Origin: Spirochaetia bacterium
GTDB lineage: Bacteria > Spirochaetota > Spirochaetia > UBA9216
Length of the DNA stretch: 64,000 nt
Assembly (NCBI GenBank): GCA_965140585.1
Contig: OZ223269.1
Location: 320,001 to 384,000, forward strand
Reading direction: 5' to 3'
Position 1 is the first letter of the stretch. Each line of letters starts with the position of its first letter. Positions 1 through 64,000 of the stretch are shown here, one piece after another. A program made the translations under genes and the position numbers. The notes beneath the pieces were generated by a model. It did no database searches, had not been told where the DNA came from, and saw only the letters and a program-made list of their open reading frames with translations.

Positions 1-1
1 C

Positions 2-301
2 GATGAACTCCTTTCCGGCACAAACACTGAAGAGCGTGAAGCGGCCGTTGCTGCTATCCTTAGAGGTGTCTGCAGCATGAATGCGCTGACTGTTTCAGCC
101 ACACATGATCTGTCAATTGTAGAAGAATTTAAATCCTTTATGAGTCTAAAGTACTTTACTTATAGAATTGAAGATGGAGGACTGTTTTTTGATTATAAAA
201 TAAGAAACGGTAGAGCTGGCAACGGAAATGCTGTTCGTCTGCTCAGATATCTCGGTTATCCGGAAAATATTGTATCGGATGCTGAATTACGTCTGTTCTG
301 A
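2..301 (+). CDS. MutS-related ATPase, C-terminal part (5' truncated by window edge)
   Basis: Frame open from base 2: DELFSGTNTEER...SATHD...FDYKIRNG...NAVRLL, the Walker B/D-loop and ATH motifs of MutS domain V. Confidence 0.85.
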   Translation, partial: DELLSGTNTEEREAAVAAILRGVCSMNALTVSATHDLSIVEEFKSFMSLKYFTYRIEDGGLFFDYKIRNGRAGNGNAVRLLRYLGYPENIVSDAELRLF

Positions 302-302
302 A

Positions 303-668
303 TCAGCTTTCAGTAACCAGCTCAGATTGTTTAAAGTAAGAATTGAAGGCTTTATGCCCGCAGTAATTACTGATGTCAGTCAGCTGTCCATTATTAAAAT
401 ACAAAATAAAAGGGACCTGATGGTTCTTCCAGGTGGTTTCTTTTACAAACATAAATTCTCTAAAGTACGGTTTATTGTTATAACTGAGATAATAAATCTT
501 CACTTCATCTTCAGGAATCTTTTTAAGAAAAGTTTCCATAAACTTCCATTGCGGACACCAGTCCTGAGTTAATATCACCGCAACCCTTTCTGATGAATTG
601 ACTATTTCATCCGGAATTTCTTTATTATTGATAATGAATTCTGCCTGAATATCTGTAATCTCTGTCAT
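303..668 (-). CDS. Thioredoxin-like fold hypothetical protein (single Cys, WCPQW)
   Basis: VAVILTQDWCPQW and QVPFILYFNNG resemble the Trx active-site and cis-Pro loops. Confidence 0.55.
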   Translation of the reverse strand: MTEITDIQAEFIINNKEIPDEIVNSSERVAVILTQDWCPQWKFMETFLKKIPEDEVKIYYLSYNNKPYFREFMFVKETTWKNHQVPFILYFNNGQLTDISNYCGHKAFNSYFKQSELVTES

Positions 669-764
669 TATAGTAAGGTAACTAATATATATAATAAATT
701 CAATATTATTAAGAAAAATATTGCGAATATAACAAATAGCAATTAATATTTATTAAATGCAAGG

Positions 765-1988
765 ATGCTTTTTGTAATGATTGCTTTTATTATTTCATTA
801 TTCTTAAATCTTTTTCTTATTATTCTGGTACTTTATTTTATATATAGGTGCAGAGTAATCCGTAAATCGGCTGCTGATATTAAAAACAAGATAGAGAAGC
901 TGGATCTTACTTTAAAAGCTACACGTGACGGGCTCTGGGAGCTTGAAATAGGAAAAAACAAGGCATATTACAGTCCGCGATGGTATGAAATGCTTGGGTA
1001 CAGGCCAGATCTGTTCGGTTCGGACCCGGAATCCTGGAAAACCCTGATTCATCCGGATGAAAGAGAAACAATCGACTCATTATTTCAGGACTACTGCAGA
1101 ACAGGTGAACCATTTAAGTATGAAATGAGAATGAAAACAAATGATGGCAGTTATAAGTGGATTTTAAGCCGGGGACAGTGTATTGAATGGGATTCTCAAG
1201 GTAAGCCTGCCAGAGTAATCGGAACTCATACCGATATTGATCAGGTAAAATTATATGCTGAAGAATTAAAGGAAGCCAGGATAAAAGCTGAAGAGAGTGA
1301 CAGGCTTAAATCTGCATTTCTTGCAAATATGAGTCATGAGATAAGAACCCCGCTTAATGGTATTGTCGGTTTTTCAAAGTTACTTGCGGAAGAGGAACTC
1401 CCCGCAGAGAAAAGAGAACTTTTCAGTGCAATAATCTCATCTAATTCGGAACAGCTTTTACGGCTTATTTCGGATATTATAGATTTTGCCAGAATAGAAA
1501 GCGGTCGTCTTGATATCTTTTCTGAAGAATTTGACCTCGATGAAATTATGGATGAAATATTTACCAATTTCTCTTCAATAATTGAACTTGATGACAGAAA
1601 ATCTATTAAGATTAAGCTTATTAAGGATTCCCCGGATTCATCTAATAGAATAGATACTGATAGTATTCGCCTGAGACAGATTCTGAACAATCTGATCAGC
1701 AACGCCATTAAATTTACGGAATCCGGATATATTGAGTTTGGTTACCGTAAAGCCGACGGAGCATATAATTTCTTTGTTAAAGATACGGGTGTTGGAATTG
1801 AAGAAGCGAAATTGGAAACTATTTTTGAAAGGTTCAGGCAGGAGGATGAAACGCTTACCAGAAAGTACGGTGGAACCGGACTGGGTTTGACTATTTCACG
1901 AAGTCTGGTTGAAAATCTGGGAGGAGTGCTTTTAGCCGAGTCAGAGAAAAACAGAGGTTCTCTGTTTTATTTCACTCTTTTAGAATGA
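765..1988 (+). CDS. Membrane-anchored PAS sensor histidine kinase
   Basis: N-terminal TM, PAS/PAC (DGLWE..YYSPRWYEMLGY..IHPDE), H-box FLANMSHEIRTPLN, N-box NLISNAIKFT, DTGVGI, GTGLGL. Confidence 0.92.
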   Translation: MLFVMIAFIISLFLNLFLIILVLYFIYRCRVIRKSAADIKNKIEKLDLTLKATRDGLWELEIGKNKAYYSPRWYEMLGYRPDLFGSDPESWKTLIHPDERETIDSLFQDYCRTGEPFKYEMRMKTNDGSYKWILSRGQCIEWDSQGKPARVIGTHTDIDQVKLYAEELKEARIKAEESDRLKSAFLANMSHEIRTPLNGIVGFSKLLAEEELPAEKRELFSAIISSNSEQLLRLISDIIDFARIESGRLDIFSEEFDLDEIMDEIFTNFSSIIELDDRKSIKIKLIKDSPDSSNRIDTDSIRLRQILNNLISNAIKFTESGYIEFGYRKADGAYNFFVKDTGVGIEEAKLETIFERFRQEDETLTRKYGGTGLGLTISRSLVENLGGVLLAESEKNRGSLFYFTLLE

Positions 1989-2039
1989 AATTCAGAACAG
2001 TTATTGATAAAAATACGAACAGGATCTAAAGTATTATCT

Positions 2040-3176
2040 ATGGAAAATAAAGAGCGTCAGATTAAAGATTTTGAGAAAAGTATAGAAAAAACCGGAGACT
2101 TGATTCGTCAGCTATACCTTGATTCCGGTTCCATAGCATACGCTGAATTCAAAAATTCCTCTGATGATTCAAGTGCATCTACTTATATGACCGGAATCAG
2201 TAAGCTGGATAGGCTTATAGCGGATGAATTATCCAGAAAAGATAATATTATAAAAACTGCCAAGAGAAGTGATGAAATTGAAGAAATTCGCAAAAGTCTC
2301 AAACAGCAGATTCGTCTGCTTGAAAAGGACAATATTTCAAATTATGAAACAATCGGCAGAGCCAGTTTTGAGGCTTTCCGTCAGGGAAGTCTGCCTATGG
2401 AGAATTATGAACAGATATTTGCAGATATTATAGGCAGTAAAGAAAAAATAAAACAACTTGAAGATGATCAAATCGATATAGAAGCTGCCCTGGGGCGTGA
2501 AAAACTGCTTCGAAAGGTTCAGCTCACAGCAAAAAAAATAAGTAATAAGAGTTCAATATCATCCCAGTACAGGCTGCTCTCAAAACATTATAGAAAGGCC
2601 GGGGAGCAGATTTGTAATTCGGAACTGATAATGAATCTTGAAGCTGATTCTGTGAAAAATGCAGTACAGCCGTTTCGTGATAATCTTGACGGGATGGAGA
2701 AACTTGAAATGGAAGACCAGCAGCTTCATCTTGAAAAAGAAGAGCTGCGGGGCAGTCTTGAGGGGCTTGGGGCAGGAGATAATCTCAAGAAAACCATAGC
2801 TGACCTTGATCAGCTTATTGCCGAATACAATTCTGAAAGAGAAGAACTTCTTGTGAGTGTTGGAGAAATACTTTATAACAATCAGAAAGATCCGCTCTCT
2901 GATAACGATAAAATGAAGGACATATTCTCGCAGATTAATGATGCAAATTCTGAGATTACAGTTTTTAATGCTGAGATTGAAAAACTGAAGGCTGAAGCTG
3001 AGATTGAAAAACAGAATAAGGAAATTCAGTCCCTAAATAAAAAAATATACGGATATGAAGAGAAAATTCAGAGTTTCAGTGATGAAACAGGCAAGCTGAA
3101 AGATCAGATTAAGAAAGCCGAAGATGAAATAAAGAAGCTCGAAACTGTTATAAAAGAAGAGAAGGTGAAGAAATGA
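2040..3176 (+). CDS. Coiled-coil hypothetical protein
   Basis: Long E/K/Q/L heptad-rich ORF; ATG at 2040 preferred to TTG at 2004; stop overlaps mtnP start. Confidence 0.7.
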   Translation: MENKERQIKDFEKSIEKTGDLIRQLYLDSGSIAYAEFKNSSDDSSASTYMTGISKLDRLIADELSRKDNIIKTAKRSDEIEEIRKSLKQQIRLLEKDNISNYETIGRASFEAFRQGSLPMENYEQIFADIIGSKEKIKQLEDDQIDIEAALGREKLLRKVQLTAKKISNKSSISSQYRLLSKHYRKAGEQICNSELIMNLEADSVKNAVQPFRDNLDGMEKLEMEDQQLHLEKEELRGSLEGLGAGDNLKKTIADLDQLIAEYNSEREELLVSVGEILYNNQKDPLSDNDKMKDIFSQINDANSEITVFNAEIEKLKAEAEIEKQNKEIQSLNKKIYGYEEKIQSFSDETGKLKDQIKKAEDEIKKLETVIKEEKVKK

Positions 3177-3922
3177 CTAAAATAGGTATAATCGGAGGGA
3201 GTGGTCTTGATAATCCTGAAATACTCTTAAACCCGAAGGATACAGAAGTTACAACATTGTATGGTCTGCCTTCATCGCTGCTGAAAACCGGAACAATAGG
3301 AAACACAGAGGTCGTGCTTATCGCAAGGCACGGCCGGGAACATACAATTCCGCCGACACAGGTTAATTACCGTGCTAATATAATGGCCTTGAAAGAGGCC
3401 GGATGCACACATATCGTGGCCACCACCGCAGTCGGTTCTCTCAGAGAAGAAATAGGCCGCGGTGATTTTGTGATTCTTGACCAGTTTATAGATTTTACAA
3501 GGCACAGAACGGTTTCATTTCATGAAAGCTTCGAACCGGGCAAGGCTGTTCATACCGGCATGGCTGACCCTTTTTCGGAAGATATCCGGCAGGTCCTTAT
3601 CCGGCAGGCAGAATCTGCTGGACTAAATTATCATAAAACAGGAACGGTTATAACCATTGAGGGGCCGCGCTTTTCCACCAGAGCCGAATCTAAAATGTTT
3701 AGAATGTGGGGTGCTGATGTTATAAATATGTCAATCGCTCCAGAGGCTATTCTGGCCAATGAAGCAGGTATCCCCTATGCCGCTGTAGCAATGAGTACCG
3801 ATTATGACTGCTGGAAAGAAGATGAAGCTCCTGTGAGCTGGGAAGATATCCTTGTCGCTTTTTCCGGAAACGTTGAAAAGATGACCACATTGCTGGTCTC
3901 TGCAATACCGGAGATCCATTGA
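3173..3922 (+). CDS. mtnP: S-methyl-5'-thioadenosine phosphorylase
   Basis: IGIIGGSGL, ARHGREH, VNYRANI, EGPRFSTRAES, DVINMS, TDYDCW. Confidence 0.92.
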   Translation: MTKIGIIGGSGLDNPEILLNPKDTEVTTLYGLPSSLLKTGTIGNTEVVLIARHGREHTIPPTQVNYRANIMALKEAGCTHIVATTAVGSLREEIGRGDFVILDQFIDFTRHRTVSFHESFEPGKAVHTGMADPFSEDIRQVLIRQAESAGLNYHKTGTVITIEGPRFSTRAESKMFRMWGADVINMSIAPEAILANEAGIPYAAVAMSTDYDCWKEDEAPVSWEDILVAFSGNVEKMTTLLVSAIPEIH

Positions 3923-4608
3923 TAGCAATCATTGCAGCAATGGATCCTGAACTCAGAATGATTAGGAATTCCATTCGGAACAGAAAAATTGAGAACTGGA
4001 ATGGATATGAGTTTATTCATGGACAGCTGGGTGGAAAAGAGGTCGTAGCGGTTAGATGCGGAGTAGGGAAGGTTCTGACTGCACTGATAACGCAGAGGCT
4101 TTGTGATGAATATTCCCCTTCGGCTATAATCATGAGCGGTATAGCAGGCTCTATAACTCCCGAAATTGTCCTCGGTGATATTGTGGCTGCCCGTGACTGC
4201 GTACAGCATGATCTTGATGCAACCATGTTCGGCTTTTCACGAGGCGAGATCCCGTATTCCGGAATACATATAGTCGAAGCGGATACTCATCTTTTAAATA
4301 TAGCTTTAGGCTTCGGTAATGACTCTATCAAATCCGGAAGGGTTCTGACCGGAGACCAGTTTATTACTGGTTCAGACCGGCCTGAATATGCATATCTGAA
4401 GGATGAGCTTGAGGGGGATCTGGTTGAGATGGAAGGTGCTGCTTCTGCAATAACCGCTGCAATAAACAAGACCCCCTTTCTGCTTATCAGGGTTGTTTCT
4501 GATAATGCCGATGGAAAAGCTCCGGAAAACTACAATAAATTTCTGAAGTCTGCTTCTGAAAGAAGCTACCATCTTGTTGAATATATTCTTGGTGAATGCC
4601 GGTATTGA
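3919..4608 (+). CDS. mtnN: 5'-methylthioadenosine/S-adenosylhomocysteine nucleosidase
   Basis: IAIIAAMDPE, GVGKV, SGIAGS, QHDLD, TGDQFI, VEMEGAA, IRVVSDNAD. Confidence 0.9.
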   Translation: MIAIIAAMDPELRMIRNSIRNRKIENWNGYEFIHGQLGGKEVVAVRCGVGKVLTALITQRLCDEYSPSAIIMSGIAGSITPEIVLGDIVAARDCVQHDLDATMFGFSRGEIPYSGIHIVEADTHLLNIALGFGNDSIKSGRVLTGDQFITGSDRPEYAYLKDELEGDLVEMEGAASAITAAINKTPFLLIRVVSDNADGKAPENYNKFLKSASERSYHLVEYILGECRY

Positions 4609-5493
4609 ATGACTGCAATTAAAAAAAATACTCGTGCTGAAATATTTATTATTTTTACTACTGTTATATGGGGCGGCACCTTTGTCGTGATCAAAAATGG
4701 GCTGAACGATGCCTCACCGCTTATGTTTCTCGCCTTAAGGTTTGGAGCTGCCTTTATTCCATACTTTCTGATATTCAGAAAGCATTTTTATAGATTAAGC
4801 AGACGGACTGTATTCAGGGCTTTTATTCTGTCTTTGTTTTTTTTCTGCGGTTATGCAATGCAGACAATAGGCCTGTCTTATACAACAGTGGCTAAATCCA
4901 GTTTATTCACATATCTTTTTGCTCTGGTAGTTCCGCCGCTTCAGTTTTTCTTCACAGGTAAAAGGTTGAACACTGAAAATATATTAGGTCTTGTGATTGT
5001 AGTTTCCGGAATGGTGATCTTTACCCGGCCGGGAAATTCTTCGCTTAATATCGGTGATTTTCTTACAATGGCCGGTGCAGCAGGCTACGCCTTTTTTATT
5101 CTGTTTATAGACAGGTATTCTAATGAAGAGGACCCTGCAGTTTTAACGGGATTTCAGTTTCTAATTTCAGCACTTCTTGCACTTGTTTTCTCATTGTTGC
5201 TTGAAGAGCCATTCGTAAATCCGGGGTTTAACCTGTATATTTCTATAGGTTATCTTGCGCTTCCCGGCAGTATTCTGGCTATCTATCTGATGAACCGTTA
5301 TCAGGGCGATATCACACCGCTGAAAGCCTGCCTGCTTTATTCTCTTGAACCTGTATTTTCCATTATCTTTGGATGGATAATCCTGCATGAGACGTTATCG
5401 TTTTCTGAGTCGATTGGGGCTTTGCTTATCCTGGCAGGTGTTCTGGCTTCAGAGCTTATCGGACATCTGAGATCGCTCAGGCATTATGTGTGA
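4609..5493 (+). CDS. DMT/EamA family transporter
   Basis: About 10 TM; IWGGTFVVIK, LRF, QTIGL, GD, LEPVF. Confidence 0.9.
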   Translation: MTAIKKNTRAEIFIIFTTVIWGGTFVVIKNGLNDASPLMFLALRFGAAFIPYFLIFRKHFYRLSRRTVFRAFILSLFFFCGYAMQTIGLSYTTVAKSSLFTYLFALVVPPLQFFFTGKRLNTENILGLVIVVSGMVIFTRPGNSSLNIGDFLTMAGAAGYAFFILFIDRYSNEEDPAVLTGFQFLISALLALVFSLLLEEPFVNPGFNLYISIGYLALPGSILAIYLMNRYQGDITPLKACLLYSLEPVFSIIFGWIILHETLSFSESIGALLILAGVLASELIGHLRSLRHYV

Positions 5494-6100
5494 ACTTATC
5501 TGAATTCCCGAGAAAAATAGATTCAAGACTGTAATCCTTTCCGGAACCATCGAAAACGACTTTTATTATTTCACCGTTATTAGGGAAATCTTTGGGGTAG
5601 TCCGGAAGAATATTTTTAAGAGTCGCAATTATCAGCCTCATGGTTACAGCATGAGTTACTATAAGAATATTTTTATTTTTATATTTTTCATGTAAGTCTT
5701 TAAAAAACGAGTCTACCCTGTCTGCAATCATTTTATATGACTCGCCTCCGCCTGCAGGTTCCCATTCCCATCTTTTCAGCTGATCCTGGATGTAATCGGG
5801 TTCGAGTTTTACCTGGTCATAGCTCATACCCGAAAATCTGCCGAGGTGCTGTTCAGTTATCCTCTCATCTAGTTCAATAGAAGTATCGAAAAGCATGCTG
5901 AACGGCTCTGCTGTCTGTACAGCCCTGATCAGCGGAGATGAAATTATATGATCTATATCAGCAATATCCTTCAGTTCTTCGGCAATAAGAGCAGCTTCGT
6001 TCCGGCCTTCTTCTGTCAGCGGATATGCCAACTGACTAGCCATGATTCTGGCTTTGTTGGCTTCGCTTTCTGCATGACGAATAAAATAGAGCGTATTCAT
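5477..6100 (-). CDS. Histidine phosphatase (phosphoglycerate mutase family)
   Basis: RHAES, SSPLIRAVQTA, GGGES, VTHA. Confidence 0.9.
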   Translation of the reverse strand: MNTLYFIRHAESEANKARIMASQLAYPLTEEGRNEAALIAEELKDIADIDHIISSPLIRAVQTAEPFSMLFDTSIELDERITEQHLGRFSGMSYDQVKLEPDYIQDQLKRWEWEPAGGGESYKMIADRVDSFFKDLHEKYKNKNILIVTHAVTMRLIIATLKNILPDYPKDFPNNGEIIKVVFDGSGKDYSLESIFLGNSDKFTHNA

Positions 6101-6144
6101 ATCTGAATTATACTGATTTTATCTTATACTATCTATATCAGCAC

Positions 6145-6188
6145 TTGATTATGTTTTTTTGAAGACATAATATAGTTAATCGATTAAC
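6145..6188 (+). promoter_or_regulatory. Sigma70 promoter (TTGATT-17-TAATAT) with LacI-type operator GTTAATCGATTAAC
   Basis: Perfect 14-bp palindrome at 6175-6188 with central CG, just downstream of the -10. Confidence 0.65.
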
Positions 6189-6214
6189 CTATTGTTTATT
6201 TTAAGGAGCAGCTT

Positions 6215-7522
6215 ATGTCGGCAATTGAAGAGTTTAACAATATTCTAAAATCCAACTTGGAAGGAGAATCCAGAGGTATATATTCGCTCTGCAGTGCTCA
6301 TTCAGAGGTAATAAAGGCGGCTATGAAGCAGTCTATGAGCGATGGTTCTCTTCTGCTTATTGAATCGACTAGTAATCAGGTCGATCAGTTCGGCGGATAC
6401 ACCGGAATGAAACCTGCTGATTTTATATCCTATGTTAAAAAAATTGCCGGTGAGACAGGCTATCCCGATGAACGTATTTTGTTTGGTGGAGACCATCTGG
6501 GGCCGAATGCCTGGCAATCCCTTAAAGCTGCAGATGCTATGAAAAACGCCAGAGAGCTCATCGCAGGCTATGTTAAAGCAGGATACCAGAAGATTCATCT
6601 TGATGCGAGTATGTACTGTGCAGATGATGAAGGGGACAGGCATAAACCGCTTGCCGATGAGATAGTAGCCGAAAGGGCCGCAGATTTGTGCAGTGTCGCA
6701 GAGAAAACCATAGTGGAAATGGGCAATCCGCATCGGCTTTCATATATTATCGGTACAGAAGTTCCTGTCCCGGGGGGAAGCAGAGAAAAGGAAGAGCAGG
6801 TAAATCCCACATCATCGGAAGATGCAATTCGAACTTATGAGGTAACCAGAGCTGCATTTGAAAAAAAAGGCTTGTCGTCGGCCTGGAAACGAGTATGCGG
6901 TCTTGTTGTTCAGCCGGGAGTGGAGTTCGGGGATGATCAGGTTTTTCATTACAACAGGAACATGGCCTCCGGGCTGTCTTCACTTGCAGGAAACCGTCTG
7001 CCGATTATTTTTGAAGCTCACTCCACGGACTATCAGACCGGTGAAGGTTTAAAACACCTTGTTGAGGATCACTTTTGTATTCTTAAAGTCGGGCCCTGGG
7101 TTACCTTTGCGTACAGAGAAGCGGTATTTGCTCTCGAATTGATTGAAAGGGAATTATGCGGAAAATCAGGGTGTCAGTTATCAGCGCTTCGGGATACAAT
7201 TGAAAATGTTATGATTGGTAATCCAAAATACTGGAAATCATACTATTCCGGAACTGAGGAAGAGATTGAACAAAAAAGGAAGTACAGTTTCAGTGACCGG
7301 GTAAGATACTACTGGCCCGATTCCGCAATTAAGGATTCGATATCCAGGCTCATGAATAATCTGTCAGGAAGACAGATCCCACTGTCACTATTAAGCCAGT
7401 TCATGCCCTCTCAGTTCTACTCAGTCCAGGATGGCTGGATACAGCCTGTAGCCGAAGAACTGATACACGATAGAATAGCTGATGTAATTAGAATTTATTC
7501 AGCAGCCTGCGGGACACTTTAG
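6215..7522 (+). CDS. gatZ: GatZ/KbaZ family protein (tagatose-6-phosphate 4-epimerase / aldolase accessory subunit)
   Basis: SLCSAH, IESTSNQVDQFGGYTGM, GGDHLGPN, KIHLDASM, GTEVPVPGG, VVQPGVEF, EAHSTDYQ, LKVGP, SDRVRYYW. Confidence 0.9.
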   Translation: MSAIEEFNNILKSNLEGESRGIYSLCSAHSEVIKAAMKQSMSDGSLLLIESTSNQVDQFGGYTGMKPADFISYVKKIAGETGYPDERILFGGDHLGPNAWQSLKAADAMKNARELIAGYVKAGYQKIHLDASMYCADDEGDRHKPLADEIVAERAADLCSVAEKTIVEMGNPHRLSYIIGTEVPVPGGSREKEEQVNPTSSEDAIRTYEVTRAAFEKKGLSSAWKRVCGLVVQPGVEFGDDQVFHYNRNMASGLSSLAGNRLPIIFEAHSTDYQTGEGLKHLVEDHFCILKVGPWVTFAYREAVFALELIERELCGKSGCQLSALRDTIENVMIGNPKYWKSYYSGTEEEIEQKRKYSFSDRVRYYWPDSAIKDSISRLMNNLSGRQIPLSLLSQFMPSQFYSVQDGWIQPVAEELIHDRIADVIRIYSAACGTL

Positions 7523-8086
7523 TATACCGCGGGTAAAATCCTTCACGAAACGGAGCATGCACTCATCAAGAGTGTAGGGATCTTTAAGTTCAGCATGATG
7601 CATATAGTGAAAAGTTGCTCCGGATATTATATTCACAAAGTGCCTTGAACTTTTTGCGGCATCAGTATCATCCTTCAGCTGATTCGAGTGGCTTTCAATA
7701 TAGTTTTTTACTATTTCTATCATCTGTTCCGGCTGGTTTTTAAGTTCTTTTTCAATTTCCTCAAAGGCAATAATTTCTTTAAAACTCATCTGGATAAGTC
7801 TGCTGTTCTTTTTAAAAAGATTAACCATTGCATTGCAGATAAGTATGAAATCCTTCTCAATATCATCTGTTGTATCCTGAAGAAGATATTCAGGAGTCGG
7901 TCGTACAATATATTTTCTGAAAGTCTCATGATAAATACTCTTTTTATTACCGAAGCACCTGAAGAGGGTTACCTCATTAACCCCGGCCGATTCTGCTATC
8001 TCCCGTGTTCTTACCGCGGCATAGCCCTTATCTGAAAATAGTTTTACAGATGCAGCAAGAATTTTATCTTTTGTATCTACGCTCAT
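7499..8086 (-). CDS. TetR/AcrR family transcriptional regulator
   Basis: ILAASVKLFSDKGY..TREIAESAGVNEVTLFRCFGNK HTH; divergent from the MATE gene. Confidence 0.92.
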   Translation of the reverse strand: MSVDTKDKILAASVKLFSDKGYAAVRTREIAESAGVNEVTLFRCFGNKKSIYHETFRKYIVRPTPEYLLQDTTDDIEKDFILICNAMVNLFKKNSRLIQMSFKEIIAFEEIEKELKNQPEQMIEIVKNYIESHSNQLKDDTDAAKSSRHFVNIISGATFHYMHHAELKDPYTLDECMLRFVKDFTRGILKCPAGC

Positions 8087-8136
8087 CTTTCTCCTCTTAC
8101 TATTAAATATACAATAATCAGAAAAGTGTTAAAAGT

Positions 8137-8177
8137 GCAAGTAAGTACTTGCTTTTATTATGTGATCTATATAAATT
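8137..8177 (+). promoter_or_regulatory. TetR operator GCAAGTA-AG-TACTTGC overlapping the MATE promoter (TTGCTT-17-TAAATT)
   Basis: Perfect 7-2-7 palindrome at 8137-8152 between divergent tetR and MATE genes. Confidence 0.7.
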
Positions 8178-8186
8178 ATTAAATGT

Positions 8187-9626
8187 ATGAAAGATATTAA
8201 TAATACAGATAAATCAGAATTTCTGGGAAAAGAAAAGATATTCCCTCTTTTAATAAAGATGGCCGCACCTGCTGCAGCAGGAATGCTTGTACAGGCCTTA
8301 TATAACATTGTTGATACTATTTTTGTTGGAAGAGGAGTCGGTTCACTTGCAATCGGAGCACTCTCTCTGGTTTTTCCAATTCAGATGATTGTTGCTTCTA
8401 TCGCAATGGCACTGGGAATAGGTACAGCTTCTATTGTTTCAAGAAGACTTGGAGAAAAACGGTTTGATGATGCATCAAAAGCAGTAGGAACCGGATACAC
8501 TTCCATGCTTGCAGGAACATTTATTCTTACTGCAATACTTGTCATTTTCATGAAGCCCATACTTGGATTTTTTGGAACTACAGAAGTGCTTATGCCGCTT
8601 ACATCGGAATATACAAAATGGGTTTCAATCGGATTTTTCTTTTTTGCCTTTTCATCCTTTGCAAGTACAATGGCAAGAGCGGAAGGAAACTCAAAAGGTG
8701 CAATGATAGGTATGATGGTGGGTGCAGTCCTTAACTGCCTGCTGGATCCGCTGTTTATATTCGGATTCGACCTCGGTGTTATGGGTGCTGCAATTGCCAC
8801 TTCCATAAGCCAGATGGTTTCCGCCTTGTATTTCATAAGTATCTATGTTAGGAAAAAAAATACAGTAAAGATAAGACCGGGATACTTTCGAATTGATACA
8901 AAGATTCTGAAAGAAAGCGTTGTTCTCGGTATTCCGCCCTTTATTCAGAATGCAGGAATGAGCCTGCTTGTTCTGATTGTTAACAATTCGCTAGGACATT
9001 ACGGCGGAGAAGAAGCCATAGTAAACTACGGAATGTCAAACCGGTTTATGTCTGTTCTGATTATGCCTATTATCGGTATTGCTCAGGGCTTTCAGCCTAT
9101 TGCAGGCTACAATATCGGGGCAAAGAATTATGACAGGGTTAAACAAAGCCTTAAAACCGCAATAATTACCGGATTGTCAGTTACCATGGTAGGCTACAGT
9201 ATTGCAATGATCTTTCCTCAGGCATGTATGGGGCTTTTTACCTCAGATACTGCGATAATTGAATCAAGTGCGAGAGTACTGAGAATTGTAATGTTATCTA
9301 TTCCACTGGTTGCAGTGCAGTTTATCGGAATAAGCTATTTTCAGGCCGTGGGAAAAGCAAAACAGTCAATGCTTCTCGGCCTTTCAAGACAACTGCTGCT
9401 TTTTCTGCCGGTTCTTATCATACTTCCGCTGATAATAGGACTTGATGGTGTCTGGGGAACTTTCCCTGTTGCTGACACCTTATCATCAGTACTTACCTAT
9501 ATCCTGCTTATTGTTGAATTAAAGAAGCTCGGCAGGGCTGATGAGGAAAGAAAGGCTGATATTGAAATAGAAAAGGATAATTATGTAAAAGTGCAGCTTC
9601 AGCCGGAATTGAGGGCTGAAGCCTGA
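8187..9626 (+). CDS. MATE family efflux transporter (MepA-like)
   Basis: LYNIVDTIFVG, RAEGN, LDPLFIFGFDLGVMGAAIAT, QPIAGYNIGAK, LSRQ; about 12 TM. Confidence 0.93.
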   Translation: MKDINNTDKSEFLGKEKIFPLLIKMAAPAAAGMLVQALYNIVDTIFVGRGVGSLAIGALSLVFPIQMIVASIAMALGIGTASIVSRRLGEKRFDDASKAVGTGYTSMLAGTFILTAILVIFMKPILGFFGTTEVLMPLTSEYTKWVSIGFFFFAFSSFASTMARAEGNSKGAMIGMMVGAVLNCLLDPLFIFGFDLGVMGAAIATSISQMVSALYFISIYVRKKNTVKIRPGYFRIDTKILKESVVLGIPPFIQNAGMSLLVLIVNNSLGHYGGEEAIVNYGMSNRFMSVLIMPIIGIAQGFQPIAGYNIGAKNYDRVKQSLKTAIITGLSVTMVGYSIAMIFPQACMGLFTSDTAIIESSARVLRIVMLSIPLVAVQFIGISYFQAVGKAKQSMLLGLSRQLLLFLPVLIILPLIIGLDGVWGTFPVADTLSSVLTYILLIVELKKLGRADEERKADIEIEKDNYVKVQLQPELRAEA

Positions 9627-9638
9627 TTAAAATAGATC

Positions 9639-9902
9639 TTACTGCCAGCGTTCCAGTTTGGGAATGCCGGCGGCAAAAAATGAAGCTATGAAGCCGGGCA
9701 TCTTCATTTTTTTCAGCTGTTCCTTGACCAGGGATTTCATTTCTTCCATGGTCATCTCAGGCTGAACGAAGGCTCCGTTTTCATAGCAGTAACTGCAGTA
9801 TTTATTATTCAGGGACCCGTCTGGTTCGGTTCCCCCGCCTTTCGGGTCCTGTTTCATAGGTATACCGCAGCTTTGACAATTTTTGTATTTTACCTTATTC
9901 AT
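9639..9902 (-). CDS. Zinc-ribbon domain protein
   Basis: CQSCGIPM...GTEPDGS..KYCSYCYENG...IPKLERW. Confidence 0.85.
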   Translation of the reverse strand: MNKVKYKNCQSCGIPMKQDPKGGGTEPDGSLNNKYCSYCYENGAFVQPEMTMEEMKSLVKEQLKKMKMPGFIASFFAAGIPKLERWQ

Positions 9903-9905
9903 CGA

Positions 9906-10358
9906 TTAATCCTCTTTAATATAAAAGTAAATCTCTGTTATCAGATCTTCAGGCTTTGTATCTTCGGGTGAATTCATGTACTGCTCGTACATAGCTGTTT
10001 CAAAAACTATACCCTTAGTTTTCGCATATTCGCTGATTTTATCGTATGTTTCACTAAGATTTGCGTATGTACCCTTATGTGTTTCAATCAGCATCTTTCC
10101 TCCGGGTAGATATCCTGAATTTACATTACCTCCGTTTTTAAAGCTTCCTGAAACTGGAAAACCGGCCTCAATCTCCAGATTATCCATATCCATGTTGAAA
10201 TACATTGCGTAAGGTGCGCCTGTGAACTGAATATTCTGATTTTCAGCATATTCAGCTATCTCTCCATAAGCTTTTGCCAGAAACGCAGGTATTTCCTGCA
10301 TTGTTGTGATTCCTTTTACAGCCATAGTCGGCTGTTCTTCCTTCTGAATTATCTTCAT
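9906..10358 (-). CDS. GyrI-like small-molecule-binding protein
   Basis: GAPYAMY, EAGFPV, LPGG, HKGTY, YEQYMNSP..PEDLITEI; AAGGAG RBS. Confidence 0.88.
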   Translation of the reverse strand: MKIIQKEEQPTMAVKGITTMQEIPAFLAKAYGEIAEYAENQNIQFTGAPYAMYFNMDMDNLEIEAGFPVSGSFKNGGNVNSGYLPGGKMLIETHKGTYANLSETYDKISEYAKTKGIVFETAMYEQYMNSPEDTKPEDLITEIYFYIKED

Positions 10359-10404
10359 AATGGAACTCCTTTGTTTTAGCGATAATTCATTATTTCACCA
10401 TGTA

Positions 10405-10424
10405 TACGACAGCAGTATGTCGTA
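10405..10424 (-). promoter_or_regulatory. Palindrome TACGACA-N6-TGTCGTA, putative WYL (YafY/DriD-like) regulator site
   Basis: Perfect 7-6-7 inverted repeat, 10 bp upstream of a TG-n-AATAAT -10-like element of the GyrI gene. Confidence 0.6.
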
Positions 10425-10484
10425 ATTATTTTAAATATATTTTAACAAATCATTTCAGTATGCTGTGATAGAATCATAATTAAG

Positions 10485-11366
10485 ATGAGTAAAATAAAAT
10501 TTAATAATGATTTATGCAGAATATGCGGTTTGTGTGAAAAAGTATGTCCTAACAAAATTATTATAAGGACAGATTCAGGAATGACTACTAGAAATGACCA
10601 TGTTTTCTCCTGTTTCCAGTGCGGACAATGTATGGCTGTCTGTCCTGCCTGCGCTGTCGAGGTGGAAGGTTTAAATTATAATAGTGATTTTTTTGAACTC
10701 CCCAATGCTGCAGAAAGTAAAGAGCTGTTTAGTAATCTGATAAAAACAAGAAGATCAGTGCGTAATTTTCAAAAAAAGGCTGTACAGGAAGAGCATCTAA
10801 CAAAAATAGTTGAAGCAATAAGTCTTGCTCCACCGGGATTTCCTCCCCTAAGGTATGAGCTGACAGTAATCAATGATGCTGATCTGATGACTGAATGTAT
10901 ACCGCTAATGATAGAATTCTATGAAAAACTTGTAAAGCAGATGAAAAATCCGGTTATCAGATTTTTTATTAAAAACAGTGTCGGAAATCAGGCATTTTTA
11001 ACCATGAAGCAGCATCTTATTCCACTGCTTAAAATACGGCTTCCTGATTTAAAAAACGGAAATGAAAATACCTTAACAAGAGATGCTCCTGCAATGATAC
11101 TTTTTCATCAAAATAGAAATGAAGAGGACCTGACAGAAGATATTTTGATTGCTGCGACATTCGGAGTATTATCTGCACATTCATGGGGCCTTGGAGGCTC
11201 AATTATGAGTATAATACCACCTGCAGTTGATAGAAGTCCGGAACTTAGGAAATTATTTAAAATACCTGAACAGAATAAAGTTGTGTCATCACTTATCATG
11301 GGATATCCCAATATAAAATACCAGCGCGGGATAAAACGCGAAATAAAAAAAATAATAAGGCTGTAA
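10485..11366 (+). CDS. Nitroreductase family protein with N-terminal 2x[4Fe-4S] domain
   Basis: CRICGLCEKVCP, CFQCGQCMAVCP, RRSVRNF. Confidence 0.9.
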   Translation: MSKIKFNNDLCRICGLCEKVCPNKIIIRTDSGMTTRNDHVFSCFQCGQCMAVCPACAVEVEGLNYNSDFFELPNAAESKELFSNLIKTRRSVRNFQKKAVQEEHLTKIVEAISLAPPGFPPLRYELTVINDADLMTECIPLMIEFYEKLVKQMKNPVIRFFIKNSVGNQAFLTMKQHLIPLLKIRLPDLKNGNENTLTRDAPAMILFHQNRNEEDLTEDILIAATFGVLSAHSWGLGGSIMSIIPPAVDRSPELRKLFKIPEQNKVVSSLIMGYPNIKYQRGIKREIKKIIRL

Positions 11367-11376
11367 GTTTAAATCC

Positions 11377-12222
11377 ATGATAGATTCACCTGTGATATAT
11401 TATTTTTCAGGTACCGGAAATTCTCTCCATGTAGCAGAGCTGCTTAAGGCTAAACTTCCAAATTCAGATATAATCCCGGTAATCAAAGCATATTATGAAA
11501 GAAAATTTATATGCACATCAAATAAAGTTATCTTCGTTTTTCCATGTCACGGCCTGACTATTCCTATCCCGGTAAAGAAATTTATACAAAACCTTGAAAT
11601 TGATAAAGGATCATATATATCTTCAATAGTGACGAGGGGAGGCACAGTTTTTAAAGGTAATATCCTGCTTAAAAAATTATTAAACCGGAAAAGACTTAAA
11701 CTTAATTCCTCATTTCTAATCGATATGATATCCAATGATCCAAAATTCAAAAATTATTCACTTCCAGATATAGCCGATTTTAAAAACATTATGAAAAAGT
11801 CTGAGTCCAGTGTTTGGAATGCTGCTGAAATTATTGAATCTGGTAAGGATTATTCTGCCCCTGATACGGGTGTTTCATTCAGCCGGAACCGAATCCTTAA
11901 CACAATTCTTGAATTGTTAATCCCTTTTTTGACTCATAATATATCGCCAAAAGTCAGTAAATATTTTTATTATGATAAAAAGTGTACGGGTTGCGGAGTA
12001 TGTGAAAAGGTTTGCCCGTCATCAAAAATTATGATAATTAAAAATGAACCCGTATGGCAGAAAAAGATTACCTGCTATCTCTGTTATTCCTGTCTTAATT
12101 ACTGTCCCCAAAGCGCAGTACAGATTTATTCGAAAAAATGGATGAGATCATATACTGGTGAAAATCCCAGATATCATCATCCAGAATGCAATTTCGCAAA
12201 GATTGCAAAGCAGAAAGTATAG
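11377..12222 (+). CDS. EFR1-type flavodoxin-ferredoxin fusion
   Basis: YFSGTGNS, CTGCGVCEKVCP, CYLCYSCLNYCP, RYHHP. Confidence 0.88.
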   Translation: MIDSPVIYYFSGTGNSLHVAELLKAKLPNSDIIPVIKAYYERKFICTSNKVIFVFPCHGLTIPIPVKKFIQNLEIDKGSYISSIVTRGGTVFKGNILLKKLLNRKRLKLNSSFLIDMISNDPKFKNYSLPDIADFKNIMKKSESSVWNAAEIIESGKDYSAPDTGVSFSRNRILNTILELLIPFLTHNISPKVSKYFYYDKKCTGCGVCEKVCPSSKIMIIKNEPVWQKKITCYLCYSCLNYCPQSAVQIYSKKWMRSYTGENPRYHHPECNFAKIAKQKV

Positions 12223-12256
12223 CCTGTGGAGTATTATAGCTTCAGAGGGTAATAAA

Positions 12257-13030
12257 ATGTCAAAGGCCATATCAGATGAAATTAAGATAATAGATCTTAC
12301 ACCGGATAACATAGCAGACTATGGTGTCTGCGGATATAAGGATGTGAAAAAGCATCTTGAACTGAGGCGAAAAATTGACTGGGTGAAAAAATACTACCCT
12401 AAAGGACTCCGGATAAAAGCACTGATACATCAAGAGGGTGGATACCAGGGGATGATAGAATATATTCCCGGAGAATATGCACACAGACCGGTGAATGCTG
12501 AAGGCTACATGTTTATACACTGTCTCTTTGTAGGGTTTAAAAAAGAATACAAAGGCAGAGGTTATGCCTCTCTGCTTACTGAAGAATGTATTAAAGAAAG
12601 CCGTAATACCGGATATAAAGGCGTAGCTGCTGTGACCCGCATCGGTTCTTTTATGGCTGACAGCGGCGTTTTTATAAAAAACAATTTCAAAGCAGTAGCT
12701 TCCGTGAAGCCTGATTTTGAACTGCTTGTGAACAAATTTGATAATTCATATCCAAATCCTGACTTCCGGAAAATCCACCCAGAGAAGTTTGATAAGGGAT
12801 TTTATATTTTCAGATCAGCCCAGTGCCCCTACACAGTGAAGAATGTTGATGCCATCATAAAAGCAGCTGAAGATAAAAGGCTTAATCCGCAGCTGATAGA
12901 AATCAATTCACATGAAGAGGCTCAGAACTCTCCAAGCCCCTTCGGTGCATTCGGTATTATTCATAATGGAAAAATTCTTAGTTATCATCCTATAAGTGTT
13001 AAAAGGTTTGAAAACATAATTAATAAATAA
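12257..13030 (+). CDS. GNAT acetyltransferase with YoaP-like C-terminal domain
   Basis: IEYIPGEYA, FIHCLFV, KGRGYASLL, QCPY, AQNSPSPF; ATG at 12257 after GAGGG. Confidence 0.85.
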   Translation: MSKAISDEIKIIDLTPDNIADYGVCGYKDVKKHLELRRKIDWVKKYYPKGLRIKALIHQEGGYQGMIEYIPGEYAHRPVNAEGYMFIHCLFVGFKKEYKGRGYASLLTEECIKESRNTGYKGVAAVTRIGSFMADSGVFIKNNFKAVASVKPDFELLVNKFDNSYPNPDFRKIHPEKFDKGFYIFRSAQCPYTVKNVDAIIKAAEDKRLNPQLIEINSHEEAQNSPSPFGAFGIIHNGKILSYHPISVKRFENIINK

Positions 13031-13071
13031 ACAGCTGGACATGTCAATTAAAATCAATATAAATTAAAAAT

Positions 13072-14715
13072 ATGACTAATCCAAGTGCATATTTCTTAAA
13101 ATGTTATTCAGAAAGTCCGCTCGAAGTTCAGAAAAAAGCTTCGATTCTTGTAGTGATCAATTTTCTATTTATCATTCTTTCACTATTGCTGACACTGGCA
13201 ATGGCTTTAACCGGAGCGGTTGTGGCTATGGTTATGACCTCAGTTCTGGCTGTCTGCTGCTTATTTTTTCTTGTTCTGATTAAAAAAGGGAAATTTAAAA
13301 TAGCTGTAAATTTATTTCTTGCAGTATTCTTTTTAATAATTTTTGCAACAATCAAGTTTGATGCCTATGTAGATGTATATGAAACCTATGTGATTTCAGC
13401 ACTTGGGCTGTTTTTTCTCATTATCACCTGTCTTGTAGGATATTCTATATACCAGCCTGTTGCTGCAACGATATTAAATTGTGCAGCAATATCTGCAATT
13501 TATCTGGTTGATGTTCTTCCTTCACAGAAGGGACAAGTCGGTATTCTTGATGTTCAGAATCTGGTTACCTGTTATATAATAGTTATCGGCTCAGGCTTTA
13601 CAGCTGTTATGATACTCAGACTGCTTAAAACTCTTGTGAAGGATGCGGAAGATTCAAAGTCGGAAGTTCAGAAACATTTTGCAGAGTTTAATACAGGAGT
13701 TAAGGAAACATTTGAAATCTTCACCGGAATAGGTGAGGAGCTCAGGAGTTCCTCGGATACTTCGATTAATACGATTAGCAGAGTTTCATCAGATTTAAAC
13801 CGTATTAAAACCTCTGTAGAAGAATTGGAAACAAGCATATTTGAGATGTCAGGAGCAAATAAAAAATCTGTTGAATCGGTAGATTTTCTCAATTCAACCC
13901 TCGATAAATACAATCTTACCGTACAGACTACATCTTCTTCTGTAGAGCAGCTAATCGCCAATATTAATTCAATTTCATCAAATACAGCCTCACAGATGAA
14001 GGCAGTGGAGGCTTTGGTTTCCTCCTCGATGTCCGGTGAAGCAGAAATGGATGATTCTGTTGGACTGATTAACAGTATAGACAAGAGTTCATCTGATATG
14101 CTTGAAATGGTTCAGATTATTATGAGTATTGCTGATCGTACAAACTTACTGGCAATGAATGCGGCAATTGAAGCAGCCCATGCGGGAGAATCAGGTAAAG
14201 GTTTTGCAGTTGTCGCCGACGAAATAAGAAAACTGGCGGAAGAAACAGCTAAAAATTCCAGGAATATTTCTGAACGTTTATCAGAAAGTCTCTCTGCAGT
14301 CAGCAGGACTACTGAAGCCAGTCAGAGAGTAGGGCAGACATTTCACTTAATTACAGAAGAAATACGAAAGGTTTCATCGATGTTCAGGGAGGCTTCTGCA
14401 GGTATAGATGAGATGTCTCAGGGAACCGGTGCTATTCTGTCCGAAATTGAAGGAATAGTTGATAAATCGGCACTTGCCGATGAAGCTATGAAGAACCTTG
14501 AAAATATAAATGCACAAAACACAGAGAAGCTCGATGAGATAGTCAGCCGGGCAGAAAATGTAGCAGAAACCATATCTGATATAAAAAGAATTTTCACTGA
14601 TGCAGAAGCCCAGGCTGTGAGAGTCTCTGAAATAGGACAGGAAAATGTCAGTCAGCTTAACCGTTTCAGTAAAAAAATGAATTCACTCAATTCAGAAAAA
14701 AGGGCTCCGGCTTAA
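13072..14715 (+). CDS. Methyl-accepting chemotaxis protein with multi-TM sensor region
   Basis: About 6 N-terminal TM; [38 protein letters not shown]. Confidence 0.93.
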
Positions 14716-14735
14716 GCTGAGGCTCCAGCCGGAGC
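14704..14735. terminator. Hairpin between convergent MCP and transporter genes
   Basis: GCTCCGGCT...AGCCGGAGC inverted repeat. Confidence 0.5.
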
Positions 14736-14763
14736 AAAATGAAAAGGAATTATTAGGACGATG

Positions 14764-16047
14764 CTAATAGATACCTATAGCAACCAAAATTAAATAAAGT
14801 GCAAGGTTAATAAACGGCCAGCCAAGAAGGAAGTTGAAAATAGTTTTCCTGTGACCGTCATCATCAACACTTGCGACTACAAGACCGCCTGAACCGGAGA
14901 ACGGTGATACTGCAGTAGCCATTGCTCCTACTGCTACAGCTGCATAGCCGATACCGGGCACAAATCCGCCGGCTATTGCCAGTGCCGGAACCAGGGCAAA
15001 GAAAGTAGTGTTAACTACGAACCCGCTTACAAAAAGACTCATCACTCCTGCAATAAGTGCAAGCACTATTGGTACAATTGCAACCGGAACGCTTTCTCCA
15101 AGCCATGTTGATACCATCTCGATAGCTCCGGTTTTGCTGACTATTCCGATAAGTGTTCCCATACCGCAGAGAGTTGTAAGGGCGGAAAGAGGAACACGCT
15201 TAAAAGCTGCTTTTTCATCACCGACTTTAAGTACAGAAAGAACTACTGTACCGATGAAAGCGATCCAGACCAGGTATACACCACTGGCTATTTTCGTAGC
15301 AGCAGGGCTGTTCGGGAAAATTAGTCCAAGAAGCGGTGCTGCAACAAGAACTACTACAAAGCCGATGATAACAGCAAGATTTGCCTTCTGTTTCGACTCG
15401 AAGGGTTCAGGTTTTTCAAGAACCGGTGCTTCAATTTTATATCCCTTGAAAATTATATAAGCGGCAATAAATATTATTGTGAAAAGAAGTGTAATCTGAA
15501 AAAACGCATGGTTTCCGTAACTGTTCACTTCTTCAACTGAATGCCCACCTGCAGTCATGGCCATCTCCCTGAGGAAGATACCTGCAGTACTTATCGGTGA
15601 AAAACCTCCTGCACTGATACCAGATACACAGGATACAGCAGCAAGAATATTATTCATTCCTGTAACTTTGGCTATGGACAGACCGATAGGAATCATCATA
15701 ACAGTAGCGCCGTCTCCGGCTCCTATCGCAGCCATAATAAATGATAGAATGAACAGTACAATGGGAATTGCCCATGGCATGTTCCGGACAGCATAAACGA
15801 CCTTATCCGCAACTTTTCCAAGTGTTCCGTTAAGTACGGCAAAGCTGTAGAAAAGTGTAACAGAAAAAAGCAGCAGAAATAGTCTTGTTGGAAATACTCC
15901 CACTAAACCTCGTGGTGATTCGCCAAGGACAAAGACTCCGATAATATAGGCTGCAGCTATAGCCCACAGACCTATATTAGTTTTAGTTTTAGCTCCTAAT
16001 GCAATTACAGCAACAATTGCAATTAGACTGATGATGATAATCGACAT
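14764..16047 (-). CDS. MatC/SLC13 (DASS-like) carboxylate transporter
   Basis: About 12 TM; NIGLWAI, FPTRLF, FAVLNGTL, SPIS, SPFSGSGG; ATG at 16047 after AAGGGGG. Confidence 0.8.
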   Translation of the reverse strand: MSIIIISLIAIVAVIALGAKTKTNIGLWAIAAAYIIGVFVLGESPRGLVGVFPTRLFLLLFSVTLFYSFAVLNGTLGKVADKVVYAVRNMPWAIPIVLFILSFIMAAIGAGDGATVMMIPIGLSIAKVTGMNNILAAVSCVSGISAGGFSPISTAGIFLREMAMTAGGHSVEEVNSYGNHAFFQITLLFTIIFIAAYIIFKGYKIEAPVLEKPEPFESKQKANLAVIIGFVVVLVAAPLLGLIFPNSPAATKIASGVYLVWIAFIGTVVLSVLKVGDEKAAFKRVPLSALTTLCGMGTLIGIVSKTGAIEMVSTWLGESVPVAIVPIVLALIAGVMSLFVSGFVVNTTFFALVPALAIAGGFVPGIGYAAVAVGAMATAVSPFSGSGGLVVASVDDDGHRKTIFNFLLGWPFINLALYLILVAIGIY

Positions 16048-16073
16048 CACGCCCCCTTGAAAGTAAATATTTA

Positions 16074-16097
16074 AATGCCGGGTTCTCATCCGGCATT
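16074..16097 (-). terminator. Intra-operon stem-loop between GRE and transporter genes
   Basis: AATGCCGG-N8-CCGGCATT with only a weak U-tract. Confidence 0.5.
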
Positions 16098-16106
16098 ATA
16101 CCCTAG

Positions 16107-18494
16107 TTAAACCTGAGAGAATTCGGTTCGTTCTATAATTTCATCCTGCATTGGTTCGCCAAGTGCTGTAAAATAAGCACTGTATCCGGCAACTCTTACT
16201 ACAAGATCCTTATGCTTTTCAGGTTCGATCTTTGCAGCTATAAGATGATCTTTATCAACTATATTGAACTGCATATGTTTTCCGCCCTGGGCAAAATAAG
16301 TTTTAATCAGGTTCCCGAGTTTTACAAGATCAGCTTCTGTTTTAAGAGCTGATGGATGAAACTTCATATTTAGAAGAGTTGCCTGGTAGGTGTCCTGATT
16401 GATTTTCATTGCGCTCTTAAGAACGCCCGTAGGTCCTTTTCTGTCCATTCCATGCATCGGGGACATTGAGCCGTCGGCAAGAATCTCACCGCTCTTTCTT
16501 CCATCCGGAGTTGCTCCTGTAAGAAGCCCGCCGGGCTGGTGCGAGGTGATTGAAATAGCAGTTGTTACAGCACGTCCGCCGTAGTACGTAGGCATGGAAG
16601 CCAGCTTCTTCTCAATATGGTCATACAGCTCCGCGGCCAGTACGTCAACTTCGTCAATGTCATTACCGTATTTAGGTGCGTCAAGGAAGTGCTGTCGCAT
16701 TTCTTCGTAACCTTCCCAGTCAGCATCCAGCGCAGTGAGAAGTTCCTGCATCGTGTATTTCTTTTTATCAAACACAAGATGTTTAACTGCTGCCAGCGAA
16801 TCTGCCACGTTTATTGCGCCAATAGTACAGAGAACAAGTCCGTTTTCAAGCGGCATGGTTCTTCTAAGAATGTCTTTGCCTTCCTTGATTGCATCCTTCA
16901 TTAGTGATGATCTGAATGGATCAGGGAAGAGATCCTGTTCTGCTTTAAGTTCTATATTGCTTTTTTCTACCCCGAGTTCAAGAAGATAATCAAGCTGCTT
17001 GTAGAATGCATCCTTGTACAGATTGAAATCAGACATACCTGTTACATCTCCGGTTTCAATACCGACCATTTCTTCTGTTCCCTTGTTATATCCGTTGTGC
17101 ATGAAGATATCGTAGGCAAGTGCAATTATGAACATACCTACTGCAACTGTTCTTGCTTTAGCCGGTATATTTCCATCAAGACATCCTGTCATAATGTAAT
17201 TACGTGAGTCTTCCATGGACATTCCCTGATAGCGGAAGAAGTTGATGTAGGATTTATCTCCTACGAAGGCAGGCATTCCCATACCGGTTTTTACTACTTC
17301 AAGTGCCTTAACCATGAGGTCATCAGGTGTTTTGTCATGAATACGAAGTGTCAGAGTATGATGCGGAACTCTGGTTTCTTTTGCAGCATCAAGAAGGAGG
17401 TAGGTGAGCGGGTTGCTGGCATCATTTCCATCCTTATCCACGCCGCCGATAGTCCAGTTATGCCATTTTGCCATACCCGCATTTTTCTTTCTGTTCTGTT
17501 TTCCTGAAACCCTGTTAAGCTTCATATCCTTTATTCTAAGGTTCTCAAGCAGTTCGAGAATTTCGTCATTGTTTGTTACCCCGTTTTCTATATCCTTTTT
17601 GTAGAAAGGATACATAAACTGGTCGAAACGGGCACCCGCTGTTGTAGGTGAGGGTGATGCAAGCAGGAATGTGAACCAGAAAGACTGAATTGCTTCAAAG
17701 AAGCTTTCAGCAGGCTTGGCTGGAACTTTTCGGCAGGCTTCTGCAATTCTGAAAAGCTCTGCTTTTCTCTGCTTGTCATTTTCTTCAGCACCCATTTTTT
17801 CAGCGAGATCAGCATATCTTTCAGCAAGTTTTATTACTGCATGGTGAACTATAATAATAGATTTTAGAAAATCTACAGCTTCCTTGTCAGAATTACCCTT
17901 CGCTTCATGTTCTTTAAGTGCTGCTTCACAGTCAGCGATGATCTTTAGAGACCCGTCATTAAGCATTCTTTCAAAATCCATTCCGACAAGGAAGAAGCCA
18001 GGACCAAGGCCGAGGCCTGACTGTGCATATCCGCCGCCGCTTCCTTCTTTTCCCTTCCACGGAGGGAGGATCATTCCTGATTTCATAAAAGGCCAGAGTT
18101 TTTCATTCTTCATGAAAACAGCGCCCATTGCAGAAACGAGGTTGTAATCACCGAAGTTGGCATTTATTTCCTGAAGTTCTTTTTCATCTTCGGGGGTAAT
18201 GCTGTAGTTTTCGGATTTAAGCGAATCAACCTCATCCGGAGTCCATGTTCCGTATTCATAATCAATTTCAAGCCCGAATGGCTTGCTTGCACCTGCTCCG
18301 GCAAATAGATCGCCTTCTTCGATGAAAATTGTTATGTTTTCGAGGATGTTCTTCATAATCTGCGCACGACGCAGAACATTCGGCTGCCCCTCGGTTTCTG
18401 AAAGTGTCTTGGTTGCGATACGGAATTTTTCAATGCATAGCGGGTATTTATCGACATGCAGCTCATTCAGCATCTTTTCAATTCTTGGTGTCAT
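16107..18494 (-). CDS. Glycyl radical enzyme (PFL2-like superfamily), substrate unknown
   Basis: Gly loop LVVRVAGYSAYF, ATPDGRKSGEILADG, Cys loop MTGCLDG, RFDQFMYPFY, TIGG; ATG at 18494 after GGAGG. Confidence 0.93.
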   Translation of the reverse strand: MTPRIEKMLNELHVDKYPLCIEKFRIATKTLSETEGQPNVLRRAQIMKNILENITIFIEEGDLFAGAGASKPFGLEIDYEYGTWTPDEVDSLKSENYSITPEDEKELQEINANFGDYNLVSAMGAVFMKNEKLWPFMKSGMILPPWKGKEGSGGGYAQSGLGLGPGFFLVGMDFERMLNDGSLKIIADCEAALKEHEAKGNSDKEAVDFLKSIIIVHHAVIKLAERYADLAEKMGAEENDKQRKAELFRIAEACRKVPAKPAESFFEAIQSFWFTFLLASPSPTTAGARFDQFMYPFYKKDIENGVTNNDEILELLENLRIKDMKLNRVSGKQNRKKNAGMAKWHNWTIGGVDKDGNDASNPLTYLLLDAAKETRVPHHTLTLRIHDKTPDDLMVKALEVVKTGMGMPAFVGDKSYINFFRYQGMSMEDSRNYIMTGCLDGNIPAKARTVAVGMFIIALAYDIFMHNGYNKGTEEMVGIETGDVTGMSDFNLYKDAFYKQLDYLLELGVEKSNIELKAEQDLFPDPFRSSLMKDAIKEGKDILRRTMPLENGLVLCTIGAINVADSLAAVKHLVFDKKKYTMQELLTALDADWEGYEEMRQHFLDAPKYGNDIDEVDVLAAELYDHIEKKLASMPTYYGGRAVTTAISITSHQPGGLLTGATPDGRKSGEILADGSMSPMHGMDRKGPTGVLKSAMKINQDTYQATLLNMKFHPSALKTEADLVKLGNLIKTYFAQGGKHMQFNIVDKDHLIAAKIEPEKHKDLVVRVAGYSAYFTALGEPMQDEIIERTEFSQV

Positions 18495-18495
18495 T

Positions 18496-19434
18496 TTAGC
18501 CTCCAATCTGACTGATCAGGTTATACTGATCGAAAATAAATTTTACAGAATTCATATGTGCATCATCAGGCGGATCAGCCTCAAAGGAAGGAGCTTCTTT
18601 TTCAAGCTGTTCCCATTTTCCGATTCCCATTCGATGATAGGGAAGAAGACTGACCGGTGTGTCTTCACCCAGTTTCTCTTTGATGAATCGGGCTGTCTGA
18701 TTAAGATTTTCTGATGAATCGTTATATCCTGGTATAAGAGGGATACGAATATTGACAGGAATATTCAGTTCTTTCTTAATTTTAACTATGTTCTCAAGAA
18801 TCCTTTTATTTCCTACACCAGTACCGAATTTGTGTCCTTCGGAATCCATGTGCTTGAGATCATAAAGTACGAGATCGGCATCTTTTATAGTATCTTTTAC
18901 TACATCCCAGTCAGCATTTCCTGTAGTTTCTACTGCTGTTGATATGCCTGATTCTTTAAGCATAGCAAGCAGTGTCCGGGAGAATTCCGGCTGAAAAAGA
19001 ATTTCACCGCCGCTGAGAGTTACTCCTCCTCCTGAACCTTCGTAGAAAATCTTGTCAGATTCGACATCAGCAATAACCATGGCCGCTGTCATTTCCTTAC
19101 CGATTATACTTCTTGCTTCAGTAGGACAGACTGGTACGCAGGCTCCGCATGCAGTACACAGTGTGCGGTTTGTATGTATTTTATTATCTTCAAGAAAAAT
19201 AGCCTTTTCCGGACATACGCTGATGCAGGCCCCGCATGTGATGCATTTATCAGCATTAAAAGATAATACCGGTTTAATAGTATGAGATTCCGGGTTCTGG
19301 CACCATTTGCACCTTAATGAACAGCCGCTAAGAAATACAGTTGTTCTTATTCCGGGCCCATCATGAATAGAATAGTGCTGAATATCGAAAACCCAGCCCT
19401 TTATGTGTTGATCAGCCAATAGGTAAACCCTCAT
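18496..19434 (-). CDS. Glycyl-radical enzyme activating protein (radical SAM with 2x[4Fe-4S] insert)
   Basis: HDGPGIRTTVFLSGCSLRCKWCQNPES, CITCGACISVCP, CTACGACVPVCP, GGVTLSGGE, LLPYH. Confidence 0.95.
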   Translation of the reverse strand: MRVYLLADQHIKGWVFDIQHYSIHDGPGIRTTVFLSGCSLRCKWCQNPESHTIKPVLSFNADKCITCGACISVCPEKAIFLEDNKIHTNRTLCTACGACVPVCPTEARSIIGKEMTAAMVIADVESDKIFYEGSGGGVTLSGGEILFQPEFSRTLLAMLKESGISTAVETTGNADWDVVKDTIKDADLVLYDLKHMDSEGHKFGTGVGNKRILENIVKIKKELNIPVNIRIPLIPGYNDSSENLNQTARFIKEKLGEDTPVSLLPYHRMGIGKWEQLEKEAPSFEADPPDDAHMNSVKFIFDQYNLISQIGG

Positions 19435-19451
19435 TTATTTTGGTATAAGTG

Positions 19452-19482
19452 ATGGTAAACCTTACCACTGTGGGAAGGTCAA
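19452..19482 (-). promoter_or_regulatory. MerR-type promoter/operator TTGACC-19 bp-TACCAT with dyad ACCTTCCCAC-A-GTGGTAAGGT
   Basis: 19-bp spacer, near-perfect inverted repeat in the spacer, MerR gene immediately upstream. Confidence 0.85.
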
Positions 19483-20342
19483 ATTTTTTTATTAATTTTT
19501 TTTACAGGAACATAAAGCTCGGCAAGGTGGTCATGCTTTCCGGATATGGTACCGGGTGCTACGCATTTTCTGATTACATCTCCGACTATTTCGTAATCTT
19601 CCTTTTTCAGAAAATCTTTAAGCTTATCATAATATTCATCAGAGTTATTAAGACTGCCCCAGAACCTCATTGTTGCATATTCAGAGTTCTCAGGAACTTT
19701 CTGGACATATTTATTACGGGATTTATAAATACCATATTTAAGGCTGATTCCAATAAACTGATTATATTTACCGTTAATAAAATCGTCCTTACTGAACACA
19801 GTTGAAACCTGTGAAATTAAAAGCGTTGGATTGCCTTCAAGTACCGATTCAAGTTTTCGTACCGCTATCTCAAAATCTTTACGATTATCAAAGGGATATT
19901 CAAGATATATCAGCTTTAGATCCCTTGCCTGTGAAATATGAAGAACTTCGACTTCTTTATTATGTAGTGCTTCTTCAATCGATTCTATATGGCTCGTGAA
20001 GGTCCTTTTAATATTTGATAGCTCCCTTACTTTGTTTTCTGTCTCATTTATCTGCTCAATCATCAGCTCTTCAAGACTCTCTATGTTGGTTTCATTCAAT
20101 TTGGTTTTTATCATGTCATACGAAACATCGAGTTTTCTAAGGTATTTGATGAAATTGATTAAATAAAACTGAGAGGAAGAGTAGTATCTGTAGCCATTAA
20201 TCTGATCAATTTTATAAGGTTTTAACAGATTAATACTATCCCAGTATCTCAGCATTTTTGATGGAATGCCGAATATATTTGAGACTTCACCGATCGAATA
20301 ATTGTTATTGATCCACTGGTTTTTCACAGGTGCTTCTACCAT
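19479..20342 (-). CDS. MerR family transcriptional activator with BmrR/GyrI-like C-terminal effector domain
   Basis: YSIGEVSNIFGIPSKMLRYWDSINLLKP..NGYRYYS, coiled coil, C-terminal YATMRFWG...ELYVPV. Confidence 0.9.
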   Translation of the reverse strand: MVEAPVKNQWINNNYSIGEVSNIFGIPSKMLRYWDSINLLKPYKIDQINGYRYYSSSQFYLINFIKYLRKLDVSYDMIKTKLNETNIESLEELMIEQINETENKVRELSNIKRTFTSHIESIEEALHNKEVEVLHISQARDLKLIYLEYPFDNRKDFEIAVRKLESVLEGNPTLLISQVSTVFSKDDFINGKYNQFIGISLKYGIYKSRNKYVQKVPENSEYATMRFWGSLNNSDEYYDKLKDFLKKEDYEIVGDVIRKCVAPGTISGKHDHLAELYVPVKKINKKI

Positions 20343-20545
20343 GTAGTATTTACTTTTACACGACTTTATGTATTCGTCAAGAAAAATCGTCGAATGCGTT
20401 CTGTGAAATCAGATTTCAGCGTGACTGCATACAGGGCCTGCAAAAATTTGGTAAAATAAAATATTCTTCTTGTCCTTGATTTGATTAATATTAACGAATA
20501 TAAATAAAAGGGCAGGTTTTTTTAAAAGGAAAGACTTCATTCCAG

Positions 20546-21676
20546 ATGATAAATGAAATACAGGCGAAAAGCATATTAAGGAAGTATAAGAAGATAGATT
20601 CCTGGTTTATAAGCGCATATGCTATAAACCTGTACAGAGGATGCACTCATAATTGTGTTTATTGTGACGGCCGAGATGACAAATATCAGGTTGAAGGAGT
20701 TTTTGGACGTGATGTGAGTGTAAAAAGCAATGCAATTGAACTTCTGAGAAAGGAGCTTGATCCTGCCAGGAAGAGAAAACCCTTTAAAAACGGATATTTT
20801 ATCATCTGCGGCGGAGTAAGCGATTCATACCAGCCCTTCGAAAATGAGCTGCAGCTGTGCAGGCAGACTCTGGAACTATTTCGTGAATTTAATCATCCGG
20901 TTCACATCCTGACTAAATCAACTTTGGTTGAACGGGATATGGAACTGCTGCTTGATATTAACCGGAACATAGGTGCAACAGTCAGCTTCAGTTTTTCAAC
21001 CGTTGATGATGAGCTGGGGAAGCTGCTGGAACCGGGAGTGCCTCTGCCTTCAAAGCGTCTTGCTCTTATTAAAAGGATAAAAGAAGCCGGCCTTAACTGC
21101 GGAATGTTTCTTATGCCGGTTGTCCCTGGCATTACAGATTCGGCTGAGCAGATTGATGCGTCGGTAGAGGCGGCCTCAAAGGCCGGAGCTGATTACGCTG
21201 TATTCAGCGGTATGACTCTTAAACCGGGCAGGCAGAAAGATTATTTTATGAATTTCCTGGATAATTACCGCCCTGAATTAAAAAGCGGATATAATAAGGT
21301 TTACGGCAGCGAAAACAGCTGGGGTTCACCGTCTTTGACCTACGCCGCGGCTGTTGCACGGCGCTTTGATGCTGCCGCCTCAAGGCATGCATTAGCAAAA
21401 CGAATACCTTCAGAGATTTTTGAGTCTCTGGTTTCAAGGGATGAACTGATTATTCTGATTCTCGAACAGCTTGACTGGCTGATGAAACTTAAGAATCGTG
21501 AAAGTCCATATGGTTATGCAGCCTATTCCCTCACTAAAAATGAAAAGCCGGTTACTGAAATGACTTATAAAGAGTTAACCGCAATGCGCGGTATAGGAAG
21601 CTTTACAGCCCGCCTTATTCTCGAAATTATAGAGACCGGAAGCTCAGCATATTACCGTAAAATGCTGAGAGGGTAA
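20546..21676 (+). CDS. Radical SAM protein (SplB/COG1533-like) with C-terminal helix-hairpin-helix domain
   Basis: NLYRGCTHNCVYC, SDSYQPFE, ILTKS, LEPG; C-terminal YGYAAYSL..RGIG..IIETG. Confidence 0.85.
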   Translation: MINEIQAKSILRKYKKIDSWFISAYAINLYRGCTHNCVYCDGRDDKYQVEGVFGRDVSVKSNAIELLRKELDPARKRKPFKNGYFIICGGVSDSYQPFENELQLCRQTLELFREFNHPVHILTKSTLVERDMELLLDINRNIGATVSFSFSTVDDELGKLLEPGVPLPSKRLALIKRIKEAGLNCGMFLMPVVPGITDSAEQIDASVEAASKAGADYAVFSGMTLKPGRQKDYFMNFLDNYRPELKSGYNKVYGSENSWGSPSLTYAAAVARRFDAAASRHALAKRIPSEIFESLVSRDELIILILEQLDWLMKLKNRESPYGYAAYSLTKNEKPVTEMTYKELTAMRGIGSFTARLILEIIETGSSAYYRKMLRG

Positions 21677-21734
21677 ACTTTACTTTCAGCCTGCAGCTCT
21701 ATTACATAGTAAAAACGGTATTAAGGAGAAAAAG

Positions 21735-22535
21735 TTGAAAAAAGGGCAGATTTTAAGTTCGGGAATAAACCTTATTCTTATCATTTTTATTGGAATGGCT
21801 ACATTATCATGTGCAACTTTAGAAGATAAGAATATTTCAAGACCAGAGAAAGGTACAAACGGCGGTCTCATGGAATATCGTAGCTCAGAAGAAATCCAGC
21901 TGGATTATATTATCACAATTCCGGAAGGATATAGTGACATCAGCTCAGAAGGATATCCTTTTATCGTCTTCCTTCACAGTGTTCAGGAACGCGGAAATGA
22001 ACTCTCCAGGCTTATCGAAAATCCGGAAGGAGAGGGCTATGGTCTTGCATATTACGCCTCCGAAATAGATGATTTTCCTTTTATTACACTTTCTCCGCAA
22101 TGTCCCTGCAGCACTTTCTGGCCGTTCATTTCCGGGCGGGTCAAAAGGCTGATAGATGAAGTTACAGATACATACAATATAGATCCAAAACGGATCTACA
22201 TTACAGGGGTAAGCATGGGCGGAATAGGAACATGGGATATGATAATGAAATATCCGGATTTATTCGCTGCATCTGCACCGATCGCAGGTGGGGTATATCC
22301 TATGCTGATGAATAACAGCTACAAAAGGATTCTTGAGCTGCCTGTATGGGCATTTCACGATCTATATGATCCATCTCTTAAAATTAAAGATGAAATCAAT
22401 TTTATTATGAAATTAAATAATGCAGGCGGCAATATCAAATATACAATTACACAGAAGGGTATTCATTATATACAGCCGGCAATTTACTCAGGACAGGAAT
22501 TGTACGACTGGTTTTTAGCTGCAGAAAAACCCTAA
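21735..22535 (+). CDS. Alpha/beta hydrolase (peptidase/esterase-like), probable lipoprotein
   Basis: VFLH, SPQCP, RIYITGVSMGG (GxSxG), PVWAFH; signal peptide ending LSC. Confidence 0.8.
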   Translation: MKKGQILSSGINLILIIFIGMATLSCATLEDKNISRPEKGTNGGLMEYRSSEEIQLDYIITIPEGYSDISSEGYPFIVFLHSVQERGNELSRLIENPEGEGYGLAYYASEIDDFPFITLSPQCPCSTFWPFISGRVKRLIDEVTDTYNIDPKRIYITGVSMGGIGTWDMIMKYPDLFAASAPIAGGVYPMLMNNSYKRILELPVWAFHDLYDPSLKIKDEINFIMKLNNAGGNIKYTITQKGIHYIQPAIYSGQELYDWFLAAEKP

Positions 22536-23476
22536 TCATAGATTGCGGTAATTTTTTGTGCTCCATCTTTAATTATCTTTCGAAGATGGGGTGGAGACAG
22601 CACTTCTACATATTCACCGAAACTCAGAATGTAGCCGTAAAGCCATCCGTCTTCAGGCATTGAAACCGTACAAATTATGCTGCCGTCATCAAGTTTTTCA
22701 CAGGTCTTCTCATCATAATATTCTTCAACCAGATCGGTCATAGGAGTTTTAAAATGCAGTTTTATTTCAATACTGTCCCTGCCGGTACCTGTAGGACCAT
22801 ATGAATTCCGGGATTCAAACTCCTCATAGCCTTGGTCTCTTCTGATAAATCCACGTTCGAGAATTTCAGGTTCCCTGATTCTTGAAATACGGAAAAAACG
22901 GTAATCCTCCTTGCTTCTGCACCAGGCATAGAGATACCATGCACGCCATTTGAAAACTATGGTCATCGGTTCTACTATTCTGGCATCTTTCTCAAGTTTA
23001 TTGTTCGTGTAGTAGATTCTAAGAACTTTTTCCTTCTCTACTGCGGTATTTACTATCTGAAATATACGCTTCTGATCAGGTCCTCCGCCAAGCATTGTAA
23101 AATCAATATGGAGTTTAGAACTATGCTTCATAAAGGCGTCACCGGGGTGTCCAGGCATCAATCCTTTCATTTTTTCAAGAGTATTTTCAAGTTTCGGGTT
23201 GTCAATTGAATCGCTTATGCTCTTCAACGCTGTTATTATGTAGAAAATATCTTCCGGGCTGACAAGCTGCCGGTCAAGTTTAAATGTCTTCATTATACCG
23301 TAGCCGCCACGGGGACCCTGGACTGTCACAACCGGAATCCCCGCCATATCTATGGCTTCCATATCCCTCTGTATTGTACGTACTGAAACTTCAAATTTAT
23401 CAGCAAGCTCACTTGCGCTGACAAGTTCTCTGTTGAGCAGATACACTACAATTGATAACAGCCGGTCTATTTTCAT
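22532..23476 (-). CDS. YafY family HTH-WYL-WCX transcriptional regulator
   Basis: MKIDRLLSIVVYLL..ELADKFEVSVRTIQRD..GGY, RIVEP, WYLYAWC, RFFRISRI, VEVLSP. Confidence 0.93.
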   Translation of the reverse strand: MKIDRLLSIVVYLLNRELVSASELADKFEVSVRTIQRDMEAIDMAGIPVVTVQGPRGGYGIMKTFKLDRQLVSPEDIFYIITALKSISDSIDNPKLENTLEKMKGLMPGHPGDAFMKHSSKLHIDFTMLGGGPDQKRIFQIVNTAVEKEKVLRIYYTNNKLEKDARIVEPMTIVFKWRAWYLYAWCRSKEDYRFFRISRIREPEILERGFIRRDQGYEEFESRNSYGPTGTGRDSIEIKLHFKTPMTDLVEEYYDEKTCEKLDDGSIICTVSMPEDGWLYGYILSFGEYVEVLSPPHLRKIIKDGAQKITAIYD

Positions 23477-23563
23477 CTCTGTTTGAAAGGATATCGTTAT
23501 GTGAATGTTTTTGCAATAAATAAAACCTTGTGAATTTTATAGATAGAAATTAGAATTATATAT

Positions 23564-25150
23564 ATGGGCATTACAAGCAGCAATTTTTTTTCCTGGAAAT
23601 GCTTCATTCTCATATTCGCCTTTTTTATCCCAATCGAAAATCTTTTTTCAGATGAAAATTTGATAAATGCCGGATTTTTCCCCGCGGCTCCATTAGTTTC
23701 CGATACTGATGGCGAACCTGACGGCTTCTTTGTTGAATTACTGGAACGAATAGCCGAGGAAGACGGATGGCAGCTTAACTGGATAAAGGGGGCCTGGAAT
23801 GAACAGCTGCATCGGCTGGAAAAAGGCGAACTGGATATTTTACCGGCTGTCGGTCTGACTATGGAGAGAATGGATAAGTTCGATTTCTCCATTTTACCGG
23901 CCTATATTGACAGCGGTGTCCTGTATATTCGTAAAGATGATGAGATAAATGATCTTAAATCACTGGAAGGCAAAAAGGTTGCAGGTGTAGAAGGCAGTAT
24001 TTTTACAAAAGGTTTTATTGATTATTTGAGTTCTTTTGGTGTTGAATCCTCTATTCTTTATACATCAAATAATATTGAAGCTATGCAGTATCTTGAACAG
24101 GGAAAGGTCGATGCGGCTATCTGTATTTACTCGCTTGGAAATGAACTCACAAAGAGTTTTAATGTGAAGATCACATCTGTAACCTTCTCTCCAATCAATT
24201 TGATGTATGCGGTTAAAAAAGGAGAGTCTCAAGAATTTCTTGAATATTTAAATAGACGCCTATCTGAATTAATACACAATGAAAACAGTTATTACTATGA
24301 ATTATATCAAAAATGGATAAATCCGAAACCTGAATCATGGACTATCCCGATGTGGATTAAAAGTGCTGTGATGTTTCTGCTCCTTGCTGCTGGTATTATG
24401 ATAGTCTGGATAGTTTTACTTAGACTGAAGGTTAAAAGCAGAACTTGGACACTGGAAACTGAGGTAATAAAAAAGACAAAAGTAGAGGAGGAACTGAAAT
24501 CTGCACTTGAACAGAAAGATTTACTGCTTCATGAACTGTATCATCGAAATAAAAATACACTGCAAATGATATATGGAATGATACAGCTGAAATCATTCGA
24601 ATTTTCAGAGAACAGGTTAATCCATGAATTTGTTAAAAGCATGGGCAGCAGAATCATGGCGATCTCACTTGTCCATCAAATGCTCTACGAAGCCGATGAT
24701 TTTTCTAGAATTTCCCTCGATGCATATATAAAACAGCTTACAGATTTAAATATAGGCAGTTTTTCCGATATGGATACAGTGATTGATGCTGAGATTTCAG
24801 TTGATAAAATATACCTTGAAATAGATGCCGCAGTGCCTTTCGGGCTGGTTTTGAACGAGTTGATAACCAACTCGCTCAAATATGCTTTTAAGGAAACTAA
24901 AAGAGGTTTAATAAATATCACTCTGCATAAGACTGAAAATAACTATTATATTCTTGAGTACAGTGATGATGGAATTCAGATTGAAAATATTTCCGATATT
25001 TCAGATTCTTCAGGATTCGGAATCAGGATGATAAAAAAACTGGTTGAATCACAGCTGAACGGACGGCTTTACTTTTCTGCAGGTACTCCTAAGGGTCTGA
25101 CATGCAGAATAGAACTTCCGGAAACCCTCTATAACCCCAGGCTTTATTAA
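23564..25150 (+). CDS. Sensor histidine kinase with periplasmic solute-binding (family 3) domain, HisKA_2 type
   Basis: DGFFVELL..GELDI..LEGKKVA..GKVDAAI; ELYHRNKNTLQ, NELITNSLKYAF, GFG. Confidence 0.88.
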   Translation: MGITSSNFFSWKCFILIFAFFIPIENLFSDENLINAGFFPAAPLVSDTDGEPDGFFVELLERIAEEDGWQLNWIKGAWNEQLHRLEKGELDILPAVGLTMERMDKFDFSILPAYIDSGVLYIRKDDEINDLKSLEGKKVAGVEGSIFTKGFIDYLSSFGVESSILYTSNNIEAMQYLEQGKVDAAICIYSLGNELTKSFNVKITSVTFSPINLMYAVKKGESQEFLEYLNRRLSELIHNENSYYYELYQKWINPKPESWTIPMWIKSAVMFLLLAAGIMIVWIVLLRLKVKSRTWTLETEVIKKTKVEEELKSALEQKDLLLHELYHRNKNTLQMIYGMIQLKSFEFSENRLIHEFVKSMGSRIMAISLVHQMLYEADDFSRISLDAYIKQLTDLNIGSFSDMDTVIDAEISVDKIYLEIDAAVPFGLVLNELITNSLKYAFKETKRGLINITLHKTENNYYILEYSDDGIQIENISDISDSSGFGIRMIKKLVESQLNGRLYFSAGTPKGLTCRIELPETLYNPRLY

Positions 25151-25155
25151 CTCCA

Positions 25156-25184
25156 TTGACTTTTTTCATGCCTACAGGTATATT
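25156..25184 (+). promoter_or_regulatory. Strong sigma70 promoter TTGACT-17-TATATT
   Basis: Near-consensus hexamers upstream of the 64-aa gene. Confidence 0.7.
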
Positions 25185-25251
25185 AACAGACCGGATTTTA
25201 TATCTGTAAATCAGTTATCAACCGCGGCAGGCGGTATGAAAGGAGATATTA

Positions 25252-25446
25252 ATGTCAAAATCACATAGAGGTTTTGGTGTTCGTGAGCTGGTCAATAACG
25301 GAAGAGGGAGCTGCCCTGTCTGCAAGAGAACCGGTATCAAAGTTATCTACGAATACTCTAAAGATGAGAAGAAATTCATGATCTGTAAGCAGTGTAAGGC
25401 AGCAATTGCAGCCGGAAAAAAGGCTGAAGCTGTAGCTGCTCTTTAA
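25252..25446 (+). CDS. Small basic zinc-ribbon protein
   Basis: CPVC...CKQC, K/R-rich, AAGGAG RBS, own promoter and terminator. Confidence 0.85.
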   Translation: MSKSHRGFGVRELVNNGRGSCPVCKRTGIKVIYEYSKDEKKFMICKQCKAAIAAGKKAEAVAAL

Positions 25447-26747
25447 TCATCAGATTCTGATGCTGAAAGCCCGGTTTTTTGACCGGGTTTTTTTTGTATC
25501 AGAAGGTCAGACATGTTCAGCGATGATACCTGATCTATACCAGTATACAAAATACGCTGGATTACTCTGGCCGCTTCCCTGTTGTATACGTTTCTAAACT
25601 GTATTTCCCCGAACAGTACTTTAACAACATCTTCAACATCCATTGACGTAAGACTTCGTGAAGGCACCAGAGCCTCTGAGTCTTCTCCTGTTGTTATCAG
25701 CAAATTAGAAGTTATCAGCAGATCGGTGACTGTTTTTATATCTTCAGTGGAAACTGCAAACTTAATGGCCAGTTCGTTGATGTCCGGCGCTTCTCCGCCT
25801 TCGTCGAATTTTTCAGCTATAAAGACAAAGACTTCAAGACCAAAGGCGGCTTTTTCAGCAGGCTGCATCTCTGAAGGTTCCTGTCTGGTCCATGGCTTGT
25901 TTCTATGCTGATGAAGCCAGGTCAGTTCCATAGCGGCAATAATGATTATCCAGAGAATATAAAGCCAGAAAAGAAAGACCGGTACAATTGCTATTGTTCC
26001 GTAAATTACAGATGCCCGCAAAGCCCAGCTGGATATGTTTACGAAGCCGAATTTCATAATTTCCCAGGCTATCGAGCCGAGCACCGCTGCAATAGCGGCA
26101 CTTGAAGGCTTAACTTTTGCCGATGGAGTGAGGATAATCAGCATGCTTATTATCATAAAATTGAACACAAAGGGTGAAATCGATATAAATACCCGGGTTA
26201 ATGCCTTTGCCTTATCGAAGATCCAGGGATTGATTCCCTTTGAGAGGGTAAGGCTTACAGTGATAAGCAAAGTTCCGAATATTATAACCGATGTGTAGGT
26301 TGTAAATTTAGAAAAGAAGTTGTTTTTAGGCTTGCTGCCCCATATTGCATTGAGATTGCTGCTTATGCTGTCCAGAAGAAAAACACTCGAAATTGTAAAA
26401 AAAACCAGTCCGACCACCCCAAGCTTTCCTGAGTTTTCCAGAAACTGTTCAAGAAGGGCTGTCGCCTCAGCTTGTCTGGTTGGAATCATAAGCTGAACAA
26501 TGAACTCTGTCAGTTTAGTTTGTGCTGAATCAAGAATTCCAAAGGAATTCATAAGGGAAATACCCAGCGCCGCAAGAGGCACAGCTGCAAGCAGGGTTGA
26601 ATATGCCATGCTTCCAGCCCTTGCAAGACCGTTGTCTCTCATAAATTTTGTATATGTATGCACTATGGTCTGCAGAAATATTATAACCAGCGATACCGGA
26701 AGCTTATAATGCGCAGGGTTGATGTTCATTAATCTGTTCATACTCAT
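25443..26747 (-). CDS. YihY/BrkB family membrane protein with C-terminal winged-helix-like extension
   Basis: AGSMAYSTLLAAVP, LNAIW, IYGTIAIVPVFLFWLYILW. Confidence 0.88.
   Translation of the reverse strand: MSMNRLMNINPAHYKLPVSLVIIFLQTIVHTYTKFMRDNGLARAGSMAYSTLLAAVPLAALGISLMNSFGILDSAQTKLTEFIVQLMIPTRQAEATALLEQFLENSGKLGVVGLVFFTISSVFLLDSISSNLNAIWGSKPKNNFFSKFTTYTSVIIFGTLLITVSLTLSKGINPWIFDKAKALTRVFISISPFVFNFMIISMLIILTPSAKVKPSSAAIAAVLGSIAWEIMKFGFVNISSWALRASVIYGTIAIVPVFLFWLYILWIIIIAAMELTWLHQHRNKPWTRQEPSEMQPAEKAAFGLEVFVFIAEKFDEGGEAPDINELAIKFAVSTEDIKTVTDLLITSNLLITTGEDSEALVPSRSLTSMDVEDVVKVLFGEIQFRNVYNREAARVIQRILYTGIDQVSSLNMSDLLIQKKPGQKTGLSASESDD
25469..25495 (+). terminator. Rho-independent terminator
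   Basis: GCCCGGTT/GACCGGGT stem followed by a T run. Confidence 0.8.
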
Positions 26748-26805
26748 TTATCGGTAAGATCCGTCTCTAATTGAAATTATAACGATTTTACTCTATTATA
26801 ACATT

Positions 26806-28257
26806 ATGATAGAAAAAGCGTTACCGGAGCTTAGCGGTTCCGTTATATTTTTTACAGGAATAAAGGGAACAGGAATGACGGCACTTGCCGAGATTTTTCG
26901 AAGCAGGGGAGCAATTGTTACCGGTTCCGATGTTGATGAACATTTTTATACAGATGAGATCCTTACCCAGCTTGGAATCCCGGTTTTCAAGGGTTTCAGC
27001 CCCGATAATATTCCGGAAAGCACAGATCTTCTTGTTTATTCAGCGGCTTATTCGCTGACCGAGCATCCTGAACTTACAGCCGCTGCTGAACGCGGTATCA
27101 GGATGATGAGCTATGCAGAGGCTCTCGGCTCTTTATCAAGAATGAGCCGGTCAGCGGCCATAGCAGGAGTACATGGTAAAACCACTACAACTGCAATGAC
27201 AGGGACTATTCTAAATGCGCTGGAACTGCCGGCTTCAATATTAACCGGATCTGCAGCAGCCAACTTCGGCGGCAGATCCACTCTTGTTAAGGGTAATGAT
27301 TATTTTGTAGCTGAAACCTGTGAGTATAAAAGAAATTTCCTGAACTTCAGCCCCCAGTGGCTGGTTATTACCAGTGTTGAACCCGATCATCTGGATTACT
27401 ACCGTGATTATGATGATATACTCAGCGCATTTGTAGAATACGGTATGAAGCTCAGCAATGGCGGGGCACTTATTTACTGTGCAGATGATGCGGGTGCGTC
27501 TGAAGCGGCTGAACGTATAAGGGCCAACAGAGATGATGTAAGACTTGTGCCTTACGGTCTTACCGTTGACGGCGATTTTGGGCTTACTGACCTTCTACAG
27601 GCTGACGGAGAAACCAGTTTTAAAATCAACAGATTCCCTTCAGTAAAAATGAAACTTCTCGTTCCCGGAACTCATAATGTTCTCAATGCAGCTGCTGCAA
27701 TTGCCGTGGCCTGTCAGCTTCTTGATATAGAAGACCGCGGCCGTGATTCCGGTGAGCTTATTTCAGAGGCTCTCGCCGGATTCAGGGGAACCAAACGCAG
27801 AAGTGAGATACTTGGAAGCTCCGGCGATATAGTTTTCATGGATGATTACGGACACCATCCTGCTGCAATAAAAACCACTCTCCGCGGACTCAGGGATTTT
27901 TATCCAAATAGACGGATAATTGTCGATTTCATGAGCCATACGTACTCAAGAACCGAAGCCCTCCTTGATGATTTCAGCAAATCCTTTGATGCAGCGGATG
28001 TTGTAATTCTTCATAAAATCTATGCCTCGGCAAGAGAAAAACAGGGAACTGTCCGCGGTCAGGATCTTTATGAGCAGACAAAGAAAAACCACAGTGCTGT
28101 TCAGTATTTCGAAGAAGTAATGGACGCAAAAGACTTTGTTATAAACGAACTCAAACCCGGTGACCTTTTTGTAACGATGGGTGCCGGTGATAACTGGAAA
28201 CTCGGCGAGTCGGTTTACAGTTATTTTAAAGAAGAACAATACGGATGTACTGAATGA
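26806..28257 (+). CDS. murC: UDP-N-acetylmuramate--L-alanine ligase
   Basis: GIKGTGM, GSD, GVHGKTTTT, ETCEY, DHLDYY, DDYGHHP, HTYSRT, TMGAG. Confidence 0.95.
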   Translation: MIEKALPELSGSVIFFTGIKGTGMTALAEIFRSRGAIVTGSDVDEHFYTDEILTQLGIPVFKGFSPDNIPESTDLLVYSAAYSLTEHPELTAAAERGIRMMSYAEALGSLSRMSRSAAIAGVHGKTTTTAMTGTILNALELPASILTGSAAANFGGRSTLVKGNDYFVAETCEYKRNFLNFSPQWLVITSVEPDHLDYYRDYDDILSAFVEYGMKLSNGGALIYCADDAGASEAAERIRANRDDVRLVPYGLTVDGDFGLTDLLQADGETSFKINRFPSVKMKLLVPGTHNVLNAAAAIAVACQLLDIEDRGRDSGELISEALAGFRGTKRRSEILGSSGDIVFMDDYGHHPAAIKTTLRGLRDFYPNRRIIVDFMSHTYSRTEALLDDFSKSFDAADVVILHKIYASAREKQGTVRGQDLYEQTKKNHSAVQYFEEVMDAKDFVINELKPGDLFVTMGAGDNWKLGESVYSYFKEEQYGCTE

Positions 28258-29120
28258 AAAGCATGACCGGATACGGCTATACCGAGTTCCAGGATGAGAA
28301 AATCCATATCACTCTTGAGATTAAATCATACAATAACAGATACCTTGATATTATTATCAATCAGCCGGTATTTCTTAATCCGCTTGAAGCAGAGCTGCGT
28401 AAGTTTATCTCAAGCAGGGCTGAAAGGGGCAGAGTTGAAGTATATATCAGGGTAAGGGAACTTGAAGAGGATATAGTTGTCCATCTTGATAAACCTGCTG
28501 TCGCTGTATATTCAGAAACCCTGAATAAAATTAAGGAGCTTGCCGGTATTGAGCAGAGCCTTGAACTTTCTCATTTTCTTGCCCTCGACGGGATTCTTAA
28601 AACTGAAAAAAAGCGGGATATTGATCATTACCGTGAACTGCTTGCGCCGATGTATGAGGAAGGCTTCAGACAGTGGGATGCTTCAAGACAGAAAGAGGGA
28701 GCAGAAACAGAAGCCGATATACGTAATAATATAAACGGAATCTACAGTGCCCTTGAACTCTTTGAGCAGAAGGGTGACGAGATGGAATCCGAAATCAGAA
28801 ACGGAATTGCTTCAAAATTTCAGGAAGTGCTGGGAAGTGAAATTGATGAGCAGCGGATTCTTACTGAAACAGCAGTCCTGCTGGTAAAATATACAATCAA
28901 TGAAGAGATTATGCGTCTTCGCGGCCATCTTGATTCCTTCATTGAGGGGGTAGAGTCAGGGGAAGCCGTCGGAAAAAAGCTCGACTTTATTTGCCAGGAA
29001 ATTAACCGTGAGGTGAACACAATCGGTTCTAAATCGACAATATTTGAAGTGAATAAAAGGGTTGTTGAAGTAAAAGACAACCTTGAAAAGATTCGGGAAC
29101 AGCTGAGGAATGTTGAATAG
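28254..29120 (+). CDS. yicC: YicC/YloC family endoribonuclease
   Basis: MKSMTGYG, SYNNRYLD, RGRV, GKKLDFICQEINREVNTIGSK, IREQLRNVE. Confidence 0.93.
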   Translation: MKSMTGYGYTEFQDEKIHITLEIKSYNNRYLDIIINQPVFLNPLEAELRKFISSRAERGRVEVYIRVRELEEDIVVHLDKPAVAVYSETLNKIKELAGIEQSLELSHFLALDGILKTEKKRDIDHYRELLAPMYEEGFRQWDASRQKEGAETEADIRNNINGIYSALELFEQKGDEMESEIRNGIASKFQEVLGSEIDEQRILTETAVLLVKYTINEEIMRLRGHLDSFIEGVESGEAVGKKLDFICQEINREVNTIGSKSTIFEVNKRVVEVKDNLEKIREQLRNVE

Positions 29121-29648
29121 ATGAAAAAGGATATCAAGATAGCCATATCAGGCAAGAGCGGCTGCGGTAATACAACTGTAACCGGTCTTGTTGCTGAAAA
29201 ACTTGGACTGAAAATGATTAACTATACCTTCAGGCAGATGGCTGATGAAATGGGAATTCCTTTTGAAGAGCTTCATGCTATGACCAAGGATGATTTTTCA
29301 TATGACCGAAAGCTTGATAACCGGAATGTTGAGCTGGCTATGGAAGGAAACTGTGTATACGGAAGCCGCCTTGCTATCTGGATGCTTAAAGAGGCTGACC
29401 TGAAAATTTATTTAACAGCTTCCGATGAGGTCAGGGCTTCAAGAATTCACAATAGGGAAGGCGGAGATTCGAAGGCCATTGCCGATTTTACAAAAAAAAG
29501 GGATCAAAATGATTCCGAGCGTTACCGTCAGATATACGACATTGATAATAATGATTTTGCCTTTGCTGATCTTATCATAAATGTAGACCGTTTCAATCAG
29601 TATCAGGTTGCAGATATCATAATAAAAGCTGCGGAATCTTTACAATAA
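29121..29648 (+). CDS. cmk: Cytidylate kinase-like NMP kinase (archaeal-type family)
   Basis: IAISGKSGCGNTT, FRQMA, GSRLAIW, RIHNREG, RYRQIYDID. Confidence 0.8.
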   Translation: MKKDIKIAISGKSGCGNTTVTGLVAEKLGLKMINYTFRQMADEMGIPFEELHAMTKDDFSYDRKLDNRNVELAMEGNCVYGSRLAIWMLKEADLKIYLTASDEVRASRIHNREGGDSKAIADFTKKRDQNDSERYRQIYDIDNNDFAFADLIINVDRFNQYQVADIIIKAAESLQ

Positions 29649-29702
29649 AGCCGAATTTTGTTATATTTTATTATAAATTTGAAAGAAATCCAGGAGTAGC
29701 CG

Positions 29703-29894
29703 ATGATTCTTCCTCTCTATAAACTTATTGATCTTCAGGAAGATGTATATGCCTGTACATCTGCAATTATCAAAAGAGCACAGCAGGTTACCGTTGCAGG
29801 TGATGAAGACCTCGATAGAAATAACGGCAAGGTTGTATCAACTGCAATAGATCAGATTCTTACATCTAAAGTTGAATACGCAATAGAGGACTAA
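29703..29894 (+). CDS. rpoZ: RNA polymerase omega subunit (short form)
   Basis: Y....AIIKRA.Q...KVVSTAI pattern; position downstream of yicC and a kinase. Confidence 0.75.
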   Translation: MILPLYKLIDLQEDVYACTSAIIKRAQQVTVAGDEDLDRNNGKVVSTAIDQILTSKVEYAIED

Positions 29895-29904
29895 ATACCG
29901 GTAA

Positions 29905-30837
29905 ATGGGCAGTATACCGGTTGTCCTGATTTTTGGACCTACCGCAACTGGGAAAACCAATCTTCTTCTTTCACCAGTCTTTAATAATTCAGAAATAATA
30001 AACGCAGACTCAATGCAGGTATATCGCGGAATGGATATCGGCACGGCCAAGCCGTCTGCTGATTTTCTGGGCGAAGTTAAGCATCACTTGATCGATATTC
30101 GTGAGCCCTCAATGCAGTTTCATGCCGGAGATTTCGTCCGTCTTGCAGATGAGCTTTGTTCCGATATCTTTCATCGTCAAAAGCTTCCAGTCATCTGCGG
30201 AGGTACAGGCTTTTATTTTAAAAATTTTATTTTCGGACTGCCTGAGGCTCCTGCTTCTTCAGAAGAAATCAGGGTCAGGCTTGAAAAACGTCTGCAGACC
30301 GAAGGTCCATCTGAATTACTCAAAGAACTCGCACAGGTTGACCCTGTATCCGCAGAACGAATAGAAAAAAATGATCATTACAGACTTGTCCGGACACTGG
30401 AGGTTTTTCAAAATACCGGTAAACCTCTCTCTGATTATAAGATTCCCGATACCCCTAGAGGCGGTTACAGGTTTTTTCTGATAGGGCTGGATCGTCCGCG
30501 GGATGAGCTTTACCGGAGAATAAATGAACGTGTAGAACAGATGCTCGATGAAGGACTTGAATCCGAGTTTAAGAAATTAAAAGAAGCTGGATACGGCCCC
30601 GAAGATCCGGGGATGAAGGCAATAGGCTACAGTGAATTTTTTGATTATGAATCAGGAAAGACAAGCTTTGAAAAAACTGTTGAGCTAATAAAACGCAATT
30701 CCAGACGTTATGCAAAGCGGCAGATTACTTTCTTCCGTCAGCTCCCTGATATCAACTGGTACAGTCCGGAAGACCTGGAAGGAATATCAGACGCTGTCAG
30801 GGAATTTGCCGTAACAACTCAGCAGAAGAATCGCTAA
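29905..30837 (+). CDS. miaA: tRNA dimethylallyltransferase
   Basis: GPTATGKT, DSMQVYRGMDIGTAKP, GGTGFY, AIGY, RRYAKRQ. Confidence 0.96.
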   Translation: MGSIPVVLIFGPTATGKTNLLLSPVFNNSEIINADSMQVYRGMDIGTAKPSADFLGEVKHHLIDIREPSMQFHAGDFVRLADELCSDIFHRQKLPVICGGTGFYFKNFIFGLPEAPASSEEIRVRLEKRLQTEGPSELLKELAQVDPVSAERIEKNDHYRLVRTLEVFQNTGKPLSDYKIPDTPRGGYRFFLIGLDRPRDELYRRINERVEQMLDEGLESEFKKLKEAGYGPEDPGMKAIGYSEFFDYESGKTSFEKTVELIKRNSRRYAKRQITFFRQLPDINWYSPEDLEGISDAVREFAVTTQQKNR

Positions 30838-31388
30838 ATATCCTTTTCGCCGAACACAATAGCAGTAAAAAGATAAATCTCCATTGCAGGATCTTTCCAT
30901 GCATCCGGTGGAAGCCCGGCTTTCAGGCATGTATGCTGTACAAATCTGTCGCGGTCCCAGCCCTGCTCGATTGGTACCTGTGGAAGAAGCACCCCGGAGT
31001 GATATCCCTTTTTCATGAAGATGCCGTGCTTACCAACCTCAATTTCATTCACACCAGCTGCCTGATGCAGGGGAGAAAGGACAGATATTTCAATATCAAT
31101 CATATTCCACTCGCCTTTGGTCAGCGGTGGAAATCTGGGATCTTCAAAGGCCGCCGCGTGTGCCATTTCTTTAACTGTGGTAATTAACGGAAGTCTCCCG
31201 ACAATATTTCCAATACAGCCTCTAAGGCTTCCGGTAATATGAAGTGTAACAAAGGCTCCGCAGATTTCATTGAGAACCCCCGAAGCTTCGGGATATTCAG
31301 GATCTTCGCCGAAAAGTTCTGTCCTTATTCTTCCGCGTGCCGTTTGTATAAGAGCCGACTTCTCGTCGCCGGTGAGAGTGAAATCCAT
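30834..31388 (-). CDS. amrA: AMMECR1 domain protein (AmmeMemoRadiSam system protein A)
   Basis: GAFVTL, LRGCIG, AAFEDPRFPP, EISVLSP, GKHG, LLPQV, KAG. Confidence 0.93.
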   Translation of the reverse strand: MDFTLTGDEKSALIQTARGRIRTELFGEDPEYPEASGVLNEICGAFVTLHITGSLRGCIGNIVGRLPLITTVKEMAHAAAFEDPRFPPLTKGEWNMIDIEISVLSPLHQAAGVNEIEVGKHGIFMKKGYHSGVLLPQVPIEQGWDRDRFVQHTCLKAGLPPDAWKDPAMEIYLFTAIVFGEKDI

Positions 31389-31402
31389 TTCATCCTCCTT
31401 TT

Positions 31403-32812
31403 TTAATTCTCCGGGTTCATAATCCGGTCTATCCGCCTTTGATCAAGTATAACCGAAAGATTCTTTTCCTGGGTCGGCAGAACAAGCCCTGTTTTACCAT
31501 CTTTTGCCCTTCGAAGGTACTTGACCTGGGTATAATAGAGTTCTGCCTTCCCTGAGTTCCTGGCCTTACTGTAGAAGAGCGCCAGATTTCCTGCATCAAG
31601 CAGAATATCCAGTGGAACTGATTTCCCGGGCAATGTTTTAATGAATACATATCCGCCGGGATAATCTCTAGTATGCAGCCATATATCATTACCGCGGACG
31701 TGCTTTCGAAGCAGCTGATCATTCTCGGTTGCGCTGCGGCCTACAAGTATTCTGTACATTCCGGATCTGAAACTGAGTCCGGGAGTTGATTCTTTTTCTT
31801 TTGTCTTCTGTTGCTGCTTCGGTGAAGATTCCGAGATTTTTTTTAGAAGTGACGAATCCTCAGTTGTTTCTGCTATTAAAAGATCCCCTCTCAGGTTTTT
31901 AAGCTGGAGCCTGTGATTTTCAATATCCTCATTAACTATATCAATACCGGATTTTGCTTTTCTGTACATTGTATAGTATTTTTCCGCATTCTTTTCAGCA
32001 GTCAGCCTGGGATCAAGTTCGATATCAGTTTCTGTATTATCCTTGTAAAAATTTTCCACCTTAAGCCATTTTGCACCTTTTTGTGCAAGATGAAGGTTGC
32101 TCATTATCAGATCGCCTGTTTCCTTGTATTCTTCGTAAGGTCCGTATTCAGAAGCTTTCCGCTCAAGGTTTTTAAGAGTGCTTTCTATCCGGTTAATAGC
32201 AGCCGTAATTATTTTAACGGCTCGGTCGCGAAGGCGGTCAATGTTTTCATTTTCTTCAACATGGGAATAATATTCATCAATAAAGTTATTGAAACTTTGA
32301 GATGAATCATAATCCCTGATTTCAAAAACCTTTCCGGAAGAATTCCCTTTGTTTTCCGGCAAAGTGAATACACTGCCTGAGGTTTCTCCCCGTTTCGGCC
32401 TCCGGTAGAAAGCATCAAGGATTTTCTGCTCAGAATCAGTGGCTATAATATTAGCTGCTCCGCTCCATAAGCGGACCCACAGAACAGTAGTTTCACCGCT
32501 GCGTGAGATCTCGATTTTAATTATTCGATCCTGATTGATCTGCTGAATGCCTGTTATCTTACCGCCCTTGATTCGGGCTCTCATAAGCTGGGCAAAGCGC
32601 TGAAGTTTTATTTCTGAAACAGCTGAATTTGCTGTAGTATGGATTCTGGTTTTACCCGGTGCCAGACCGATTATCAAATTGAATCTTCCGCCGGGACGAT
32701 AGAGCTCAAGAAAGAGACTGTGAAAGTCGGGCTGTTTTATCTTTTGAATATGGCAGCCGCTGAGACTGATTTCTTCAAGTATTTTATCTATTTCTACACA
32801 ATTTAGAGACAT
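31403..32812 (-). CDS. rqcH: NFACT/FbpA family ribosome quality control protein
   Basis: DRII, AEKYY..YRKAK, VGRSATEND, DIWLH, YTQVKYLR. Confidence 0.88.
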   Translation of the reverse strand: MSLNCVEIDKILEEISLSGCHIQKIKQPDFHSLFLELYRPGGRFNLIIGLAPGKTRIHTTANSAVSEIKLQRFAQLMRARIKGGKITGIQQINQDRIIKIEISRSGETTVLWVRLWSGAANIIATDSEQKILDAFYRRPKRGETSGSVFTLPENKGNSSGKVFEIRDYDSSQSFNNFIDEYYSHVEENENIDRLRDRAVKIITAAINRIESTLKNLERKASEYGPYEEYKETGDLIMSNLHLAQKGAKWLKVENFYKDNTETDIELDPRLTAEKNAEKYYTMYRKAKSGIDIVNEDIENHRLQLKNLRGDLLIAETTEDSSLLKKISESSPKQQQKTKEKESTPGLSFRSGMYRILVGRSATENDQLLRKHVRGNDIWLHTRDYPGGYVFIKTLPGKSVPLDILLDAGNLALFYSKARNSGKAELYYTQVKYLRRAKDGKTGLVLPTQEKNLSVILDQRRIDRIMNPEN

Positions 32813-32821
32813 TCGGGAATT

Positions 32822-33376
32822 CTATACGGACATCTTAAGCTTATCAAGCACCTCTGAATATATATCTGCATCTTTCTCACTGAAGAATACGAGTGTTACC
32901 TCGCGCGGAAGGCTGCTGCTCTGCAGATGAGACGCAATTGTATCTACCGCAATTTCAGTAGCCAGTTTTTTCGGGAATCCGTACACGCCGGTTGAAATGG
33001 AAGGAAAGGCAAGTGTTTTAACCCCGGTTTCGGCCGCAAGCTGGAGTGAGTTCCGGTAGGCATTGGCCAGAATTTCGCGTTCACCGCTTTTGCCGCCGTG
33101 CCAGATGGGCCCTACGGTGTGAATAACATATTCACAGGGCATTGTTCCACCGCTGGTCAATACAGCCCTTCCGGGCGGCAGCCCCTCAGGATATCTGTGA
33201 GTGCGTATATCCCTGCATTCATCAAGGATAACCGGACCGCCGGCACTGTGAATTGCTCCGTCAACACCGCCGCCCCCAAGAAGACTGGAGTTGGCTGCGT
33301 TGACAATTGCATCAACATCAAGAACCGTAATATCACCGACTACAAAACGCAGTCTGTCTGAAGGAATCTTCTCCAT
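32822..33376 (-). CDS. Macrodomain O-acetyl-ADP-ribose deacetylase / ADP-ribosylhydrolase
   Basis: GDIT, AIVNAANSSLLGGGGVDGAIH, VIHTVGP, AFPSISTGVYGFP. Confidence 0.95.
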   Translation of the reverse strand: MEKIPSDRLRFVVGDITVLDVDAIVNAANSSLLGGGGVDGAIHSAGGPVILDECRDIRTHRYPEGLPPGRAVLTSGGTMPCEYVIHTVGPIWHGGKSGEREILANAYRNSLQLAAETGVKTLAFPSISTGVYGFPKKLATEIAVDTIASHLQSSSLPREVTLVFFSEKDADIYSEVLDKLKMSV

Positions 33377-33450
33377 AGACTAATATGATAAGAGCACGAA
33401 AGCATAACTGTCTACAGTAAAATAGCCGTATAAACAGAAAAAGTTTAAAT

Positions 33451-34503
33451 TCAGAGACTTTTCAATGCTTCAACCAGTATTTTCATATCTTTATCAGTTC
33501 CGATCGTTATTCTTACAAAGTCATCGATACCAGGTTTATTAAAATAACGTACCAGTATCTTTTTTTCCTTAAGCTTAGAATATACTTCCTCACCGTTTAA
33601 TCCCTGTTTTCTGGCAAATACAAAATTTGCTTTTGATGGCAGGACTTCCCAGCCGGATGCCTCAATTTCTGATGTAAACCATTCCCTTGTATTTATAATT
33701 TTTGAGATAATTTCTTTAGAGTAGGCACTGTCTGTAACTGCAAGTTCTCCGCAGGTTTGAGCAATGAGATCTACAGGGTAGGAATTAAAGGAATCTTTTA
33801 CGGTGTTCAATGCTGTGATAAGCTCAGGTGTACCAAGTGCATATCCGAGTCTTAGTCCTGCAAGCGAAGAGCTTTTGGAGAAGGTTCTCACGACAAGCAG
33901 ATTGCTGTAGGATTCTATCAGCGATGATGCGCTCTCTCCGCCGAAAGCAATATATGCTTCATCTATGCATACAAGCCTGTCGGAAGGGTATGAATTAAGC
34001 AGATATTTAATCTCATCAAGTGTGAGGCAGACGCCTGTCGGTGCATTAGGGTTTGGAACGATAATGCCTGTGGATTTTTCTTTAAGATAACTGTCGATAT
34101 CGAGTGAAAAATCTGTTTTAAGCGGAACCTTCTTGTAAGGGATTGAATAAAAGCCGGAATACACAGGGTAAAATGAGTAGGTGAACTCTGGAAACAGGAG
34201 GGGACCGTTTATCCCGTCAAAGAAACCGAAGAAAACAAAAGAGAGAACCTCATCTGAGCCGTTTCCTATAAAAACATTTTCCGGCTTCAGATTATTATCA
34301 TCGGCTATAGCCTTTCTGAGTTTCAGTGATGTCGGTTCGGGATAGAGTCTGAGCCTTGAATGATCGAATGTATGCAGGAAATCCAAAATTTTGGGTGTCG
34401 GAGGATAGGGATTCTCATTAGTATTCAGTTTAATATACTGTCCGTCCTGCGGCTGCTCTCCCGGCACGTAGGGAGTAAGCTGGTTCATTCTGTCTGCAAA
34501 CAT
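33451..34503 (-). CDS. hisC: Histidinol-phosphate aminotransferase
   Basis: YVPGEQP, KLNTNENPY, GNGSDE, NPNAPTG, DEAY, RTFSK, LAGLRLG. Confidence 0.94.
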   Translation of the reverse strand: MFADRMNQLTPYVPGEQPQDGQYIKLNTNENPYPPTPKILDFLHTFDHSRLRLYPEPTSLKLRKAIADDNNLKPENVFIGNGSDEVLSFVFFGFFDGINGPLLFPEFTYSFYPVYSGFYSIPYKKVPLKTDFSLDIDSYLKEKSTGIIVPNPNAPTGVCLTLDEIKYLLNSYPSDRLVCIDEAYIAFGGESASSLIESYSNLLVVRTFSKSSSLAGLRLGYALGTPELITALNTVKDSFNSYPVDLIAQTCGELAVTDSAYSKEIISKIINTREWFTSEIEASGWEVLPSKANFVFARKQGLNGEEVYSKLKEKKILVRYFNKPGIDDFVRITIGTDKDMKILVEALKSL

Positions 34504-34579
34504 CTTATGACTCCATATAAATAGTTTTAAGGCATTCCTATATTATCTGAAGTAATAATTATTGTCAGCAGTATTAGTA

Positions 34580-35875
34580 TCAGCTTATGAGTTTTCTTAT
34601 TTCTGCAGCCATATAAAAGCTTCCGGTAACAAGTACCGCTCCGCCTTTTGATAATGCAGCTGAGAGCGCCTTTTCCGGATCTGGTTCAAAAACTGTGCGC
34701 GGATTGATTTCTTTGAAAATTTTAAAGACTGTTTCGGGTGAGTTCGGTTTGAAACTGCCCGGAGTTGAAATAATGATCGTATTGAAGTGACTGCAGATAT
34801 TCTTAGCCATTCCACTTATATCTTTACCGTCTACAGCTCCGAAAATCAAAGTCCCGTTTCCATAAACTGATTTAAAAGCCTCTGCTGCTATATCTACGGA
34901 TACAGGGGTGTGTGCTCCGTCAATCATTACTGAAGAATCGGTACCTCTGACATTCGGAAAAAGTTCACTGCGCCCGGGCAGCGAGGCTGTTTCGATTCCG
35001 GACAACGTATCCAGCCCGGGGAGCAGATTGCTGATACATAACGAGGCAAGGGCTGCATTTTCAGCCTGAATACGTCCGCACATCTTCAGAGTCAAAGCAT
35101 CAGCTGTCCCGCTTTTCCATTTAAACACAGCATGAAAGGGATCTTTCATTTCAATATTATCGAGTACATCAGGAAGAAAACAAAGTGATGAGTTCATCTG
35201 AGCAGCCTTGTTCCTGAATACCTCAGCGGCTTCTGTTTTCTGGGATGATGAGAATACGGGGATGTTATTTTTAATTATCCCGGCCTTTTCTCCGGCGATT
35301 TCAGCTATGGTATTTCCCAGAAACTCGGTGTGTTCAAGTTCAATGGGGGTAAGTATACAGGCTTCGGGAGACAGAACGTTTGTAGCATCAAGACGTCCGC
35401 CGAGACCTGTTTCAAATACTGCCCATTCAAGACCTTCCTTTCTGAAAATAAGAAAAGCAAGCAGGGTAAGCAGTTCAAAGGTAGTAGGAGGTCCCCCCGG
35501 CGGAAGAGCTCCATCAGGAAGAGCTTCAATAGTTTCAACCATCTCAGTGATGGTTTCAATGTAAACATTATCCTTAAAGTATTCACCGCAGAGACTTATG
35601 CGCTCTTTATATGTCTCAACATGAGGTGAGACAAAAAGACCGGTCTTGTATCCGCCTTCTTTAAGAATAAAAGCTGCAAATGCTGAAGTTGATCCCTTGC
35701 CCTTGGAGCCTGCTACATGGATTGATTTGAATGATTCCTGCGGATTTCCGAACACCGGCAGCAGAGCCTTCATCCGATCAAGACGGTATTCACGGGCAGT
35801 CAGACTTGGAGTCTTTTCAAGATTATTCAGTGATTCAAGATGAGTAAATGCTTCTTCTGCAGAATTGAACCGCAT
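34580..35875 (-). CDS. folC: Folylpolyglutamate synthase/dihydrofolate synthase
   Basis: HVAGSKGKGST, SPH, ETGLGGRLDATN, EKAGI, DGAH, GSFY. Confidence 0.94.
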   Translation of the reverse strand: MRFNSAEEAFTHLESLNNLEKTPSLTAREYRLDRMKALLPVFGNPQESFKSIHVAGSKGKGSTSAFAAFILKEGGYKTGLFVSPHVETYKERISLCGEYFKDNVYIETITEMVETIEALPDGALPPGGPPTTFELLTLLAFLIFRKEGLEWAVFETGLGGRLDATNVLSPEACILTPIELEHTEFLGNTIAEIAGEKAGIIKNNIPVFSSSQKTEAAEVFRNKAAQMNSSLCFLPDVLDNIEMKDPFHAVFKWKSGTADALTLKMCGRIQAENAALASLCISNLLPGLDTLSGIETASLPGRSELFPNVRGTDSSVMIDGAHTPVSVDIAAEAFKSVYGNGTLIFGAVDGKDISGMAKNICSHFNTIIISTPGSFKPNSPETVFKIFKEINPRTVFEPDPEKALSAALSKGGAVLVTGSFYMAAEIRKLIS

Positions 35876-35881
35876 TAAAAA

Positions 35882-37183
35882 TTAAAGACCTCTGTCTCTA
35901 AGTGCTGCCGCATGAGTAACAAAGCCTTCATAGTCAGCAATTGTTTTAACATGCTTTGCAGTTTCCTTAAGGCCTGAAGCACTGGCGTATACAACCGAGC
36001 TGTATTTGATAAAATCACGTACAGATACTGCAGAGTAGGTTTTTGCTCCGCCGCCTGTTGGAAGTACCGCATTTGCCCCGGTTGAGTAGTTTGCAATAGA
36101 GAAGGGTGTATTATCGCCCATGAGAATCTCTCCTGCATTTTTAATCAGCGGAAGCAGATCGAATGGATCTTCGGCCTGAATCTGTAGATGTTCGGGCGCA
36201 AAATCATTGATTATTTCAGCAGCTTCATCCATCGAATCGGTAATTATAATTCCACCGTAACCTGAGAGCACGTCAGTTACAAATGTTTTTCTGGGTTCCG
36301 GCAGCGCTGCTGCTTTTTCAGCAAGTACCGCTGCAGCCTTCTGTGCAAGTTCCTCCGAAGGGGTAATAAGCAGTGCTGATGAATCAGAACCGTGTTCAGC
36401 TTCAATAAGAAGATCAATTGCAACCTTAAAGGGATCAGCCGTGCCGTCTGCAAGCACTACAGACTCGGAAGGTCCTGCCGGAAGTCCGGCATCAACAACT
36501 GAAGACAGCAGCCGCTTTGCCGCGGCAACATACATGCTTCCGGGGCCGGAAAGCTTGATAACCGGCTTAATACTTTCGGTTCCAAGCGCCAGGGCGGCAA
36601 TTGCCTGCGCCCCGCCGATTCTATAGATCTCTTTTACACCGCATAGTTCTGCAGCATATAGACAGGCCGGATCAACAGTACCGTCCTCATTGGGCGGGGT
36701 TACTATAACGATTCTTTCGACCCCGGCAATAACTGCCGGGACCGCCAGCATGTAAAGCATTGAGGGAAAACTGCCCCTGCCGCGGGGGACATACAGCCCG
36801 ACGGACTCAATTGCCGTAGCTCTTTCACCTGCAAAGATGCCGGGTCTGATTTCGCTGAAGCTCATTGCCTCGGGAAGCTGGCTTTTATGGAATTTTTTTA
36901 CGTTCTCAATGGAAAACTCAAGAGCTTTTTTCAGTTCATCATCAATAAGATAGGAGGCTGCACGGAATTCTTCTTCTGTTACCCGCAGCGGTGTCCCATT
37001 CAGATTAATCTTGTCGAATTTTGCTGTAAGTTCGTAAAGGGCATCATCTCCCCTGTCTTTAACCTCGTCAATTATGTCCTGAACAGAAGAACTGATATTA
37101 CTTATATCTGTTTCAGATCTTGAGAAAATCTGTTTTTTTTCTTTTTCAGACAGAGAACTCCATCTGCGAATATTAATGTTCAT
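35882..37183 (-). CDS. hisD: Histidinol dehydrogenase
   Basis: GLYVP, GGAQAIAALALGT, GPG, AGPSE, AEHG, APEHL, VLPTGG. Confidence 0.92.
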   Translation of the reverse strand: MNINIRRWSSLSEKEKKQIFSRSETDISNISSSVQDIIDEVKDRGDDALYELTAKFDKINLNGTPLRVTEEEFRAASYLIDDELKKALEFSIENVKKFHKSQLPEAMSFSEIRPGIFAGERATAIESVGLYVPRGRGSFPSMLYMLAVPAVIAGVERIVIVTPPNEDGTVDPACLYAAELCGVKEIYRIGGAQAIAALALGTESIKPVIKLSGPGSMYVAAAKRLLSSVVDAGLPAGPSESVVLADGTADPFKVAIDLLIEAEHGSDSSALLITPSEELAQKAAAVLAEKAAALPEPRKTFVTDVLSGYGGIIITDSMDEAAEIINDFAPEHLQIQAEDPFDLLPLIKNAGEILMGDNTPFSIANYSTGANAVLPTGGGAKTYSAVSVRDFIKYSSVVYASASGLKETAKHVKTIADYEGFVTHAAALRDRGL

Positions 37184-37202
37184 AAAATTCCTCTCAGTAT
37201 AC

Positions 37203-39167
37203 TTAAAAGCCTACAGGGAAGGATATCTGTACCAGAGTTCCTTCCTCGCTGCTTATCTGCAGAACTCCGTTGAGTTGAAATGCAAGGCTTTTGATTATAT
37301 CAAGGCCGAGGCCCTTGGTTTCAATGTCCGCTCTTTCCGGTTTAAATCCTATCCCATTGTCGGAGACCGCCAGTACATAAGATTCATCCTGCGAAAAGAT
37401 GTTTATCCTTACGATTCCCTTGCCTCTTCGAGGGAACGCGTGGGTGAAGCTGTTTGAGACAACCTCGTTTATTATTAGTCCGCAAAGCACCGCCCTGTCC
37501 AAATCAAGCTGAAAAGATTCAACATCGATATCAACCTTTATATTCGGTCCAACGGCATGATTATCTCTCATATTGGATATCAGCTTAGTGATATAGTTTG
37601 TTACATTGATAGACGGAATTTTATCTTCACTATAGATATTATCATGCACAAGGGCCATTGATTCGATTCTGTCTCTTGCAGCCTTCATCTTTTTTACAAC
37701 GAGCATATTCTCACTCTGCTGTTCCTGGAGTGAAAGGAGGCTGGAAATCAGCTGCATATTATTCTTAACACGGTGATTTATTTCACTTATCAGAAAGTCT
37801 TTCTCAGTTAGTGTTTTCTGAAGTTCTTCCTGTATTTCCTTCTGCCGGCTTACATCAGTGATTAAGCCTTCGATGGTAACCGGGATTCCGTTCGTATCAG
37901 AAATGCTTATTGCTTTCTGATAAAGCCATCGCCTTCCTCCTGAGGCATCAATGATCATATACTCTGCACCGTTTCCTGAACTCTCTCCGCTGAGAAGGTG
38001 AGAATAGGCTGAAAGAAACTCATTTTTAGGAGCAATCTGAAGAAGATCTACAAGACCTTCCATATCAAGATTTGCAGTTTTATCAACCGGATAGCCGGTT
38101 ATGAAAGTGAAGGATGAATTCATAAAATCGAATTTATTTTCGGGTATTGAATATGAAAAGACAATGGCTTCAACGTTCTCTGTAATACGCTTGTATCTTG
38201 ATTCCTGGTATTCAATCTGTTTTTCAGACTGAACATTTCTGGTTGCTTCTTTGAAAAAAATGGATAAAAGAAGTCCAAGCTCCTTATCCTCTGAAACGAA
38301 TGGAGGGTTTGTTTTGCTGTGCATGGAAAGAAGACCTATGACATTTCCGTTCTGATCTGGCAGTGGGAATACCATAAAGGACGAATCAGTATATCCTTCG
38401 TAACCGCTGGAATGAAGATCCGGGAAGCTGTCAATATTATTTATCAGAATGCTTTTCCCTTCTTCAAGTACTTTCTTGAAAACAGAGTTCTCTCTTAACG
38501 GGAAGGGGATGAACTCTTGGGCATGTCCCCTGTCCAGAGCATGTACAAGCTTCAGGCCCTCATCTTCCTTGAAATATATGCTGCCGCCGGTTGCCATGAG
38601 GTGGGTGCCGAAATCATCAAGAATTCTAATTCCCATTTCGCGCATACGCCGTACTGTCGTAATGGATATGGTTGAATTTATAACCTTGTTAAGCCTGCTG
38701 TTAAAATCAGAAAGCTGTCGGCTTTTTTCTTCAAGTTCTGCTGTTTTTCTTGAAACTTCTTCTTCAAGATGCTGCTGGTAAAGCCTGTCTTCCTTCCTCT
38801 GTCTGCTTCGGGCAAGCGTCTTGGTGATAGCTGAACGGAGAATCTCCATATCGCCTATTGGTTTTAGAATATAATCCCAGGCTCCGTTGTGAAGGGCATC
38901 AATGGCTGTAGAAATTTCACCTGCTCCTGATACTACAATCAGGGGAATTGTGTCTGAAATACTGTGCAGTATTTTGACAACCTCAAGTCCGTCCAAGCCT
39001 GGCATTCTCAGATCTATCAGAACCGCATCGGGTTTGCGATTTTTGAATATATCTATTCCTTCCTCACCGTTTTCCGCTTCAATCACGTTATAATCGTAAT
39101 CTTCCAAAAATTCTTTTATTGAGTTTCGTACTGCTTTTTCATCATCAATTGTAAGAACTGTTATCAT
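37203..39167 (-). CDS. REC-GAF-PAS-HisKA_2 hybrid histidine kinase
   Basis: IDDE, DLRMPGLDG, DYILKP; GAF-like segment; EINHRVKNNMQ, NEVVSNS, DNGIG, GLGL. Confidence 0.9.
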   Translation of the reverse strand: MITVLTIDDEKAVRNSIKEFLEDYDYNVIEAENGEEGIDIFKNRKPDAVLIDLRMPGLDGLEVVKILHSISDTIPLIVVSGAGEISTAIDALHNGAWDYILKPIGDMEILRSAITKTLARSRQRKEDRLYQQHLEEEVSRKTAELEEKSRQLSDFNSRLNKVINSTISITTVRRMREMGIRILDDFGTHLMATGGSIYFKEDEGLKLVHALDRGHAQEFIPFPLRENSVFKKVLEEGKSILINNIDSFPDLHSSGYEGYTDSSFMVFPLPDQNGNVIGLLSMHSKTNPPFVSEDKELGLLLSIFFKEATRNVQSEKQIEYQESRYKRITENVEAIVFSYSIPENKFDFMNSSFTFITGYPVDKTANLDMEGLVDLLQIAPKNEFLSAYSHLLSGESSGNGAEYMIIDASGGRRWLYQKAISISDTNGIPVTIEGLITDVSRQKEIQEELQKTLTEKDFLISEINHRVKNNMQLISSLLSLQEQQSENMLVVKKMKAARDRIESMALVHDNIYSEDKIPSINVTNYITKLISNMRDNHAVGPNIKVDIDVESFQLDLDRAVLCGLIINEVVSNSFTHAFPRRGKGIVRINIFSQDESYVLAVSDNGIGFKPERADIETKGLGLDIIKSLAFQLNGVLQISSEEGTLVQISFPVGF

Positions 39168-41196
39168 TCCGATCCTCTGCGGGGAGTTCTATAATAAATC
39201 TGGTCCATTCCATTTCTTCCGATTCAATATACATTTTTCCCTTGTGTTTGTCAGTAATTATATAGTATGAGATTGATAATCCAAGCCCTGTGCCCTCTGA
39301 AGCCTGCTTAGTTGTGAAAAAAGGTTCAATAATTTTGCTGCGGAGTTTTTCAGACAAACCTGGTCCATTGTCTTCAATGGCAACCTGAACCCCGTGAGCT
39401 GTGTTTTTGACGCTGAGACAGAAACAGGGTTTTACACCATCCTCATATACTTTTGAGGCCATTGCCTGGGCTCCGTTTTTTAGGATATTGAAGAATACCT
39501 GTCCCATTTTTTCTGGTTCACACATGACCTTGGTCTCATCATTAACATAATTTTTTCTTATTTCAAGTTCTTTGAATCTATACTTTTTCTTCAGCTCGTA
39601 ATCGCTGGATGCCAGCTGAATAGTCTTATCAAGAATCTCACTAAGCTTTTGAGCTGACATGTTGGTTCGGCTTTTCCTGCTGAAGACAAGCATATCGCTT
39701 ATTATATTTGCGGCTCTGCTTCCGGATGCCATTATGTCGTCAAGCAGCCTGATAATACCTCTTGTATTACAATATTCTGATAGCTGCTCCATTGAAATAC
39801 CTGCTTTATCTGCTGCATTCTGATTCTTTTCCAGTCCGGGATCGAGCCTGTTTTTAAGAACATAGGCATTCTGTATGATACCTGCCAGCGGATTGTTCAG
39901 CTCATGTGCTACTCCTGCGGCAAGGCTGCCTGCAGACAGCATTTTCTCAGACTGAATAACCATTTCCGACATGTTAACCTTTTCTGTTATATCACTTGCT
40001 ATTCCAAGAAGTCTAGAAGGTTTCCCGTTTGAGTCTGTTTGGGTAATCTGATAATAGAGGTTAAACCACTTTTCAGTTTCATGGTTTATTCTTAATTTAT
40101 ATTCAATATATATGCTGTTTTCTTTTCCCGATTTTATAAGCCGGAAAAGCTGGTCTGCCTTGTTTCCGTATAGGGGGGCAAGATTCTTCTCTGCAAGATT
40201 TTCAGGCGTTACGACCATTTCAGAATAGGCTTTGAACTCACGGCTTGTCAGGTTATCCGGATGGCTGATATGTCCGCTTTCTATATCGTACTCCCATGAA
40301 ATATAACCTGAAATCTGAAGGGCTGTCGAGAGATGCTTCTGCGCAGTTTCCTTCTGTTTCAGGGTTATAATTGAATATTTGGCCAGATTGATGAATTCCT
40401 GATACTCAATATCCTGTTCTTCTGCAATATGGTCGGCTTCAATTTCTCCGGAAAAATAGGAGTCGAGTTTTTTAAAACTGTCGGCGATTGAATCCGAAAA
40501 TTTACGGCTTTGCCTGAAACTTAAAAAAAGCAGCAGTACTGTGGTCATGGCTGCTGCGAATGTACTGATTAATGTTGTTATCAGCAGCTGTTTCTGTTTG
40601 AGTCTTCTATAAGCAATGGTTGGTTCATGCTTCACCCGGGTGAAAATGTACCAGTCCCAATCAGGTATGGATGCTGCGTATCCGCAGAATGTACATGACG
40701 CTCCCGCACATTCTTCAGTTTCAGAATTCATACAAAAATGGCTTCCGTAAGGAGAAAGGGGAAGAATATCCTTTATTACTGAAAGCAGTTTTTTTCGGGC
40801 GGAATGGATGTTTCCGTTTGTAATATCGGTGAAGTCTTCGGATTCTTCTCCGGCAATAAGCAGGCCGTTACCGTTATATATAACGAAAGAGCTTTCCTGA
40901 TCAAATAGCAGATTGAATTTATATACATTTATCCAGTTTATGATGGTTTTCTTTGCCGTTCCTGTATATTCGGAATTAAACCTGGTGTGGTAGATATATT
41001 CAACTGCATGCTTTGTTTCTGCTTCGGCAAGGTTCCTCTGTGACTCAATGAACAATTCAATATCACTGTTGATATCCCGCAGTCCGGAAAATACCGTAAT
41101 TGCGGTAAAAACAACTGCTGCAGAAATTACAGTAATTAAACTGAACATAATTATGGCGTATCTTATTGTACTGCTTAGCGATCTTTTTCGAATCAT
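39145..41196 (-). CDS. Transmembrane sensor histidine kinase (NtrB-like, PAS-containing)
   Basis: Two TM; QSEKMLSAGSLAAGVAHELNNPL, NILKNGAQA, EPFFTTK, GTGLGL. Confidence 0.9.
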   Translation of the reverse strand: MIRKRSLSSTIRYAIIMFSLITVISAAVVFTAITVFSGLRDINSDIELFIESQRNLAEAETKHAVEYIYHTRFNSEYTGTAKKTIINWINVYKFNLLFDQESSFVIYNGNGLLIAGEESEDFTDITNGNIHSARKKLLSVIKDILPLSPYGSHFCMNSETEECAGASCTFCGYAASIPDWDWYIFTRVKHEPTIAYRRLKQKQLLITTLISTFAAAMTTVLLLFLSFRQSRKFSDSIADSFKKLDSYFSGEIEADHIAEEQDIEYQEFINLAKYSIITLKQKETAQKHLSTALQISGYISWEYDIESGHISHPDNLTSREFKAYSEMVVTPENLAEKNLAPLYGNKADQLFRLIKSGKENSIYIEYKLRINHETEKWFNLYYQITQTDSNGKPSRLLGIASDITEKVNMSEMVIQSEKMLSAGSLAAGVAHELNNPLAGIIQNAYVLKNRLDPGLEKNQNAADKAGISMEQLSEYCNTRGIIRLLDDIMASGSRAANIISDMLVFSRKSRTNMSAQKLSEILDKTIQLASSDYELKKKYRFKELEIRKNYVNDETKVMCEPEKMGQVFFNILKNGAQAMASKVYEDGVKPCFCLSVKNTAHGVQVAIEDNGPGLSEKLRSKIIEPFFTTKQASEGTGLGLSISYYIITDKHKGKMYIESEEMEWTRFIIELPAEDRNDNSSYN

Positions 41197-41313
41197 TACT
41201 TTGGTAAAAGTATATTGTAAATTCTGCTGCGGGTATATGTAAATTTTGTTACCTGATTGTAAATATTGAGATAAAGCTTTGGCCTAAGTGTTTCAATGGG
41301 TTATATTTAATAT

Positions 41314-42936
41314 ATGATGACTTCTATGATTAAGCGGATACTATTTACTGCCGGAATTGCTGTGGCAATGTTTTCAATAAATTCATGTGCGCCTAAATAT
41401 AATTTAACTGTTGATACCTCAAATGGCGGGTCAGTAACTGTTGACCCATCGGGATATGAATACGCTGAAGATGAACTTGTCACGGTTAATGCCCAACCTG
41501 ATGACGGATATTATTTTGCAGGCTGGAACGGTGATACCGGTTATGTAGTGGATTCATCAGGAACCCGTGAAATTCAGATCCAGATGCCTGATGATGATAT
41601 TTCACTGTCCGCAGACTTCGCAGAATCCGGTGACGGCTGGACTGTTATGGTTTATATGGCAGGTGATAATGATCTTTACGATGATTTATTTGAGGACATT
41701 GATGAAATAGAATCCGGTCTGGCGGCTTCGGATAATTCAAATATAAGCCAAGATTTAAAGATTATTGTTTTATATGATTCGCAGGGCAGCTCTAATACAG
41801 AACTTTTTCTTATGAGCGCGGATTCAAATGAAGACAATATTAATTCTTCTGAACTTTATGCGGACTTTATTGAAGATGGTGAAGTAAATATGGGAGACCC
41901 GGACACACTTGAGGCTTTTATAGAATACTGTTTAGATAATTACCCTTCCACCAATAATGCTCTTATTATCTCAAATCATGGGGGTGGTGCAAAGTCTATA
42001 AATACATCTGATACGGTAAGCCGGGAAATTGCATATGATTTTAGTTCTTCTTACGACGTTTTGTTCCTTGATGAGGTACAGCAGGTGATGTCGGGATTTT
42101 CAGACAGCAACATAAATATAATCGGGATGGATGCCTGTCTTATGGGTACTGTTGAAGTAGCATATGAATTACGCGGGCTGGCAGATTATTTTGTAGCCTC
42201 CCCAGCCAGTGAATGGCCTGATGGATGGGATTATACAGCACTTTTCAGCTCTGATATATTCGGTACATCAGGGAATATCCCTTCAGCATCTGAATTTGTT
42301 AACGAAATGATCACGCAATATAAAACTTCCACCTATGGAGTTACCGGTACAGGTAAACTGCAGAATACGCTTACAGCAGTAGACCTATCTACTGATAAAA
42401 TGCAGGAGCTTAAGGATTCCATTGATGCTCTTGCCGCAGCTTTCTCCGTTTTTAGCAACCAAAGTACGATAGAAGGAATAAGCAGCGGTTCAATCGGTTA
42501 TTATAAGAGCGGTAATGAAGATGGCGAGCCTTACACTGATATTTATGATTTCTGTATGCAGTTTGACCAGTCTACATATGATGTGGGTGAGGTAGGTGAG
42601 ACCGATATCTATGATGCGGCGCAGGAAGTTCTTTCGGCACTGGCAGATTCAATAGTTGCAGCATATGGTTATAACGTAAGCGGGAATTCTTTTTCACCAA
42701 TTGATTATTTTTATGAAACTGATGATTCCTCGGCTGAACGTGGTCTTTCAATTTTCTTTTCTCACAGTTCAAGTGACTACAATGATGATCATTGGTGGTA
42801 TACAGACGACTCGGTAGCCGCGTCGATGACTACTACCGGTTTATCAGTTGCCCTAGGAAATATTGATTTTGCCGATTCTACTGACGATGCCACAGTAAAT
42901 ACATGGCGTGAATTATTTGATGAGTGGTACAAATGA
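41314..42936 (+). CDS. Clostripain-family (C11) cysteine peptidase lipoprotein with N-terminal InlB-B-type repeat
   Basis: Lipobox INSC; VTVNAQPDDGYYFAGW; WTVMVYMAGDNDL, NMGDPDTL, SNHGGG (His), MDACLM (Cys). Confidence 0.88.
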   Translation: MMTSMIKRILFTAGIAVAMFSINSCAPKYNLTVDTSNGGSVTVDPSGYEYAEDELVTVNAQPDDGYYFAGWNGDTGYVVDSSGTREIQIQMPDDDISLSADFAESGDGWTVMVYMAGDNDLYDDLFEDIDEIESGLAASDNSNISQDLKIIVLYDSQGSSNTELFLMSADSNEDNINSSELYADFIEDGEVNMGDPDTLEAFIEYCLDNYPSTNNALIISNHGGGAKSINTSDTVSREIAYDFSSSYDVLFLDEVQQVMSGFSDSNINIIGMDACLMGTVEVAYELRGLADYFVASPASEWPDGWDYTALFSSDIFGTSGNIPSASEFVNEMITQYKTSTYGVTGTGKLQNTLTAVDLSTDKMQELKDSIDALAAAFSVFSNQSTIEGISSGSIGYYKSGNEDGEPYTDIYDFCMQFDQSTYDVGEVGETDIYDAAQEVLSALADSIVAAYGYNVSGNSFSPIDYFYETDDSSAERGLSIFFSHSSSDYNDDHWWYTDDSVAASMTTTGLSVALGNIDFADSTDDATVNTWRELFDEWYK

Positions 42937-42986
42937 GATTAAATCCGAACTTATTAATATTTTTCATACTGCATACTATTTCACGG

Positions 42987-43010
42987 GGCTGACAGGGATG
43001 TCGGCCTTTT
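42987..43010 (+). terminator. Rho-independent terminator
   Basis: GGCTGACA-GGGA-TGTCGGCC followed by TTTT. Confidence 0.65.
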
Positions 43011-43018
43011 CTTGTCTT

Positions 43019-43062
43019 CTGTAACATTTGTTACAGGCGGGCCTGCTGTTTCAGGTTATAAT
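43019..43062 (+). promoter_or_regulatory. Crp/Fnr (HcpR-like) site CTGTAACA-TT-TGTTACAG with -10 TATAAT
   Basis: Perfect 8-2-8 palindrome at 43019-43036, centred about -41.5 from the start implied by TATAAT at 43057-43062. Confidence 0.75.
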
Positions 43063-43086
43063 CGGTACATAGAAGGGACACGCTCT

Positions 43087-43404
43087 ATGAGAATTACAGA
43101 TGCAGAAGAAGGAAAGATTGTTTTTAAAACTGATGGTGTAGTGGGCCGTAGAATATATGAGCATCCTGAAGCTCAGGCAAATATTATAACTATGGAGCCG
43201 GGAGCTGTTATTCCAAAACATTCGGTTACAGTAAAGACCTTCATTTTTGTCCTTGAGGGTGCAGCCACTGTTGTGACCGATGAGAGTTCGGCTGAACTGT
43301 CGGCGGATCAGCTTCTTGAATGTCCGGCAGATCTTCAGAGGCAGGTTGAAAATAATACATCCGGGCGCTTAAGAATTATGGTGGTAAAATCTCCGGCTGA
43401 TTAA
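43087..43404 (+). CDS. Cupin domain protein
   Basis: ITMEPGAVIPKH..FVLEG..VEN..LRIMVVK; ATG at 43087 after AAGGGA. Confidence 0.85.
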   Translation: MRITDAEEGKIVFKTDGVVGRRIYEHPEAQANIITMEPGAVIPKHSVTVKTFIFVLEGAATVVTDESSAELSADQLLECPADLQRQVENNTSGRLRIMVVKSPAD

Positions 43405-43417
43405 ACAGTCGGTATGG

Positions 43418-44083
43418 TTAAAACCAGGGAAGAAGCACCGCAAGGACCTGCCGGTAGGCTTCGGGCCAGAGGTGAACACCTTCAACGGTGTATTCAGCCT
43501 TAAGCCTTCCATTCTCATCTTTTAAAACACTGCTTACATCGATATATTCTGCATTGAAGTCTTCTGCAAGCGTCAGAAGAGCCGTATTTGCCCGGCTGAT
43601 AGCCTCATTCGACCGGATCCGGAACATTTCGATTCTTTCTGCTGCCGGGATGAAGGATTCCTTGACCGGGTTTACCGGATAGTAGGATAATATGTGAATT
43701 TTGCAGTCCGGAAGCTCTTTCCGTACTATGCTCAGAATCTGTCTGTATTTATACATCAGTGTATCCAGGCTGTAGTCGGGGCTGCCGATGTTATTTGAAC
43801 CGATATTGATGAACAGCTTTGACGGAGCCAGATCAAGAATTAGTGTTTCAATATTATCAAGCAGTCCCTGAATGACATCGCCGCTTATGCCCCGGTTATA
43901 GACAGTTTTATCAGAGCCTGCAGCTTTAAGCAGTTCGTCAACCGGGAACTGTTCTGCCAGTGAAGAACCAGCAAACACTATCCGGCCTTTTTGCGCAAGC
44001 GGATTCAGCTGCCTGTATCGTTCAACCTTGATTGCCTTTTCTATGTCAAGAAAATCTACTGCTTCGTCGTTCATGCTATCCAA
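43418..44083 (-). CDS. SGNH/GDSL family hydrolase
   Basis: FAGSSL, NRGISG, IGSNN, EGVHL. Confidence 0.88.
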   Translation of the reverse strand: MDSMNDEAVDFLDIEKAIKVERYRQLNPLAQKGRIVFAGSSLAEQFPVDELLKAAGSDKTVYNRGISGDVIQGLLDNIETLILDLAPSKLFINIGSNNIGSPDYSLDTLMYKYRQILSIVRKELPDCKIHILSYYPVNPVKESFIPAAERIEMFRIRSNEAISRANTALLTLAEDFNAEYIDVSSVLKDENGRLKAEYTVEGVHLWPEAYRQVLAVLLPWF

Positions 44084-45689
44084 ATACCCTTTTCCCGCCT
44101 GAGAAGGTCATGAAGGTTTTAATATTTCTAAGTTCGAGCGGGTTGCATTCAAACGGATTCCCGTCAAGGACTGTAATATCCGCGGCAAGTCCGGGGATAA
44201 GTTTACCGGTCAGATTTTCGGTGTACATCTGTTTTGATGAAGCTGCGGTATAATGATAAAGAGCCTGCTCAACAGTCAGTTTCTCTTCGGGTATCCATCC
44301 GCCCTCAGGTTTGTTGTCTTCATGCAGCCTTGTTACAGCACGAAAGACTCCAATCATCGGGTTAAGCGGTGATATAGGGTAGTCAGTACCGAAGGAGACC
44401 TCTGCACCGCTTTCTATCAGCGATTTAAACGGCCAGGCCCACCGGCAGCGTTCTTCACCAAGTATTTCATGAAAAGGATGAAGTGCGTATTCCTCGACAA
44501 GCAGGTGATCCGGCTGAACGGATGCTGTGACACTCAGTTTTTTGAATCTGGGGATGTCATCCGGATGTATATCCTCAATATGTTCAATAGTGTGTCTGGT
44601 GTCGTTATATCCGTTTGCATTCCGAACAGCTTCAAAGATATCAAGTGCCGACCTTACAGCGCCTGAACCGCAGGCATGAAAGCGTATTCTTATTCCGTTT
44701 TTATCAAAGAGGATTGCTTTTTTTATAGTACGTTCCATATCTACAAGCAGGGGCGCATTGAAGCCGGCAGGTTCATTATAGGGTTCAACCAGAACTCCTG
44801 TCTGCATGGGGGCTGTTCCGTCAAGAAACTCCTTTACGCCGCTGAAACGCAGATAGTCAGATGCATATTCAGACCTCTGCTCAAGAATATCTTCAAGCGG
44901 CTGCTCCATCGGAAAGACCATATGCATTCTGCAGGTGAGTTTTCCGTCTTTTTCAAGCTTACTGTACAGTGCGGGATCGAGTGAATTGAGGATCTGTATA
45001 TCGCTCATTGATGTAACCCCGCAGCGGGCGGCTTCGGAAAGCAGGTTTTCTGCTGTCGCTCTGAGCCTCTCAGGAGTAAAGCGCAAGGCCTTTGATACAA
45101 CAAGATCCATTGCCTCCGGTTCAAGCAGATATCCTGTAGGATTTCCAATATTATCACGGAAAATTCTTCCGATTGACGGGTCCGGGGTGGCTGATGTTAT
45201 TGCACAGCGTTTTAGAGCTTCCGAATTTACCCAGACACTGTGCATTTCATCATTGAACAGACATACAGGCGTGTTTTTGAAGTATCTGTCCAGTGTTTCC
45301 TTTGAGGGCAGGTTTTTTTTCTCCCAGGTGAAATGCATCCAGCCGAAACCGAAAAGCCAGTCATCAAAGCCCCGGTTTATTTCATCACGGTAGAACTCAG
45401 CTGCTTTTGCAGCGGCTTCTTCTTCTGATCTGCATCCGCCAAGTGAGACAGAGCTTGACTGCAGGCTCCCGAAAAAACCGTGAATATGGCTGTCGCAGAA
45501 TCCGGGCATTATAAGCCGTTCTCCGCAGTCTATTACGGTGTAACCTTGTGCTTCTGAGGGAAGTTCTGCGGATGATTTGAACACATTTTCAATAACTGAA
45601 TCCGCAATTGATACTGCACCGCTGAATACTGCTTCTCTGTCTGCTGTAAATATATTTCTGCTTTTAAGCAGCAGTTTGTTATCTGTCAT
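44076..45689 (-). CDS. Metal-dependent amidohydrolase (family 3, YtcJ-like)
   Basis: PGFCDSHIH, HSVWVNS, KEFLDG, FHACG, IEH, FGTDYP. Confidence 0.9.
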   Translation of the reverse strand: MTDNKLLLKSRNIFTADREAVFSGAVSIADSVIENVFKSSAELPSEAQGYTVIDCGERLIMPGFCDSHIHGFFGSLQSSSVSLGGCRSEEEAAAKAAEFYRDEINRGFDDWLFGFGWMHFTWEKKNLPSKETLDRYFKNTPVCLFNDEMHSVWVNSEALKRCAITSATPDPSIGRIFRDNIGNPTGYLLEPEAMDLVVSKALRFTPERLRATAENLLSEAARCGVTSMSDIQILNSLDPALYSKLEKDGKLTCRMHMVFPMEQPLEDILEQRSEYASDYLRFSGVKEFLDGTAPMQTGVLVEPYNEPAGFNAPLLVDMERTIKKAILFDKNGIRIRFHACGSGAVRSALDIFEAVRNANGYNDTRHTIEHIEDIHPDDIPRFKKLSVTASVQPDHLLVEEYALHPFHEILGEERCRWAWPFKSLIESGAEVSFGTDYPISPLNPMIGVFRAVTRLHEDNKPEGGWIPEEKLTVEQALYHYTAASSKQMYTENLTGKLIPGLAADITVLDGNPFECNPLELRNIKTFMTFSGGKRVFG

Positions 45690-46297
45690 TTTTTCACCGG
45701 AACCATCTGGGGAACATCCAGCCTGTCTATACCCATAGTTTCGGCAATTTCATTCAGGCGGGCAGGATCAGCCCAAAAGTAAAGTTCACCGCTTTTGCAT
45801 TGTACCCATTCTGAGGGCGTTCCGCTGTGCTTTTCATCTGCAACAGCCTCATACCAGCCTTTGGTCAATTCTTCATCAGTGATTTCATAATTATGCTGCA
45901 GGCTTATATCGGTAACTATGCTGTAGCAGCTGTTTCTGGTAATTTTCCGGTAGCCGCTTCGGTCCCAGATATTCTGCATCGGAATATACTCAAGACCCGT
46001 ACCATTAATTATGATGTAGTCAAACCATGGGCCAATCTCGGTTCCCATGTAAAATAGATGTCCTATACGGCCTTCACTGCGTGAGCCTTCCATAGTTATC
46101 TCTACCTGATATTCCCAGACGGAAGGAAGCGAGACATCAGCTTCGCTCATCTCGGTTTCTGCAGCAAACACGTTATTTATATCTTCTTCCTGTACAGCAG
46201 GCTCTTCTTTTTCTTTACGGCCTGAAGCTGATACATAAAAAGCGGTTAAGGTTAAAATTAAAAACAATAATAATGAAAAGCGGAATAATTTGTTCAT
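45686..46297 (-). CDS. Secreted hypothetical protein
   Basis: Signal peptide followed by ASGRKE, a spirochaete-style exported N-terminus; coupled to the amidohydrolase gene. Confidence 0.7.
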   Translation of the reverse strand: MNKLFRFSLLLFLILTLTAFYVSASGRKEKEEPAVQEEDINNVFAAETEMSEADVSLPSVWEYQVEITMEGSRSEGRIGHLFYMGTEIGPWFDYIIINGTGLEYIPMQNIWDRSGYRKITRNSCYSIVTDISLQHNYEITDEELTKGWYEAVADEKHSGTPSEWVQCKSGELYFWADPARLNEIAETMGIDRLDVPQMVPVKK

Positions 46298-46386
46298 ATC
46301 TGAATAATAGCAGAAGCTGATTATTAAAACCAGATTTTGAAATTACTTTTATTGTTAGACCGGATAATTTCATCTATAATGAATCG

Positions 46387-47220
46387 ATGAAACTTGAATT
46401 GTCGGGTGGAAGATCAATATCCACAAAAAGAAAGTCTTTTGTAATGGGAATTCTTAACACAACTCCCGATTCTTTTTTTTCAGGCAGCAGGGTGGGGGCC
46501 GATGACGGAAAATCCGCAGCTGAAAAGATGATTCATGCAGGGGCTGATATTATCGATATCGGCGGCGAATCAACCAGACCCGGTTCAGCCTATGTCTCTG
46601 CGGATGAGGAAATCAGCCGGGTTGTTCCGCTTATTGAGACAATCAGATCTTTTTCTGATATTCCGATCTCAATCGATACAAGAAAATCTGCAACTGCCGA
46701 AGCTGCACTTAATGCCGGAGCTGATATAATCAATGACATTTCTGCTCTGGCTGATGATCCCGAACTCGGCTTTCTTGCTGCGGATCGCGATGTCCCCCTG
46801 ATTCTAATGCATATGCGGGGAACTCCCGAAACTATGCAGCAGAATCCTCATTATAACGATACAATAGAAGAGATCCTCACCGAGCTTGAAGTATGTATAA
46901 GAAGGGCAGGCGCCTACGGAATATCCAAAAACAGAATTATACTCGATCCGGGCATCGGATTCGGTAAAAGGCTTGAAGATAACCTTAAAATCTTAAAAGA
47001 AATTAATAGATTTACAGATACAGGTTATCCGATTCTTATCGGTCTTTCACGGAAATCATTTATCGGCGCAGTTACCGGATCGGTTGTTGAAGATCGGCTT
47101 TCTGGAACACTTGCCGCCAATATGCTGAGTGCACTTGCCGGTGCATCAATTCTGAGGGTACATGATGTTCCCGAAACTGTAGCTATGCTTGAAATCATCA
47201 AAGCAGTGGAAGGAGTCTAA
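46387..47220 (+). CDS. folP: Dihydropteroate synthase
   Basis: MGILNTTPDSF, DIGGESTRPG, SIDT, DPGIGFGK, SRK, RVHDV. Confidence 0.96.
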   Translation: MKLELSGGRSISTKRKSFVMGILNTTPDSFFSGSRVGADDGKSAAEKMIHAGADIIDIGGESTRPGSAYVSADEEISRVVPLIETIRSFSDIPISIDTRKSATAEAALNAGADIINDISALADDPELGFLAADRDVPLILMHMRGTPETMQQNPHYNDTIEEILTELEVCIRRAGAYGISKNRIILDPGIGFGKRLEDNLKILKEINRFTDTGYPILIGLSRKSFIGAVTGSVVEDRLSGTLAANMLSALAGASILRVHDVPETVAMLEIIKAVEGV

Positions 47221-47225
47221 GCCGG

Positions 47226-48026
47226 ATGGAAAAACTGAATCAGTTCTGGGTTTTTAAGGATATAATCCGTCCAGTACTTGATATAGCAATTCTCTCATTT
47301 CTGATCTATCAGATGTACAAGATTCTGATCCAGACCAGAGCTCTGCAGCTGCTGAAAGGCGCTATGCTGATAGTTGGTATCTATTCAGCCGCGTTTATTC
47401 TTCAGCTTGATACACTGCTGTGGATAATGAACGCACTTACAACGCTTCTTGTTGTTGTTCTGGCTGTTGTATTTCAGCCGGAGCTAAGGAGTATTTTTAC
47501 AAAGATCGGCCAGCGTGACTGGTTTAAATCCTCATCTGGGGCAAAACCCAGACAGATCGATTCCGTTCTGAATGCTGTTGATGTTCTTGCAGGAAGGCGC
47601 AGGGGGGCACTAATTGTCTTTTCAAGGAAGATGGGGCTTAAGAACATTGTTGATACCGGCACTCAGCTTGATGCTGAACTCTCCTCAAGCCTTATACTTA
47701 CAATATTCAGCTTTGATACACCTCTGCATGACGGAGCCCTGGTAATTAATCACGGAAGAATCAGCTCCGCAGGCTGTTTTCTTCCCCTTTCTGAGCAGAC
47801 TGATATCCGGCGTTCATTCGGTACCAGACACCGGGCGGCTCTGGGCCTTGCGGAAGAGACAGACGCGGTTGTTCTTGTCGTTTCAGAGGAAACCGGTGCT
47901 GTTTCGCTGGCCTATGACGCCAACCTTTTTTATGATCTCTCAATTGATGAAGTAAAACGAAAACTTAAATACCTCCTCAATTCACGAGAAGAGGTTGCCG
48001 CACCTGAGGGGGCTGACTTTGGATAA
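47226..48026 (+). CDS. cdaA: Diadenylate cyclase CdaA
   Basis: 3 TM, FQPELR, PLHDGA, GTRHRAALG, VSEETG. Confidence 0.95.
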   Translation: MEKLNQFWVFKDIIRPVLDIAILSFLIYQMYKILIQTRALQLLKGAMLIVGIYSAAFILQLDTLLWIMNALTTLLVVVLAVVFQPELRSIFTKIGQRDWFKSSSGAKPRQIDSVLNAVDVLAGRRRGALIVFSRKMGLKNIVDTGTQLDAELSSSLILTIFSFDTPLHDGALVINHGRISSAGCFLPLSEQTDIRRSFGTRHRAALGLAEETDAVVLVVSEETGAVSLAYDANLFYDLSIDEVKRKLKYLLNSREEVAAPEGADFG

Positions 48027-48969
48027 CAAATTTACCCGCATGGTTGAAAGGAACTGGCCCGCCAAGATACTGTCCTTATTTGCAGCAGTTCTGCTGTTCC
48101 TTTTTTACAGGGCATCCAGTCTGGAGGAGCGCTTCATAACTGTCCCCCTCGATCTTATAATTAACGAGGGCTATGCTGTCGCAAGCAATGTTCCTTCAAC
48201 AGTTAAAGTGACACTTCGCGGATCAGAAGAAAATGTCTTTATGATTCTTGAGGATGATATTGAAATATATGCTGATTTTTCAGCACATAATTCCGAAGGA
48301 CAGTTCCGCGAGGTCCTGAAGTTCAGGAAGACCGGCAGCGCCGAAAAGGTTGAGCCGCTTGAAGTAAGAATTGAGCCTGATGAGATTACAGTAGAGCTTG
48401 AGAGGAAAATATCCAGGTTTGTAAAGATACAGCCCCAGCTCAGCGGATATCCGGAAAAAGGCTGGGAACTTGATCAGTATCTTTTAAGTGATGAGAATAT
48501 AATTATTGAAGGTCCGCGCAGTCACATTGAACAGCTTGATTTTGTTCCGACCGAGGATATAAGCCTTGAGGGAAAAAATCAGGATTTTTACATCAGGGCA
48601 AAACTCAAGGTCAACGACCCGTATCTCAGTTTCCCTTCCGGGGATACTGTAGGATTTCAGGGTCTCATAAAGGAAACAATCATTCTCAAAACCTTTGAGG
48701 ATATCGGAATTATATATCTCGATCTCCCTCAGAATCTGTACATAGTGGGAGCACAGGCCTCAGGTCAGATAAAGGTTCAGGGTAAACAGCTCGAACTGGA
48801 AGACACTACAACGGCAGATTTTTCACTGATTGCAGACTGCAGCGAAATTATGGATGAAGGCAGCTTTGATATCAGTATCCAGCCGCTTGTTCCACCGGGA
48901 CTTGCTGTCCTGAAATATTCTCCGGAAGTGATAAATATTGAAGTGAAAAAGGATGATTCAGGTGATTAG
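48019..48969 (+). CDS. cdaR: CdaR/YbbR-like regulator of CdaA
   Basis: KILSLFAAVLL TM, YbbR-like repeats, directly after cdaA; TTG start after GAGGGG. Confidence 0.88.
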   Translation: MDNKFTRMVERNWPAKILSLFAAVLLFLFYRASSLEERFITVPLDLIINEGYAVASNVPSTVKVTLRGSEENVFMILEDDIEIYADFSAHNSEGQFREVLKFRKTGSAEKVEPLEVRIEPDEITVELERKISRFVKIQPQLSGYPEKGWELDQYLLSDENIIIEGPRSHIEQLDFVPTEDISLEGKNQDFYIRAKLKVNDPYLSFPSGDTVGFQGLIKETIILKTFEDIGIIYLDLPQNLYIVGAQASGQIKVQGKQLELEDTTTADFSLIADCSEIMDEGSFDISIQPLVPPGLAVLKYSPEVINIEVKKDDSGD

Positions 48970-49333
48970 AGGAATAGGTGTAGACATAGTGCATGTAGAG
49001 CGTCTTGAGCACTGGGATTCAATTCCAGGACTGATTGAGAGATTTTTCCATCCTCAGGAGATAGCAGATGCCGAATCCCGTAAATCATCACGTGCTGTTT
49101 CTCTTGCCGCAAGATTCGCCGCCAAGGAAGCTCTTGGCAAGGCAATGGGGACCGGCCTTACCGGAATCAATTTAAAAGATATCCAGGTGGTTTCAAACCA
49201 CAACGGGAAACCCGATATAAAAGTCTATGACACGGCAAAGCGGGCTCTTGAAGCGTTCGGTGCACAAAATATCTTTGTATCAATGACACACGAAAGAGAC
49301 AACGCTGTAGCTGTTGTAGTTCTGGAGAGCTGA
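48953..49333 (+). CDS. acpS: Holo-[acyl-carrier-protein] synthase
   Basis: GIGVDIV, LAARFAAKEA.GKA.GTG, GKP, SMTH. Confidence 0.95.
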   Translation: MIQVIRGIGVDIVHVERLEHWDSIPGLIERFFHPQEIADAESRKSSRAVSLAARFAAKEALGKAMGTGLTGINLKDIQVVSNHNGKPDIKVYDTAKRALEAFGAQNIFVSMTHERDNAVAVVVLES

Positions 49334-49334
49334 T

Positions 49335-50183
49335 ATGGCAGAAGGTGAAAGTAAAATAACGTTCTGGTCCAAGAAGGATGTCGAATGCCCTGTATGCGGA
49401 AGCAGTTTTAAGAAAGAGGAACTGCTGACCGGAAGAGGCCGGCTTATTGCCGGTGAGCTTACCGATGAACTGAGGCGGCTTTATGAGCCTTCCCAGAAAT
49501 ATGGAGATGTCTGTCCGCTTAACTATCCGGTTACTGTATGCCCGTCGTGTCTGTATGCCGCATACGGGCAGGATTTTGATCATGTACCTGAATCTGCAGC
49601 AGAAATTCTAAAGAGTGAGACGGATACACGTAAAAACAGCCTGAACAGGATCCTGCCTGATGTTGATTTTACTGATAACCGCGGGCTGAAAGAGGGCGCT
49701 GCCAGTTATTTTCTTGCAATATCCTGTTATGAGCACTTTCCCCATGATCATTCTCCAACAATGAAATGCGGTATCTCCGCTCTTCGTGCAGCGTGGATTT
49801 TTACTGATCTGCATAGACGCTATCCAAATGATAACTATGATTATCTTTCAAAGATTTTCTATCACAAGGCTCAGTTTTTCTACAGCCTGGCAGTTGAATA
49901 TGAACAGGATGCTACTGAAAGTCTTGCCGAAGTTCAACATCTGGGGCCCGATCTTGATAAGAACTATGCTCATGACGGAGTCTTTTATCTGAGCGGACTT
50001 CTTGAATACAGATATGGAAGCAAAGATGATTTTGAAGTCAGAAAAAAACGGCTTGAATTTGCAAAGAGGGCGGTAGCCAGGCTTTTCGGAATGGGAAAGG
50101 CTTCCAAGGATAAGCCTTCAGCGCTTCTTGAACACGCAAAAGACCTTTATGAAAAAATGTCTTCAGAGATGAACGAAGGCTGA
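49335..50183 (+). CDS. DUF2225 family protein (Zn-ribbon plus helical domain)
   Basis: CPVC, CPSC, ALRAAW; position between acpS and truA. Confidence 0.8.
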   Translation: MAEGESKITFWSKKDVECPVCGSSFKKEELLTGRGRLIAGELTDELRRLYEPSQKYGDVCPLNYPVTVCPSCLYAAYGQDFDHVPESAAEILKSETDTRKNSLNRILPDVDFTDNRGLKEGAASYFLAISCYEHFPHDHSPTMKCGISALRAAWIFTDLHRRYPNDNYDYLSKIFYHKAQFFYSLAVEYEQDATESLAEVQHLGPDLDKNYAHDGVFYLSGLLEYRYGSKDDFEVRKKRLEFAKRAVARLFGMGKASKDKPSALLEHAKDLYEKMSSEMNEG

Positions 50184-50189
50184 GCCTGA

Positions 50190-50945
50190 ATGAGAAATAT
50201 CAGGCTTACAATCTCATACGACGGTACAAATTTTAACGGCTGGCAGGTTCAGAAGAACGGCAGGACTGTGCAGGAAGAGATTGAAAAAGCGCTTCAGACC
50301 ATTCATGGAAAGGCTGTACGGCTGACCGGCTCGGGACGGACTGATTCCGGAGTGCATGCAAACGGGCAGGTTGCAAATTTCTATACCGAAAAGGATAACA
50401 TCCCCGATTACAAGTTTACTGACGCGCTTAATTCTCTTCTTCCCGGTGATGTCACTATTCTTTCATCCGGTGAAGCAGGTGAAAAATTTCATTCAAGGTT
50501 TGATGCAAAAATTAGAATTTACCGCTATTATATACGTGCAGGCGGCCGAAGTCTGCCCCATGAAGATAAATACTGCTGGCGGCTGCGCCAGACGCCGGAT
50601 ATAAGATTGCTCAACCGGCTGACTGCCCCGCTTGCAGGAGTCCATGATTTTACTGCGTTTACTGCAGCCGGAGACCCAAGCGAATCAAAGGTTCGCCGGC
50701 TTTACAGTGCCGTTTTCTATCCGCAGCATGAATTCCTCGTGTTTAAGATTGCGGGGAACGCGTTTTTATGGCGGATGGTCAGAAGCATCGTCGGGACTGC
50801 TGTTCAGCTTGAATCAGACGGGGCAGATGCATCGGCGATGGGCAGAATTCTTGATAGCGGCATCCGTGAAAAGGCAGGGACTACAGCACCGGCAAAAGGA
50901 CTATTTCTGGACAGGGTAATTTATAATGAACGAGACTTTTTCTGA
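50190..50945 (+). CDS. truA: tRNA pseudouridine(38-40) synthase
   Basis: YDGTNFNGWQ, GSGRTDSGVHA, FHSRF, HDFTAF, FLWRMVR, APAKGL. Confidence 0.96.
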   Translation: MRNIRLTISYDGTNFNGWQVQKNGRTVQEEIEKALQTIHGKAVRLTGSGRTDSGVHANGQVANFYTEKDNIPDYKFTDALNSLLPGDVTILSSGEAGEKFHSRFDAKIRIYRYYIRAGGRSLPHEDKYCWRLRQTPDIRLLNRLTAPLAGVHDFTAFTAAGDPSESKVRRLYSAVFYPQHEFLVFKIAGNAFLWRMVRSIVGTAVQLESDGADASAMGRILDSGIREKAGTTAPAKGLFLDRVIYNERDFF

Positions 50946-51624
50946 TTACATTGATTTGATAAATACAGCGGAAGATTTTATCCGGGACGGGTGGAAAACT
51001 CGGGGAAAACGGCAGAATTACAGTATAACTCCGGCAGCTGATGCAGGTGGAAGCTCAGACGATAGTCTGAAAAGTATAGCCGCAGAAATAGGCGGATGTA
51101 CCGTCTGCCGGCTTGCTTCAACCCGAACTAATGTTGTTCCTGGAGAGGGTTCTATAAACCCTGTTGTTATGTTTATAGGGGAAGGTCCCGGCGCGGATGA
51201 AGACCGCAGCGGCAGACCCTTTGTAGGGAAGGCCGGACAGTATCTTGATAAATGGGTTTCAGCTATAGGACTGGACAGACAGAAAGACTGCTTTATAGGC
51301 AATATAATAAAATGCCGTCCTCCTGGAAACCGTGATCCCCTGCCTGATGAAATAGGTGCCTGCAGGCATTTTCTGGACCGGCAGCTTGCCCTTCTTAAAC
51401 CGCTGACAATTGTAACCCTGGGACGTTTTGCCTCTCAGGTAATATGCAGCAGTGATGACGGTATCGGCCGTTTAAGAAACCATACCTTTTATTACAACGA
51501 TATTCCCGTCATTCCCACTTATCACCCCAGCGCAGTACTTAGAAATCCCGAACTCAGATCTGCTGTCTGGGACGATCTTAGAAGGCTTAATAATCTAATA
51601 GAGTCTCTGGCTTCCGGCAAATGA
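50926..51624 (+). CDS. Uracil-DNA glycosylase, family 4 (Fe-S)
   Basis: CTVCRL, GEGPG, GRPFVG, KCRPPGNR, YHPS. Confidence 0.93.
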   Translation: MNETFSDYIDLINTAEDFIRDGWKTRGKRQNYSITPAADAGGSSDDSLKSIAAEIGGCTVCRLASTRTNVVPGEGSINPVVMFIGEGPGADEDRSGRPFVGKAGQYLDKWVSAIGLDRQKDCFIGNIIKCRPPGNRDPLPDEIGACRHFLDRQLALLKPLTIVTLGRFASQVICSSDDGIGRLRNHTFYYNDIPVIPTYHPSAVLRNPELRSAVWDDLRRLNNLIESLASGK

Positions 51625-53600
51625 GTTCAGCTTCTGATAAATTTATAGAAATAATATTCAATACTCCGGTTCCCGGAAGCTACACATACAGGGTTCCTGA
51701 AGGTATGGAAATACCTATAGGTGTTCGGGTCGCAGCTCCCTTCGGCAGCAGAAAAATGAATGGTTTTGTGATTAAAACCGGAGTTCCTGAACCTGAGGGT
51801 GATTTTAAAATAAAAGAAATCTCCCGCTGCATTGATAAGGAGCCTGTTTTCTCCAAAAGAGAAGCAGACCTTGCTCAATGGATAGCCGGCATGTATTTCT
51901 GCTCACAGGGTGAAGCATTATCTGCCATGCTGCCCGGAGGTAAACGCGAAAGCCTGATACCCGCACTCGAAGAGTTCAGCCTGCCGGTTAAAAAGGAAAT
52001 TACCCTCTCTGCCGAGCAGAAGTCAGCGATTGACGGAATACTTTCAACCGAGGGAGGGATAAGCTACCTCAGCGGTATAACAGGTTCAGGTAAAACCGAG
52101 GTATTTCTGCGGATTGCCGAAGCGGTTCTTGCAAAGGGGCAGGGGGTTATTTACCTTGTACCGGAGATTTCGCTTACCCATCAGCTTGTCGAAGAAGTAT
52201 CCCACCGCTTCGGGGAAGGAGTGGCAGTTCTTCATTCAAGCCTTACTCCATCCCAGAAACTTGTAGAGTGGATGAAAATTAAGAAGGGTGAAGCCCGTTT
52301 TGTAATCGGTGCCAGGAGTGCCATATTTGCTCCGGTTTCAGATATAGGTCTGATAATAATTGATGAAGAACACGAGGGCGCGTACAAGTCCTCTTCAAAA
52401 CCCCGCTATCATGCCAGACAGGTTGCCATGCGTATAATATCGTCCGAGGGGGCAAGGCTTGTCATGGGCAGCGCCACACCCTCTCTTGAGGCCTGGCATA
52501 TGGTTCGCTCAGGGGTGATTAAGGGCTACAACCTTTCGGCAAGGCTCTCGGGCGGAGCACTCCCTTCGATCGAGCTGATAGATATGAAAAAATATGACGG
52601 CAGTATTTCGGCTCCCCTTGAAAAAGCTCTGCGCGATACCGCGGATGAGGGCAGACAGTCTATATTGTTTCTCAATCGCCGCGGCTTCAGCTATTTTTTT
52701 CACTGCCGCACCTGCGGGTACGAAGCACGCTGCCGAAACTGTTCTGTATCGCTTACATATCATAAACACCGCAACCGTCTGGTCTGTCACTACTGCGGCT
52801 ATTCAGAGAAACCTGTTGATGTATGTCCAGAGTGCGGCTCGCTTGATACCGGCTACTCAGGCTTCGGTACCGAGATGATTGAAGACGATCTGAAGCAGAT
52901 GTTTCCTTCGCTGCGGATTGAACGTGTTGATACTGATTCTGTAAAGCAGCGGGGCAGCCTTAAGGATGTACTTGATCGCTTTAAAAGAGGTGAAATTGAT
53001 ATCCTGCTTGGAACACAGATGGTAGCAAAGGGCTTGAATTTTCCCGGAGTAAAACTTGTGGGAATCGTACTTGCCGATACCGGACTTCATCTGCCGGACT
53101 TCCGTTCCTACGAACGGACCTTCAATCTGATAGTTCAGGTTTCAGGCCGTGCCGGACGATATATACCCGACGGCAGGGTGCTTATTCAGACCTTCAGACC
53201 CGAAAACCAGGCTGTTCAGCTTGCCGCATCAATAGATTCCGAGGCTTTTTACAATAATGAGCTTGAAACAAGAAAAATGCTTGGTTTTCCGCCCTATGCC
53301 CGTCTGTTCAGGATTGTTTTCCGCGGTAAAAATGAGGAGCGGGTTTTTGAAACTGCAGACAGGTTTGCCGCAAGGCTTGATTACGCAAAGGCCGGTATAA
53401 ATGACAATGGTGAAACAGAAACTCTGGGTCCGGCTGAATGCCCTATATCAATGATTGCAGGGAATTACAGGGCTCAGATAATCATCAGAACATCACAGTT
53501 CAACAAGGTTCATTCGCTGCTTTCAGGTGCAATACTTCAGTTTAAGGTTCCCTCGGGAATTTACCTTGAAACGGATGTTGATCCTGTCAGCCTTCTGTAA
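51621..53600 (+). CDS. priA: Primosomal protein N' (replication restart helicase)
   Basis: GITGSGKT, LVPEISLT, DEEH, SATPS, four CxxC pairs, GTQMVAKG, QVSGRAGR. Confidence 0.96.
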   Translation: MSSASDKFIEIIFNTPVPGSYTYRVPEGMEIPIGVRVAAPFGSRKMNGFVIKTGVPEPEGDFKIKEISRCIDKEPVFSKREADLAQWIAGMYFCSQGEALSAMLPGGKRESLIPALEEFSLPVKKEITLSAEQKSAIDGILSTEGGISYLSGITGSGKTEVFLRIAEAVLAKGQGVIYLVPEISLTHQLVEEVSHRFGEGVAVLHSSLTPSQKLVEWMKIKKGEARFVIGARSAIFAPVSDIGLIIIDEEHEGAYKSSSKPRYHARQVAMRIISSEGARLVMGSATPSLEAWHMVRSGVIKGYNLSARLSGGALPSIELIDMKKYDGSISAPLEKALRDTADEGRQSILFLNRRGFSYFFHCRTCGYEARCRNCSVSLTYHKHRNRLVCHYCGYSEKPVDVCPECGSLDTGYSGFGTEMIEDDLKQMFPSLRIERVDTDSVKQRGSLKDVLDRFKRGEIDILLGTQMVAKGLNFPGVKLVGIVLADTGLHLPDFRSYERTFNLIVQVSGRAGRYIPDGRVLIQTFRPENQAVQLAASIDSEAFYNNELETRKMLGFPPYARLFRIVFRGKNEERVFETADRFAARLDYAKAGINDNGETETLGPAECPISMIAGNYRAQIIIRTSQFNKVHSLLSGAILQFKVPSGIYLETDVDPVSLL

Positions 53601-55383
53601 GGTAGTCTATGGCGATATGGTCTTTTGATTTTTTTGCCAGAACCTTCAGGGCTGCGATCCGTTCAGAAAAGTTTTCAGATGTATAGTTTTCAGGCACTCC
53701 GTTAATGCAGATTACCGCTGCACTCACCGAAAGCAGCGGCATTTTTGTCATTCTGCCGCTGCGGTTTTTAGCTGTGATGTATCCGTTCAGCCTGTCTTCT
53801 TCCTTGTAGAAGCTCTGGCAGTCACTTTCAAAGCGCTTTATGATGTTTCTTATTTCGTTTACTATTCGGTGCTGATGGTGTGTTGCCATAGAATATCCGG
53901 CAAAGAAATCATCACCGCCGATGTGCCCTATAAATTCCTTGCCGACTTCGCTGTGCTCTCTGAGGATATCAGCAAAAAGTCTTATTATACGGTCTCCCTG
54001 TCTGAACCCGTAGGCATCATTAAAGGGTTTGAAATTGTCGAAATCAAAATATGCAACAATACGGTCATGACCCGATTTTTTTACAAGACCTGCAATGTAG
54101 CTATTAATACTTGAATTCCCCGGAAGCCTTGTTAGAGGGTTCTGGTCCTGTGCAATGGATATTTTTTTCTCGCTGAGAATTCTAAGAATTGCACTTGATT
54201 CAAGAATTCCAACGTATCGGCCGTTTTCTGTAATTATCACACTCTCCAGCTGCTGGTTAAGGCTGTAAAGTTCAAGAATTTTCTCTATAGGTGTAGATAT
54301 CTCCATTACAGGAGCCCTGAATATCAGACTTTCGATTCCCTCACTGTTGGATTTATGCTGCAGAATTGAGATTCCATATGGTGAATATACGTATTTCTTA
54401 AGGTCTTTTTCTCGCAGCAGTCCGATCGGTTCATTGAAATTATTTATAACAGGCAGACAGCAGTAGGTCTGTTCATTCCGGAAAACTTCCAGGATATCTT
54501 CGGTTGAACAGTCGATTAAAACAGGCTGGAGTTTATCGATCTCCTTCCTTATCATATCGGTGTCTCCGTCCTCCTTTCTCTGCTGTTTGACTATGAATCT
54601 CTCAACTTCAGGGTAGGTAAGCTGTAGCTTTGCGGTATCAAGTTCAGGACGCTGAATCAGGTATCCCTGAGCATAGTCGCATCCGATTTCCCTGCAGACG
54701 TAAAACTCTCCGACGGTTTCTATTCCTTCAGCAATTACCGAGAGGCCCATCATGTGGGCCAGGTTAACAACGTTCGCAACAAAGAATTTCTTACGGCTGT
54801 CGCTGTTTATTTTTTCGATGAAAAACCGGTCTATTTTTATATAATCGGATTCACTGTGATATAGCAGGGTGAGTCCGGCATATCCTGAGCCGAAGTCATC
54901 GATTGCCAGACGAAAATTCTGATTTTTGTAATTCTTAAGGATAGAATGGATATCGTTATAGCAATTGAATTCGTGCTTTTCAGAAATTTCAAAGCAGATA
55001 TTGCCCGGATAAAGTCCCATTTTCTGCAGAAATTTACTGGTATTTCCTTCGTTATAATCCGGCATTTCAAGAGTCCGGTTATCAAGATTATAAAAAAGCT
55101 TCAGCTCTGAAAATTCTTTTCTGCTGTAAAGCTTGCTTATAGCAAGCTCTCTAAGGTGTAGATCCAGGCTGTAAAGAGTAGTTTCATTGTAGGCAAGGTC
55201 AAAAAGTTCATTTATTGAACTGAATCCGGCATCGGAGCATCCCCTTAGAAGCGCTTCAAATCCAAGCGTAATACCTGTATGAATATTTACTATAGGCTGA
55301 AAAGCATAATCAAGTTTATCGATATCTTCAGTCCATTTCTCCCGGCAGCATATCCGATCCGGGTCTATATTGGTCAGTACCAT
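53587..55383 (-). CDS. EAL-CBS-GGDEF c-di-GMP metabolism protein
   Basis: FQPIV, FEALLR, AIDDFGSGY, AEGIE, QGY; CBS-like middle; NPLTRLPGN, DFDNFKPFND.YG, HIGGDDF; ATG at 55383. Confidence 0.92.
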   Translation of the reverse strand: MVLTNIDPDRICCREKWTEDIDKLDYAFQPIVNIHTGITLGFEALLRGCSDAGFSSINELFDLAYNETTLYSLDLHLRELAISKLYSRKEFSELKLFYNLDNRTLEMPDYNEGNTSKFLQKMGLYPGNICFEISEKHEFNCYNDIHSILKNYKNQNFRLAIDDFGSGYAGLTLLYHSESDYIKIDRFFIEKINSDSRKKFFVANVVNLAHMMGLSVIAEGIETVGEFYVCREIGCDYAQGYLIQRPELDTAKLQLTYPEVERFIVKQQRKEDGDTDMIRKEIDKLQPVLIDCSTEDILEVFRNEQTYCCLPVINNFNEPIGLLREKDLKKYVYSPYGISILQHKSNSEGIESLIFRAPVMEISTPIEKILELYSLNQQLESVIITENGRYVGILESSAILRILSEKKISIAQDQNPLTRLPGNSSINSYIAGLVKKSGHDRIVAYFDFDNFKPFNDAYGFRQGDRIIRLFADILREHSEVGKEFIGHIGGDDFFAGYSMATHHQHRIVNEIRNIIKRFESDCQSFYKEEDRLNGYITAKNRSGRMTKMPLLSVSAAVICINGVPENYTSENFSERIAALKVLAKKSKDHIAIDYLTEG

Positions 55384-55389
55384 GTGCAA

Positions 55390-55435
55390 ATAGTAAATCT
55401 GTATTGTTAGAAAATCATTAGAAATCGGTTAGAAA
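55390..55435 (-). promoter_or_regulatory. Three 11-bp-periodic TTTCTAA repeats (OmpR/PhoB-type site) upstream of -10 TACTAT
   Basis: TTAGAAA on + at 55407, 55418 and 55429; ATAGTA at 55390-55395. Confidence 0.65.
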
Positions 55436-55489
55436 GCGGAGTATCTGTATCTACTTTTCAATGAAGAAAATAAATAGTATTATTAAGTT

Positions 55490-55987
55490 ATGATAGAGGT
55501 AGTTACGATTGGTTCGGAGAAAGAACCTGTATTATACAAACAGGCTGCAAGTGTGGCTGATATTGATGAAAAAATTGAACGGCTAGCCCAGGCAATGATA
55601 GAATCCTTAAGTATTTACAAGGGAATAGGTCTTGCCGGTCCGCAGGTGAATGAACAGCTGAGGATCTTTGTCACTCATGCCCAGAATGATATTCCGAGGG
55701 TTTTTATCAACCCCGAAATTATCAGCACATCAGAGGCTCTTGTGCCCTATGAAGAAGGCTGTTTGAGTATTCCCGGAATTTATGCGGATGTTATGAGGCC
55801 TGATCAGATCACCATTCAGGCATGGAATGAAAAGGGAAAGCCTTTTACTCTGGATGCAGACGGAATTCTTGCCAGGGTTATTCAGCATGAATATGATCAC
55901 CTTAGAGGCCGGCTGTTCATCGACAGAATCAATGAAAAGAAACGGGAAAGGCTTTTGAAAATATATCAGAAAAAGGATCGCAAATAA
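55490..55987 (+). CDS. def: Peptide deformylase
   Basis: GIGLAGPQ, EGCLS, QHEYDH. Confidence 0.96.
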   Translation: MIEVVTIGSEKEPVLYKQAASVADIDEKIERLAQAMIESLSIYKGIGLAGPQVNEQLRIFVTHAQNDIPRVFINPEIISTSEALVPYEEGCLSIPGIYADVMRPDQITIQAWNEKGKPFTLDADGILARVIQHEYDHLRGRLFIDRINEKKRERLLKIYQKKDRK

Positions 55988-55993
55988 CAGGAT

Positions 55994-56950
55994 ATGAGAG
56001 TACTATTTGCAGGAACTCCCGATATAGCTGTTCCCTCTCTGGAGGTGTTAAACCGTAATCATGAGGTTGTTGGTGTTCTGACCAATCCGGACAGGGGCTG
56101 CGGCCGCGGCCGTGAAATAAAGTGCTGCCCGGTGAAGGTGAAGGCCAATGAGCTAGGAATAAGAACTTTTCAGCCTGAAGCTTTTGATGAGGCATTTATC
56201 AACGAAATAAAGGCGTTACAGCCGGATATTCTGGCAGTAACCGCATTTGGAAAAATCTTTAAAAAGGATTTTATTGATGTATTTCCTCAGGGCGGTTTAA
56301 ATGTTCATCCTTCGCTTCTTCCCAAGTACAGGGGGGCCAGTCCAATTCCTGCCGCGCTCATTGCCGGTGAAACAGAGACTGGTGTTTCTATTCAGAGACT
56401 TGCGCTTAAGATGGACAGCGGAGCAATACTAAGTCAGGAACGCTACGTTTATAACGGAACAGAAACTACTGAATGGCTAACCGATTATTTTGCTCATCGC
56501 GGTGCGGAGCTTTTATCTGAAGTTATTACAGACATCGAAAACGGGAATGCTGTTGAACATGAACAGGATGAAAGTCTTGCTACATACTGTTCCTATATAA
56601 ATAAGGAAGACGGTGAAATAGACTGGAACCGCAGCTCCGATCATATAGACAGACAGTTAAGGGCCTTTACACCATGGCCCGGAATCTATACATTTTTTAA
56701 CAGTAAAAAACTTAATATTATAGAAGCTGAGATATATTCAGAAAACCTGCCGGATACCGCCGGAGACTTTATGGATGCAGCTGCTGGAAAGGTTGCTGTA
56801 CCTGATAAAAAGTCTGGAATACTGGTTAAAACCGGAGACGGGTTTATTGCAGTGAAAAAGCTTCAGCTTCAGTCAAAGAAAGCTCTTGGCTGGAAAGATT
56901 TCCTAAATGGTGTTAAAGATTTTACCAACACAGTACTTGGAGGAGAGTAG
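55994..56950 (+). CDS. fmt: Methionyl-tRNA formyltransferase
   Basis: FAGTP, NVHPSLLPKYRGASPI, MDSG, PWPG. Confidence 0.96.
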   Translation: MRVLFAGTPDIAVPSLEVLNRNHEVVGVLTNPDRGCGRGREIKCCPVKVKANELGIRTFQPEAFDEAFINEIKALQPDILAVTAFGKIFKKDFIDVFPQGGLNVHPSLLPKYRGASPIPAALIAGETETGVSIQRLALKMDSGAILSQERYVYNGTETTEWLTDYFAHRGAELLSEVITDIENGNAVEHEQDESLATYCSYINKEDGEIDWNRSSDHIDRQLRAFTPWPGIYTFFNSKKLNIIEAEIYSENLPDTAGDFMDAAAGKVAVPDKKSGILVKTGDGFIAVKKLQLQSKKALGWKDFLNGVKDFTNTVLGGE

Positions 56951-57990
56951 TGGGCCCACTCGGAAACAAATTACAGAACCTTTTATTTGGAAACGGTTCT
57001 GAGGACCCTGAGAAAAAATTTTTCAGGACTTTTATGGTTTTTGCAGTTGTCATTATCATCATAATGCTTATTGCAGGTTTTTCAACATTCTTTCTTTCCC
57101 TTAAGGGCGTTGAACTGACTATGGTCCCTGATATTACAGGACTTGAAGTTGAGAACGCCCTGGTTGAACTCGAAGAAAAGGCGCTTTACTCAAGTGTTCA
57201 GCTTAGATACACACAGAATATTGAAGATAAAGGCCTAGTCGTAGGTCAGGATCCTCAGCCAGGAACAAGCGTTCGTGCAGGTTCAAGGGTTATTTTAAAA
57301 GTGAGCAAGGGCTCTGCTGTAGAAAAGCTTGACGATTATGTAGGCTGGAACGTTGATGATCTGGAAGCACATATAAAGAGCATGGTTTCAATATACGGCC
57401 CGCTTCTGCAGGTTAAAAAGCCGATTACAAGGATTTATGATGAATCACCTGTAGGTACTGTTCTGGTACAGAACCCGGAAGCGGGAACCGAGATCTCCTC
57501 GGCAACTGAACTTGAACTGGTAGTCAGTAAGGGGCCTCAGGGGCAGAGCAGAAAGGTTCTTGATTATTCAAGTCTAACATTCGGTGAGGTTATTGAAAGT
57601 GTTGTAAAGAGCAATATACAGTTTGTATTTACATCGGCTCCTGCAGGGAAAAACGAAGCTCCCGGTACTGTCGTAAGCCAGTCGCCGTCGGCAGATGCTG
57701 AAGTTCCCAACGATACCATAATGCAGTTTGTTATAGCGGCACCTCAGGAAGTCCCGGAGGGTTATGTTTTCGGAATTCTTGAGAGGACACTGCCTGATTA
57801 TCAGGTGCCTGTAACTCTTAAAGTTGATAAGATTACACCGGACGGTGTTAGAACTGAGCTTTTCCAAATGAAGCACAAGGGTGGTCTGATAACAATTCCA
57901 TACTTTGAGCCTGAAAATACGCTTCTTAAGGTAAGCGTTGCTGAAAAGGAAATTATCACATACGCCATCAGGGCTCTGACAACAGATTAA
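56950..57990 (+). CDS. Membrane-anchored PASTA domain protein (no kinase domain)
   Basis: TM, then repeats VPDITG..GLVVGQDPQPG..VSKG, GTVLVQNPEAG..VSKG, GTVVSQSP. Confidence 0.88.
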   Translation: MGPLGNKLQNLLFGNGSEDPEKKFFRTFMVFAVVIIIIMLIAGFSTFFLSLKGVELTMVPDITGLEVENALVELEEKALYSSVQLRYTQNIEDKGLVVGQDPQPGTSVRAGSRVILKVSKGSAVEKLDDYVGWNVDDLEAHIKSMVSIYGPLLQVKKPITRIYDESPVGTVLVQNPEAGTEISSATELELVVSKGPQGQSRKVLDYSSLTFGEVIESVVKSNIQFVFTSAPAGKNEAPGTVVSQSPSADAEVPNDTIMQFVIAAPQEVPEGYVFGILERTLPDYQVPVTLKVDKITPDGVRTELFQMKHKGGLITIPYFEPENTLLKVSVAEKEIITYAIRALTTD

Positions 57991-58009
57991 AATTATCTAT
58001 TAATAATTG

Positions 58010-58036
58010 AACCCGGGGTTATTCCCGGGTTTTTTT
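58010..58036 (+). terminator. Rho-independent terminator
   Basis: AACCCGGG-N6-CCCGGGTT plus T run. Confidence 0.85.
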
Positions 58037-58049
58037 AATTACTGCGTTT

Positions 58050-59687
58050 TTACTTTAGGTGGTCATTCAATTGATATATCAATCTGATTACATTACCTGA
58101 AATTTCCAGTACACTTGAATAAGCATTTTCTCTTTCCTGAGCATCCATCTGATTTTTATTGATAATTATATGGTTCACTTCCTTATGAAGTTTTTCATGT
58201 TCTTTCTGCATCTGTAAGAATTCTTTGTAATCATGAACCTTGGAAGAACTGCTTCCATCTATCCATTTCCCCAAATCACATGAGTGATGATCAGAGATTC
58301 TGTTACTGTCCATTTCCAGCTTTCCATCTATAACTGCTCTGGCTCGCATTACCCAGAGCAGGTGCTGAATAATGATTTTTACCGGCTGAAAAGCTTTTTT
58401 ATCCGAACCGAATTCCCAGTTCTGAAATTCCTGGATTTTTTCAAGATATTCTTCATAATTTACGATAGAACCTGATACGGTCATAAATGTAGTATTTATA
58501 TCCTGTGAAATTCGGGATATGGAGCCGATGTTTTCCATACTCTCTTGGCTGGCTTCTACAATCAAACTTATAGAATTTCTTATATCTGCAGAACTGTGGG
58601 TGATTTCTTTCGCCCCGTCCCTTATCATGGACGTTACTTCATTCAATGTATGTGTGGCATCAACTATTTCCATACTTCCAACATTAAGCTCAGAGGTCGC
58701 CTGCAGTATTTCATCAAATGCGGAAACCATTTCCTTTGTTTCATTCCCGATAAGTTCATATGAATCAAGAGCTTCATTTCCTGCTGTTTTAACCCTGGCG
58801 ATGTTATCGATAATGTTCTTAAGTGTTGCTCCGACAAGGGTTGAATTATTGGCTGTAGATTCGGCAAGTTTACGAATTTCTTCAGCTACAACAGCAAAGC
58901 CTCTTCCAGCATCTCCAGCATGTGCAGCCTCTATTGCAGCATTCATTGATAATAAATTGGTCTGACTTGCAATATTGTTGATTACAGAAATGATTTCCTG
59001 AATTGAATCAACACTGTTGTTGACTTCAGATATCAGGCGGTTCATATCTTCCATATGCTCCTGACCAAGGGTTGTTTGGTTGAGCAGCTTAAGTGATGTA
59101 TCTCGTTTTGAATCTGTTATGCCCTTTACGTTATGAATGGATGCATCCATTTCTTCAATGGCGGCTGAGGTTTGGATAACCGAGCTGGACTGATTCTCAA
59201 TCTGCGAACTGAATTCATTCATAGTCTGTGTTATCTGTTCTATTGCTGAGGATGAGTTGAGAAGGTTGTTATTAAGTAGTTCCATACGTTCGGTTATTGT
59301 TCTGACGCTGCCGTTTATTGAAGTCACCAGATATACAGAACGGCTTAGTTCTTCACTGAACACCAATGAAGCAGATTCGTTTTCCCTGATTATTTCATTA
59401 ATGCTGTTTCTTGATTGTTCACAGGAGCTCATATGATCTTTAAGTACGTTAATTGTAGAAACCGACCCGGTAATTCTGCAATTTGAACATAGTCGGTCTG
59501 AAATCAGAGTATCATAAGACTGATTCTTTTTTTGAACCTTGAAAGTCACTGCAGAGAATACAGCGCATAAGACAATAATTGTAATATATGCGGTAATTGA
59601 ACTTTGTTGAGAAAATGGTTCCAGCGCAAACATCAGGACATTGATAATAACAGCAAGTATCGGCAGTACAATAATTAGTTTTTTCAC
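58050..59687 (-). CDS. Methyl-accepting chemotaxis protein with C-terminal CZB zinc-binding domain (copy 1)
   Basis: Two [59 protein letters not shown]. Confidence 0.92.
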
Positions 59688-59977
59688 AAATACCTCTTTA
59701 TTGAGTTAATTTAAATTATATGAGGGTAATATTAGCCTCAGTGTTAAAGTTCAATTAGAAATATGATAATTATTATCAGAAAATCATTCAATCAGTATCT
59801 TATAATTGTAAAAAATATATTTCGCTCTGTTTAACTGTATAATATTCCCGGATAACCATCGGAATCGCAGCCTGAAAATTAAGCAGTAATATTCGGGGTA
59901 ATATAATTATTCGTTTCAATCGAAAAATCGCACTTTTTTAAGATAAATGTGAATTCAAAAATTTTACATAGTCTGGT

Positions 59978-60006
59978 TTGAATCTGCCTCTCTTATCCAT
60001 TATGCT
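59978..60006 (+). promoter_or_regulatory. Sigma70 promoter TTGAAT-17-TATGCT for the hemerythrin gene
   Basis: Hexamers and spacing. Confidence 0.55.
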
Positions 60007-60050
60007 ATCAATATAACAATGTAAATCATATTCAAACCGGAGAAATAAAA

Positions 60051-60449
60051 ATGAAATTTATGGAATGGAGTACAAAATTTGAATTGGGAATACCTGACAT
60101 GGATCAGCAGCATCAGAGATGGCTTGAGATTTTAAACAATTTTTATGAGAAACTTGATAATGATGATATGACTGAGAATGTAAAAAAACTGGTTGATGAG
60201 GTATTGGAATATACAAACTATCATTTTACCCAGGAAGAAACCTTCATGGAGTCTATTCATTACCCGGAGATTGACTCGCAAAAGCAGATGCATGCTGAGA
60301 TTATACGTATGATTGAGGGATATCGTCAAAAAGCGGTTGAGGGCAAGGTCATAATCTCAATGACATTAACTGCGGAACTAAAGAAATGGTTTAAAGAACA
60401 CATTCTTATCGAAGATAAGAAGTATTCTGAATTTTTCCTTAACAGGTGA
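60051..60449 (+). CDS. Bacteriohemerythrin
   Basis: W..G...D.QH, HFTQEE, H at the third-ligand region (QKQMH), W..EHI..EDKKY. Confidence 0.9.
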   Translation: MKFMEWSTKFELGIPDMDQQHQRWLEILNNFYEKLDNDDMTENVKKLVDEVLEYTNYHFTQEETFMESIHYPEIDSQKQMHAEIIRMIEGYRQKAVEGKVIISMTLTAELKKWFKEHILIEDKKYSEFFLNR

Positions 60450-60536
60450 ACTACAGGGTGAATCTGTTCATAAATAATTTAGGGATATGATAGAGGATAA
60501 TACAACTTAAAAGAAAATTTTGTTTTTTACCTCTTT

Positions 60537-61157
60537 CTAACAGTATTGTGAATCAATAATTAATTCATTTGGGAAATATGTTCTAAAAAACTCCATCATT
60601 GTATTTTCAAATTGTGAGGTGATGTTATACATTGAATCCAATATCTCCGACTGTTCTTCAGTTAGCTTTGTCTCGCGAAGAATTTCTAATCCACTTAACA
60701 GCACCTGAATATTATTCCCTGTGAAATGGGTTATTTTTTGTAAAATATGGAGCTTATCATCTTCATTGCCCAATTGCCCCAAAATTCCTATATCCAGACT
60801 TTTTAGCCCATTCATTCTCTCTATGTAATCATAAATATTCTTTAACGTAAGGACTCCAATAAATCTTTCATCTTTAATACAAGGTAAGGCTGTGAATCCA
60901 GAATTAAGTAATGATTTAATTGCTTGGTTTATTGGAAGATCAATATTAATAACAGGCTTTCTTTTCAATGTGTCGCCTATCAATACTTTTTGTTTGTCAA
61001 CTAAGTCTTCTTTTGTAAAAACACCGATAAAGCATTCATCCTCCTGAATAACCACAAATGGATAAGTTTTCAATGTTCTGACTGCCGTCTGTGTTGGATC
61101 AAGAGGTGATAGTTTTGGAAAATTTTTCTCTAATAAGTCGTCAATCATTAAATTATT
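60537..61157 (-). CDS. CBS-pair protein with C-terminal degenerate HisKA-like helical hairpin
   Basis: FIGVFTKEDL and LPCI..FIGVLT CBS motifs; ITHFTGNNIQVLLSGLEIL..LTEEQ; no ATPase boxes; start chosen at the ATG overlapping the upstream stop. Confidence 0.7.
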   Translation of the reverse strand, partial: NNLMIDDLLEKNFPKLSPLDPTQTAVRTLKTYPFVVIQEDECFIGVFTKEDLVDKQKVLIGDTLKRKPVINIDLPINQAIKSLLNSGFTALPCIKDERFIGVLTLKNIYDYIERMNGLKSLDIGILGQLGNEDDKLHILQKITHFTGNNIQVLLSGLEILRETKLTEEQSEILDSMYNITSQFENTMMEFFRTYFPNELIIDSQYC

Positions 61158-61503
61158 CATCCCCAATTTCAATATTATCTACATAATACCGGACATTGAA
61201 ATTTATATTGATCGCTTCTGATTCCTCAACGTTTTTGAATACATTCCCTTCCAATACTTTTAGAATTCTTTCAAATGGAATCTTATTTATTAATTTTTTA
61301 TTTATGACTAGAGTTCCAATGTTAGCATATGATTTATTGGTATAGTCAAAATATTCGAATTCATCCGGAACTAAAAATTTAAATGCTTCTAAAATACCCA
61401 ATTTCCCATGTTTATATGCGCTTCCCAGAACCAGAATGTCAGTAACTGGAGGAATTTTAATTGCTTCATAATCAATTCTTACAGAATAACGCGAGTGATT
61501 CAT
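61153..61503 (-). CDS. Hypothetical protein
   Basis: 116 aa, GAGGAG RBS, coupled to the CBS gene. Confidence 0.75.
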   Translation of the reverse strand: MNHSRYSVRIDYEAIKIPPVTDILVLGSAYKHGKLGILEAFKFLVPDEFEYFDYTNKSYANIGTLVINKKLINKIPFERILKVLEGNVFKNVEESEAININFNVRYYVDNIEIGDE

Positions 61504-61652
61504 AGACTATCTCCTCTCACATTATTTATCGTAAAAGAGTAGTTTTTTGTTTACTAAAAATTACACAATTTGATTTGATTTTGTGAAATTTCGGAAAATA
61601 TGTAACTAGACCCCTTATGTTCAAATGATATCGCATAAAACAAAAATTTATA

Positions 61653-61698
61653 AGCGGCTGAGGGGAATCGAACCCCCGTGGCCAGCTTGGGAAGCTGA
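61653..61698 (-). pseudogene. 3' fragment of tRNA-Gly(CCC), probable att site
   Basis: Minus strand TCAGC-TTCCCAA-GCTGG anticodon arm, GGGGG-TTCGATT-CCCCT T arm, CAGCCGCT acceptor 3' strand; no 5' acceptor strand or D arm upstream. Confidence 0.85.
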
Positions 61699-61796
61699 CA
61701 GATTTAGCGATATACGCTATATATAGGGAGTATAGAGAGCGGAGGCCTTATATATAGTGATTTATGCGAGGCGTACGAGTGGTTTTTTAGAAAAAA

Positions 61797-61816
61797 TGGT
61801 AACATTTTTGGTAACA
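61797..61816. repeat. Direct repeat TGGTAACA x2 (12-bp period), putative integrase arm-type sites
   Basis: TGGTAACA-TTTT-TGGTAACA about 100 bp from the tRNA fragment. Confidence 0.55.
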
Positions 61817-61838
61817 CGAAACATAAAGGAAGCGTAAA

Positions 61839-63473
61839 CTAAACATGTCGATTCAATTCAATTATTAGGTTGATTACGGTACCGGAAATTTCAAGGACTC
61901 TGGAATATAGATTTTCCTGTTCCTCGGAAGTTAGCTGGTTTTTATTCATGATTATTTGATTAACATTTTGGTGAAGGTTTTCATGCTCTTTTCTCATAAT
62001 ATCAAACTCTTTAAAATTTTTCAGGATTATAGATTCTTTTGAATCAATCCATTTACCCAGGTCACAACTGTGGTGATCGGTAATTTTTGTATACTCAGTC
62101 TCCAATTTTCCGTCAATTACTGCACGGGCTCTCATTACCCAGAGAAGATGCTGAATTATTATTTTTACAACATGAAATCCCTTCTTTTTAGTTCCGAACT
62201 CCCAATTCTGGAAATTCTGAATATCTTCAAGGTATTCCTCGTAATTTACAATTGAACTGGAAATCGTCATGAAGGTTAAGTTAATATCCTGTGAAATCAT
62301 GGAAATTGATTTTATGCTTTCCATGCTTTCTTTACTGGCTTCTACAATCTCATTGATGGAGTTTCTGATATCGGCAGAGCTTAATGAAATTTCCTTTGAT
62401 CCATCTTTTATCATTGAGGTGACTTCATTTAATGTGTGTGTTGCGCTGACTATCTCCCTGCTGCCTACATTCAATTCAGATGTAGCCTGTAGTATTTCGT
62501 CAAATGCGGAAACCATTTCCTTTGTTTCAATACCAATCAATTCATAAGTATTAAGTGCTTGATTTCCAGCGATACGGACTTTGGATATATTATCAATGAT
62601 GTTTTTAAGTGTTGCAGCAACGAGCGTTGAATTATTTGCAGTTGACTCCGCAAGTTTTCGGATTTCTTCGGCAACCACTGCAAATCCTCTGCCTGCATCA
62701 CCGGCATGTGCGGCTTCAATTGCTGCATTCATTGATAATAAATTTGTTTGGCTTGCAATATTATTGATTACCGCAATGATATCCTGTATTGAATCAACAC
62801 TGTTATTAACTTCAGCAATAAGGCTGTTCATATCTTCCATATGTTCATGACCGCTTATAGTCTGATTCAATAACTTTAATGAGGTTTCACGCTTATTGTC
62901 AGTTATTCCTTTAACATTATGTATAGAAGCATCCATCTCTTCGATTGCTGCTGATGTTTGAATAACCGAACTCGATTGATTCTCAATTTGTGAACTGAAT
63001 TCACTCATTGTTTGAGTTATCTGTTCAATAGCTGTAGATGAATTTAATAGATTACTATTTAGAGCTCCCATGCGCTCTGTGATTGTCTTAACACTCCCGT
63101 TGATAGACGTTATCAGATGAACAGAATCACTGAGATCATCAGTAAATTTCAGAGATAAGGATTCATTTTCCGTTATTATCCTATTTACATTATTTCTGGA
63201 TTGTTCACATGAGCTCATATGCTCTTTTAGAAGCGTATAGCCTGGAGTTTTATTTTCGTCTCTACAATTCACACATAAGCGATTTGATATAAGTTCATCA
63301 TAAGACTGCCTAATTTGGTAAGCTCTTAAAAATACTATTATAAAAGTAATAGATATAACCACTATCGAAATGTAAGCGACTATAATCCTTGAATCTGCAA
63401 AGTATTTAAAAAAGAACATGCAAATATTGATAGCAATTGTTAATACCGGCATTATTATGATTAATTTCTTCAC
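61839..63473 (-). CDS. Methyl-accepting chemotaxis protein with C-terminal CZB domain (copy 2)
   Basis: Same architecture and motifs as 58050-59687. Confidence 0.92.
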
Positions 63474-63592
63474 TTTAACCTCTTCAATTGGAATTTATAT
63501 ATGATTTTGAGTGAAATGAATATTCATTAAGATAATATTCGGTACAAACTAAAAGCTTATAAAAAAAGTTAATAAAATTTAATTTCTACAAA

Positions 63593-64000
63593 TTAATTTT
63601 CATCATATAACTCTTCGAATAGATTATTTATTTCATCTCTAACTAATAAAAGTATATCCACTATTTCTGGATCAAAATGTGTTCCGATAGATTCAGTAAT
63701 AATTTTTATTGTTTCCTGTTCACTAAAGGCTTGCTTATAGGGTCGTTTACTTCTTAATGCATCATATACATCAGCTAAAGCACAGATTCTTGCGGATAAC
63801 GGAATTGCTTTACCTGCAATTCCTCTGGGATATCCGCTTCCATCATATTTCTCTTGATGAGCATATGCGATCTCAGCAGCCATTTCCAGTGAAGGTTTAT
63901 TCTTTAGTATATCGAACCCTATTGTTGTATGAGTTTTAATGATTTCAAATTCTTCTTTAGTTAACTTTCTTTCGGCTAAAAGTATACTGTCAGGAATTCC
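63593..64000 (-). CDS. HD-GYP domain phosphodiesterase (5' truncated by window edge)
   Basis: GIPDSIL..LTKEEFEIIKTHT.IG, HQEKYDGSGYP.G, ADVYDALRSKRPYK. Confidence 0.92.
   Translation of the reverse strand, partial: GIPDSILLAERKLTKEEFEIIKTHTTIGFDILKNKPSLEMAAEIAYAHQEKYDGSGYPRGIAGKAIPLSARICALADVYDALRSKRPYKQAFSEQETIKIITESIGTHFDPEIVDILLLVRDEINNLFEELYDEN

What the first reader, a model, noticed from the sequence alone, without database searches (positions are those of the whole stretch)
14764..20342. Self-contained glycyl radical enzyme system: MerR sensor, activase, atypical GRE, carboxylate carrier
Seen: four co-oriented genes, a MerR-type promoter directly ahead of the activase, and no aldehyde/alcohol dehydrogenase, microcompartment, CoA-transferase or small-subunit gene in the unit. 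Known: GRE eliminases such as CutC and propanediol dehydratase usually sit with aldehyde-processing or BMC genes, PFL has a Cys-Cys pair, and MatC/SLC13 carriers move organic acids. Inference: an inducible one-step radical conversion of an imported organic acid, for example a decarboxylation with product export, by a GRE I cannot match to any characterised class.
Basis: partly seen in the sequence, partly recalled or inferred. Interest (0 to 1): 0.85.

Follow-up and report, generated by a model that had tools for sequence, protein, structure and literature searches.

The report
Uncharacterised Cys-x-Asp glycyl radical operon
A ligand-sensing regulator, a radical-installing activase, an oxygen-sensitive radical enzyme from a widespread but unstudied branch (aspartate where all studied relatives have glutamate) and an organic-acid carrier form one switchable operon whose substrate, probably a carboxylic acid, is still unknown.

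Summary
Four co-oriented minus-strand genes (BmrR-type MerR regulator, GRE activase, 795-aa glycyl radical enzyme, MatC/CitMHS carrier) form a tight operon. A conserved MerR-type promoter with a 19-nt spacer sits ahead of the activase, and a terminator follows the carrier.

The GRE matches no characterised class. It falls below every NCBIfam cut-off and is at most 31% identical to any solved GRE. Its Cys loop reads C-L-D instead of C-x-E. All 109 relatives at 40% identity or more share C-x-D.

Relatives sit beside organic-anion carriers in 25 of 70 loci. None of 21 loci of other GREs does. This supports a carboxylate substrate.

New here: the unit is not fully self-contained.
- The same operator, with no mismatch, precedes a second, paralogous C-x-D GRE and a TctBAC transporter on another contig.
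- The window's activase is the only intact GRE activase in a genome with five intact GREs.
- In other organisms the clade is embedded in CoA-transferase, 2-hydroxyacyl-CoA dehydratase and beta-oxidation gene sets.

The chemistry is unresolved. I favour a stereospecific 1,2-elimination or isomerisation of a hydroxy- or amino-carboxylate. The scan noted this clade before in another genome (e1-4066929).

The parts
19479..20342 (-). BmrR-type MerR regulator (MerR1): N-terminal MerR HTH plus a ~200-aa C-terminal effector domain
   Evidence: Pfam MerR_1 at 5.4e-14. PDB best hits are BmrR, over the HTH only. 12 of 16 aligned homologues hit the GyrI-like domain PF06445, although the window protein itself does not. 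It is 34% identical over its full length to a second MerR next to the C7 paralogue locus.
19445..19485 (-). MerR-type promoter/operator: TTGACC, 19-nt spacer with dyad, TACCAT
   Evidence: Read. Conserved in L001, L002 and L081. Two further 0-mismatch copies in the own genome lie ahead of the B-type GRE and tctBAC.
18496..19434 (-). Glycyl radical enzyme activase (radical SAM; likely start TTG 19419)
   Evidence: TIGR02494, 356 bits against cut-off 174. CX3CX2C motif plus two ferredoxin-like Cys motifs in the translation. Only intact copy over the cut-off in the genome.
16107..18494 (-). Glycyl radical enzyme of the C-x-D clade (A-type), 795 aa. By ORF numbering from TTG 18506: catalytic Cys442, Asp444, Arg452, radical Gly774
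   Evidence: Pfam PFL-like 517 bits and Gly_radical 108 bits. TIGR01774 534.6 bits, below its cut-off of 678.2, and all equivalogs far below theirs. Invariant residues from alignment A1. AF2 model with pLDDT 77 and pTM 0.82. Foldseek top hits GD and PD with TM 0.82-0.83 at 30-31% identity.
16060..16105 (-). Stem-loop between GRE and carrier (possible partial terminator or attenuator)
   Evidence: RNA fold -13.6 kcal/mol, z -3.1. Function is inferred.
14764..16047 (-). MatC/CitMHS-type organic-anion carrier, 427 aa
   Evidence: Pfam MatC_N 102 bits and CitMHS 70 bits. Homologues are named di/tricarboxylate transporter or SLC13 permease by their sources. Single copy in the genome.
14696..14735 (-). 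Intrinsic terminator of the operon (9-bp GC-rich outer stem, then a T-run)
   Evidence: RNA fold -23.5 kcal/mol, z -3.8, followed by UUUUUU.

Best explanation
This is an inducible operon for an uncharacterised clade of glycyl radical enzymes.

Regulation (inferred from the family). A BmrR-type MerR activator binds a small-molecule effector. It then activates a promoter with an over-long 19-nt spacer, the standard MerR mechanism.

Gene products (shown by sequence, function inferred). The transcript encodes the activase, which installs the radical on Gly774. It also encodes the GRE and a MatC/CitMHS carrier that brings in an organic anion.

Catalysis (inferred). In the GRE, Gly774 passes the radical to Cys442. 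The thiyl radical abstracts a substrate hydrogen. Asp444, which replaces the Glu of all studied eliminases and isomerases and of the decarboxylase HPAD, is the acid/base. The clade-conserved Arg452, with Arg532, Arg339 and Lys341, is placed to hold carboxylate group(s).

Most likely chemistry (inference, about 40-45%). A stereospecific 1,2-elimination or ring-opening isomerisation of a chiral hydroxy- or amino-(poly)carboxylate, giving an oxo-acid that central metabolism can take. This would explain why no downstream enzyme is encoded here.

Wider system (shown for the operator sites, inferred for their function). The operon is one arm of a small MerR regulon. The same operator precedes a paralogous B-type C-x-D GRE and a TctBAC tricarboxylate-type transporter on another contig. 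Both depend on this locus's activase, the only intact one in the genome.
For: Operon anatomy:
- Gene order and domains.
- Translational coupling of activase and GRE, and a terminator after the carrier.
- The 19-nt-spacer dyad promoter is conserved ahead of the activase in 4 contigs.

Regulon:
- The operator has three 0-mismatch sites in the 4.85-Mb genome: this promoter, one 40 nt before the B-type GRE, and one before tctBAC. About 3.5e-5 sites would be expected by chance for 19 fixed bases (own arithmetic, no tool result). The reversed-pattern control gave 2 hits at up to 3 mismatches against 9 for the real pattern.
- In L001 a second copy of the operator precedes the tandem B-type GRE.

The clade:
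- 109 of 109 GRE copies at 40% identity or more have C-x-D, and 97 of 109 have Arg452. Of 34 more distant copies, none has C-x-D and 19 have C-x-E.
- The three C-x-D GREs of this genome score 535, 517 and 514 bits on TIGR01774, below the 678 cut-off. The genome's two other GREs score 981 and 777.

Carboxylate substrate:
- A MatC, TctA, DctM, DcuC, DASS or CitMHS carrier lies within 5 kb in 25 of 70 family loci, against 0 of 21 loci of other GREs.
- All three intact paralogues in this genome sit beside MatC or TctBAC, and the pseudogene sits near a TRAP system.
- In Geosporobacter, three C-x-D GREs share a ~36-kb island with three MatC paralogues, each GRE directly adjacent to one.

Chiral substrate and elimination:
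- A- and B-type GREs occur as tandem or near-tandem pairs in 7 loci.
- Recurrent neighbours are PGA_cap proteins, whose only NCBIfam hit is the epimerase MslH (97 bits, far below its cut-off of 700), and MmgE/PrpD proteins.
- The best family and structure hits are eliminases: HpsG, CutC, GD and PD.

Sole activase.
Against: - No experiment, no RNA data and no ligand-bound model exist. The active-site roles of Asp444 and Arg452 rest on sequence alignment to GD and CutC and on conservation only.
- The active-site loops of the model are low-confidence: residues 151-172, 327-343 and 657-686 have pLDDT below 50.
- Similarity to eliminases is barely higher than to the decarboxylases: IAD scores 438 bits against HpsG 511, and AAD has E 4e-116 in the PDB search.
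- 45 of 70 family loci showed no carrier with my six queries. MFS and Opp-type systems were not counted.
- The control loci come largely from one family of Lachnospiraceae-type GREs and are not independent of each other.
- Neighbours in relatives also include esterases (BD-FAE, tannase), PadR, URO-D/MtaA-like proteins and aldehyde:ferredoxin oxidoreductase. These could point to aromatic acids or other chemistry.
- The window's own MerR does not itself score on the GyrI-like model.
Confidence: 0.6

Rival explanations
1. Radical decarboxylase with precursor/product exchange. The carrier imports a di- or tricarboxylate, or an aryl- or vinyl-acetate-type acid. The GRE removes CO2, as HPAD, IAD, PAD and AAD do. 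The product leaves the cell, which conserves energy or detoxifies the acid.
For: - Enzyme plus carrier with no downstream enzyme in the window.
- GRE decarboxylases also carry an acidic residue two positions after the Cys (PMC13450708 section 5.4).
- AAD and IAD, like this GRE, are not described with a small subunit (for AAD stated). They are about as similar to it as the eliminases are.
- CoA-transferase, ACAD/ETF and beta-oxidation genes in relatives could consume a shortened acid.
- A BmrR-type regulator and a putative MFS regulon member would fit a response to a toxic acid.
Against: - Known GRE decarboxylase substrates are achiral arylacetates. That leaves the A/B enzyme pairs and the epimerase-like and PrpD-like partners unexplained.
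- IAD and HPAD NCBIfam scores are far below their cut-offs: 438 against 1100, and 346 against 1150.
- CitMHS and MatC carriers are usually described as symporters, not exchangers (recalled, not tested).
Confidence: 0.22
2. A divergent member of an already known GRE class: a glycerol or propanediol dehydratase, or an isethionate or DHPS sulfonate lyase. In that case the carrier would import a sulfonate or polyol acid.
For: - Best equivalog hit is the HpsG-type sulfopropanediol dehydratase, and best structures are CutC, GD and PD.
- TRAP and TTT systems also carry sulfonates (recalled).
Against: - All equivalog scores are about half their cut-offs, for example 511 against 1000.
- C-x-D replaces C-x-E in 109 of 109 clade members.
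- By alignment, GD His164 corresponds to the clade-invariant Leu173.
- No aldehyde-processing, microcompartment or sulfite-handling gene lies in the window.
Confidence: 0.05
3. A different radical reaction on an acid that is not yet in the GRE repertoire. Examples would be C-C lyase or retro-hydroalkylation of a substituted succinate-type or branched polycarboxylate, or a radical epimerisation or rearrangement.
For: - Neighbours in relatives recall the beta-oxidation of benzylsuccinate-type acids: family III CoA-transferase, ACAD, ETF, enoyl-CoA hydratase, hydroxyacyl-CoA dehydrogenase and thiolase.
- MmgE/PrpD partners act on branched tricarboxylates in their known members (family knowledge).
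- The clade has its own Gly-rich insert, GSGGG..GLGPG, with no counterpart in the GD alignment.
Against: - No XSS-type small subunits are present.
- No direct evidence exists.
- BSS and MASS are among the more distant structural hits.
Confidence: 0.13

Closest known systems
B12-independent glycerol dehydratase (C. butyricum, PDB 1R8W) and GRE 1,2-propanediol dehydratases (5I2G, 9RCO)
   Same: Same GRE fold (Foldseek TM 0.82-0.83). Same radical Gly motif RVxGY, catalytic Cys on the Cys loop, acidic residue at Cys+2, RFDQ(Y/F)MYP(F/Y)Y motif and TIGR02494-type activase.
   Different: - Only 30-31% identical.
- Asp instead of Glu at Cys+2.
- GD His164 aligns to the invariant Leu173.
- A Gly-rich insert is present, and Arg452 follows the Cys loop.
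- There is no aldehyde dehydrogenase or microcompartment context; an organic-anion carrier stands in its place.
Choline TMA-lyase CutC and its MerR-like activator
   Same: CutC is the best PDB sequence hit (E 1.2e-131). The regulator has a weak full-length hit to the NCBIfam 'choline utilization transcriptional activator', so the MerR-plus-effector-domain architecture is shared.
   Different: CutC scores 469 bits against a cut-off of 1050, and the regulator 49.7 bits against 450. CutC has C-x-E and a microcompartment context.
HpsG/IslA sulfonate-cleaving GREs
   Same: HpsG is the best NCBIfam equivalog hit (511 bits). These enzymes also take an anionic substrate brought in by dedicated carriers and held by Arg residues (PMC13450708 section 5.6.3).
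   Different: The score is about half the cut-off of 1000. They have C-x-E. No sulfite metabolism lies nearby, and the carrier type is MatC/CitMHS.
GRE arylacetate decarboxylases without a small subunit (AAD stated as such in the review; IAD)
   Same: A carboxylate substrate, a neighbouring transporter reported for these systems (recalled), and similar overall similarity (AAD 7E7L, E 4e-116).
   Different: IAD scores 438 bits against a cut-off of 1100. Their substrates are achiral. The C-x-D clade forms A/B pairs and has epimerase-like partners.
HypD/HplG and HpyG/HpzG: paralogous GREs for stereoisomers of hydroxyprolines
   Same: Paralogous GREs handle related isomers of a carboxylate-bearing substrate (PMC13450708 sections 5.6.1 and 5.7). 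This is analogous to the A/B pairs here.
   Different: All four have C-x-E. HypD scores 450 bits against a cut-off of 1100.
BmrR (B. subtilis MerR-family multidrug sensor)
   Same: MerR HTH (best PDB hits), a GyrI-like effector domain in 12 of 16 homologues, and a 19-nt spacer promoter with a dyad.
   Different: It controls a catabolic radical-enzyme operon rather than an efflux pump. Similarity to BmrR is detected only over the HTH.

Membership tests
Glycyl radical enzyme superfamily (PFL-like division) | PFL-like barrel domain plus a C-terminal glycine-radical domain with RVxG | tested here: met
   Pfam PF02901 517 bits and PF01228 108 bits. RVAGYSAYF with G774. AF2 model matches GD and PD at TM 0.82-0.83.
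Glycyl radical enzyme superfamily (PFL-like division) | Catalytic Cys on the Cys loop and a cognate radical-SAM activase | tested here: met
   C442 aligns to GD C433 and is invariant. The adjacent activase scores TIGR02494 356 bits against 174 and has CX3CX2C.
Glycyl radical enzyme superfamily (PFL-like division) | Formation of a stable glycyl radical | not testable with these tools
   Needs anaerobic reconstitution and EPR.
TIGR01774 PFL2/glycerol dehydratase subfamily | Score at or above the curated cut-off of 678.2 bits | tested here: not met
   534.6 bits. The two non-C-x-D GREs of the same genome score 981 and 777 bits.
GRE 1,2-eliminases and isomerases (GD, PD, CutC, HypD, IslA, HpsG, HplG, YbiW, PflD) | C-x-E motif on the Cys loop | tested here: not met
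   The loop reads C-L-D. 109 of 109 clade copies have C-x-D. The motif definition is from PMC13450708.
GRE 1,2-eliminases and isomerases | NCBIfam equivalog cut-offs (CutC 1050, HypD 1100, HpsG 1000, HpfG 1000) | tested here: not met
   Scores are 469, 451, 511 and 419 bits.
Pyruvate formate-lyase | Adjacent Cys-Cys pair and the TIGR01255 cut-off | tested here: not met
   The loop is G-C-L, and the score is 126 bits against 994.
GRE decarboxylases (HPAD, IAD) | Equivalog cut-offs, and a small subunit for HPAD | tested here: not met
   346 bits against 1150, and 438 against 1100. There is no small ORF between the operon genes, whose intergenic gaps are 1 and 59 nt.
MerR family, BmrR type | N-terminal MerR HTH | tested here: met
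   PF13411 at 5.4e-14. BmrR chains are the top PDB hits.
MerR family, BmrR type | C-terminal GyrI-like effector domain | tested here: inconclusive
   The window protein gives no hit even at E 10. 12 of 16 full-length homologues do hit, with best E 4.2e-8.
MerR family, BmrR type | Target promoter with a 19-20-nt spacer and a dyad operator | tested here: met
MatC / CitMHS (IT superfamily) carriers | Pfam gathering scores | tested here: met
   MatC_N 102 bits against 23, and CitMHS 70.5 bits against 31.9. The substrate is not testable here.

The most novel reading that the evidence does not exclude
The C-x-D clade is a new functional class of glycyl radical enzymes. It would use aspartate and an arginine clamp to carry out a reaction on (poly)carboxylic acids that has not yet been described for this superfamily. 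The class would be organised as paired A/B enzymes for related or isomeric acids, each with its own anion carrier. In this genome the pair would be switched by two MerR sensors through one shared operator and served by a single activase.
Probability: 0.35. Interest if true: 0.8.

Novelty: new variant of a known kind. Interest (0 to 1): 0.62.

Why it matters
Glycyl radical enzymes carry out chemistry that anaerobes cannot otherwise do. Each newly assigned class (choline, hydroxyproline, isethionate, anhydro-sugars) has opened up a piece of gut or sediment metabolism.

This clade is large and spread across phyla. One search found 600 relatives of the query alignment among one-genome-per-species representatives, a count that also includes GREs outside the clade. 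The 55 closest loci come from Spirochaetota, Bacillota, Acidobacteriota, Planctomycetota, Chloroflexota, Desulfobacterota and Actinomycetota, and many are rumen or gut MAGs. The clade changes a catalytic residue that is otherwise constant among the reviewed eliminases and isomerases.

The locus studied here is a compact, experiment-ready version:
- one regulator with a defined operator that can serve as a biosensor for the unknown substrate;
- one activase;
- one enzyme;
- one carrier.

Finding the MerR ligand would give the substrate without blind screening.

Tried and rejected
- RNA evidence: no RNA holder listed.
- Literature: searches for a characterised member or for a C-x-D motif found none. 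One search was uninformative because short terms matched unrelated words. PDB 9RCO, named only 'glycyl radical protein', is a propanediol dehydratase. GRE mentions in an Atribacteria preprint and in a uric-acid paper were irrelevant.
- The standard promoter and terminator scans found nothing above shuffled expectation. The MerR promoter (19-nt spacer) and the terminator (long loop) fall outside their definitions.
- My first two regular expressions for the Cys loop under-counted. I replaced them with position mapping from alignments.
- PDB sequence search with the carrier gave nothing useful.
- Horizontal transfer was considered. G+C in the unit is 0.42-0.45 against 0.34-0.36 on some flanks, but other neighbouring genes are also 0.43. 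Distribution is patchy: MatC at E<=1e-40 in 1 of 401 sampled genomes of the phylum, and the GRE in 3 of 11 genomes of the order. Transfer is suggestive, not shown.
- A specific substrate was considered (tartrate isomers, quinate/shikimate, hydroxycitrate, 2-hydroxyglutarate, itaconate/aconitate/tricarballylate, arylacetates). None is supported over the others by any result.


Full report
**1. What is in the sequence**

Four ORFs lie head to tail on the minus strand at 14764-20342.
- Regulator: Pfam gives MerR_1.
- Activase: radical-SAM plus ferredoxin motifs. NCBIfam gives TIGR02494 at 356 bits, above its 174 cut-off. The translation shows CX3CX2C and two ferredoxin-like Cys motifs.
- GRE: PFL-like plus Gly_radical.
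- Carrier: MatC_N plus CitMHS.

The genes are tightly packed.
- The GRE's likely start is ATG 18494, one base after the activase stop, behind a GGAGG. This gives 795 aa, the length of the 97%-identical homologue.
- The carrier's likely start is ATG 16047 behind AAGGGGG. It aligns with the M15 column that is invariant in homologues of 426-427 aa.
- A strong hairpin with a T-run follows the carrier (-23.5 kcal/mol, z -3.8).
- A weaker hairpin lies between GRE and carrier (-13.6 kcal/mol).

**2. The promoter**

Between the regulator's stop and the activase lies TTGACC, then 19 nt, then TACCAT. The spacer holds the dyad CCTTcCCAC-a-GTGGtAAGG. A 19-nt spacer with a central dyad is the hallmark of MerR-activated promoters (family knowledge). 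The standard 16-18-nt scan does not see it.

The element is conserved ahead of the activase in L001, L002 and L081.

The regulator is BmrR-like.
- BmrR chains are the best PDB hits, over the HTH only.
- 12 of 16 full-length homologues hit the GyrI-like ligand-binding domain.
- The window's own protein does not reach significance on that model.

**3. The enzyme fits no characterised class**

It scores below every NCBIfam equivalog:
- HpsG 511 against 1000;
- CutC 469 against 1050;
- HypD 451 against 1100;
- IAD 438 against 1100;
- HPAD 346 against 1150;
- PFL 126 against 994.

It also falls below the broader TIGR01774 subfamily model, at 535 against 678. The best solved relatives are CutC, glycerol dehydratase and propanediol dehydratase. 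By sequence E is 1e-131 to 1e-123. By fold, TM is 0.82-0.83 at 30-31% identity (model pLDDT 77, pTM 0.82).

The Cys loop reads T-G-C442-L-D444-G-N. A 2026 review, of which I read sections 5.4-5.8 and 7, states that all C-O, C-N and C-S eliminases and all isomerases keep C-x-E. It describes a Glu two residues after the catalytic Cys in the decarboxylase HPAD and a catalytic Glu502 in IAD. It lists no C-x-D class and says whole clades remain unannotated (PMC13450708).

Five literature searches found no characterised member. The library does not hold most subscription papers, so this is 'not found', not 'not in print'.

**4. C-x-D defines a large clade**

The protein search returned 1436 hits. 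The best 120 were 57-97% identical, from many phyla and many gut or rumen MAGs. Scans of species-representative genomes and of metagenomes gave 92 loci whose GRE is at least 40% identical.
- Mapping query positions through the alignments, 109 of 109 such GRE copies have C-x-D, and 97 of 109 have Arg at 452.
- Of 34 more distant copies in the same loci, 19 have C-x-E, 10 have C-x-S and none has C-x-D.
- In a 15-sequence alignment, C442, D444, R452, G774 and a Gly-rich insert (G155-S-G-G-G ... G166-L-G-P-G170) are invariant.
- By the HMMER alignment to glycerol dehydratase, the insert has no counterpart, and GD His164 falls on the invariant Leu173.

A tree of 60 full-length copies separates an A-type (R452 and R532; the window enzyme) from a B-type (R452 and H532). 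A and B occur as tandem or near-tandem pairs in 7 loci.

I reached the motif and the carboxylate link independently of it.

**5. Linkage to carriers**

Among the window and its five closest relatives (68-82% identity), AE-GRE-MatC is found in the window, L002, L081, L082 and L020. L001 has AE-GRE(A)-GRE(B) instead.

The figures below are and cover loci with at least 5 kb of total flank.

| Loci | n | Anion carrier within 5 kb | MatC | Activase within 5 kb |
|---|---|---|---|---|
| C-x-D family | 70 | 25 | 20 | 39 |
| Other GREs | 21 | 0 | 0 | 21 |

Caveats apply. The carriers counted are those detectable with my six queries (MatC, TctA, DctM, DcuC, DASS, CitMHS). MFS and Opp systems were not counted. 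The control loci are mostly one family.

In Geosporobacter ferrireducens a ~36-kb island holds three C-x-D GREs, each directly adjacent to one of three MatC paralogues. The island also holds:
- CitMHS and DASS carriers;
- family I and family III CoA-transferases;
- 2-hydroxyacyl-CoA dehydratase alpha and beta;
- ACAD and ETF;
- hydroxyacyl-CoA dehydrogenase/enoyl-CoA hydratase and thiolase;
- PGA_cap;
- PucR and sigma-54 regulators.

Across 55 relatives' loci the recurrent neighbours are:
- PGA_cap (14 loci) and PucR-type regulators (13 loci);
- MmgE/PrpD (7), family III CoA-transferase (7), HGD-D subunits (6 and 5) and family I CoA-transferase (5);
- Opp-type ABC, TRAP, TTT and MFS systems, ACAD/ETF and several esterases.

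The common denominator is organic acids. The exact acid is not revealed.

**6. The unit is one arm of a regulon and supplies the genome's only activase**

Searching the 4.85-Mb genome with the operator gave three perfect sites:
- this promoter;
- a site 40 nt upstream of a B-type C-x-D GRE on contig 7, with a TATAAT -10 box;
- a site after that GRE's terminator, ahead of tctB-tctA-tctC.

Each has the same 19-nt spacing. A second MerR, 34% identical over its full length, ends that locus.

Two sites with 2 mismatches precede a URO-D/MtaA-like gene and an MFS transporter. These are weaker candidates. A URO-D-like gene, 31% identical, also lies about 1 kb upstream of the orthologous operon in L002.

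In L001 the two MerR genes, the activase and the A and B GREs are contiguous, and a second operator precedes GRE-B. The window's genome therefore looks like a split version of that arrangement, with a carrier added to each half.

A third intact C-x-D GRE on contig 9 sits in tctBAC-prpD-like-PGA_cap-GRE under a PucR regulator. A fourth copy is a pseudogene near a TRAP system.

None of these loci has an activase. With both the protein and TIGR02494 as queries, the only intact GRE activase in this 98.5%-complete genome is the window's. A second copy, beside a canonical TIGR01774 GRE on contig 1, is broken into three pieces with stops.

All three genomes of the order that carry the A-type also carry a second A-type paralogue of the contig-9 kind (57-58% identical) and a B-type copy. 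That is 3 of 11 genomes searched.

**7. How it most likely works**

*Shown:* the gene set, the motifs, the operator copies and the carrier linkage.

*Inferred from family knowledge:*
- the effector-bound MerR activates the promoter;
- the activase makes the Gly774 radical;
- Cys442 becomes the working thiyl radical.

*Inferred from conservation and alignment:* Asp444 is the acid/base, and Arg452 (with Arg532) binds carboxylate.

For the reaction itself I give these rough odds:
- about 40-45% to a stereospecific 1,2-elimination or ring-opening isomerisation of a hydroxy- or amino-carboxylate;
- about 22% to decarboxylation;
- about 13% to another reaction new for GREs;
- about 5% to a divergent known class.

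The first option is favoured for three reasons.
- The nearest families are eliminases.
- A/B enzyme pairs and epimerase-like partners suggest chiral substrates. PGA_cap's only NCBIfam hit is the epimerase MslH, far below its cut-off. The MmgE/PrpD family includes an epimerase, which I recall rather than tested. Known GRE decarboxylase substrates are achiral.
- An oxo-acid product would need no dedicated downstream gene.

None of this is decisive.

**8. Verdict**

The finding is a new variant within a known kind of system, already seen once by this scan on other DNA. The added, testable point is that the MerR sensor and operator offer a direct route to the unknown substrate.

Noticed in passing
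own genome, contig 7: 291626-296300 (locus L142 8627-15303): A B-type C-x-D GRE (44% identical), tctB-tctA-tctC and a second MerR (34% identical to the window's). Two perfect copies of the window's operator are present, one before the GRE and one before tctB. There is no activase in 20 kb.
   Followed up: yes
own genome, contig 9: 301650-311920 (locus L141 8650-18918): A PucR-type regulator lies divergent from tctB-tctA-tctC, an MmgE/PrpD-like gene, a PGA_cap-like gene and a C-x-D GRE (58% identical). There is no activase. The PGA_cap protein's only NCBIfam hit is the lasso-peptide Trp epimerase MslH (97 bits, far below its cut-off of 700).
   Followed up: partly
own genome, contig 1: 752986-753720: A second GRE activase is broken into three pieces with in-frame stops. 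It lies beside an intact canonical TIGR01774 GRE (981 bits) and a shikimate-dehydrogenase-like gene. The window's activase is therefore the only intact one for five intact GREs.
   Followed up: partly
own genome, contig 9: 321440-323744 (locus L143): A C-x-D-family GRE pseudogene, split by TAG and TGA stops, next to AraC, a DHDPS-like gene and a TRAP DctPQM system.
   Followed up: no
own genome, contig 4: 313303-313325 and contig 5: 183711-183733: Operator-like sites with 2 mismatches and 19-nt spacing lie ahead of a URO-D/MtaA-like gene and an MFS transporter. They may be further regulon members. A URO-D-like gene also lies upstream of the orthologous operon in L002.
   Followed up: partly
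window 10485-12222 (+): A nitroreductase-ferredoxin fusion and an EFR1-family ferredoxin (flavodoxin-like plus 4Fe-4S) lie 2.5 kb from the operon. Flavodoxin plus 4Fe-4S genes also sit near family GREs in L029, L043, L053 and L055. They could be a reductant for the activase.
   Followed up: no
window 13072-14715 (+): A methyl-accepting chemotaxis protein with an unassigned sensor domain converges on the carrier gene. MCP genes also lie near the contig-7 GRE locus and twice in the Geosporobacter island.
   Followed up: no
L139 and L140 (Geosporobacter ferrireducens chromosome, about 1.977-2.008 Mb): A ~36-kb island with three C-x-D GREs, each directly adjacent to one of three MatC paralogues. 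It also holds one activase, CoA-transferases, 2-hydroxyacyl-CoA dehydratase, ACAD/ETF, beta-oxidation genes, PGA_cap, and CitMHS and DASS carriers.
   Followed up: partly
window 20546-21676 (+): A radical SAM protein of the Rv2578c/PA0069 type with a C-terminal helix-hairpin-helix domain, divergent from the MerR gene. It is probably unrelated to the operon.
   Followed up: no
window 7499-10358: A TetR regulator, a MATE efflux pump and a stand-alone GyrI-like protein (150 aa) lie a few kb from the operon.
   Followed up: no
L034 and L038: A C-x-D subclade lacks Arg452 and Arg532 (Leu and Ala instead). It sits with aldehyde:ferredoxin oxidoreductase, a Zn alcohol dehydrogenase and a TRAP system, which hints at an aldehyde product in that branch.
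   Followed up: no
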